Assembly: GCF_009914755.1 (NCBI RefSeq)
Contig: NC_060947.1
Strand: one strand, 5' to 3'
Origin: the human T2T-CHM13v2.0 reference genome, Homo sapiens
Length of the DNA stretch: 64,000 nucleotides
The position numbers and the translations under genes are program-made. The notes beneath the pieces are model-generated. The model had not been told where the DNA came from. It was given only the letters and a program-made list of their open reading frames with translations, and ran no database searches. Numbering within the stretch: position 1 is the stretch's first letter; the number at the start of each line of letters is the position of its first letter. Shown here piece by piece: positions 1 to 64,000 of the stretch.

Positions 1-30
1 CCTGGGCAACATAGCAAGACCCCATCTCTA

Positions 31-122
31 AATAATAATAATAATAAGAAGAAGAAGAAGAAGAAGAGGAGGAGGAGGATGAAGAAGAGGACAAAGAGGA
101 AGAGGAGAAGAAGAAGATGATT
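31..122 (+). repeat. Compound (AAT)n-(GAA)n-(GAG)n microsatellite derived from an Alu tail
   Basis: Follows an Alu fragment at 1-30; almost pure purine from 46 to 118. Confidence 0.9.
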
Positions 123-1252
123 TAACCTAAGTCAGGTGCTTAGAATTTGCTTCTGGGAAGTGTGTGACTCACAGGGCATATATAATATCTTCAACCAAAG
201 AGTGACTCTCTGATGACATAATCCAATTGTGGGACTGCCATTACCTCACCTTAGGCTGACTCATTTTAATGACATACAATGGGTGACATTAATGACATGT
301 GATAAACAATCACCAATGATTACCTAATAAAACCTCTTAAATCATGTAACACTTGATTATGAAAAAAATAGCAATAAAGAATGAAGACCTTGTTTTGTAC
401 TGCTAAGATGAAAATTGAAATTTAACATTTAGGATACACTCCAAAAGCTAGCAACTTAGCAATTCCTTCTGGCTGTGATTGAGGAATGGCCTCCTGTGAG
501 AGGGTGGGTCAGATGGATGACACAGAGTAAGGAAGAGCTAATTCTCAAGATTGCTCCTACACAAAAATATGAAGTCAGGAAATTTTGTCCATCTTCAATC
601 CCTCACATCCCTTTCTTGGCCTAGCCCCCTTCCTCTCACCCTCCCACTTCTCTTCCTTGTGTCCTCTCTATTGGAGAAAGGGATGGTCAGGGAAGGCTTC
701 GTGGTCACTGACTCTTTTCTGAACTCCTGGCTGTGATGCTGTGGTTATCCAGTTTGATTAAATCCGTTCAGACACTGCTCATGCAACCCAGACTTATAGA
801 AAAGGAATTTGTAGCAATGGTTCAAATTAATAGCTATAACAGAAATGTAGTCTCCAGGTAGACCAATGGATAATACATTCCTTCACTTGCAAGACAGCCT
901 GCTTATAATGCAGAAGAAAAATGCAACAGTTGGGATAGGCTAAGTTAGACTGTGGCAACAAACAACCCCATAACTTTGGCGGCTCACAACAGAAAAGAAT
1001 ATTTCTTGTTCACACTACATGTCTATCACAGCTCTGCTCCATTCTGTGTTCACTCAGGCCATTGAGGCAACAGGAAAAGAAAGATTATGAACTGCAGGAG
1101 AGGGGCACTGAAAGGAGTTGGGAGAAACAATATTTGGGGGAACAGTAATACGATCTACCAGAACAATTAATGGAATTATCTCTCTGAAAAGTCCCATGCT
1201 AAGAGTCAAAAAACCAGGTTCCACTTCTCTCTCTGCTGCCTAACCACTCTTA

Positions 1253-2264
1253 TATCGGGGGAACCCACCCCCAATATTTCAATGTAGGTTCTTTCTATTT
1301 TCCAAGTGTCAGCCAGTCTGAGAAATAAAGAGAAAGAGCACAAAGAGAGGAATTTTACAGCTGGGCCTCCAGGGGTGACATCACATATCGGTATGACAGT
1401 GATGCCCACCTGAGCCACAAAATCAGCAGGTTTTTATTAAGGATTTCCAAAGGGGAGGGGGTGTAAGAATAGGGAGTAGGTCACAAAGATCACATGCTTC
1501 AAAGGGCAAAAAGGAGAACAAAGATCACTTGCTTCTGAGGAAACAAGGCAAGGGCAAAATCAGAAACTCCTGATAAGGGTCTATATTCAGCGGTGCACGT
1601 ACTGTCTTGATAAACATCTTAACAGAAAACAGGGTTTGAGAGCAGAGAACCGGTATGACCAAAAATTTACCAGGCTGGAGTTTCCCAATCCTAGTAAGCC
1701 TGAGGGTACTGCAGGAGACCAGGGTGTACCTCAGTCTTTATCGCAACTGCATAGGACAGACATTCCCAGAGCTGCCGTTTATAGACCTCCCGCCAGGAAT
1801 GCAATTCTTTTCCCAGAGTATTAATATCAATATTCCTTGCTAGGAGAAGAATTTAGCGATATCTTCCCTACTTGCACATCCATTTATAGGCTCTCTGCAA
1901 GAAGAAAAATATGGCTCTTTTTGCCTGACCCCACAGGCAGTCAGACCTTTCGGTTGTCTTCCCTTGTTCCCTAAAATCACTGTTATTCTGTTCTTTTTCA
2001 AGGTGCACTGATTTCATATTGTTCAAACACACATGTTTTACAATCAGTTTGTACAGTTAACACAATTATCACAGGGTCCTGAGGTGACGTACATCCTCAG
2101 CTTACAAAGATAGCAGGATTAAGAGATTAAAGTAAAACAGGCATAAGAAATTATAAGAGTATTATTTGGGAAGTGATAAATGTCCATGAAATCTTCACAA
2201 TGTATGTTCCTCTGCTGCGGCTCCAGCCAGTCCCTCCATTCAGGGTCCCTGACTTCCTGCAACA
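1253..2264 (-). mobile_element. MER11 solo LTR (ERVK class)
   Basis: Minus strand starts TGTTGCAGGAAGTCAGGGACCC and ends TTCCCCCGATA, matching recalled MER11 termini; about 1.0 kb; 6-bp TSD CTCTTA/CACTTA. Confidence 0.85.
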
Positions 2265-2469
2265 CACTTAACCTTGGACAAATTAACCTTGAATCTCTCT
2301 GAGCTTCATTTTCCCAATGAAGAAAATAAGGGGATGGGGTCCCATGACTCTCAAGGTACCTTCCAGCTTGGAAGCTGTGTGACCAGAGGCTCCTGATGGC
2401 TAAAATGGGGACCTTCTCACCAGCCAGGACCTGGAGCACATCACCAGAGTTTTTCTCTAAAAACTCTTC

Positions 2470-2875
2470 TGAAAGACAAATATCATATGTTCTCACTTCG
2501 TGAAAACTAAAAAAGAAATTGAACTCATAGAGCTGGAAGTAGAATGATGGTTACCAGAATCTGGGAAGGGCAGCAGAGAGGGGGTATAAAGTGGGGATCA
2601 CTGATGGGTACAAAAAATACAGTTAAATAGAATGAATAAGATCCAGAATTTGGTAGCACAATAGGGCAACTATAGTTAACAATAATTTATTGTATATTTT
2701 AAAATAACTAAAAGAGTGGAATTGGTGAAAACAAAGAAATGATAAATGCTTGAGGCGATGGATATCCCAATTATTCTGATGTGATCATTAAACATTGTAT
2801 GCCTATATCAAAATATCTCATGTACCTCATAAATATGTAATTATATACCCATAGTAATTAAACATTTTTAAAAAG
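2470..2875 (+). mobile_element. L1M 3' end fragment
   Basis: GAAAGACAAATATCATATGTTCTCACT ... GTAGAATGATGGTTACCAGA ... A-rich tail. Confidence 0.75.
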
Positions 2876-3432
2876 GAAAACACAATAAAAATAAAAACTC
2901 TTCTGGCTCTATCAGAAGGTACCTTATTTGTGCTATAAAAAAACCTGATGTCTCAACTGGGATTCCACATCCAAACCCCAGAACACAGAAGATTATTTGA
3001 ATGACTTTGTTCTCAATTCTCCCAAGAAGAGTTGATAATGAGTACCAATCTAGAAGGTTCTTCCGGGATGAAAGTTACAGGAAATAAGTTAATTCATTGT
3101 GTACAATGGATGTTCATAGTGCACTTGAGTCCAGTTCTCTCTTGGAACCCATTTGAGAAAGGCTATAATTGTTTCCTGCAACTTTTCTTTGGAGTTGGAG
3201 GAGCTCCACTCAAGCTTCTCCAAACATTGTGAGAAATTCCATGCCCTCCCCAAATGTCTGCAAATTCCTAGGAGCTCATGATTTTGAGGCCACTTCTCAA
3301 TAAGATTTCCAGCTCTTGCTGAGTCCCACTCATACATTTCTTCCTATTCTGTTATCTCATCTCTGTCCAGGTGGGAAATGCAGCTCTGTATTCTTTTGCT
3401 TATCCCAAAATCAAAATGATTCTAAATCATGT

Positions 3433-3890
3433 TGTCTTCATTCGTTTTGTGTTGCTATAACCAAATACCACAGACTAGGTAATTTATAAAGAAAACAAAT
3501 CTATTTCTCATGGTTCTGAATGCTAGGAAGTCCAATGTAAAGGTGCTGGCATCTTGTGAGGGCCTTCCTGCTGTGTCTCCCCATGGCAGAAGGAGGAAAG
3601 TGGAAGGGCAAGAGAGCACACACATGTGCACACACGAGAAAGACTGAGAAGGAAAGAGAGAGATAAAGAGAAAGAAAGAGAGGTGGAAGGGGGCCCAAAT
3701 CATCCCTTTTATCAGGAACCCACCCTCAGGATAACTAACCCACTCCCACTATAAGGGCATTAATCCATTCATGAGGACAGAGCCCTCACAGCCTAATCAC
3801 CTCTTAAAGGTGCCACCTCCCAACACTGTTACACTGGCAATTAAGTTTCCAGTACATGAACTTTGGGGAACACTTTCAAATCATAATACC
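3433..3890 (-). mobile_element. MaLR LTR (MST/MLT1A-like)
   Basis: GTTGCTATAACCAAATACCACAGACTAGGTAATTTATAAAG ... CATGAACTTTGGGG, typical MaLR LTR motifs. Confidence 0.7.
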
Positions 3891-5848
3891 ATAACATATG
3901 TATTCCAAAAGTTAAAACCACAAACTAACAAAATAGATCCTTAATGCTGTGTTCCCTCAATGTTTAATCCTTATGTTCTTCTAAGTGAATACTGTAATTC
4001 TTTCTTTTTTATTTTTTAAGAGACAGAATCTCACTCTGTCACCCAGGCTGGAGTGCATTGGTGCAATAATAACTCACTGCCACCTGTAATTCCTGGCCTC
4101 AGGTGATCCTCCTGCCTCAGCCTCCTGAGTAGCTGGGACTACAGGTGTATGCCACCATGCCCAGCTAACTTTTTAGGATCTCACTATGTTTCCTAGACTG
4201 GTCTCAAACTCATGGACTCAAGCAATCCTCCCACCTCAGCCTCCCAAAGTGCTGGGAATACAAGCACGAGCCCAGCCCATTCTCTTTCTTTTTACATCAC
4301 CTGAATCTTAATCCAGTTGAACACCTATTCTATCTGACTCCCCTTGTTTTCAAAATGTATACTCAAATTGCTTTTCAAAACTGTAAAAATTTGTTTACAA
4401 ATACAAGAGTCTCCAACCTTGTGGATCCCAACACAATTTCCGGAAAGAGATGGGATGGGAGATCTTGGATTGCACTCATGAATAAGAAAGCTGGTAAAAC
4501 TGATGTGCTAAGAACTGAGGCAAATTGACATTTGGCTCTGGCTTGTAGCTGCTCTCCTCCTTTCTTCCCAAATGAGTGGTTTCAGTGAATGTTAAATGTT
4601 TTATTTCAAAGTTTTTTAAGTCTGTGGTATCATTTATACATCAATTTCAACAGCAAACATTCCAAAAAGGCATATAAGTTTATAGCAAATATTATATACT
4701 GGACAACCTTGTTCTAAGAGGCCTCCATCCTCCCACCACTGGGAATTTCTCACAGGTCTTCTCTCCTCACAGAATCTGGCCTCTGGCCATGTTGTTCATT
4801 CACGCTTTCTCACTCTCACTCTCATACTTGCCTTTTCATTCATTTGCTCTCTCACCCTCTACTCCCCTTTTCCTCTTTCCTCTGTCTTAAGTCACCCCAG
4901 GAATTCCTATCCATTTCTATGTAGGCAATTTCGCCTATATTTTTGTTGCCTTCTTCCATTCAATGTCCAAGTGCTTCATCTTCCATCTCCCAAGCAGCCC
5001 ATCAAAAGATTTTAGACCCTTCCTAAATTCAAATGCCATGGGTGTAATCAAATTTTTACCTTGCTGTGCTAGCTTAAAAGGAATCATTTGGAAGAGGTAT
5101 AAATACTCTTGCTATGATAGGTTTGACCAACCTTAGCAACCATGTCACCAAGTTTCTTATCAGTGACCCTAGCCTCCCAGTATTTGGGAACTGGGCTTTC
5201 TGTTTTGGTTCTCTTTTTGTTGCATACAAACCATTCTAAAAATCTAGTGGCTTGAAGAATGACCATTTCATTTTCTTTCACCAGTTCCTTGGTTGACTGG
5301 GCTCAGCTGGGTGGTTCTCTTGCTCCACATGATGTCAGTTGGGACTATAGTCATCTGGGAGCCCAGCTGGTCTGGAACATTCAAGATGGCTCACTCACAT
5401 GTCTGGCAGTAAATGCTGGCCGTCCATGAGGATCTCAACTGGGGCTGTTAACCAGTGTACACCAGTTTTCCTTCATGTAGCTTCTCCATGTGGCTCAGGC
5501 TTCTCACAGCATGCTGACTGGGATATAAAAGGGAGTGTCTGAAGAACAAACATTCCAAGAGAAGAAAGCATAAGCTGCCAGTCCTCTTAATGACCAGGCC
5601 CAGAAATCCCAGAATGTCAGCATAAAGCCACTCACAAGTCCAGCTCAGATTCACAGGGAAAGAAAATAAGTTCTATCCTAGATGTAAAGAGTGACATATG
5701 TATAGAAGAAGGGAAGGAACTGTGGGGCCATCTTTAGAAACTAGTTAGCACATTGTCCATAACTCCCAAGCACTCAGTGCCTGCTTCCCCAGTACCTGCT
5801 GTCAGCTAACTGTGAAGACTAGATTTTGAACAATCTTCTGATTACCTG

Positions 5849-6481
5849 TGCAAACCAAAACAGGTGTCTAAGATGGGTCTCAATCAATTTACAGGTTTAT
5901 TTTGCCAGGGTTGATGATGTGCGCAGGAAGAAGAGACACAAGTCACAGCAGAATCGATGGCCTGCACTTTTTCTAAAGAGAGTTTTGAGAGCTTCTTATA
6001 TAAAGAGGGAAAAGTGGGCAGAAGAGGAAATAAGAAAGAAAAAAAAAGAGGGAGGGTATGTAGTGAGGTGAGTGGTCACATTCTTATGAGGCTTTGATTA
6101 GCAATCACTGAATCCACAGGTTGCATGTGAAAGGAGAGAGTAGAGGAACAATTACATTCCTTTTGTGCTCAGTAAATCTGCATTTTATGTAAGGCAAAGT
6201 AAATATAGAGTAGGGGAAGAAGTGAAGTATTTGTCTCGGGGTGGGTGGAGGGAAAATTTCTAGTCTTGTCTTTGTCCCCCACCTGTGAGGATAAGCTGTT
6301 AATGTACATTTTCAGCATGAAGGAGTCTACCTGGGGAGATATGTGGCCTTCTATATTGCAGCCATCTGTTTAAGAACAAAAATAAAGAGAGTATTTTTTT
6401 TTCTGTGACTCAGCTTCCAAGCTTAACTATTCCCTTTTGTATAGTGAATTTGGGGTCCTGAGACTGTATTTTCCTTTCACA
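5849..6481 (-). mobile_element. MER4-group solo LTR (ERV1)
   Basis: Minus strand starts TGTGAAAGGAAAATA; TG...CA termini; 4-bp TSD CCTG on both sides. Confidence 0.75.
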
Positions 6482-8959
6482 CCTGAAACAGTCTTGCCAT
6501 ACTGACATTGTGGATCTTGAGCTATCCAAAGACAGTCCTATCCTCCCAGTCCTTTCCTTGTACACCAACCTTTTGGGTTGAGAATTTGTTGATAAAACTC
6601 CTGAAATGTTTTTCTGCTTCCATTCTTATTTTTAGACTCTGACAGTATCCTTCAGGATACAGTCTAGAAAACAGAAACCAAACCAGTAGTTTTAACAGAG
6701 AAAAGTGAATATAGGAATTTAGTAAAGCAGCTGTTGAAGGGCTGAAAAAGCAAAAACAGAACACTGAAGTAACACAAAGACAATAAACTGCAGGAATCAG
6801 CTACCAACCCTGGGGCTGGGGAAATAAAGGGGAGAAGTTAGAGCTGGGTGGTTCTCTTGCTGCCAGCTCTATGAGAAGCTCAAATGAGGGGCTCTATGGA
6901 GCTGGGACCCAGACCTCTGAGGAGGGGGAGCTGCCTGGCAGAGGCTGGTGCCTCAGAAGCTAAGAAGAGGGTCTTATGTAACTGGGACACAAGCCTCTGA
7001 GGGTAGCATCAGAGGCTGGCTCCAGGAGTGCTAAAAAACACCTGGAAAGTGGAGCCAATTTGCTGGGATCAACTGCTGCTGACAAAGCAAAGTGCAATTG
7101 ATGGGCTGATGCTGAAAGACACAGGAAGCAGACAGGAAGGAGCATCCTTTCTCCTTTGTCCAGCTTTGCAGTCTCTCTCTAGTGTCCCTCCAGACAAAGC
7201 CTAACAGGGACATCTGGCAAAGCAGAAAATGTCCTATGCAGAGTCCCATCCCCAGCATCACAAAGAAAAGTGTGGAATTGAGAAACAATGGCTTCATAAC
7301 CTGCACACTGCTTTATCCTGAGTGGCAAGGATTTAGTTAAGTTATTTTATTTCCATGAATGATGTTTATAATATTGTTTGTGGGGACTGGTGTGGGGAGA
7401 AGAGCACAGGAACTGCTAAATCTGTGAGTGAAATGTACTTTCACCTACACCCCAGGGGCAGCTAGTTAACATTGAAGGGCTCTAGCAGCTAGTTAACATT
7501 CCAGGGTGGCTGTGCAAACATGGCCATCTGAATCTGCCCTGGGGTTTTTACATTAATTTAAGGGGTGTTAGAAACAATGTCTCACTGATAGAATGAGTGG
7601 TGTTCCAGGTATATTATGGGCCAGAAAGATTGCATGGGACTCATAGCTGTGGCATAAATGAAAAAGAAGAATCCAGCACACTCAGCAGCCTACCAACCTC
7701 TAGGCCCAGCATTGTATTTGATCTTGTGTTCCATTCCTTTCATAAAGGACAGTGGGGCCTGATCAGACTAAAAAGCCTTGCTTACCTGTCTTCAAAATAT
7801 TGTGGAGTCTGCCTTGGATTAAATAAACCTTTGGTGCTTGTCGGAATGCCTAAAGAACTGAGAGTAAGGTTACTGAGCTCACACAAACAGGTTGCTGTTT
7901 TGTGACTGTTCACTCTAAGTATTTGCATGTTTAGCAGAATTTGGTCTATGGCTTACTTTTACAGTTAAATCCCACCTGGTTGTGGGGTAGGACATACAGA
8001 ACATTCACCTATCTCTGATAGTATTTCCCTGTATTAACCAAAGAACCTGGCAATTAGCAAGCAGCCACACAGGATTAGGTTCACTCACAAGAGCTCTAAC
8101 CATGCTGACGGTGGTGACAGCATCACCAGTGAGAGAACCCCAAGAAGAAGGGAATATTTAGGGGGACCAAGTCAGAACAGCATGGTCAGCAGATCATGCA
8201 TCCATGAAAATTCTCCTTCCATGGCTTCTCCCCAGAACTTTGGAAATGAGTGTGTTGGGAAACCACTTCTTCACCTTCCAGTTCATTGTCCTCTAGTACT
8301 CCAGATCCTGCTACCACCCCTCCCTCCACCTTCATCTCACTCTCCCTCACCACTCCTCACCGGGGCCCTGCCCTGCTGGGGCTCCTCCCTCTGGATATTG
8401 AACAATTCCCACCTGGACTTTAGGAGGTTCACTCTCAAAGTGGGTGAGAAAATGGGCAGAGGGGAAGTCCCCAAGGCCATTTTTAAGTTCAAGCAGCTGT
8501 GCTGAGAGTTTCAGGGCAACTTTTGAAATAATTGGGAGATAAAGGGTCACAACACAAAGGATGGAAGATATTATACATTTTGAAAGAGGCTAATCATGCT
8601 AACTAGAGTTCCCAATATCCCTGCTTGAGTGTTTAAAATGTGGTTCCCTGAGGCCGAGGCGAGTGAATCACTTGAGGTCAGGAGTTCGAGACCAGCCTGG
8701 CCAACATGATGAAACCCCGTCTCTACTAAAAATACAAAAAAGTTAGCCGGGCATGGTGGCGCACGCCTGTAATCCCAGCTACTCAGAGGCTGAGGCAGGA
8801 GAATCACTTGAACCCAGGAGACGGGGTTTGCAGTGAGCCAAGATCACACCACTGCACTTCAGCCTAGGCAAAAGAGCAAGACTCCGTCTCAAACAACAAC
8901 AACAACAACAAAATATAGTTCCTGAAGCCTCTTCATAACCCTCTGCCATTATACCCCAA

Positions 8960-8982
8960 CAGACAGACACACAGACACACAG

Positions 8983-9013
<31 letters not shown>
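8960..9013. repeat. (ACAG/AC)n-(CT)n microsatellite
   Basis: Directly visible. Confidence 0.9.
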
Positions 9014-9016
<3 letters not shown>

Positions 9017-11126
9017 CAATGGGATTACTGATATCATTTGAGAAACAATCTATTTTCTGTTGACAATCATGCCCTTAAGTTAGCCAGGAAAGTCAGGACA
9101 AATTTTTAAAGGATCAGGCTTTACACAAGAAGAAATTCAGGAAATAAAAAATAAATGTACAAGACCTATATACTGTAACCTACGATGATTTGGGCCTTTA
9201 GGGGAAATGAAAACCATTTGGCACCTTCAATCGTGATTTCTGTTCTAATGTTTGGCCAGGATGGGATTTTCTAGAGCATTCGTGCAGTTAATTAAATATA
9301 TTATTATGTTGGCTATGTTTCTCTTTCAATATAAGAACCCAGCTCCTAGAAAACATTTGCCTGAAATGAGTCCAAATAGTTTAGGCCTCAGAAGCAAATC
9401 CATTTTGACTAATAAAAGACTAATTTTCTAAATAAAGCAAGATGGCTTTTTCTTAATTGAGAATCTAATTGTGAAATCCTATATCCTTAAATCTAGCAAA
9501 TTACTAGCATAGACATTTCTAAGCCTATGTAACTTGGATCAGATTTCTCATCATCAAAAAAAGGAATAATTTCTCTATCATCAAAATTCAAAATGAGCTG
9601 CAAGAACACTGGCCTCAGCTGGCAATTACCTCTTGAAGTAAACAAGTCCATATGCTGGGACCTTGGAAGATTTGGGTCTCTTCCATTACTTTTCATTCCC
9701 CCTACATCCCCTCGCCCTCCCACCCCACACCACCCGCCAGCCAATCACTTTCAAATCCTTAATCGGCCTTCTTGTCCGCCCTTTACTGGGGACCAGAAAT
9801 GGCTTCTGCCTTTAATGAGATTTTCTTCGTCAAATTTCAGAGACAAAACGTTATTGTTCATATTTTCATGCAGAGCAGCTAATCAGGTGTGACTGATCCA
9901 GTCTCCCAGCCCTTAAGCCAGTATCGCATAAATTGACACACACTAAAAACAAAAATTAGCATGTAACATATGGATCTCTTTACTCAGAAATGCATCGATT
10001 AAGAATTACTCTTCTGGTTATAAACAAATAACTTGGAACACTGTATCTTACAAGGGCAGATCCTACCACTCTGTCCTGGAGGAGATGCCTTTGTCCCTTG
10101 GCATTGAATCAGCCATAAGAGCTGATCATTATTCAGGCTGCATCCTTTGAATTGTTGCAAACATTATCAGCCCAGTTCTGTCTTTTTTATTATAGCCACA
10201 GGACACAGTCTCTCTTCAAGCTGCTAGGGTCACCTGTAGGCTGTCCTGCAATGTAGTGTGTGCATGACAAAATTCTAACAAAGGGGAGATTTTGTGTAAT
10301 AAACAGCAGAGAGCAGAAAGGACTTTGAAAAATGCAAAGGCTGTGCACATATTTCATTCCCATAAGTCTCAAGGATATGTCAATACATTAGACTTCTCAA
10401 AATAAATTCCTTTAAGCAGATCCTGAAACCAAACTGTATTCTCGGTTGTTTGTTCTCACTCGTGTATACATTCATTAAATAAAAACAAAACGAGTACTTC
10501 TTATATGCCAGACACTATATTAGGTGCTGGGAACAGGAGGGTAAAATAGAGTCACAGTCCCAACCTCAGGATAGTCTTAATCTAGCAGGAGAAACAGTCA
10601 ATGAAATAAGAAAAAACAATGCTTGTGATAAAGGCTCTGATATTATAAAATCAAGTGCTAGAGCTTTGGCAATGCAGACAAGGAACAACTAATTCATTCC
10701 TACTAGAGATAATATTCATACTGCTGACCAGGAGAGGTAGACACCCCAGGGTGAGTGGGAGTGGGAACAGAGGGGTGGGAAAGATGAGAAAAGAATGGGT
10801 CAGGACAAAGCAATAGCATGTATAAAGCCTTGAAAGTGAGAAACGGCATGCTCCATCATGGGAACTGAAAGATGACAAGAACAGAGTTAAGAGAATATAG
10901 TGAAGGGAAGAAGTTGCAAAAGAAAATGGAAAAACAAGAAAAAAAAAAGATTGTGAAGGGTTTTGGACTTGGCTCTAAGATCAAGGAAAAGTGGAGTCGA
11001 TTGGATTATTTTGCCCAATTCTTCACTCCCTTTATGTTACAGAGCTGCCATTCTTTGCCCTTGCCATGGCTTCATGGTGGTCTGTGTATTTCTCTGCCCC
11101 TTGACTTTGGGTTAACAATGTGACTC

Positions 11127-11521
11127 TGATATTGTTTGGATATTTGTCCCCGCCCATATCTCATGTTGAACTGTAATCCCCAGTGTTAGAGGTGGGGCCT
11201 GATAGGAGGTGTTTGGATCATGGGGGAGGATCCCTCATGTCCTGGTGCTGTTCTGGAGATAGTGAGTTCTCATGAGATTTGGTTGTTTAAAAGTGTGGCA
11301 CCTCCCTCCCTTCTCTTCCTCCTGCTTTTGCCATATAATGTGCCGGCTCCCCATTCAACTTCCACCATGATTGTAAGCTTCCTGAGGCCTCCCCAGAAGC
11401 AGATGCTGGTGCTATGCTTCCTTTCCAGCCTGCAGAAGTGTGAGCCAATTAAACTTCTTTTCTTTATAAATTACCCAGTCTCAGGTATTTCTCTATAGCA
11501 ATGCAATAATGGCCTAATACA
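11127..11521 (+). mobile_element. MST (MaLR) LTR inserted in an older MLT-like LTR
   Basis: TGATATTGTTTGG ... CCAATTAAACTTCTTTTCTTTATAAATTACCCAGTCTCAGG ... CTAATACA; flanking GACTC direct repeat. Confidence 0.75.
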
Positions 11522-12933
11522 GACTCACTTTGGCCAATGGAATGTTAACATTCAGAGAAGGCTGGCAGAAGCTATGAATGAGCTTGCACCATTTGGCTTG
11601 CCTTTTCATACCCCTGCAATCTTCTATACCCAGCATATGCTTTAGATTAACTGCTGCCCCTTCTGCCTGAAGTCCAGTCTAACTGAACCTAGCCTTAGTG
11701 AGCCAAACGGCCACCAACCTTCATGCCTGAAAACACGGAAATGAGTATTTATGTAAACCACTGAGATTTGGGGATGTTATATAACAGAAACTGACTAAAG
11801 TATAAAACCATGGCAAAATTTTCAAGAGAGGGTGACACGGCCATAGTTGTATTTTAAAATGCTCCCTGGCTCCATTATAGAGACGGAGGAAGAGAAGACC
11901 TGTTGGAGGAGTTGCAGCGACCAATTGGGAGAAGGCTTTGTTAATCCAGAGAGAGATAATGATGGCCTTGCCTAGGGTGTCAGTGGTAGGGGATGGAAAG
12001 AAGCACTGATTCCTGTTTAGTATTCCTTTAGTGCGGTGTTCATTTTTGTGGATTTTTTCTTTTTAATATAAAATCTATTTTCCTCTAAGACCAAGATAAG
12101 CACAGTCTCTCGAAGCCATTAGAGCTCAACAACTCCTTTAGCAGTCCAGCTTCATTTATTCATTCATGTATTCATTCTACTGACATTTATTGAATGCCTG
12201 CCATGTGTTAGAATACTAAGATATGGCACCCCTGCCATCCAAAAGCCCACAGTTCAGAAAACAGAGACAGACATGTAAATAAATAATTACAATAATATGT
12301 TGTAAGTATTGTAATATACCATAATAAAAGTGAGGATAAAGCCTAGAGGAATGTAAAGGAGAACACGATCCTTTACTGTATTAATGTTCCTGGAGACATT
12401 TATATTCACTCATGTTGGCAGGGGTCTTTGTTTTATTCAGATATATCCCAGGTGCCTAAGAGAAAATGTGTAACACCCAGTAGTTGTCTGATAAATATTT
12501 GGGTTTTGTGCTTAGTTTCCTGATTTTCGGCTCAGCTTCACCCTTCTGTCTTTCTGGTCTGGACCGCCTCAGATAGGACCCCTATTGAACTGAGATGATC
12601 CACAGTTTCACATACCAAAGACAGAGTAGGATGGAGACTGAGAAGACACTGCATTGGGTCACTAGGAGGTTGTTACTGGCTTTTTGTTTTTTTTTTTAAG
12701 ACAGAGTCTCACTATATTGCCCAGGCTGGCCTTGAACTCCTGGGCTCAAGCAATCTTCCTGACTCAGCATCTGGACTAGCTGGGACTAAATGCGCATGCC
12801 ACCACACCTGGCTGCTACTGACTTTTAAGGGCAGTTTTGATAGAGCGCTAGGTTTGGAAACCACACTACAAGCAAAAGCTTCCTCATTGTGCTTCTTTGG
12901 GTTTTAAATTCTACATCAGTGAGGATTAGACTA

Positions 12934-13831
12934 TGATATGGCTTGGATCTGTGTCCCCACACAAATCTCAGGTTCAATTGTGATCCCCAATATTGGAAGT
13001 GGGGCCTGATGGGAGGTGACTGGGTCACAGGGGTGGGCTTCTCATGAATGGTTTAGCACCACCCTCCTTGGTACTGTCCTCACAATAGTGACTTCTCATG
13101 AGATCTGGTCGTTTAAAAGTATGTGGAACCTCCCCTGTCACTCTCTCTTGGTCCTGCTCCTGCTCCTGCCATGTAAGGAACTGGCTCCCACTTTGCCTTC
13201 CACCATGATTGGAAGCTTCTTGAGGCCTTCCTAGAAGCAGAAGCCATTATGCTTCCTGTATAGCCTGCAGAGCCATGAGCCAATTAAACATATTTTATTT
13301 ATTTTTATTATTTTATTTATTTATTTATTTATTTTACTTTAAGTTCTGGAATACATGTGCAGAACATGCAGGTTTGTTACAGAGGTATACATGTGCCATG
13401 GTGGTTTGCTACAGCTATCAACCCATCATCTAGGTTTTAAGCCCTGCATACATTAGGTATTTGTCCTAATGCTCCCTCCCCTTGCTCCCCACCCCGCAAC
13501 AGGCCCTGGTGTGTGATGTTCCCCTCCTTGTGTCCATGTGTTCTCATTGTTCAACTCTCACTTATGAGTGAGAACATGCAGTGTTTGGTTTTCTGTTCCT
13601 CTGTTAGTTTGCTGAGAATGATGGTTTCCAGCTTCATCCATGTCCCTGCAAAGGAAAAGAACTCATTCCTTTTTTATGGCTGCATAGTATTCCATGGTGT
13701 ATATGTGCTACATTTTCTTTATCCTGTCTATCACTGATGGGTATTTGGGTTGGTTCCAAGTCAACATCTTTTCTTTATAAATTACCTGGTCTCAGCTATT
13801 TCTTTATAGCAATGTGAGAATGAACTAATAC
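12934..13831 (+). mobile_element. MSTA-like LTR split by a minus-strand L1PA 3' end (about 13291-13762)
   Basis: TGATATGGCTTGG ... CCAATTAAACAT, then a T-rich tail and L1PA 3'UTR (ACATGTGCAGAACATGCAGGTTTGTTAC), then AACATCTTTTCTTTATAAATTACC ... ACTAATACA. Confidence 0.8.
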
Positions 13832-15967
13832 AGAACATTTCCCATATGCACTGTAGATGTGGGAAGGAAGGCACACAGCCAAGCAGGGCTAGCAGGATGC
13901 TACTACCCTAATAGAGTTTACCTTAATACATTTATCCTGCTCTAAGTCTGGCTCTCAGTTGCCAAAATCTATGAGCTTTATCTCAGAGAGCCTGATTCAC
14001 ACTAACCCACAAGGGACTAAAACACCCCAATATGCTTCATGATTAATTTTTTATTGCAAAATATAACTATCATGCAGACATTTTATGCTTATCTGTTTAA
14101 CCAGTACATTTTTTTTCCTTTAGACATGCTATAGGGGATAACCATCCCAAGATAGTTTGAGATTTATGGAGTTAGAGCAAAGAAAGAGGACTTGAATGTT
14201 AAAATGGAGTCAGGTTTATTAGCCTGACAATTGCGGGGTTTGAAGAGTCAAGATATTTTGGATATTTATCAAGATTCAAGGGGACCCTCTCCCCAGCACA
14301 GTGTGTAGAAAGGCACTACCCACTACTTAGCTCACTCTGCTTTTTTCTAGGGCTTTGCTGCTGGCCAATCTTTGTTTCTGACTGACACTAGGGTTTCCAA
14401 GAGGCCTCTGTAGGCAATTGCCTGCATCAAGGCCATGGGGTCTTTGCATGTGGAATGTTTCAATACAGAAGGGCTGGATAGGCAATGCAATTTGTAAACA
14501 AATCAGCAAGTAAAGTAGTGCTAAATTAAAATTTGGCTGGCTCTTCTTATAAAGTTGATTATATCATTACACTGCTGGCACACCAATTTTATTTTGGAGT
14601 TATACCTCTAAGACAAAGGATTAAGGAAAATTTCACAACTATTTGAACAACCATGGTCTTCCAATGAACCACAAGGTAATAAATCATTGTGTCAGTGTTG
14701 TATTCACCTTTATATCTCCCCCAACTAATCCTTAATTGTCTAAGCAGTTTCAAGATAAAATTATACACACTAAATAAAATGTAAGCACAAGCATGTAAAT
14801 AATATCACCGTAGACCACCATTCTTGTCAAACTTAGCCTGTGTACATTTATCCATATGCATTTATTGCTATCCAGGTTATTGCAACGGAGTAGCAGTTTT
14901 CAAGGGGGCAGGGGTTGCTTCAGAATCACCTGGTGGGGTGAGAATAATAGCCTCCTGCATTTTTTTACATCCTAACCAGAAGAAGAAGTTCTCTCATATT
15001 TATTTAAAATTCCTGGTTTATTTGTTAGTATTTCTACCACAGTTGGTACATGGTTTCCAGTTTCTTCTTTTTCTTTTGAGGCATCTGTCCTCTTCAGATG
15101 CCTGGTTATTTGGGCCTATGAACTCACATTCCCATGGAGGTACCGGCTTCTTTGCCTCATAATATCTACAGGTAATGGCTGAAGGCCAGGCCAGCCCCTG
15201 AATCTGGGTCAACTCCAAAGTTCAAGGAGAGTAAAAAGGAGTCCTAGGTCTGAGCACCACAGAAACCAGGGTTAATCAGTCCTGTTTGTTCTCATCCCAT
15301 CAAACAAATACCCAAATCAGGAACATACCTTTGAACCCTCAGAGACAGTAGCACTTGGAGAAGGAGGTCCTCATAGGTGGCATTCCATCAGCTTGGTGGG
15401 TTTGTATGGGCAGGCGTGATTGCCTGAGGCCAGGCAGTCTAACCTGTTTTCATTCACCTGTCACCCAAGAGCCTCTGGGCTCTGCTTAACATCACTCGCA
15501 TGTCCCCACGCAACCTTAGTTTCATCTGGCTTGAGTGTATCCCTCAAGAGAAGTCCTGCATTTGCTTTTGCCAGGAGCTCTAAAAATGTCCCAGCCTCGG
15601 ACCATTTTTTATATTAATATCTCAACCAGGAGTATCTCAACCATTTTTTATACTAATATCTCAGGACTGCCAGACCACACAGGTAATATAAATTCAGATT
15701 ATGACCCACATGAGAAAAGGCAGTTATTATTAATTCTCATAGGGATATGTTTTTTTCATTCAAAGCTCAGGCAAAGGCAGACAAATTTCTTCATTTTCTA
15801 CCTCAGCTGATCGATGACTTTTCTTTCTACTCAGCTGTAGCCCTTCCAGACTCCCAACTCTAAACCAGATTCTTAGTTCCAATTCCCCATCTTGTCTTTC
15901 TACAACCTTGTCTCCTGACCCTCAAAGCTATTAAAACCCAAGCTCCTTGTTTACAAAAATCAGGGTA

Positions 15968-16554
15968 CAGTAAGTCCTCACTTAACATGGTCCTTAGGTT
16001 CTTGAAAACCATGTCTCTAAGCAAAAACAATGTAGTATAATGAAATCAATTTTACCATAGGCTAATTGATATACAGTTAAGTTCCTACAGCATATTTCTG
16101 GTCACAAAAACATCATCAAACTTCTAAATAAAGACCAAAGCACTTCTAATATGAAACACTGGAATATGTGTGAGCTATACATACATTTAAGAAAGATTAA
16201 TAAAAATAAATAAGATAATCATTTACCCAATGATTCCAGTTCAGGGTCATAGGTGGCTGGAGCGTGTCCCAGCAGCTTAGTGCACCAGGTGGGAGCCAGT
16301 CCTGGCCAGGACGCCATTCCATCACAGGGCCACTCACACACATCACACTCACTCAGACAGGTACCATTTAGACACACCAATAAACTTGACGTGCACAGCT
16401 TTGGGATGTGGGAAGCACCCAGAGAAACCCCATACAGACATGGAGAGGACATGCAGACTCCACATAGATGGTGACCCAGCCCAGAATCCATTTTTTTCTC
16501 TCATCAATGTTATTATAGTAAAAGGATGAAACAATGATATTCAAAGACCTGCTG
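15968..16554 (-). mobile_element. MER6A-like non-autonomous TcMar-Tigger DNA element
   Basis: TA|CAGTAAGTCCTC ... AAGACCTGCTG termini; internal GTGTGGAGT..GCATGTCCTCTCCATGTCTGTATGGGGTTTCTCTGGGTGCTTCCCACATCCCAAAG on the minus strand, as recalled for MER6. Confidence 0.7.
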
Positions 16555-17410
16555 CAGTCTCTTCCACTGCCAAGGGAAACAAGGTATCAGCACCTGCTTA
16601 TTAATGTGGAATTGTAACTCCAGCTCTCATTTTGTCCCTAAACAATTTCCCTTACAATTCGAACTATGCATTTAAAAGGATATTTCCCTTATTTTATCCA
16701 GTACTTCTCGGCGTTCTGTAGCAGAAGGGTTTTCAGATTATTCAGTCTGCCATGTGGCCCAAAGTAGAAGACCTATTGAAGTCTAGGAAGTATGTAAACA
16801 TAAATATGACCACACTTCAGCCTTAGAATTCCAGGCTTGCATCTAGTAATTCTAATGTGCATCTGTGCTTAAGACTCAATGCGAGAGAAAATAATAAGCT
16901 TGGATCATTATATCATTCGAGGAGACTGTTCATATTTTGCTGGAAAATAATCTTAGACTATTTTTCAAAAGAATGAAACCTTTCTTGGCATCTACAAAGA
17001 TAAAATGCTTTTGCTACAAGTGATTGCCTTTTGGTAGTTAGTTCCTTTTATAGCTAATTGTATGCAGAAGATTTTGTTGAAATTATGTATTATTATATAG
17101 TGGACAATTTCATTTTCTGAAAGGGTAAGAAAAAAATAGATGTTTACATCATGTTTCCTGCATGGAAAATTTCTTTGGCCAAAATTTTGCTGAGCTCTGA
17201 AAACATTTTAAAACTTTTATTATCATTTGCTTTGGCCTGTCAATATGCTGTAAGCCAGTATCACAGCATTTGAACTTTGGCAGTTTTTTAGCTGAATGAA
17301 TAATAATTCAGCAATTTTTAATTGTGTCACTGATAACTAAACAAGTAGATGAAAAATTTTAAGTACCAAATACAGCCGCTGTCTCGTTTGCAATTCTTAC
17401 TAAAACCCAT

Positions 17411-18237
17411 TGTCTTATCCATTTTGTGTTGCTATAAAGGAATGCCTGAGGCTGAGTAATTTATAAGGAAAAGAGATTTATTGGGCTCACAATGCTGCAC
17501 GCTGTACAAGAAGTATGGCATTGACATCTGCTTCTAGTAAAAACCTCAGGAAGCTTCCACTCATGGTGGAAGGTGAAGGGGGAGCAGATGTGTCACATGG
17601 CAAGAGAGAAAGCAACAGAGAGACAGGAGGGGTACCCACACTCTTTTAAACAATCAGCTCTTGCATGAACTAATAAAGTGAGAACTTACTCATTATTGAT
17701 AAGACAACACCAAGCCATTCATGAAGGATCCACCCCTATGATCCAAACACCTCCCACCAGGCCCCATTTCCAACATTGAAAATCAAATTTCAACATCAGA
17801 TTTGGAGAGGAAAAATAGCCAAAATATATCACCCATTAAATCCAAATGAATAAAATGCCCATTGTAAATATTGTACAGAATTTACACAGAAGGTATGCTA
17901 TGGTTTGAATGTTTTTTCCCCTCCAAAACTCATGTCGAAATTTGGTTGCCATTGTGGCGGTGTTGAGAGGTGGGAATTTGGGGAGGTGATTAGGCCAAAA
18001 GGGCTCCACCCTCATGGGTGGGATTAATGCCATTTTAAAAGGGTGAATTTGGTCCCCTCTTGCTCTCTTGCCCTTCCATCTTCCATCATGTGAGGACATA
18101 ACAAGAAGATCCTCACCAGATGCTGGCATCTTGATCTTGATTTCCAGCTTCTAGAACTGTAAGAAAGTAAATTTCTGTTCTTTGTAAATTACCCAGTCTG
18201 TGATATTCTGTTATAGCAACACAAAAAGAGTAAGACA
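17411..18237. mobile_element. Two adjacent MaLR LTRs in opposite orientation (about 17411-17830 minus, about 17896-18237 plus)
   Basis: TGTTGCTATAAAGGAATGCCTGAGGCTGAGTAATTTATAAG motif; TGCTATGGTTTGAATG ... AAATTACCCAGTCTG ... TAAGACA. Confidence 0.7.
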
Positions 18238-18328
18238 AGGTGCAAGCTACATTTTTCAAGTGATCTATCAGAATAACTGTTGACACAATTTATGCTTTAT
18301 ATAAAAGTAATAAAAATTAAATTTTTTA

Positions 18329-18938
<610 letters not shown>

Positions 18939-19362
18939 AAATTAGCTTTCTGCAAATTCTTTTACTTATCAGATAATATTAGAAAATAAATGTAAAATTT
19001 TCTTTTCTGTTATTTTGTTTTGACAATCCTCATTACCATATCAAGGGGGTATGTTCTTGCTCCAAATTGAACCAATTAAAAATCCATATTCCATGCATCA
19101 TGAGAAGTGTTTTACAGGAGGTATCTCATTTATTCCTTACAAGAAACACCTGCTAATATTATCCACATTTTTACAAATGAGAAATGAAGTAACTTGCAAG
19201 ATTATACAACCAATATGCAGTAGAGTTGCAATTTGAACCCAGGCCATCCAACTCTAGAGCCTTTATGTCTAACAACAAAACTATACTGCCAGTTACATTT
19301 TAAAAATTAAACACACACACACGCACACGCACACACACACAAAGTAAGAAATCTACATCAGA

Positions 19363-23625
<4,263 letters not shown>

Positions 23626-24289
23626 TTATACAATGTTGTGAATATATATACATGCCACTGAATTGTACACCTAAAAATGGTTAAAATGCAAATTTTTATG
23701 TTATGTAAATTTTACCACAATTTTTAAAAAACAAGTTCATAGGGACTTCCATTCCCAGCAATATAGCCTATTAGCCACCCTGAAAAAACCCTCCTAGTAC
23801 AAAAATACCCAAAATATAGAATAACATATTTAAAATATTTCACAAATGCGTAGTTGCTATAGTAGAAAGTAAGGGAAATCCTTAGAGGTAAAAAAAAAAA
23901 AAAAAAAGCAAGATTAAAAAAACACAAATCCAGAGAGGTAAGAGAGCTCTAAAGCTGGTGGCTTCCCTGACGTCATCTGCTGATCATAGGTGTTCCAGAG
24001 CTGCTGCTGTAACAGGCCATCTTTGGGGACAGAAGATAAAGCTCAGAGACTTAGAAACTGGACCCTCAGAGGGTGAACCAGAACAAACCCAATTCATTCA
24101 CCTGTTCTTCATATGACATATTTCCCAGATCTTTTACCACCCCTCCCCACCTCCACAGACTTCTTTTGGGTACCTTCTGGTTTGTCTCAGTATTCCTCTT
24201 AAGGAATAATGGCCATAACTGGAAACAGTGATGCGGATATGGCTAAACTTATACAGAATAGAGTGGGATTATTGCCACTGTCAATTGGT

Positions 24290-24880
24290 GTATTAATTAT
24301 CCACTGTTGAATAACAAATTACTCCCAAAACTTAGTGGCTTGAAATAACATTTATGATCTCACCATTTCTGTGGGTCAGGAATCCATACAACGTAGCTGG
24401 GTCTTCTGGCTCAGGGCCTCTCACAAGGTGGAAGTCAAGGTGTTGGCTGCAGTGGCAGTCATCTCAAGGCTCAACTGGGGAAGGACCTGCCTCTGAGTTC
24501 ATTCATGTGGTTGTGAGCAGGACTCAGTTTATCACAGGCTATTGGTCTGGGGGCCTCAGTTCGTCACTGGCTGTTGGCCAGAGGCTGCCTTCAGGTCCTT
24601 GCCACATGGGCCTCTCTAGAGAACAGCTCACGACATAGTAGCTCGCTTCATCAGAGCAAGCGAGGAAAGCCAGAGAGAGAGAGAGAGAGCAAGCAAGCAA
24701 GACAGAACTCACAGTCTTTTATAACCAAATCACAGAAGTAATAGCCTATCACTTTTGCCATATTCTATTTGTTAGAAGCATATCACTTGGTCCAGCCCAC
24801 TCATACAGAGCGTGGATTACATAAGGCATGAATAACAAGAAGCAAGGATCATGAGGAGCCATTTCAGAAGCAGCCTATCA
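24290..24880 (-). mobile_element. Old MLT1-type MaLR LTR
   Basis: AACAAATTACTCCCAAAACTTAGTGGCTTGAAATAAC ... TCTGTGGGTCAGGAATCC, a characteristic MLT1 end; a related element lies at about 5205-5750. Confidence 0.6.
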
Positions 24881-25286
24881 CAACTGGACACCATGCTTCT
24901 GATCCTGAACCTAAAACTATGACCTAAAAAGAAAGCCCGCATGAATGATTTACTTTAAGTGACCTCAGGTTAGTGAGGCCCCTAAGTATTTGGCAAAAGC
25001 AAACAATCATCATCTCTGCAAGAACTTACTTTAAGCCCAGGCACCAAGTGCTTGCACAACCACATGAAGGTCCAATAAACATAAGTTCACAATGGAAAAG
25101 AAAAAAACATAAGTCACTATGAGTGACAGTTAGCAGAAACAAAGGACCATACCTGCAGATACTATAGACACTGGAATTATCAGATACACAATATATAATA
25201 AGATGTTTAATATGTAGAATTGAAAATACGACTGAGGAACAAAAGGGTTTTTAAAAATAGCAAATCATTTCTGAAATGAAAACAAT

Positions 25287-25318
25287 ATTGCTTCTCAACT
25301 TTTTGGCTAAGATCAAGT
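25287..25318 (+). pseudogene. 3'-truncated (tailless) U2 snRNA retropseudogene
   Basis: ATTGCTTCTCAACTTTTTGGCTAAGATCAAGT matches U2 nt 1-32 (ATCGCTTCTCGGCCTTTTGGCTAAGATCAAGT) at 28/32; flanked by imperfect TSD AAATGAAAACAAT / AAATGAAACCAAAT. Confidence 0.85.
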
Positions 25319-25451
25319 AAAATGAAACCAAATATAATTTCTAGAAATAAAAAATAAAATAGTTGAAATTAGAAATCAATAGCCTGGTGGCTGGGCGTGG
25401 TGGCTCATGCCTGTAATCCCAGCACTTTGGGAGGCCGAGGCAGGCAGATCA

Positions 25452-25719
<268 letters not shown>

Positions 25720-27408
25720 TCAGACACAGTTGAAGTGAGAATTAAGAAACTGAAAGATAGATTTCAAGAAATTACTCAGAATGCAGCAAGGGAAAGACGT
25801 GGAAATTCCAAAGAGAGGGCAAAAGGCACAGAAAATAGAGAAGGTTTTATATATAATTGGACTTTCAAAATGAAATTAAAGAACAAGCAAGAGAATATTC
25901 AAAGAGAATGACAGCTGGGCAAGGTGGCTCACATCTGTAATCCCAGTACTTTGGGAGGCCAAGGCAGGAGGATCACTTGAGACCAGCCCGGGCAACATAG
26001 CAAGACCCTGTCTCTAAAAAAAAAAAAAAAAATTAATCAATTTTTTAAAAATTAGCCAGGCATGGTGGCATGTGCCTGTACTTCTAGCTATTCAGGAGGC
26101 CAAGGCAGGAGGATTGCTTGAACCCAGGAGTTTGAGGCTACAATGAGCTATGATTGCACCACTCCCGCCTGGGTGACAATGTGAGACCCTGTCTCTGAGA
26201 AAGAAAAAGAAAATGGCAGAGAATTTACCATACGTGATGCAGACAACAAATCCTAAAATTCAGAAACTAAACTGTACTGGTTATTTACCTAGCTTTCAAC
26301 TCCACATCCATCCTTCTATTTCCTGCAAAATAATGCTAGGATGGGATGTCTTCAAAGCACTTTTCCAGGCTCTGTTAGTGGCTGGCTTCCCCCAAGGTTT
26401 CACCAATAATAGGCACTGGTCAGTAATCATAAGGTAGGAAAGGGGAATAGCAGTAGTTCTTCCCCTCTCTTTTTTGGTCTTTTCCTTCTGGTTCTAAACT
26501 CTCAGCAATAGCACTTCCTCCAACCATTCAGCCCCAGTAGCCCAACCATTGAGGAGATGGTGGTCCCTCCTCTTCCCTTCTAGATTCTGGTAATGTAACT
26601 TACTCTCTTTGATTCCTTGAGCCCTAGAGATGTGATAGCTACTTTCTGTATTTTCTAATCTCTGGGCTACCTCACCTTTGTTCCTCTTTCAACCTTTTGA
26701 CATATGTGTAGCTAATTCCCTTACAAAATCCTCCACATAAAAATTGTATACAAAATACAAAAAAATGTTTTAAAATACCTAGCATGGTTTCTTTTTCCTG
26801 CCTGGACTGTGACTCAAATACCAACAATTCCAATCAGAAAGAATAAAAAGAAATCCACACCTAGACACATCGAAGTCAAATTTAGATCATCAGAAAGAGG
26901 ACAGATTGCCTAAAAGAAGTGACTGGTGGATTGATGATGGACTTAACAGTAACAGTGGAAGCCAAAAAATAAGTACCATTCTCAAAGTGCTGAGGAAAAA
27001 CAACTGTCAGCCTAGAAGTACATACTCTATGAAACTATCATCTCAAAATAAGCGGGAAATCAAGATATTTTTCAGATAAAACTCAAGTGTTTTCCACAAA
27101 CTGAGACTCTCCAAAGAAATTTCTTAAAGATATACTTCCGGAAAAAGACAAATTGTCCCAAAAGAAAGGCCTGAAATGTTACCAGGCAATGGTGAGGAAA
27201 AAAAAAAAAAAAAAAAGAAGCATCCAGTTATCTAAAGAAATACTGCCTCTAACAAACAACAAAAATATCTTTTTATGTGCTTAAATAACATCAACAGAGA
27301 ACCAAAATACCAGAAAAAAATGACACGAAAGTCAGGAGTGGGGTAATGATCATTAAAGCTTCCAAAGGTCCTGATATTATTCAAGAGAATGCTAAGGGTA
27401 TTGACCAA

Positions 27409-27520
27409 TTTTAGACCATGCTGAGTTAAATAATAGAGATGCACCAAAGTTTAGTGCATCTCTATTATTTAACTCTAAACTTTGGTGCATCTCTATTATT
27501 TAGCTCAGCATGGTCTAAAA
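27409..27520. repeat. Long inverted repeat (46-bp arms, one mismatch) with a spacer that is itself an inverted copy of the left arm
   Basis: 27409-27454 is the reverse complement of 27475-27520; 27454-27475 is the reverse complement of 27423-27444. Confidence 0.95.
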
Positions 27521-28541
27521 GACCTGGCCTTGGGATCTGGGGTTTAGTTTCCCCCTCAGCCTTGCCTTTAGAAATCCAATTAGCCAGATGCCTACTTTGA
27601 CATCATTTCTGGCATCCCTGAAAAGTTGCACAACCAGTTATCATATGATTGAGTAGGTACTATCATATTTAATTAGTGAAACAATGTCTGTAATATGAAT
27701 AAGGTATGCCACTTGGATGAATTGAAAATACTTTAATATTTACTTTTGAATATACATAAACATGCTAAGAATAACTTGGAGTGAAATTTTTCTGTATGAG
27801 CTTTCTACGTTTATATCTATCACTTGAATCAAAAAATGTTATTCATTGGTTCAGTATACTCAGTACTGAAGAGTAAAATGCTGCAATAATTATGATTTTT
27901 AATACTATTGACATAGAGAACCAATTATTAACAACCAGCATTGCTCAGCTTTTGCTATGTTATGCTGCAGCAACAAACCCTAAAATAAACAACTATATTT
28001 AATTTTGTGTTTCTTAATTCCACTTAGGCCATAAGTCTTACAAGAAAAAGTATTACTAGGAAATTCTTCACATCTTGCAAGGGTAAATTTAAAGCAGAAT
28101 TTTAGCTTTGCCACCTTAAAATTTCACAAGCAGGAAAAACCCAAAAATCCTGCTCTTAAGGTGAAAGCGAACATCTATTTATGTGGTACATAACACTGGC
28201 ATTAAGGTCAGGCACAGTGGCTCACACCTGTAAATCCCAGTACTTTGGGAGGCCAAGGTGGGAGGATTGCTTGAGTTGAGGAGTTTGAGACCAGCCTGGG
28301 CAACAAAGCGAGGCCCTCATCTCTACAAAAACATTTTTAAAAAATTAGCCAGACATGGTGGCATGCACCTGTGGTCCCAGTTACTTCGGAAGCTGAGCTG
28401 GGAGGATCACTTCCCCAGAAGGTTGAGGCTGAAGTGAGTTGTGATAGTGCCACTGCACTCCAGCCTGGGCAACAAAGCAAGACACTGTCTCAAAAAAAAT
28501 AAAAAAATAAAAGATAAAAAATAAATTAAAAAAAAACACTG

Positions 28542-29568
28542 TGTGAAAAGAAAATAAATCTTGGGACCCCAAAATCACTAAGCCAAAGGGAAAAGTCAAG
28601 CTGGGAAATGCATCAGGCAAACCTGCCTCCCATTTTGGTCCTAAATAAGATAGCTACATAGATGTTTTTTTAAAAAGCTACATACCTCCCTCATAACTGG
28701 CCCACAAGGAATTTCCCTAAAACAGTTCTATTGAATTTTACCTTGGTAATGTAAATTGATAGCTTATCTTCACAGGTGCAGGACAAAAAAGACAGAACTC
28801 AAAGTCATCCTGCGACTAACCTAAGACAAATGTTTATCTGATTGCTTCCTTTGTTTTTGTTTTTTGTGTTTTGTTTTAAGATGGAGTTTTGCTCTTTTGC
28901 CCAGGCTGGAGTGAAGTGGTGTGATCTCGGCTCACTGCAACCTCTGCCTCCCATCCCACCCCCATGCCAGGTTCAAGCGATTCTCCTGCCTCAGCCTCCC
29001 GAGTAGCTGGGATTATAGGCACCTGCCACCATGCCTGGCTAATTTTTGTATTTTTAGTAGAGATGGTGTTTTGCCATGTTGGCCAGCCTGGTCTCGAACT
29101 CCTGATCTCAGGTGATCCACCTGCCTCGGCCTCCCAAAGTGCTAGGATTACAGCCATGAGCCACCCCACCTGGCTGGATTGTTTCCTTTGTTTATGTAAA
29201 AATGCAGTCACTGAATCGGACTAAGGCATGTGACTATTTCTCTACCCCCTGCAACGTGTAAATCGTGTATTCAGCAAAAGACTGATCAAAGACCCCAGAG
29301 AATGCAGCCTTTAGTCTCTTATCTACCTATGACCTAGAAGCCACCACTTCGAGTTGTCCCGCCTTTCCGGACCAAACCAATGTACATCTTACACATACTG
29401 ATTGCTATTTCATGTCTCCCTAAAATATATAAAACCAAGCTGTGCCCAACCACCTTAGGCACGCGTCGTAAGGACCTCCTGAGGCTGTGTCACAGGTGCA
29501 TCCTTAACCTTGACAAAACAAACTTTCTAAGTTAATTGAGACCTGTCTCAGATACTTTTGGGTTCACA
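28542..29568 (+). mobile_element. MER4A-like solo LTR (ERV1) interrupted by a minus-strand Alu (about 28851-29174)
   Basis: Starts TGTGAAAAGAAAATAAATCTTGGGACCCCAAAATCACTAAG, ends GGTTCACA; 4-bp TSD ACTG. Confidence 0.85.
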
Positions 29569-30962
29569 ACTGTTTACTTCCAGGCATGTTCTTCTCTACT
29601 TCCAGGTATACAGGGGATTACACTTTCCCTGCCCTTTTTAGTTAGGCACAGCTACTTGACTAGTTTTGATAATGAAACATGAATAGAAGTAATATGTGAA
29701 TATCTGAGCTATAGCATTTCACTGCCAGTGGTAGACTCCCTAGTCCACTTCTTTCCCTGCCTTGGCGAACCCTAAGCATCATCTTGTGATGTGGACATGA
29801 TAAAATGGTGGAGTCTCCATCAGCCTGCTACCCTTCTACCTGCATGTCCTGCCAACTAGCACACACAAAAAATAAATCTTTGTTGTTTTAAGCCACTTGG
29901 ATTTTAGGGTTGGTTTCCAAAGCATAAGCTAGGTTATACTGACTGTTGCAAATTAATGCCATAAATGTAGACTATAATGATCCCAGAAGCAAACTATCAG
30001 CTCACACTGATGAGAAATACATATTTCTGAATGCCATGTCAAACTTTAAAAATTTAAATAGCAATACTTTATAATTGAAAAATAAAAATTGTATATATTT
30101 ATCATGTACAACATGCTATTTTGAAATATGCATACATTGTGTAATGACTAACTGAATACTAATATTTTCAATAAAACTAATATAAACATTTAATTTTTAA
30201 TTTTTATATTTCATGTATTTTTTATCGCTGAAGTTTATTATATGATGGTGATATTCTGCTTCAGCCAAATAGTGACTTTTAACATGCAGCTGCTTTGCAT
30301 TCAGCCAATATATGTATATTCCGTGCCCCTCTAAAAATAATATACATACAAATGATATAAATTAAATCTTGGTTATGTGTCCTTTACTTAAAATACATAC
30401 TTCACAGAAACCTGAAACAATTTGTAAATTAAGTCACAAATTTATTCTAAGGAAGAATACCTTGATCTTCTAGAATTCAGGCATTTTTTGCTGCCACCTT
30501 GCATCCTCTATCTTGTCTCTTCTGCTGCCACCAGCTGGCTTCCACTACTGCTAAATTTCAGCAGCCAGCAGGATTCAATTCAGTGCTTTGTTTTGACTGC
30601 TGAGTCCCTGATGAAAACACCAAGTCAGTTGAATAACTAAATTTTTAGGCTGGAAACAGAAAAGCACAACCAACGCATTTCCTGTGTACTTTGGGCTATC
30701 AGATAGCCACATGGTAGCTGGTACTTGTCCCAGTAAGTGGTCCAGACAAGGCTGCGGGCTAACAAAAGAGAAGACATTTCGGTTCTTAAGTTAATATTCT
30801 GCTCCCAGAGAAGAATATTGTTAAAAACTATAGAGTCATTATATAAGAACAGACAAAGGTCAGAACAAACACAATAGTGTATCCATAGCCTCAGTATATG
30901 GCCAGGCGTGGTGGCTCACACCTGTAATCCCAGTACTTTGGGAGGCAGAAGCCGGCAGATCA

Positions 30963-31202
<240 letters not shown>

Positions 31203-32749
31203 TCAGTATAGTGTTAAGCTTTTAATAACTTCAGGAGTATAAATTATATGAACTCATACATTATTTGAAAGTAAAATTATTTAACTGTATTAACTATAAA
31301 ATTATTTAACTGCCTATTTGGTTTGTGAATTTTTGAACAGAAAATGTGTTTTAATTTTTTGTTTCAGTCAATGTTTGCCATCTTCCGTTAAAGGGACTAA
31401 AAAATTTAAAAATGTTCAAAATTCACAAAATAAAATAAACATATAAGAAATTTAAATAAACCTTCAAGTGACTTTTTGCAAGTTGGTAGCATTAATACTT
31501 CAGAAATTATTAAAGCTTAAAACAGCACTAAGTCTTTTGGGATACTTGTATATGGAAAACTGTGGAGTAACAGGGTGCTTGAATACAAACTTTTATAATT
31601 TACACCCAGCTATGTCCAAAGAAAACGGAAATAATTTATAACAACACATACACACACAAATAGGCAAAGATATGTAAAACAGTCATAAGCTGTCTTGAAG
31701 CTGGAGAAACATGTCCCTAAGTGAGTAAAACTTTAGGAAAAGCAGGGAGAATGAGGCAAATTAGTAGCAATATTTGTAATATAGGTTTCTGGTATTATTG
31801 TATATTTTCACTTGGAAGGGGGTTGAGGATACATTTTTATTTGGGATACTTGTTCTTGAGATAGTATTATGTTCTCAATATTTTGGTATTAGCATTATTA
31901 TAGCTAATGATGCTTTTCCAGAAAAGTTGAAACAAATAACTTTTAAAGATGCACATAAATAGAACGTAAAAAAACCCCAATAAATAGTTTTCTTTTCTCT
32001 TAGAGATTATCTAGTTCAGTGGTTCTCAACCTTGGCTGCACAGTGCAATGACTTGAGGAGCTTAAAAAGTATAAATGCTTGGGTCCCACTGAGCATCTGA
32101 TTTAATTGGTCGAGGATACAGAACGGGCATCGGGAATTTTAAAAGACCTTGGTGATCCTAAAGTGCAGGTAAGGTTGAGAACTGCTGCTCTAGTTCAATA
32201 TATAATCAGGTATACATTAACGTTAAAATGTGTAGGTGTTCAGAGTTCTGATTTTTAACCATAGCACCATCTCAAATATTATAAAAGGTTGAAAAAAGAG
32301 CCTAATTTAATCAACATGGATAAATTTCAAAAAGCATGTTGAACGATACAAGCCAGACACAAAGAGTACTTATTGCTTTCTATTTACATAAAGTTAAAAA
32401 TAATCAGAACAGGGGGAGGGGCTACTGACTAGGAAGGGACGCAAGAAGGAAATTCCTGAGAGGGAAATTTTCTCCATTTTGATTAGGGTACACGTATATA
32501 TATATATATATATATTTATCAAAACTCACAGAAATGGACAATTGAGCTCTGTATGTATGATTTCATTACATGTAAATTTACACTTCAGTAAAAAGGATAA
32601 ACAATTAAATCTGGATATCTATGACAGGGTCGGGGAGGGAGAGATTATTACTTCAGACGACCCCAAATCCTCATGGGTTAAAAGAAACAGCAAACCCCTG
32701 ACCAGAACTGGCGAGAATGGAGAGTAGACAGCAGGGAGGGCCAAAGCCT

Positions 32750-33420
32750 AAGAAATCGCTACAAGACTAGATGCCGAGTTCGAACTACTGCCTGGACGGC
32801 AGCGCCCGAGCGCCCGCAAAAATAAGCCCCCGTGCCATTTCCGGTACTAGCAAATCCTCCTGTATGTCCCCACTGGAAGAGTCCGGTGGGAAACCGTGCC
32901 ACCGCAAGGAAGGAGCCGGCGGTAGCTTGGTTCCTGAGCGGATGCTGGGGCTGTAAGGCGCGCGCGGTCAGCTGTTGGCGGTGCAGGGAGGAGGACGCCG
33001 GGGCTCGCCTTCCCTCCTCTGCCGCCGCTGCCGCCATGATTCCGGTGTCGCTGGTGGTGGTGGTGGTGGGTGGCTGGACTGTCGTCTACCTGACCGACTT
33101 GGTGCTGAAGGTGAGGGCCTTGGGCCTAAGGTCCAAGCCCGCGGTGCCCATGGCCGGAGCGCAAGGCCTTCTTTTCTCTTCCCCTGCCTGGCGCCTCCCG
33201 GGCTGGACGGTGCCCACGTGCGACAGTCCGCGTGGTGGATCGGCCCGGTGGAGTAAATAAAACATTGCCGGCCGCGGGAGGGTTGTGGCGGCCTGCGCGG
33301 CTGCCACTGTCGCAGTGCGGGGCAGTGCAGGCCCTTCAGCCTTCGGGTCCTGCCCGGGAGGCGCCAGTGGTGGGATCGGGAGGGCCGGGGCCCTGCCAGA
33401 CCCAGCAGCTGCAGTGCAGC
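32750..33420 (+). promoter_or_regulatory. CpG island / MBTPS2 promoter, exon 1 and proximal intron 1
   Basis: Abrupt GC- and CpG-rich block in AT-rich surroundings, spanning the start codon; GCCATTT (YY1-type core) overlapping TTCCGG (ETS core) at 32834-32844. Confidence 0.9.
33036..33110 (+). CDS. MBTPS2: MBTPS2 (site-2 protease, M50 intramembrane zinc metalloprotease) coding exon 1
   Basis: GCCGCCATG Kozak at 33036; encodes MIPVSLVVVVVGGWTVVYLTDLVLK (75 nt, phase 0); donor AAG|GTGAGG at 33111; lies inside the CpG island. Confidence 0.97.
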
Positions 33421-36400
33421 AGGGAGGAAAAGAAAACGTCTGCTTAGTAAAGACAGTGCTTTCCCTTATTGTTTTTAAGTTCAAAACGCTCTAGAGACTC
33501 AGATATTGGAATGAATCTAAATCAAGTCGTGATTGAAATCAGTAGTCTCAAATTTTTAAATGCATATGATCATCTGGTTTGCGGTCAAAATGCAGATTCC
33601 GATTCAGCAGGTCTGCGGCAAGGCCTAAAATTCTGCATTTCTAACCAGTTCCCAAGTGCTACTGATGCTGCCAGATCACAGAGTGTACTTCAAAGTAGCA
33701 CACTCAAATAGCAAGGATTTACATAACCAGTTTCTAACTACTTGAATTCTGATTTACACGCTGCACCCCACTTCTTCACACTAACCAGATACCCTGGGTG
33801 CACGGTCCATTTTCCAGTTATTTGAGAAGGGTAGCAAAAAATCAGGAAGAGTCGTCTGACCACATGCTTCAGGCAAGCTTTTGGAATTGAGTACTGGGGG
33901 GTAGGGGATGGGGAAGAGTAACTATATATGTGGAATAAGATCATATAAATTCTCAAGTGTTTAATAAAAATTCCAGTTATGGATAGCAAAATCTTCATGT
34001 TATGAATACCATTTAAAATAGAAAACCATAGTATTGCATGTTTTAGCTTTAACAATAAAATGAAATGAGACTTTTCCTTCTATCATTTAAACTTGTAAAG
34101 TGCAGGAGGTTACATAGCGTAGTCCTTAGATCCAGGGCTGGGCTTCTAGCCAATGTGACCTTGGGAAAATTGCTATCTGTGCCTTGGTTTCTCATCTTTA
34201 AATAGAGATAATAGTAAGGATCTCCTAAGATTACAGAGAGAATTACATTAGTGTATCCACATAAAGTCTCGCTCCTCAACTTGAGGTTCAAGGACCAGTA
34301 GCACTTGCATCATTTCGGAGCTTGTTAGAAATGCAGAATCCCAGGCCTCACCCCTGACCTAGGGAATCCGAATCTGCATCTTAGCAAGATCCCAGGTGAC
34401 TCCTCTGCACCTGTTTGTGTTTGAAAAGCACTGATGTGGCCGGTCACAGTGGCTCACACCTGTAATCCCAGCACTTTGGGGGAGGCTGAGGTGGGAGGAT
34501 TGCCTGAGTCCAGGAGTTTGAGACCAGCCTGGGCAATATAGTGAGACTTTATCTCTACAAAAAATTTAAAAGTTAGCCAACCATGGTGGTGCATGCCTGT
34601 AGTCCCAGCTACTCTGGAGGCTGAGGTAGGAGGATCTCTTGAGTCTGAGAGTCAGAGGTTAACAATGAAACAAGATCGTGCCACTGCACTTTGGCCTGGG
34701 TGACAGAGCAAGACCCTGTCTCAAAAGAAAAAGCACTGATTTAAAGTACTTGGCATAGTGGTTAACGTGTCATAAGCAATACAGGCCACAATGATTTTGT
34801 TGTTTGAAAAAGCCACATGAGCCAGGCATGGTGGTGCAGCCTGTAGTCCCAGCTACTTGGGAGGAAGAGGCGGGAGGATCGCTTGAGGCCAGGAGTTCCA
34901 GGCCAGCCTGAGCAACATAGTAAGACACACACACAAAGCCACATGATTTCTTCATGTTGCATATGTGAAAAAAATCTAAAATAAAAAGAACTTTTACAGT
35001 CCCTAGTCACAAGTGTGTGAGGTGACCAAGATGTCACTGGTTTCAGTAACAACCCCTAGCTCCTTAAGAATGCACCAACCTCTGAGCAAAAGACCTAACG
35101 CCTACTCAGAGTATCTGCCTGGGAAATGGAGAGACCTCAACTTTTAGGAGCCTGCACCTTTAGTTTCTCTGCCTCCAGCTTGGTCTGCTGATCCACCCTG
35201 GGCTTTTCTAGGATTTCTGCATAGACATCTGTTAGAGAAGTTGTGTCACTCCTTTTCCAAGTCTTGGAAAACAAGTACACTTAAAATTTAACTACCTGAA
35301 GACTGAGAGCAGATAATACTACAGATCCAAAGCAAACAGCTACCTATATTCAGACTATGGTCATTTTTTAAGACTATGATAGGGCTAAGATTTCCTTCTT
35401 GGACAGATAAGTTTCTCACATGGGTGGGCATGAATATGACAATACTTACTGTACTTACTGTGTCAGGTATATAACACAGCCTTATGTCATCCAAAATCCT
35501 ATATTAGTCAAGGACTTCAAACTTCCCTAAAGGTAAAACTCTTGTTGGGGCTGTGTATAAGCCCCTATCCCCACAACCCCAGAGAATTTAAGGGACATTA
35601 TTGAGCCCAAGATGGCTTTAGATAAGTTTTTTACTTTTTACATGATCGAGGTTGGCCTAACTTCTTAGAGTTGTTGCTCAGAAGAAGAAAGCAAACACTG
35701 ATCGCAACTGTCCCTTCTCTTGGATTGGTAGGGTTTTTTTTTTTTTAAATTATAACACAAGGCTTCTGGACCAGTGCTGTCCAATATGGCAGCTATTAGC
35801 CACATGTGGTTATTGAGCCTTTAGTCAGAGCTAGTCCAAACTGAGATGTGCTGTAAGTATAAAGTTGATGTTGAAATTCAACGAAGTAATGCCCCCCCCA
35901 AAAGTAAAGTATCTCACCAATAGTGTATGTTGATTACATGTTGAAATATCTTGGATATTTTGGGGCATAAGTATACGAAAATTAATATTTAAAATTTGGC
36001 TGTTAGAAAATTTAAAGTTATATATGTGGCTTACATTTGTGGCTCACATTATATTTCTATTGGACAACACTGTTCTAAGCAGGGGTCAGCGAACTTTTTG
36101 TAAAGTGCTTGGTAGTAAGTATTTTAGGCTTTTTGGGCCACAGAGGGTCTCTGTCGCATATTTTTGGTTTTTATTGTCTTTTTATAATCCCTTAAAAATG
36201 TGAAAACTATTCTTAGCTCACAAGTTGTGTGAAAACAGTCTGTAGTTCGGATTTGGCCTGTGGCCCATAGTTTACCAGACCCTAATCTCAGTAGACCGGT
36301 TAGGTCTGTGACCTTTAATATTCTGAAGAATAAACATAAAGCTTTAAGATTATAAACATTTGGGAAGTCAGCATCTTAATTTCCTCTAGAAAATACTTTG

Positions 36401-36470
36401 TGTTATTTTCTTACACATTATAAATTGTTCTTCAAAATTGAGTGATGTAGAACTTTTCTTTCTCTCTTAG

Positions 36471-36662
<192 letters not shown>

Positions 36663-37413
36663 TGATCACGACAGACAGCTTGTTAAATTAACTATTTCCA
36701 TTACTTTGCAGTTTTCTGAGTTTTAAAATATTGACAATATTAAAACTTTCTGGTTTTATATAACCTTATGGGATTGTATCATTGTGGCTTGCATACATTA
36801 AAAATCAAGGCATTTATGGCAATTTATAGTTAGGGGCTTTACAATGATCTCTGGGACACCCAAGATACAGGCAGGTTCTGTAGATGAGAGAATGTGAGGG
36901 TCAGGGGTGGCATGGTCTAGATTTCTTTTTGTTAAAAATTTAGCCCCAAATGGATTAGAGCTAAATGTAAACAATCAGATCATCAGAGTTAGCAGAAAAT
37001 GCAATAGCAGATCAAAGCATACAAAGTGGAAAGAAGGATATAATAAAGATAAGAACAGAAATCAGTGAAATAGAAAATATACAATAGAGAAAATCAGCAA
37101 AGCCAAAAGTTGGTTCTTTGAAAATATTAATTGGGCCGGGCGCAGTGGTTCACACCTGTAATCCCAGCACTTTGGGAGGCTGAGGCAGGTGGATTGCTTG
37201 AGGCCAGGAGTTCGAGACCAGCCTGGCCAACATGGTGAAACCCTGTCTCTACTAAAAATACAAAAATTAGCCGGGCATGGTGGCGCACGTGGTCCCAGCT
37301 ACTCGGGAGGCTAAGGCACAAGAATCCTTGAACTTGGGAGGCAGAGGTTGCAGAGAGCCAAGATCACACCACTGCACTGCAGCCTGTGTGACACAGCAAG
37401 ACCCTATCTCAAA

Positions 37414-37452
<39 letters not shown>

Positions 37453-38442
37453 ATAGAAAATATTAATTGATAAACCCCTACCATGACTGATGAAGAAAAA
37501 AGAAACGTAAGTAATTAAAAATGAGAATTGAGGCCAGGCACAGTGGCCCATGCCTGTAATCCCAGCACTTTAGGAGGCCGAGATGGGCGGATTGCTTCAG
37601 CCCAGGAGTTCGAAACCAGCCTGGGTAACATGGCGAAACCCCATCTCTACAAAAAATATAAAACTTAGCCAGGCGTGGTGGTATGGGTCTGTGGTCCCAG
37701 CTACTTGGGAGGCTGAGTTGGGAGGATCACCTGAGCTCTGGGAGGTGAAGGCTGCAGTGAGCTGTGACCGTGCCACTGCACTCCAACTTGGGTGACACAG
37801 TGGGACCCTGTCTCAAAAACAAAAATTGGAATTGAAAAGAGGACATTACTACAGATTCTATAGGCATTAAAAACATAGTAAGACTATTAAGAAAATTCTA
37901 TGCCTATAAATTTGACAGTTTTAGTGAAATAAACAAGTTCCTTGAAAAGCACAACTTACCAAAGTTAGAAAACATGGCAGATTATCTCCACTATACAATG
38001 GTAGCTTTTAATAATTAAAACAATAGAAAAAAGAAATTATTATTAAATTATACCATGTTAATATTTAAGCTCATTTTATCACAAAGTAAAGCTGAAATAC
38101 GATGCAGACAATAGAAGAGGTAGATGAAAAAGGATGGATGTCTATAACGTCAAAAGGGCTTTCATAACGATATAAGGACAAGATCAAAACAATATTATGT
38201 AAATGAGCAAGTGCATGAGAGGAAACAAACTTTTTTATTGGGAATGATATTCAGATTCTTTAGTTATCAGAGAATTATAAATTATAAAACTGCTTAAACT
38301 AGTGCTCATGCTGCAGTCAAATATTTGAAGTTCATGTAGGAAAAAGAAGCAGAGTTACTGAAATTTTTTAGCCATTATTTTAAAGCTATGAAATGTGGCT
38401 GCTTAGTGAATTTGCTAGTCCATGAATTGAGAGAAATTGTAA

Positions 38443-38706
<264 letters not shown>

Positions 38707-39578
38707 TAAATAACTATCGAAATAGAGATGCAAGATACCACTTATGATCTAGTGTAACTCCTATCCATAATATAAATATGAAAATAAATTAAAAGTCTCA
38801 TAATTTTCAAATTACCTGCTTACACAAAAAAATTAATAAGAATACAGCAAGGAATTGTTGAAATATTTGGTAGTAGTTGTAATATTAATGGTAAAAGAGA
38901 ACAAATGAACCATCATTAAGACTGTCAGCAATTAAACAGATACGTGACTGTCTTTTTAAGATATTAAATGATTGTTATTTTCAAAGAATAGGCATGCTGA
39001 TTTAAGATCTCTATAATGTATAAGTAAATTGCATTCTAATTATATGCAAAGTGTTTCCCTTTCCTTTTCATGGCCTTCAGAGCCTAACCAATAATATCCT
39101 TTTAATTAAAGATATAAGACCTTTCTGAATGGTCACTGTGATTTCTTAATGTGAAGAATAATGTGCTGAGTTGTACTCCTTTAAAACTCATGTGTAGACC
39201 TATACCTTATCATTTTATGTCTCCAAAGTTTGGAAGGGGGCTTTACATTGGCTCACTTTTATTTCACATTTTTACATTTATAGTTCCCATTTCCATGAGT
39301 CATGGATGTTGTTTTTAATCATGTTCTTATTAATGGAGTAGACTAAGGATTAGTAACAGATTGGGTTTTTTTTTCTTGTCTCTTTGTGTCCTCTACTAGG
39401 CTGGGTCACTGGGAAGATTTAGAAGTCATTTGTAGAGAACAATAATCTCTCCTATGGCCATAGCTCTTTTTTAGAGATTAAAAAGATTTAGCAGGTGAGG
39501 CCTCAGAAGAAATTATTTCTTTCTTCAGCAAACATTCCCTGCCTTACAGATGAGAAAATCAAGGCACAGACACGTTAA

Positions 39579-39983
<405 letters not shown>

Positions 39984-41438
39984 TAAGAGAGACAAATAAT
40001 TCTTCAAGGAACTATAAGTAATTTTACTTACAGTTTTAAACCTCTAGGTATATGGTGGGAGGATAGGTGGGACTGGAGGCAAGAGAACAGGATAGTGCAG
40101 GATATAAGGTGGGAGATACAGGTAGGGTCTAGGTTATGAAGTTTATGTTTTACCTGTAGGTAGCAAGTCTGTACAAAATGGACCAAAGTCATTAGAGTGA
40201 AGATGTGGAGATCATTTAAGAGCAGTAATTTATTTTAGAAGTGATAAAGATATAAAATTAGTGGCAAGGAGAATGAAGGGGATGGATTCAAGTAAGCTTT
40301 TGGAGTGGAATTCTCAGACATTGGTGATTAATTAAATGTGAGGCTGGAGGGAGAAGGAAAAGTTTAGGATGACTCTCAGGTTACACAATTGGTTCTTGTT
40401 CAACAAGAAAGAGGGTAAGAGAGAAAGAAGCCAGTTGGAGAAAATATGATCACTGGCTTATCTGCCTGCTAGAATTAGAATGGCAAAACGTTGTTTAGAG
40501 AAGAAATTATTTCTTCTCTTTGCCACTCAGTTTATTCATAGTACTCACAAAAATGTCAGCTCTATTAGGAGATCCGTGCTTTGGAACCATTAAGAAGTCA
40601 GCTGCCCTCTGGAGCCCACCATGCATATTCATGTATAAGTTTAAGAATGTTATGAATCCTGACTTTGACATGAGCTCTTGTAGCTTAAGTAACATACTTT
40701 CTGTTTACTCTATAATTCCTGACAGCCTTGTTCAGTATTAATTCTCCAAACCATGGCACTCTGTGTTGTTGAAAGTATTCTGTATTCAGTATTCTGGTAC
40801 ATCTGATACCCTGTGTGAATCATGGCAGAGACAGATGGGCAATCGTGTACTGTTGCCAGCAAATAAGACCTACCATCTGTTGGTATTATCACACATTCAA
40901 ATTCTTACTTTATCTCACTCACTAGTACATGCAGAAAATAATAAAGAGAAGGAAGAAATATCCTATTGGACCAAGCTTACTGATTTATTTGAAATAAAGG
41001 TAAGGTAAGCAGGATATTTTGTGATATAGAGGGTATGTATGACAGTCTTAAGTATGTAAATTTAGAGAGGGGTCAGAGAAAAGTATAATACTGGAAAGAT
41101 GTCTGACAACTTAGGAATGGAGCAGGTATATAAAAAGGGACATAGAAGTTCTTGAGAAAAGTTGCTCAATAGGGTCCAAGTAAAGAGAATTTCAGATAAT
41201 GAACATTATAAACATATCCATTTCCTTTGACTCTTTACCTCCACATCTGGGACTCTAGCTTAAGGAAACACTTTCAAATATAGAAAAAATAGTATTCATT
41301 AAGCTCTTTAGCCTAACATTATTTATTATTATGAAGAATTAAAAGCAACCAAAATATCTAATTGAGGAATGGTTAAATTATTGGATTGTCATTCAATTAG
41401 ATATTATGCACACATTAAAAATGATTATAACTAGTTTC

Positions 41439-42030
<592 letters not shown>

Positions 42031-43045
42031 TTATAACTAGTTTCTTAACTAGAGAAAGGACACTTGGAATTAATGGAATTTAGAAAATGATTCAAGCAGC
42101 ATTGTTTGAATCTTCAGTTACTAAAGGAAGCTTTTTAGATGAGATTTCTGTGTCCATAAAAATAAATTCCAGTTGAATTAAAATTAAAACTTGAAACCAT
42201 AAAAGGCCTTGAAAGAAAAGACCCATGTTATCATTTTTATGAGCACAGAATGAGGAAGACATAGAGCGAATAGTAGAAACCATGAATATTTTTTATGTAA
42301 CAGTAACACCTTTATTTTTTATTTTTTAAATACTTTATTAGAGCAGTTTTAGATTCACAGCAAAATTAAGAAGGTACGGAGATTTCCCCCCTTACAATGA
42401 TGAACCGACGTGAATATGTCATTACCACCCATAGTTTACATTAGGGTTCACTCTTGGTGTTGTAGGAAACCATGAATACTAATAGATTTGACTACCTAAA
42501 TTTTATATATCAAAAACTAAAAACAAAGTAAAATTAAAAGGCAAACAAACTGTGGAATACATTTATGTCATGTATTACAAAGGACCAATGCTGATATTTG
42601 AAGTGATCTTACGGATCAGTAAGAAAAAGTTGAATACTTTAGGAGAAAACAAGTCAGGTTATCAGTAGGCAACTCGCAGAAGGACCAAAAAATGGTCAAA
42701 AGTACGGGGAAAGTTCAGCTTTACAAATGGTCAAAGAAATGTAAATCACATTGCAGATTTGAATAAAACGAGCTTGCCCAAGGTTATGAAAGGGTCTGCT
42801 TTTAGAGTATAATTTGATGACATGTATCAAAATCTTTTAAATTTTGTGTAATAATAGCATTTACTACCCTCTCTGTGAGGCATAACATTAAACATTGGAC
42901 AAAGATTAGCTCATTTAATCCTCAAAATTACCCTTTTGTGCAAATGTGGTTATTTCCATTTTAATGATGAGAAAATAGGAATGTTGGAGGAATAATGCCA
43001 ACTTTCCCAAGGTCATTTAGCTAGTTAAGAGATAGAGACAGGACC

Positions 43046-43349
43046 GGCCGGGCGCAGTGGCTCACGCTTGTAATCCCAGCACTTTGGGAGGCGGAGGAAG
43101 GCGGATCACGAGGTCAGGAGATTGAGACCACGGTGAAACCCCGTCTCTACTAAAAATACAAAAAAAAAAAAAAAAAATTAGCCGGGCGTGGTGGCGGGCG
43201 CCTGTAGTCCCAGCTACTCGGAGAGGCTGAAGCAGGAGAACGGCGTGAACCCAGGAGGCGGAGCTTGCAGTGAGCCGAGATCGCGCCATTGCACTCCAGC
43301 CTGGGCGACAGAGCGAGACTCCGTCTCAAAAAAAAAAAAAAAAAAAAAA
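43046..43349 (+). mobile_element. Young AluY with 12-bp left-arm deletion (Yd-lineage-like)
   Basis: GAGACCACGGTGAAACC (lacks the 12-bp CATCCTGGCTAA stretch of AluY), many intact CpGs, pure A tail, TSD AGAGACAGGACC. Confidence 0.85.
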
Positions 43350-44782
43350 AGAGACAGGACCTCAAACCCATAACATGTCTCAAGAGCCCAATCCCTTAGC
43401 AAGTATGCTCATCTAAGAATTTCTTCCTCCAAAATATTTAGGTGTGTGTGTCCAAATATCTTTATCACATTATAAGAGCAGAAACTTAATTAAATGCCCA
43501 ACAGTTTATTCCATAGAACACAGTGTAGCTATTAAAAATCATATTGAAATAGAAAATACTCATGGGAAGACGTCTGTGATACTGTTAAGTGAAGGGGCAA
43601 ATTTCAAAACCAGATTTATAATAAAAGTATAGTTTTTAAAATTATGTGTACAGGAAAAGACTAGAAGGACATACATCAGAATGGTTCACAATGGTTTTAT
43701 ATGTGTATGTATGTTTGGGGAGCAGAATTTTAGGCTTCTGTTTTGCTTTGAATTTTCCAGTTTTCTTGCTTTAAACATATTTTTTATAATTAATATAATT
43801 ATAAAAGAAAGCAGAAATTTCCTCCAAAAGGATACCTTTTAGTCCCAACTCCTGGACTGTAAGAAATAGATTCTCAGTATGTAAATGGTATTCCTGAGCC
43901 TGGTGTGTCCCACTTAGCCTAATTTATTGTCTCTCTTTAACAGATGACATAACTTGGGAGTGATTACTTATCTTACGAGAATATATCTTTGCTATCTAAA
44001 AAAATTTGCTGTGCAGCTCTTATCTTCCCTTGTGTATGCAATAATATATACCTGCACATTTTAGGAGCACATGATTGTAAGACAACTCCTGCTTCATATG
44101 TTTGTAACATGTCTGTAGGTTCCAAATGCCTTAATTTCGACATTAAATTTCAATTTTAATGTATTTGTGTATCTCTTCCACACTATTTTTCTGACCAACA
44201 TAGTAGACCAACTAATGGAATAGAAGGGTATGGTGCTCCCACACTGATCGGGATCCCTATTAGACCAGCTTTCATTACCAACTCACCTATAACTTGAGGA
44301 TATTAAAATGAAACTCGCTGATTAATAATATGGAGTTCCTATATTAATCAACACAAGTACTTGGAACCTTGCAATAACAATTCAGCGGAAGGTCTAGGAA
44401 TTTTAACAAGGATTCCCAAATCAGGCATCCAGCCCTTGAGGTTGGGTCAGCTGCTGCCTGCTTCACTGTCATCCTGCATTCCTTGGCACTTTGCTGGGCT
44501 CCCTCATTCTTTCCCAAGGTGAAGACTCCAGGAAGCTAACATCTCAACTGTTTAACCTGGTGTTTCTCATTCTCTTTAGACTGGTGGTGTGCTTGTTCCA
44601 GAGAAACTGGCTAGTTCGAAAAATGAAATAGCGTTTTTGCTTTTTATTATGATAGAAATGGAGAAGTGAACCATTGTCATATTACTTTTAGTTTGCAGAA
44701 CATTCAGCTTGAAGGTTTAATACAGAATGAACATCATGTATCTTAGTGCCCAAGTGGGACTCCCCTGCACCCCCACTGATAA

Positions 44783-44914
<132 letters not shown>

Positions 44915-46676
44915 TAATGATATTTACCTTTTTCTTTGTACTACATGCAAAAAAAAGCTTTTCATTTAGGAGGATTTATTACTAAAATCTGCTATATTTG
45001 ATACTTCACTATTTTTCTTTCTGCGGCTATTGCCTAGTGCATAGCCATCATTTGTTACTTTGAGGAAGCTTCTTTTTTTATAGAGAAGATTAATATGTTG
45101 ATGAATATGCTCCATTAACCATGGGCATATCTGTAATCAGGGTCTTTCTATCCTTTGCCTTTTCCAGTGTGGTTATCCTCATGATGCCTCAAAGTTTTTT
45201 ACCAAGTCCTAAAAGCCAATCTTTCTGTTCATCGAGTCAGAATGATAACCACTGTACTCAAAACCCACTCACCTTAGAACTTGATTTGACTTATCAGCTG
45301 AAATAATTTCCTGCTTCTGCTTATGTCCTCTGCTGGCTAGAGCAAGAAAACTGAAAGCACTGGGTTTAACAAATATCATAGTCTATCTAGAAACCCAAGT
45401 GGAAGATAAGAAGACACCTGGGACTAGCTTTGAGTATCACTCCCTGTTCTTGGTCTTGGCTTCCCAAATGTATCATTGTAACTATACCTAAGCATTTAGA
45501 AGCCTATAACACATATAAAATCATGATGGGGAGAGGGCCACGTCATAACTCCCCTGCTACCTCCACTGATAATTACGGCCATAATTAGCAAGCATGCTAA
45601 TAGGAATGTGTTTTATCCTTTCGGTGTGTGGACCAGAGAAAAGGTTAAAAACCTCTGTTTTGGCAGAGAAGATGTAATCACTTCTTATTACTTTCCAGTT
45701 GTTTATGAACAAGAGTCTATTTATTGGCAATAAATCCTCATCTTGACAGAGCATATACTGTTACACAGATGTGCACAATAGTGGCTTAAAGTGGTGGCTG
45801 CTGGGTTTTTTTTTTCTTTTAAAATCGCCTTCAGTGCTTTGCAGCCTTTAGGATTTTACCTATAGACACATCGTTAATAACAGCTTAACAATTTACAGTA
45901 TGTTTGTAAAAATAACTTGGGTAATTTTTTTTTAAGTCCCAACTGCCAAGAAAAAAAATGAACTGTACGGTTGTCTTATATATTTAGTATTAAGCAACAG
46001 CACAATATATTTAGGTGATACTTTTTTCTAGGGGGGCTGTTTGGTTTTATGAGACTTAAATATTAATTTTTGGAAAATGAACTGATAAAAAATGGTTCTC
46101 TTTTTTTTTTTAATATGGAGATCAAAACCTGCTGAAAAAACTGGTTCTCTTAAGGACAATCTGAGCATTATGCATGTTTAAACATACTTATTTAACGTTA
46201 GCTTGATAGGAATACACCTAGATAAATCTCCACCATTATTTATAATTGCTAAGACAAATACAAGTTATTAGGTAATTTACTTGAATTATATCGTCTCCTA
46301 TGTTCTTCTCTGAAAATAGTTCAGAGTAAACCATAAAAATGTTTTTCATTTAGTTTCTCATAAAAGCCATTTCTGTATATATGTGACTAACTTCAATTAT
46401 TTGCTCAACATATTGGTTTCTAAAAATTTTGAAGTTATGTCTATTTCAGTATGCCCTATTTTGCAAAATTCAATTTCACAGATAACCAAATCTGTACATT
46501 ATTATAAAATTAAGATTATATATAGTATAGATATAATTTTTTTGGCTGTTCAGAGAGACTTTCTGTTTTTTAAGCAAGAATTCAAATTACAGTGAAAAGT
46601 TTTAAGATTATGTACACTATTAATTTGATAAATATAATAGTATTAGTAAACTCCTTTTTCTTATGTGATTTCTTAG

Positions 46677-46804
46677 GGAACAAGTTCGATTTAATGGCTT
46701 TGGGATTTTTCTCTTCATTATTTATCCTGGAGCATTTGTTGATCTGTTCACCACTCATTTGCAACTTATATCGCCAGTCCAGCAGCTAAGGATATTTTGT
46801 GCAG
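46677..46804 (+). CDS. MBTPS2: MBTPS2 coding exon 5
   Basis: Acceptor TTTCTTAG|G; encodes [42 protein letters not shown]; 128 nt, ends in phase 1; donor CAG|GTAACA. Confidence 0.96.
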
Positions 46805-46999
46805 GTAACAGACTTAATTTTGTTTTAATATTCATCTGTGGTTTTGGTTTTGATTTTCTATGGTTAGTGCTTTTTGGAAAATATATCACAAATGACAATA
46901 TCTTATCTTTTGGTTAATAACTTCAGTTTATAAGACCCCTTCAAAAGTAGAGGAGTAAAATAATTTACATTCCAGTTGCTTCCTTAAAACCAACTAAAA

Positions 47000-49410
47000 A
47001 CAACATAATTTTAAAAAATTTAAAAACAGAGGAAAACTTTGTTTTGTCCACAACATGAAATCACAAACTATGAAGAATGTCAACTCAGCTGAAATAGAAT
47101 GAAATTTGCATCAAATCAAGGGAGAATATGAAGAATTGACTAAGAGATAAATCAAAAGTATCCAGGAATGGAAAAAAAGGGTTATGAAAGGATGAGTAGT
47201 GAACTCTAGCACTGTCAGAGTTCAATCAGAGAAACAGAATCCCTTGGAGATGGAACCACAGTTCCAGCTGAGTGAAACTGACATACGACAAATCCATCAC
47301 AACCCTGCATCACTTTTAATGGAATAACTGAGGCTAAGCAAGTGTGGAGTTAGAATTCTCAAACTAACAACGACAACAACAACAAAAAAAACCTGAAGGT
47401 GGGAAAAACAAAAACGGGAAATATAAATACTAATTTCCTCAACTTCATAGTGGAGAGGACATCTGCCTGAACCTGATAAATCAAGAAATAGAGGCTTGAG
47501 TATATCACTTAAGATTATAAATGTAAATACTACAAGATCTAAAAACACACATAAACTTTTCAAGTTATCACAGTGAAAGCATGAAACACAGACCAAAGAA
47601 AACAGACCCTATATCAAAAGATAAACCATGGTAATGAATTTAAGACCAAAACACATTTATTTTGTCAATAAACATAAATGAAATAAGCTCACCTACTGAA
47701 AGAAAGATGCCCTTAGTTTGTATTTAAAACATGTCCCAAATATGTGATGTACAAAATAAATCTGTGTAAATAATTACTCAAAAATAATGAAAGTAAAATG
47801 ATGAGCAGAACATAACATGCAAATGGGAACAGAAAATAAGACCAAAAGCATTATATTAGACATTGGGGGCCATTTAACAATAATAAGGAATATAAGCCAC
47901 AATGAAAATATAACAGTTGTGAATCTTACTGTATCAAGTAACAAACCATCAAAGCAAAACAAAAATGGGAAAAGTATAAGAAGAAACAGGTAATAAAAAG
48001 ACTCACGCTTTAATACATGGCAGATAAGTATAAAAAAGTTAGGCTAAGGTAAAAATAGGTATGTCAAACTCTATACCGTGAACACAGAAGACAATATTTT
48101 TTCAAGTGCCCATGGGACTTAAAGTCACAGTAAATTCCCAAGAGAAGACTAGCAAACTAAGTAAAAACTACCTGAAATTTAGAAATTTATCTTAATCACA
48201 CCTTGGATCAATTTAATTCAAACCTGTGATTTCAGTAGATCTAAAAATTATGATGATGAAATCATTTTACTGAGATAATGTTTAAAGTTTTGCTAAAAGA
48301 AAAATGCACTGCCTTAGGCAGTCATGCAAATACAAATGGAAATAGATTAGTTGAGTATTAAACTTAAGTGAGAAAAGAACTGTAAAATAATTAAGAAATG
48401 ATGACGTAATTAGTAAGGATATAGGCAGAAAATAATAAATTAGAAAAAACAAAACTAGATCTGCTAAATCCAAGAGCTCTTAAAAAAAAATCAAAGGTCG
48501 AACAATGAGAAAAAGCATCTAAAGACAATTAGCAATCAGATTGGGGAATGACAATTGATAACAGAGAAAATAAAAACAATTATAAGTGTTGTTTGCTCAT
48601 CTCCACAAAAAAAATTTCAAAACCCTGTATAAATATAAGAAAATAAAAATAGCTGAAATTAACCCAAGAGGCAATCAAAAAAATCTAAATAGGCAAATAA
48701 TTACAATGGGAGAAATTAAGAAAGTTGATAAAGAACGCCCTTTTTCTTTTGAGATGGAGTCTCGCTGTGTTGCCCAGGCTGTAGTGCAGCGGCATGATCT
48801 AGGCTCACTGCAACCTCTGCCTCCCAGGTTGAAGCGATTCTCCTGCCTCAGCCTCCCGAGTAGCTAGGATTACAGGCACGAGCCACCACGCCCAGCTAAT
48901 TTTTGTATTTTTAGTAGAGAAGGGGTTTTGCCATGTTGGCTAGGCTGGTCTCAAACTCCTGACCTCAAGTGACCCTCCTGCCTCGGCCTCCCAAAGTGCT
49001 GGGATTACAGGTGTGGGATTGCTGTGCCCGGCCCAGCTACTCTGGAGGCTGAAGCAGGAGAATCACTCGAACCCAGGAGGCGGAGGTTGCAGTGAGCCGA
49101 GATCGCGCGCCACTGCACTCCAGCCTGGGCGACGGAGCGAGACTCCGTCTCAAAAAAAAAAAAAAATCCTTAGTAAAAGTAGGAATAGCTGCATACATCA
49201 TAATAGCACAACACTTTGCATTCCTATTAAAGGACAAGACAAATTCTACTATCAACTATTACTGATATTAAATGTCGTATTAGTGCAATTAAATAAGAGA
49301 AAAAAGCATAAAAGGAGTAGGCTTTTTTGGCAGATACTGTTATATGGGATGGACAGGAGGGGAAGACATGAAAATCAACTAAAATGAAATACATAAAAAA
49401 TCAGTAAAGA
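47000..49410 (+). mobile_element. Degraded sense-oriented old L1 (L1M-type) remnants in MBTPS2 intron 5
   Basis: Strongly A-rich plus strand with L1-like phrases (TTTTCAAGTGCCCATGG, AATCTAAATAGGCAAATA); similar fragments at about 36940-37970, 54150-55100 and 59580-60900. Confidence 0.55.
48741..49166. mobile_element. Minus-strand full AluS directly abutting a plus-strand AluY-like right arm
   Basis: Minus Alu 48741-49033 ends CCCGGCC and overlaps CCCAGCTACT ... GAGACTCCGTCTC-A(n) at 49032-49166. Confidence 0.9.
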
Positions 49411-49414
49411 GCCT

Positions 49415-49580
49415 GCTTACGAAAGTGGAAAAACAACAGCTGGGCGGGGTCGCAGGGTGGCAAACGTACGCGGGCACGTGCACGTGCTTTTGGGGCCGAC
49501 AGACGCGCCAGTTGCCTAGGCGCATGCGTCTGGCTATCCCAGAAGCACCTGCGCCTTCCGGCTCGTGCTTTCCTCAGTCT
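49415..49580 (+). promoter_or_regulatory. Small CpG-rich putative YY2 promoter
   Basis: GC box GGGCGGGG 49442-49449, double E-box palindrome GCACGTGCACGTGC 49474-49487, NRF1-type GCGCATGCG 49520-49528, dense CpG in otherwise CpG-poor L1-derived DNA. Confidence 0.7.
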
Positions 49581-49711
49581 CGCGCCTTTCTCTGCAGCTC
49601 GCGCCTTTCTCTGCAGCTCGCGCCTTTCTCTGCAGCTCGCGCCTTTCTCTGCAGCTCGCGCCTTTCTCTGCAGCTCGCCCCTTCCTCTGCAGCTCGCCCC
49701 TTCCTCTGCAG
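49579..49711 (+). repeat. 19-bp minisatellite, 7 copies, upstream of YY2 ATG
   Basis: 5 x CTCGCGCCTTTCTCTGCAG followed by 2 x CTCGCCCCTTCCTCTGCAG. Confidence 0.97.
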
Positions 49712-49776
49712 CTCCCACCTCACTCCCCTCAGCGTTCTTTTTCCCACGGTCTTCCCGTTGCCGCTAACCTAACTAA

Positions 49777-50904
<1,128 letters not shown>

Positions 50905-50958
50905 AAAGGAGAAGACCCCTCTCAGACTTGGGAATTATCTTCCAGGACTGCGGTAGGG

Positions 50959-50964
50959 AATAAA
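50959..50964 (+). terminator. Candidate proximal poly(A) signal of YY2
   Basis: AATAAA 55 nt after the stop, with U/GU-rich TTTGTATGTTGTTT downstream. Confidence 0.35.
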
Positions 50965-51718
50965 TATGCCTCTCAAAGCTTTGTATGTTGTTTCTAAGAG
51001 TTTTAAAAAAAAATGAATCCTGCACATTTAAGGTTCGTGTTTTGTTAGAGTAGTAAAAATAGAATTTAAACGTTTTTAAAAAGGTAAACCTTGACATAAG
51101 ATAATAGTGCTAAGATGCCATAGCTTGTTCTGTAACTATTTTTGTAAAGTTTGGTCCCAACAGGAGAAAAATTCGTAGACTTCACATCAAGAGACGGTTC
51201 TTACAAACTGTTTAAAATGGGACTTTTCACATTCTTAGAAATAGGAAGTTCATTTATTGTTTACAATGTTTTTAAAAAACTTGTTAAAAAATTCAAAGTG
51301 TTCATGTTTATACTTTTAGGAATATGCTTAATAAGTCTATGTATGGTTTTTCTGGAGGTTGATAACTTTGGGAAAGATTTACTTTAAAAGAGTGAACAAT
51401 TATATGCATACGTGAAGTATTTTCCTGCTTAAAAAAGTTATATAGGTGTTATTTGTTTTAATCTTGGTTGTAGTCTTGGATGTTAACACATCTTGCATTT
51501 TAGCTGTATTAGGTCATGTAGTATTGATATTAGGTGATTTAATAGTACTAGTTTAAACCTATTTTAGTCATTTTATTTTCCCCAAAATACTACCAGATGC
51601 TGTTGTTTAGTGTAATTTCTTTGCCTGTTCAGTTAAAGTAGTGCTTGCTTGTAGAATATATTGTGTATATGTTGACTTTAACACTTAAGAAGTACATCCT
51701 GTGTAATAGAAAAAGCAA

Positions 51719-51724
51719 AATAAA
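51719..51724 (+). terminator. Poly(A) signal at end of YY2 3'UTR (copy 1)
   Basis: AATAAA followed about 12 nt later by a degenerate A-rich tract AAAGAAGGAAAAAAG, a likely retrocopy tail. Confidence 0.6.
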
Positions 51725-52921
51725 ACACCTCTTCTAAAGAAGGAAAAAAGTAGTTTGCCTATATCAGTACAGAAGTTAGAACTAAAGAAAAGGGGGAGGG
51801 TGCTACTGGCATCTGGTGAGTGGAGGGAGATCAGGAATGCCACTAAACATCCTACAATGCACAGACAGCCCCACGAAACACATAATTATTTGGCTAAAAT
51901 GCCAATAGTGTCAGGTGCAGGGGCTCAGGCCTGTAATGTCAACACTTTGGGAGGCCGAGGTGGGTGGATCGTTTGAGCTCAGGAATTGAACATCAGCCTG
52001 GGCAACATGGCATAACTCGGTCTCTACCAAAAATAAAAAAATTAGCTGAGTGTGGGGCGCACACCTGTGGTCCTAGCTACTCAGGAGGCTGAGATGGGAG
52101 GATCACTGGAGCTGGGGAAGTCGAGGCTGCGGTGAGCCGTGATCGAGCCACTGCACTCCAGCCTAGGTGACAGAGTAAGACCTTGTGTCAAAAAAAAAAA
52201 AAAAAAAGAGAAAAAGGGGCAGAGGGGCTGGGCGCAGGGCTCCTGCTTGTAATCCCAGCACTGTGAGAGGCTGAGGTGGGTGGATCACTTAAGGTCAGGA
52301 GTTCAAGACCAGCCTGTCCAACATGGTGAAACCATCCCCCGGCTACTTAAAAATACAAAAATTAGCCATAGACTTCGTAGACTTCACATCAAGAGACAGT
52401 TCTTACAAACTGTGTTTAAAATGGGACTTTTCACATTCTTAGAAATAGGAAGTTCATTTATTGTTTACAATTTTTTTTTTAAATTGTAAAAAAATTCAAA
52501 ATGTTCATGTTTATACTTTTAGGAATATGCTTAATAAGTCTATGTATGGTTTTTCTGGAGGTTGATAACTTTGGGAAAGATTTACTTTAAAAGAGTGAAC
52601 AATTATATGCATACGTGAAGTATTTTCCTGCTTAAAAAAGTTATATAGGTGTTATTTGTTTTAATCTTGGTTGTATTATTAGATGTTAACACATCTTGCA
52701 TTTTAGCTGTATTAGGTCATGTAGTATTGATATTAGGTGATTTAATAGTACTAGTTTAAACCTATTTTAGTCATTTTATTTTCCCCAAAATACTACCAGA
52801 TGCTGTTGTTTAGTGTAATTTCTTTGCCTGTTCAGTTAAAGTAGTGCTTGCTTGTAGAATATATTGTGTATATGTTGACTTTAACACTTAAGAAGTACAT
52901 CCTGTGTAATAGAAAAAGCAA

Positions 52922-52927
52922 AATAAA
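52922..52927 (+). terminator. Duplicated poly(A) signal (copy 2)
   Basis: Same AATAAA context as 51719, inside the second copy of the tandem duplication. Confidence 0.5.
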
Positions 52928-53547
52928 ACACCTCTTCTAAAGAAAGAAAAAAGTAGTTTGCCTATGTCAATACAGAAGCTAGAACTAAAGAAAAAGGGGA
53001 GGGTGCTACTGGCATCTGGTGGGTGGAGGGAGATCAGAAATGCCACTAAACATCCTACAATGCGCAGACAGCCCCACGAAGCACATAATTATTTGGCCAA
53101 AATGCCAATAGTGCCAGGTGCAGGGGCTCATGCCTGTAATGTCAACACTTTGGAAGGCCAAGGTGGGTGGATCGTTTGAGCTCAGGAGTTGGACATCAGC
53201 CTGGGCAACATGGCATAACTCGGTCTCTACCAAAAATAAAAAAATTAGCTGAGTGTGGGGCGCACACCTGTGGTCCTAGCTACTCAGGAGGCTGAGATGG
53301 GAGGATCACTGGAGCTGGGGAAGTCGAGGCTGCGGTGAGCCGTGATCGAGCCACTGCACTCCAGCCTAGGTGACAGAGTAAGACCTTGTGTCAAAAAAAA
53401 AAAAAAAAAGAGAAAAAGGGGCAGAGGGGCTGGGCGCAGGGCTCCTGCCTGTAATCCCAGCACTGTGAGAGGCTGAGGTGGGTGGATCACTTAAGGTCAG
53501 GAGTTCAAGACCAGCCTGTCCAACATGGTGAAACCATCCCCCGGCTA

Positions 53548-53886
<339 letters not shown>

Positions 53887-55891
53887 TTAACCAGCATGGG
53901 TAAATCCAGAATCAGAGGGGTGATCTGGTACTAGCTACATGCCTGACGAGATAAGAGACTACACAAATAGTCAAGGAATCAGTGCTGCTGAGTGTCCCGG
54001 CTTTTACTCATTTGTTCATGTCTTGTTTCTGTGACTAGCAACTGAGCTGGGGTTGGGGGGAATTCATAGTAGTATCCTAAATTAGTTTCCCCAGAGTAAA
54101 TTACTGTGCATCAAAGGATTAGGTTTTTTAAATTTTGTTTTAATTTTGTTAAGGAAGCTATGAAAGCAGTACAAGAAAACACAAGTGAATATCTTTTATA
54201 ATCTTGAGGTGGAAAAGGCTTAGTACAAGGAACTATTTGATCACACAAAAATTTAAAGTATCTGTACAGGCAAAACAACAAACCACATCAAACAACAAAC
54301 TGGAAAGATAAAATTATAATACCTGTTACAAAGGACCAAATTCCTCCCTATATAGATTATAAATAATAGCATATACAAATTAGTAAATTAATAAGACAAC
54401 TCAATCAAAAAATGGCAATGGATAGAAATAAGTAGCTCTTAAGAAAATGGGCTTTAATTTTTCACCCAGAAGACTGGCAAAGAGTAAAATTATGATAGCA
54501 TCCAGTGTCATTCAGAGAGTGGAAAAATGTCAATTATGAGAGTATAAATTAATTCAATAATGCAAACTCATTGGAGGTCAGCTTTAATGTTCATATTTTT
54601 TGACCCAACATTTCCATTTCTAGGTAATTTTTCATACCCTTGCAGATGCATACTTAACTGGACGCCTAACATTATAAGCAAAGCTGTGTATTGCAGTATT
54701 ATATGAAAAGGTTAAAACACCCTAAGTGATTAATAGTAGGATACCTTATAAATAAGTTGATATGTTAATAAAAATGGATTACTCTGTAGCAGATATAATG
54801 AGATTGATATTTATGAACAGATATGGAAAAATGTCAAAAATATATAAATTTAAAAGCAAATAGGGTGTGATGGCTCACACCTGTAATCCCAAATTTTAGG
54901 AGGCTGAGGTGGGAGGATCACTTCAGGAGTTCAAGGCTGCCATGAGCTGTGATCACAGCACTGCACTCCAACCTGGGCAATAGAGCGAGACTGTCTCTTT
55001 AAAAAAAACAAACAAAAAAAAACACGAAAAAGCAAAATATAGTATAATAATTTGATACCATTGGTATTTTTAAATGATGTATCTGTATATAATAGAAAAG
55101 ATCATTTACCTGATAAGTCCTAGACCATACTTTGTCTGGCTATTTCTGGAATTTAATAATTTACAACACTTTAAAAATTTTAAAAGGAACATTTTACAAT
55201 GTGAATTCATTACTTGGAACATGTGTTAGCTAGGTATTTGGCTGCTCTAATAACTAAAAATAAGTGGCATAAACTTTCAAAACATTCCAAATATAAGTAG
55301 TTCAGTGTTGATCGGATAACTCTGTAATTTGGGTACACAGGTTCTGTCTTGTTAGCTCTGCTATTCCCAACATGCAGCTTCTGTGTCGTGGACCTAAATC
55401 CAGCTCCATCATAGCTACATTACAGCCCACAGTACAGGGTTGTCTCCATCACATCCTGGTGCTAGTAGTGCCCATACCCCGCCCCATAAGGAAAACTGCA
55501 ATAGGAAAAGGGAAGACTAGGTATGGGGGAAGGGGTTATCTAGTGGCGTGTTAAGTGAATGTTTAACATCTGGCTCTGCAGGGCTAAGGTAGGGAGCTCT
55601 GATGGTAGCATTTGCTGGTTTCTGTGGTGTAAATACTTGCACCGTGGTCAGTTTCAAGCTGCAAACCTGCACTTCCTGAAGGAGGAATTAGGAAGAAATG
55701 CACACAATTAACTCTGGCAAGCTGGTAGGAGCAGGCTTCAGAGAACCACTGGGTTCATATAACCATATCTGCCATAGGATAGGATATAAGATGCTAAGGG
55801 GAAAAAAAGAGTTTAAAAAATATAGGCCTGGTGCGGTGGCTCACGTGAGCCTGTAATCCCAGCACTTTGGGAGGCCGAGGCGGGCGGATCA

Positions 55892-56362
<471 letters not shown>

Positions 56363-57448
56363 TCAAGACCAGCCTGAGCAAAATGGTGAAACCCCTGTCT
56401 CTAGAAAAAAAAACACACACACTAAAAAACTAGCCGAGCATGCTGGCACGCGCCTGTAGTCCCAGCTACTTAGGACACTGAGTCAGGAGTGTTGCTTGAG
56501 CCCAGGAGGCGGAGGTTTCAGTGAGCCGAGATCACGCCGTTGCACTCCAGCCTGGGCGACAGTGAGACTGTCTCAAAAAAAAAAAAAAAAAATTAAATTT
56601 AAAAAAAAATTAAAAACTATAAAACTGTCTTGAAAAAGTTATTAGAAAACTTGCTGCTTTGTACTCTTGAGTAAATTATTAAAATTATTACACATGTATA
56701 CTCATATACATGCTGATGTGGGCAGAGAAAATCTGGAGTAATGGAAAATGATAACAGTATGCTTACTGTGAGTCATGGGGCTGGTGGTTGAGAAATGGTA
56801 TTTGGGAAAGATGACTTTTTATTACTTCTATATTGTTTGGAATTTTTATAGTCAGTGTGTATTTTTTAGTAATTTTTTAAAAGCCAATTGAACATTTTTA
56901 AATTAATTTCATATTAGGGTTAAAATGTACTGAGACTTCTTTTTCCTTAAAATTGACACCTAATGTCCAAAACTAAGACTAAAGAAGGTTATATATATCC
57001 CCACCAATAATTGGGTCCACGCACCTCTTTCAGAGCTTATTAAATGGTATAGAACTAACTAGTCCCGCTATCCCAAACATCACCTAGCCCATTAACTTCT
57101 CATTCCCAGTTGTGAGTTGTCAGCCTAGTAGACAGCTGAACAGCTTTGCCCTGCCGTCTTTCCCAGGCAAGGGGGCAAGGTTAGGGGTGGGGAGGAGATG
57201 CTTATCTTGCCCTGAATTCAAGACAGGACAAATTCAAAGATCTGGAATTGTCTCTAAAAAGAAGAGTTTAGTATCCCTGCTAAATGTTTGCTGAGCTGTG
57301 AGCTCACCGTGGTGTAGCCATCAAAGTGGAAGACAACGTGGGAAACCTGTGTGTTCCTCAAAGTTTAGGGATGTACATAAATTATGTATTTAGAGGGAGA
57401 GAGAAATATGTGTGTACCCTCTGCCTACTTTATTGGTTTTAAATTTAG

Positions 57449-57806
<358 letters not shown>

Positions 57807-57971
57807 TAAATCTAGTTTTATAATGCTACTTTTAAAGAGTTGCATATATAGGCCAGGTGTGGTGACTCACGCCTTTAATCCCAACACTTTGGGAGGCTGA
57901 GGTGGGCAGGTTACTTGAGCTCAGAAGTTTGAGACCAGCCTGGGCAACATGGCAAGATTCCGTCTCTACTA

Positions 57972-58220
<249 letters not shown>

Positions 58221-59254
58221 TCACCCTGTCACCCAGGCTGAAGGGCAGTGGTACAATCACCGCTCACTGCAGCCTCGACCTCCTGGGTTCAAGTGATCAT
58301 CCCACTTCTCAGTCTCCCAAGTCGCTGGCACCACAGGTGTGCACCACCACACCCAGCTAATTTTTGTATTTTTTGTAGAGAGGCGGGTCTTGCCATGTTG
58401 CCCAGGCTGGTCTCAAACTCCTGGGTTCAAGAGATACAACCACCTCGGCCTCCCAAAGTGCTGGGATTACAGGCATGAGCTAGAGCTACCACACGGGGCT
58501 ATTTCTTTAAAAAAAAAAAAATGAAATATATACTGATTTTGAAAAGAAAAAGCCACTAAACATCTGTCTGAAATTTGGTGGGGAAAAAAGAGAGATGAGA
58601 TGAGATACTTCCTGAGCACACTGTAAATGAAGATGTTTAAATTTTGAATTATGGTGTATAGAATTTTTAGAAGAGGGATTAAACAATACCTGCTATCTGG
58701 TTCCAAGTGAAGAGTAGATTGCTTTAAAAAAATTCTCTATGCTTTGTTGCTAAAAATTCCTTTATAAATAGTGGAAGTAAAATTTGACCATTCTGTTTCT
58801 ATACTTAAATGTTTTTAAATCCTTCTTAAATATTGAAAACCCTGTTCTTATTTGTATAAGCCAGTTGTAAGTTTATTTGAGGGCAAAGTAAAAAACATTG
58901 GTGATAAAAGTGATGTTGTGATTATAGTAAGCTGGAATTTAAACTTAGAACACAGTGTAAGCCTTGCCAAATTGATAGTTTACATTCTTTCAGCTATAAC
59001 TACTGTGAGTTATTCAAGGAATATTGAGTTGTTATTTTACCTATTCAGTCATCTGGTGACCTGTAAATCATTTCTGTGTGTTTAGAGAATTAAGGTAGTT
59101 GTGGTTTTTTTTTATTATTATTTGCAAACCACACTAAGCATAAGTAGGGCTTGATTGGGGTAGCCCTTAGCCCCCGCTTAATAATAATCACCAGCTTCAA
59201 GTCTATGGGTATCTTGCTGCCTTGATGACAACTATAGATTTTCTTCTCCCTTGA

Positions 59255-59434
<180 letters not shown>

Positions 59435-60962
59435 TGAGTCTCCCATATTCTGATTTTTCTACTGTTGCCCCAGTCTCATTGCTTAGTATATAAACCAGAA
59501 TAAAATTGATCCTCAATTCCATCTAAGTCCTACTGTTTCTTGGCTGTTGTTTTATTAAAATCATGAAGAAAGCAAAAAAGGCATTCCATCACAACTATTG
59601 AAAAGTGTTCTAGAAGTTACAGTCATTGCTATAAGACCAAACAGGAAGGAAAAGATGAGGTATGAATGTTGGAGGAGATAAATGATTATTATTAGCAAAT
59701 AATGGAAAATCCAAGAGAATAAAGACTAAGACATCCTAAATGGAAAGTTCAGTTTGGTGATTAATTACAAAGTAAATATACAAAAATAAATGTAGTATTC
59801 CTGTGTATCTGAAAGAAACAGATCATGTAATAGGAAGAAAAGATCTCATTCAGAAAGTAATGTGACATATAAAAAATAAAAAACTAACATTTTAAAAGAA
59901 GTACACAGGGCCTATATAGAGAAACTACAAATCTGTACTGAGAGATGTAGAAGATTTCAGTAAACAGATGTCGTGTTCCTATGTCAGAAATGTAAAATTA
60001 TGGATTTACCCCTAGTTATTGCAGTCATTGCAGTGACATTAGAAATCCTAATGTGGGCCAGGCGTAGTGGCTCACACCTGTAATCCTAGCGCTTTGGGAG
60101 GCCGAGGTGGGCGGATCACTTGAGGTCAGGAGTTCAAAACCAGTCTGGCCAACATGGTGAAACCCTGTCTCTACTAAAACTACAAAAAAATTAGCCGGGC
60201 GTGGTGGTGGGCGCCTGTAATCCCAGCTACTCGGGAGGCTGAGGCAGGTGAATCACTTGAACCCAGGAGGCAGAGGTTGCAGTTAGCTGAGATCTCGCCA
60301 CTGGGCAACAGAGCGTGACTCTGTCTCAAAAAAAAAAAAAAAGAAAAAAAGAAAAAAAATCCTAATTTGAATAATATTTGGTGGTTGTCAAAATGATTCT
60401 CAAATTTATCAGAAAGGATAAGGGGAGAATAACCAAAATAAACAAATTGAAAGTATTTATTTACTAAATACTGAAATATTACTACCAGCAACAGCTTTAT
60501 TGTCACTGGAATAGTGGAAAAGAATGGAAATTCCAGAAGCAAGCCAAAGAATAGATGAAAATGTATTGTAAATTAAAAGTTGCATTTAATTTAGTAGGGA
60601 AAGAATGCACTGCTCAGTAATTATTAGCTAAACATTTGAATAAAATTAGTTATATGTATCAGTCACACCATACACAAAAATAAATTCCAAATGGTAAAAG
60701 ATTTAAATGTAAAAATCACACACATACACAAAAATAAATTCCAAATGGTAAGAGATTTAAATGTAAAAATAAAACTATTTAAACCATCCTTCTCCACAAA
60801 AAGAGTGATTACTTACATAATGTTAGGGGCGAGAAAGTCTTCCTTTGCACAGCTGCAAAGGTTGAATATATAATGGAAAAGATTAATGAATTTGAGTACC
60901 TAAATTTTAGGGTTTAAAAAAAAATAATAAAGACGGTTTTCTCTTTTTTTTTTTTTTTTTGA

Positions 60963-61130
<168 letters not shown>

Positions 61131-61686
61131 TAGTAGAGACAGGGTTTCACCATGTTGGCCAAGCTGGTGTTGATCTCCTGACCTCGTGATCCGCCCGCCC
61201 TGGCCTCCCAAAGTGCTGGGATTACAGGCGTGAGCCACCGTGCCTGGCCGACAGTTTTCTTATGGTTTGTTGCTTTATAGTCTGTGACGTGATGTAAAAT
61301 ATATGCTCGGTTTGTTCCACCAATATTGTTCTGCATAATAGTTTAGTTCTTAAAACAACCTCCTTTTTCCAAGTACCATTTGAGTTTCTGTACCCCTGTT
61401 TAGCAAGAGTTTTTTTTATTTGAATGTATATGAGGTTTCTTTCAAAGATCACAAATATGTTTAAATTAGTGATATATACATTTTCTGAAAAGAGAGTATA
61501 ATTAGTGGAAGATATTAGTTCTATCAGTATCAAATCATGTTAGCATGTGGTCTTCCTAGTGTGGTATTAACATGCCCATTTTAGATTTCAATATCTAAAA
61601 TGAAAGTAACTAATAATTGAACATCTGTCTGCTCTACTAATAAGTAGATATTTTTGCCTCATTGCTTCTTCTGATCACTTTATTAA

Positions 61687-61938
<252 letters not shown>

Positions 61939-62763
61939 TGATGTAATACCTAGCATCTATTCAGAAACTTTTATTCAAGATCTCTTCATATACAAAATGC
62001 TTAGTTTCTTCTGAAGAAATTACTGTAGTCCTCTCAAATCTAACAAATAATGTTGGGAAACACATTGGTTTTTTTAAAGTTTCATGAAAATTGTTTTTGT
62101 CCTGATGCTGTACTTAGGAAGATAGTATCAAGATTTTCTACCTGTAGTTTATTGGTAAAATGCATCATTTACCTTTTCTGTTTATTTTTATATCTCTGCT
62201 TTTGAGTCAAATGTCTTTACGCCTCCTAAGTAGTAAGAAAGATGAAACCTAGGCTGTCCAGCCGTAACATTTCATAGGAGTTTAAGTTAATGTCTTCAAC
62301 TCTGTATTTCACTCCCTTAGACAATAACTGCTATGATGGCATCAAATCTTGTATTCAGACATTAGAAAGAGGAAAATTACCTTTGTGAGCAATTGGCTTA
62401 CATATACATTGTACTGATGGTATTGCCTGCATATTGGGGATATGAAAGGATGTGTCTTATTGTTTTATGCGTTAAGGATATAGGAAAGGCAAGACAGTCT
62501 GATGATACTTTCACCAAAAAATTTTTAATTGGCAGTTTGGGAAAAAATTTTATCATTTTAGTCTTAACAGTCAGCAAGTCGGCTTTTTTTCAATTGTGAA
62601 AAATTCAAAATCTTGGAGAATTTGGGAAAAGCAACTATAATTGTTGGGTTTTATTTTAATTTTCTAGGACTATGTCTTGAATTCAAAGCTGGATTATTTT
62701 CTGCATTCAAACTATTCACTTAATTAACTCAGTGTCTTTATTATTTGCTCAGATTAATTATAG

Positions 62764-63009
<246 letters not shown>

Positions 63010-64000
63010 TAATATAATGCTTCAAGCACCAGTACCTGCCATTCACTAATCCTTAAACCATGTCTATACATTTATTCTGTTCTAATCTGTTTAAAGCAAA
63101 TCAGTAAAGTAAATAGATTCCAACCAATAGACATTTTTCTTGGTAAGTTGGATGCTAATATGTGTTTCCTTTATTATATATTGTTGAACTTCTAACTATT
63201 TTCATTATATCATATTTAACTTTTAGGACTCTAATATTTTCTGCTTTCAAAACACTTGTATTAAATCATAGCCGGGCGCAGTGGCTCACGCCTGTAATCC
63301 CAGCACTTTGGGAGGCTGAGGCGGGCGGATCACTTGAGGTCAGGAGTTCATGACCAACCTGGCCAACATAGTGAAACCCCATCTCTACTAAAAATACAAA
63401 AATTAGCAGGGCATGGTGACGGGTGCCTGTGATTTCAGCTGCTCGGGAGTCTGAGGCAGGAGAATCGCTTGAACCCGGGAGGTGGAGGTTGCAATGAGCC
63501 GAGATCGGGACATGGAAAGAGACTCTGTCTCAAAAAAAAAAAAAAAAAATCAGCATTCAAGGTCAATCATAACCAATTAACTAATTCCAATAATCAAATA
63601 CCCCAATATAATATTATCTTTATGCATGTCTGTAGATATATTATAGTACTTTAAACTTTTATAATTGAAAAAGGGAATATAAGTAATAAGAACCGGTTCT
63701 ACTTTGCATAAGCTTATGTCAGAACAGATAAACAACGATAGTTAACAACTAAATATATAAAAATCAAAGCATAAACATTCTGTATTAATATATTGTTAGC
63801 CCAACACAGACATGCAATAAGGAAAGATTACAAGAAATAAGAAGGAACTTGGCAAACAAAAAACCCCATCTGGGATTTAGAAAAAATTCCCTTACTTCTT
63901 AAAAATTCCCTTAATACTTAAACAGTTCTAGTGGAATCAGTGTTGGCATGTCTGATTCTATCTGGGGTAGAGTTATTTTATGTATTTTATGTGGCAGCCA

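What the first reader, a model, noticed from the sequence alone, without database searches (positions are those of the whole stretch)
49579..49732. Minisatellite made of tandem 3' splice-site mimics just upstream of the YY2 acceptor
Seen: each of 7 units (19 bp) ends in a pyrimidine tract plus CAG (CCTTTCTCTGCAG), and an eighth acceptor-like CTCCCCTCAG lies at 49723-49732, all on the sense strand of MBTPS2 intron 5. Because 19 is not a multiple of 3, successive acceptors cycle through all three frames. From exon 5, units 1, 4, 7 and the 49732 AG enter the YY2 frame but stop at TAA 49765-49767, a stop supplied by the first CTAAC motif. Units 2 and 5 read an overlapping frame to 49963, and units 3 and 6 stop at 49770-49772. 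Only the proximal AG yields the fusion. Inference: the array may act as a U2AF decoy or splice trap that sets the ratio of full-length S2P, truncated S2P with a downstream free YY2 ORF, and fusion. Five identical CpG-intact units suggest recent expansion and possible VNTR polymorphism.
Basis: partly seen in the sequence, partly recalled or inferred. Interest (0 to 1): 0.72.

Follow-up and report, generated by a model that had tools for sequence, protein, structure and literature searches.

The report
Polymorphic 19-bp repeat in YY2 leader
A real, commonly variable 19-base repeat sits in front of the YY2 retrogene inside an MBTPS2 intron; it appears to be inherited from the parent gene YY1, its units look like splice acceptors, and no evidence yet shows that it controls splicing.

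Summary

- **Already catalogued.** It is TR 183303223 in a published VNTR catalogue, listed as commonly polymorphic. In lymphoblastoid lines its genotype associates with YY2 RNA (p 2.7e-7) but not MBTPS2 RNA (p 0.82).
- **Origin (new here).** The unit seems to descend from a 19-nt-period C-rich repeat in the 5'UTR of the parent gene YY1. The match is 15 of 19 ungapped and colinear. All four differences are C in YY1: three C/T, and one C/A that supplies the A of the AG.
- **Acceptor likeness.** By a recalled acceptor matrix the units score 10.4-11.1, within the range of real MBTPS2 acceptors. They have no branch-point consensus; the only A in each unit is the A of its CAG.
- **Context.** The array lies in a small CpG island, just after promoter-like motifs.

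Best reading: a leader/promoter-proximal VNTR that affects YY2 RNA level, with acceptor likeness largely a by-product. The decoy/trap idea remains untested.

The parts
49579..49673 (+). Units 1-5 of the 19-bp minisatellite. They are identical (CTCGCGCCTTTCTCTGCAG), carry 2 CpG each, and each ends in CAG.
   Evidence: Acceptor matrix score 10.4 each. The exact 19-mer is found only here in the genome.
49674..49711 (+). Units 6-7, identical to each other (CTCGCCCCTTCCTCTGCAG). These are the copies closest to the YY1 5'UTR 19-mer.
   Evidence: They match L007:1118-1136 at 15 of 19 ungapped. Matrix score 11.1.
49560..49578 (+). Degenerate upstream copy (unit 0) with an extra acceptor-like AG at 49576-7.
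   Evidence: Alignment A1. One search gives the frame (stop at 49961-3). Matrix score 6.8.
49712..49732 (+). Degenerate downstream copy (unit 8) ending in the AG at 49731-2. It holds branch-point-like CCCAC (A at 49717) and CTCAC (A at 49722).
   Evidence: Matrix score 7.8.
49733..49785 (+). Rest of the YY1-derived leader. It holds the CCCACGG anchor (49744-49750), three CTAAC motifs (49764-49777) and the AG at 49782-3 just before the YY2 ATG.
   Evidence: Colinear alignment with the YY1 5'UTR. YY1 reads ccctcagccATGG at the same place. Branch-point table. Matrix score of AG 49783 is 3.7.
49440..49578 (+). CpG-rich stretch just upstream of the array with promoter-like motifs: GGGCGG at 49442, CACGTG at 49475 and 49481, GCGCATGCG at 49520. 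Probable YY2 core promoter.
   Evidence: GC 0.66, 15 CpG, observed/expected 0.99. GCGCATGCG occurs once in the 64-kb window. The factor names for these motifs are recalled.
46677..46804 (+). MBTPS2 exon 5, whose donor would join any of these AGs.
   Evidence: Hub annotation. Donor score 7.4. Phase 1 after 670 coding nt.
49786..50904 (+). YY2 coding sequence (retrocopy of YY1).
   Evidence: Hub annotation. (100% self match; YY1 exons found on contig C14).

Best explanation
The array is a common human copy-number-variable minisatellite in the 5' leader and CpG island of the retrogene YY2.

Origin (inferred): it was not built as a splicing device. Its 19-nt unit most likely descends from a C-rich repeat of the same 19-nt period in the 5'UTR of the parent gene YY1, carried in by retroposition. 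The unit differs from the YY1 19-mer at four positions, all C in YY1: three are T in YY2, and one is A, giving CAG where YY1 has CCG. That makes a U-richer pyrimidine tract ending in CAG. The copy was then amplified, the five identical 5' units most recently.

Effect (association shown in print; mechanism inferred): a copy-number-dependent cis effect on the amount of YY2-containing RNA. The likely route is that the array forms about 40% of the CpGs of the promoter-proximal island and a long unstructured C/U-rich stretch at the start of the leader.

Its likeness to 3' splice sites is largely a by-product. The units may occasionally serve as cryptic acceptors for MBTPS2 exon 5. They lack branch points, so the complete acceptors are the two AGs downstream of the array.
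For: Variable repeat, shown in print:
- TR 183303223 is chrX:21856278-21856413 (GRCh38), pattern 19, 136 bp, 7.157895 copies. This has the same period, length and copy number as the window's array.
- It is listed in Common_VNTRs. The major observed genotype is -1/-1 in 659 of 1123 genotyped samples, with 1381 not genotyped.
- The coordinate offset of 21806699 also places a second published YY2 repeat on its window copy, within one base.

Expression:
- ANOVA in 445 lymphoblastoid lines gives YY2 p 2.67e-7 (FDR 4.9e-6, largest difference of class means 0.54) and MBTPS2 p 0.82.
- One unit is under 1% of the 2754-nt transcript, so read mapping alone cannot explain a 0.54 difference (inference).

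Origin:
- The YY1 5'UTR has its own 19-nt-period repeat: L007 1116-1160, 2.4 copies, 88% matches, score 69.
- Units 6-7 match L007:1118-1136 at 15 of 19 ungapped. The four differences are C in YY1 against T, T, T and A in YY2. Shuffled units reach 15 of 19 in 23 of 2000 trials.
- Units 6, 7 and 8 together match at 37 of 59 ungapped; shuffles reach this in 16 of 2000.
- A colinear local alignment of 49675-49750 with L007 1120-1197 scores 40. Shuffles reach this in 0 of 500 and 3 of 500.
- The shared anchors CCCACGG and CTCAGCCATGG follow in the same order.
- Units 1-5 are further from YY1, at 13 of 19.

Context:
- The CpG island is 49440-49785, with 31 CpG and observed/expected 0.95. The array holds 12 of the 31.
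- Promoter-like motifs lie 50-140 nt upstream of the array.
- The RNA folds no better than shuffles, z +0.76.
- Reviews report that the human YY2 proximal promoter is methylation-sensitive, citing Klar 2009, which I did not see.

By-product argument:
- No adenine occurs within units other than in the CAG. Full yUnAy matches occur only at 49722, 49767, 49772 and 49776.
Against: - The expression association could be due to linked variants. The table gives neither direction nor allele classes, and the reference-length allele was never genotyped (ref 0).
- If YY2 reads in those cells come mainly from MBTPS2-driven chimeric transcripts, the same association fits a splicing effect. The authors of the SAFB study state this is so for their own cells.
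- The YY1 similarity lies in low-complexity C-rich sequence and is only modestly significant (about 1 in 100). A second YY1 19-mer at L007:1208 shares the unit's ends at 13 of 19.
- Only human sequence was available, so the age and order of events are inferred.
- By the matrix the units are among the best acceptor-like AGs in the intron. Composition alone gives this in only about 1% of shuffles.
- RefSeq places the YY2 start at 49288, not at the CpG island.
Confidence: 0.5

Rival explanations
1. Splice trap or U2AF decoy. The tandem acceptor-like units capture or distract the machinery acting on the MBTPS2 exon 5 donor. Copy number would then set how often host transcripts end in YY2 and in which reading frame.
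For: - Units score 10.4-11.1, against 3.7 for the AG at 49783 and 13.6 for the true exon 6 acceptor. Only 1 other AG of the 1081 in intron 5 scores as high as the units.
- Exon 5 is spliced to a cryptic site upstream of YY2 in SAFB-depleted human cells, with exons 6-11 reduced.
- In mouse, the YY2-encoding transcript Yy2-201 is reported identical to Mbtps2-003.
- VNTR genotype associates with YY2-mapped RNA.
- Acceptor-level scores arise in only about 1% of shuffled units.
Against: - The units have no branch-point consensus.
- No junction, CLIP or minigene data could be found. The published texts do not place the cryptic site, and a search of the supplements for its coordinates found nothing.
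- MBTPS2 RNA is not associated with genotype (p 0.82).
- The strict In100 decoy definition is not met.
- The layout is explained by descent from the YY1 leader.
Confidence: 0.2
2. Repressor platform. The array binds pyrimidine-tract proteins (PTBP1, or poly-C binders) at regular 19-nt spacing. This masks the nearby complete acceptors at 49732 and 49783, so MBTPS2 intron 5 is normally removed intact and YY2 capture is limited to cells with low repressor levels.
For: - TCTCT occurs 5 times and CTTTCT 5 times in 49560-49760. Window densities are 0.42 and 0.12 per 200 nt.
- The array is 75% pyrimidine and unstructured.
- PTBP1 represses splicing of an intron in the mouse Yy2 5'UTR. This is reported only via reviews of Tahmasebi 2016.
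- The caspase-2 In100 element pairs a decoy acceptor with U/C-rich PTB sites.
- PTB motif preferences are recalled, not tested.
Against: - No binding data.
- The mouse intron could not be compared because no mouse sequence was available and the primary paper is not held.
- Units 6-7 lack the TCTCT motif.
- The published repressor of this cryptic site is SAFB, acting on the retrogene body, not PTBP1.
Confidence: 0.12
3. Neutral minisatellite. It is a slippage-prone relic of the retroposed leader with no effect of its own, and the YY2 association reflects linked variants or genotype-class artefacts.
For: - Five identical units indicate recent, probably ongoing, expansion and contraction.
- The reference-length allele was never genotyped, and 1381 of 2504 samples had no call and were pooled as 'other'.
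- A second large VNTR study did not include this locus, and a third shows no YY2 or MBTPS2 entry in its held supplements.
- The association is a single-tissue ANOVA without fine-mapping.
Against: - The association is strong, with FDR 4.9e-6 among 1071 gene-VNTR pairs tested.
- The array supplies 12 of 31 CpGs of a small promoter-proximal island and lies in the transcribed leader. Length changes there often matter (general knowledge).
Confidence: 0.25

Closest known systems
Expression-associated gene-proximal minisatellites (eVNTRs) in 5'UTRs and promoters, as catalogued by VNTRseek (Eslami Rasekh 2021)
   Same: Unit of at least 7 bp, commonly polymorphic, in a 5'UTR, CpG island and TFBS-annotated region, and genotype associated with expression of the nearest gene. 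This very locus is TR 183303223.
   Different: It lies at the same time in a host-gene intron on the sense strand. Its units look like acceptors. It seems inherited from the parent gene's leader. Causality and direction of the effect are unknown.
Caspase-2 In100 element: a decoy 3' splice site followed by U/C-rich PTB sites (Havlioglu 2007)
   Same: An acceptor-like pyrimidine tract plus CAG, followed by sequence over 70% U/C, located in an intron.
   Different: The UAAC branch site required by the published definition is missing, and there are 0 strict matches in the window. The element here is tandemly repeated and copy-variable. No biochemical evidence exists for it.
C. elegans U2AF65 (uaf-1) alternative exon carrying multiple copies of the 3' splice site consensus
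   Same: Several acceptor consensus copies in a row within one transcribed segment (mentioned in the passage read).
   Different: Different organism and consensus, and the copies there sit in an exon. Function there is known to me only from recall. No evidence here of nuclear retention or U2AF binding.
Same-strand retrogenes acting as gene traps in host introns, held in check by SAFB (Ilik 2024)
   Same: This is the same locus. MBTPS2 exon 5 is spliced to a cryptic site upstream of YY2 and the transcript ends at the YY2 poly(A) site.
   Different: That work attributes control to SAFB binding of the retrogene body. It does not mention the repeat, and the text I could read does not give the acceptor position.
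NAGNAG tandem acceptors and the CFTR intron 8 (TG)m(T)n tract (recalled)
   Same: Closely spaced alternative AGs, or a polymorphic repeat at an acceptor, that alter splicing outcome.
   Different: Spacing here is 19 nt, not 3. The array is not at an annotated acceptor.

Membership tests
Minisatellite / VNTR | Head-to-tail copies of a unit of 7 bp or more | tested here: met
   TRF: period 19, 7.2 copies, 98% matches, score 244.
Minisatellite / VNTR | Copy number varies in the population | tested here: met
   Taken from a published table, not from my own genotyping. TR 183303223 is in Common_VNTRs, with major observed genotype -1/-1 in 659 of 1123 samples. Its identity with the window array rests on equal period, length and copy number, and on a consistent coordinate offset.
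Expression-associated VNTR (eVNTR) | Genotype associated with expression of a nearby gene | tested here: met
   Published table: YY2 p 2.67e-7, FDR 4.94e-6; MBTPS2 p 0.82. Causality was not tested.
Functional 3' splice site | Pyrimidine tract followed by YAG | tested here: met
   Matrix score 10.4-11.1, against 3.6-13.6 for 6 real MBTPS2 acceptors. The matrix was recalled and is approximate.
Functional 3' splice site | Branch-point consensus (yUnAy) about 18-40 nt upstream, with no intervening AG | tested here: not met
   The only adenines in the array are those of the CAGs (TGCAG, 1 of 3 positions). Full matches occur only at 49722, 49767, 49772 and 49776.
Functional 3' splice site | Observed exon-exon junctions | not testable with these tools
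   No RNA data are available here. [quoted passage not shown]
In100-like decoy 3' splice site element | UAAC, then 5-10 nt, then a pyrimidine tract of 30-40 nt, then CAG, then 20-60 nt of over 70% U/C (published definition) | tested here: not met
   0 strict matches on either strand of the window. Without the UAAC requirement there are 31 matches on the + strand, 9 of them at 49575-49730.
PTBP1 binding platform | Several UCUCU/CUUUCU-type motifs in a pyrimidine context | tested here: met
   5 TCTCT and 5 CTTTCT in 49560-49760, against 0.42 and 0.12 per 200 nt in the window. The motifs are recalled.
PTBP1 binding platform | Protein binding and repression | not testable with these tools
   No CLIP or knock-down data could be reached.
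Retroposed parental 5'UTR | Colinear similarity to the parent's leader upstream of the shared ATG | tested here: met
   - Local alignment score 40; shuffles reach it in 0 of 500 and 3 of 500.
- 15 of 19 and 37 of 59 ungapped matches; shuffles reach these in 23 and 16 of 2000.
- Same 19-nt period in YY1.
- The significance is modest because the sequence is low-complexity.
NAGNAG tandem acceptor | Two AGs 3 nt apart at one acceptor | tested here: not met
   AGs are 19-21 nt apart.

The most novel reading that the evidence does not exclude
A common X-linked copy-number polymorphism of tandem acceptor-like units sets how often MBTPS2 pre-mRNA is captured by the YY2 retrogene, and in which reading frame. 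People would then differ heritably in the balance of full-length site-2 protease, truncated protease and YY2-containing RNA. The published YY2 expression association would be the first sign of it.
Probability: 0.12. Interest if true: 0.7.

Novelty: new member of a known kind. Interest (0 to 1): 0.38.

Why it matters
- **The genes.** YY2 is a dosage-sensitive transcription factor. MBTPS2 encodes site-2 protease, an X-linked disease gene by my recall. How the two share one locus is still debated: own promoter or host promoter.
- **The variant.** A common length variant sits exactly between the probable YY2 promoter and the YY2 start codon, on the sense strand of the host intron. It is a natural genetic handle on that question, and it already carries a published association with YY2 RNA.
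- **The origin.** The apparent descent of the unit from a 19-nt repeat in the YY1 leader shows how a parent's C-rich 5'UTR can come to resemble acceptors inside a host intron. That is a plausible route by which retrogenes become gene traps.
- **If neutral.** The array is then an ordinary minisatellite.

Tried and rejected
- **Known RNA family:** none in 49000-52200.
- **RNA structure in the array:** none beyond shuffles, z +0.76.
- **Member of a dispersed repeat family:** the exact unit occurs only here. The single other DNA match (contig C1, 74% over 128 nt) is a different C/T-rich repeat; I take it to be the antisense of a coding repeat, from recall, and treated it as chance.
- **A YY2 5'UTR intron ending in the array, like the mouse 117-nt intron:** no convincing donor in 49288-49790. 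The best score is 3.2, against 2.2-11.0 for real donors. Not excluded.
- **Strict In100 element:** not met.
- **Exact cryptic acceptor in Ilik 2024:** not stated in the main-text or peer-review passages shown. No matching coordinates appear in 7 text supplements. One supplementary PDF of pictures could not be read and may show it.
- **Tahmasebi 2016 (PMC5098618):** not held. Klar 2009 and Luo 2006 were not seen. All three are known to me only through citing papers.
- **Other VNTR resources:** Bakhtiari 2021 lists two other repeats of this locus but not this one. The held supplements of PMC11701250 have no YY2 or MBTPS2 entry.
- **Papers describing this repeat as a splice mimic or as YY1-derived:** none seen in the four search listings. 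One search lists 17 papers holding both YY2 and MBTPS2. I read passages of 8 of them and only the listing for the other 9.
- **Other species:** no other primate or mammalian genome was available, so conservation and the age of the expansion were not tested.
Full report
**1. The observation**

Tandem Repeats Finder reports one array at 49579-49714: period 19, 7.2 copies, 98% matches, no indels, score 244. It is the best array of period 10-60 in the whole window at score 80 or more.

Units 1-5 are identical (CTCGCGCCTTTCTCTGCAG). Units 6-7 are identical to each other (CTCGCCCCTTCCTCTGCAG).

A degenerate copy lies on each side:
- Downstream, ending in the AG at 49731-2.

I rebuilt the reading frames from the annotated coding exons. 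These give 670 nt and phase 1.
- Units 1, 4, 7 and the AG at 49732 stop at TAA 49765-7.
- Units 2 and 5 stop at TGA 49961-3.
- Units 3 and 6 stop at TAA 49770-2.
- Only the AG at 49782-3 runs on to the YY2 stop.

**2. Is the acceptor likeness more than chance?**

No MaxEnt model was available. I used a position matrix for -14 to +1 recalled from the Shapiro-Senapathy type tables, so the scores are approximate.

| Site | Score |
|---|---|
| Units 1-5 | 10.4 |
| Units 6-7 | 11.1 |
| AG 49732 | 7.8 |
| AG 49577 | 6.8 |
| AG 49783 (before the YY2 ATG) | 3.7 |
| Six annotated MBTPS2 acceptors | 3.6-13.6 |
| True exon 6 acceptor | 13.6 |

- Of 1081 AGs on the sense strand of intron 5, only one outside the array (48828) scores as high as a unit.
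- In the window, 26 of 4606 sense-strand AGs score 10 or more.
- Arrays built from shuffled units reach the observed score in 240 of 20000 (unit 1) and 158 of 20000 (unit 6) trials.
- Genome-wide, the exact unit occurs only here. With up to 2 mismatches there are 35 hits, 7 of them here, against 1 for the reversed control. The reversed pattern has one more CpG, so that control is biased.

So "acceptor mimic" is a fair description at the level of tract plus AG.

It fails at the branch point. The only adenines in the array are those of the CAGs, in the context TGCAG, which matches 1 of the 3 scored positions of yUnAy. Full matches occur only at:
- 49722 (CTCAC), 10 nt before the AG at 49732.
- 49767, 49772 and 49776 (CTAAC), which are 16, 11 and 7 nt before the AG at 49783.
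- CCCAC at 49717 matches 2 of 3 positions and lies 15 nt before the AG at 49732.

The complete acceptor signals are therefore the two AGs downstream of the array, not the units. The yUnAy rule and the distance expectations are established knowledge that I recalled.

**3. Where it sits**

Both genes are on the + strand. The array lies in MBTPS2 intron 5 and also inside the single annotated YY2 exon, 75-207 nt before the ATG (hub annotation).

It is part of a small CpG island at 49440-49785: 346 nt, GC 0.64, 31 CpG, observed/expected 0.95. The array holds 12 of the 31 CpGs. The 152 nt between the RefSeq start (49288) and the island have GC 0.34 and 1 CpG.

Just upstream of the array lie GGGCGG (49442), two CACGTG (49475, 49481; 6 in the window) and GCGCATGCG (49520; the only one in the window). 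I recall these as Sp1, E-box and NRF1-type motifs. They suggest a CpG-type core promoter ending about 50 nt before the array, which would put the array at the very start of the leader.

The RNA of 49540-49800 folds no better than shuffles: -51.4 against -54.6 +/- 4.1 kcal/mol, z +0.76. No Rfam family matches.

**4. Where it came from (new here)**

A protein search of the window's own genome found YY1 on contig C14. The YY1 ATG is at L007:1273.

- BLAST homology between YY2 and YY1 begins 7 nt before the ATG. There is a second weak hit between 49673-49703 and L007 1117-1147 (80.6% of 31 nt, E 0.002).
- The YY1 leader reads ...ccctcagccATGG. The AG before the YY2 ATG is therefore also present in the YY1 leader.
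- The YY1 leader contains its own repeat of the same period: L007 1116-1160, period 19, 2.4 copies, 88% matches, score 69.
- Units 6-7 align without gaps to L007:1118-1136 at 15 of 19 positions. The four differences are all C in YY1: T at three positions in YY2, and A at the fourth, which supplies the A of the AG.
- Units 1-5 match the same 19-mer at 13 of 19. The two further differences are a G and a T against C in YY1.

Controls:
- Shuffled unit 6 reaches 15 of 19 somewhere in 493 nt of YY1 upstream sequence in 23 of 2000 trials.
- Units 6, 7 and 8 together match at 37 of 59 ungapped; shuffles reach that in 16 of 2000.
- A gapped local alignment of 49675-49750 with L007 1120-1197 scores 40. 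Dinucleotide shuffles reach it in 0 of 500 with the ATG-proximal part and 3 of 500 without it.
- The order is colinear: repeat, then CCCACGG, then CTCAGCCATGG.

Against this reading:
- The sequence is C-rich and of low complexity.
- A second YY1 19-mer (L007:1208) shares the unit's ends at 13 of 19. It lies on the other side of the CCCACGG anchor.
- I had only human sequence.

I put descent from the YY1 leader at about 0.75. On this reading the acceptor-like layout did not need selection. A C-rich 19-nt unit, once outside the YY1 island, would have changed at a few C positions, gained one A, and then been amplified. The direction of these changes is inferred from present-day human YY1.

**5. 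What is in print about it**

*VNTR catalogue (Eslami Rasekh 2021, PMC8096271).* I read passages of the text and rows of the supplementary tables.
- TR 183303223 is at chrX:21856278-21856413 (GRCh38), pattern 19, array 136 bp, 7.157895 copies. It is flagged intron, 5' UTR, CpG and TFBS, and is listed among common VNTRs (1129 samples).
- The major observed genotype is -1/-1 in 659 of 1123 genotyped samples. The reference allele was never called (ref 0), and 1381 samples have no call.
- My inference is that the 136-bp reference allele plus flanks exceeds the read length, so samples with seven or more copies fall into the no-call class.
- Period, length and copy number equal those in the window. 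The implied coordinate offset also places another published YY2 repeat on its window copy to within one base.
- In 445 lymphoblastoid lines, ANOVA of expression residuals on genotype gives YY2 p 2.67e-7 (FDR 4.94e-6, largest difference of class means 0.54) and MBTPS2 p 0.82.
- Neither direction nor fine-mapping is given.

*Other VNTR studies.* Bakhtiari 2021 (PMC8024321, supplement rows only) lists two other repeats of this locus but not this array. PMC11701250 has no entry for either gene in its held supplements.

*Splicing (Ilik 2024, PMC10901741).* I read text passages and peer-review file passages.
- MBTPS2 is down-regulated in SAFB-depleted human and mouse cells because of splicing interference and early termination by the same-strand retrogene YY2.
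- They also write that in their cells there is no independent YY2 expression.
- The position of the site is not given in what I could read, and no matching coordinates occur in the 7 text supplements. One picture-only file could not be read.

*Mouse.* Perez-Palacios 2016 reports that transcript Mbtps2-003 is identical to the YY2-encoding Yy2-201. Reviews report that PTBP1 represses removal of a 117-nt intron in the mouse Yy2 5'UTR. The primary paper is not held.

*Promoter debate.* Whether YY2 uses its own methylation-sensitive promoter or the host's is described as unresolved.

**6. How it most likely works**

Shown:
- A common length polymorphism.
- Location in the leader and CpG island.
- Acceptor-like tract plus AG without a branch point.
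- A published association with YY2 RNA and none with MBTPS2 RNA.

Inferred: descent from the YY1 leader, and a copy-number effect on YY2 output through island size, methylation or the leader.

I commit to this reading at about 0.5. If most YY2-mapped reads come from exon 5-YY2 chimeras, a change in capture could move YY2 counts strongly while leaving MBTPS2 gene-level counts almost unchanged, because exons 1-5 are shared.

| Rival | Confidence |
|---|---|
| Splice trap / U2AF decoy | about 0.2 |
| Pyrimidine-tract repressor platform masking the two complete acceptors | about 0.12 |
| Neutrality, with a linked-variant association | about 0.25 |

In support of the repressor platform, there are 5 TCTCT and 5 CTTTCT motifs in 200 nt, the array is 75% pyrimidine, and it is unstructured.

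**7. Comparison with known kinds**

- It is a member of the gene-proximal expression-associated minisatellites, and is already in that catalogue.
- It works, at most, like the caspase-2 In100 decoy acceptor. It fails the published In100 definition because the UAAC branch site is absent: 0 strict matches in the window. Without that requirement, 9 of the 31 sense-strand matches are at this locus.
- The C. elegans U2AF65 exon with multiple acceptor consensus copies, mentioned in the passage, is the nearest precedent for tandem acceptor mimics.
- NAGNAG acceptors differ in spacing.

**8. Verdict**

It is already catalogued. Its most interesting new feature is its apparent inheritance from the YY1 leader. 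The decoy/trap function is possible but unsupported, and it can be tested directly with existing RNA data.

Noticed in passing
window 49440-49540: Promoter-like cluster just before the array: GGGCGG at 49442, twin CACGTG at 49475 and 49481, and the window's only GCGCATGCG at 49520. It lies about 150-250 nt downstream of the RefSeq YY2 start (49288), which sits in AT-rich, CpG-poor sequence. The true start may lie at the island.
   Followed up: partly
window 49764-49783 and L007:1263-1276: Three overlapping or adjacent CTAAC branch-point-like motifs lie 7-16 nt before the AG at 49782-3. The CTCAGCC before the ATG is shared with YY1, so the only AG that gives an in-frame S2P-YY2 fusion is also present in the parent's leader.
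   Followed up: partly
L007:1116-1160 (YY1 5'UTR, contig C14): The YY1 leader itself has a 19-nt-period C-rich repeat (2.4 copies, 88% matches, score 69).
   Followed up: partly
window 50191-50223 and 50168-50186: In-frame coding repeats in YY2: a 12-mer AGCCCAGCAAAA (2.7 copies) and a hexamer CATCAA (3.2 copies). The 12-mer is listed by Bakhtiari 2021 as a coding VNTR with alleles of 12-48 bp, not tested for expression.
   Followed up: no
window 38572-38654 (MBTPS2 exon 3): Coding C/T-rich repeat with periods 6, 9, 15 and 18. It is listed by Bakhtiari 2021 as a coding VNTR with alleles of 15-150 bp and no eQTL.
   Followed up: no
L002:1490-1620 (contig C1): The only other genomic DNA match to the array region (74% over 128 nt) is a different C/T-rich repeat of longer period. 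I take it to be the antisense of a coding repeat (recalled guess: trichohyalin) and treated it as chance similarity.
   Followed up: partly
window 52020-52041: The annotated YY2 3' end uses a poly(A) signal (hit at 52032) inside what looks like an Alu-derived tail.
   Followed up: no
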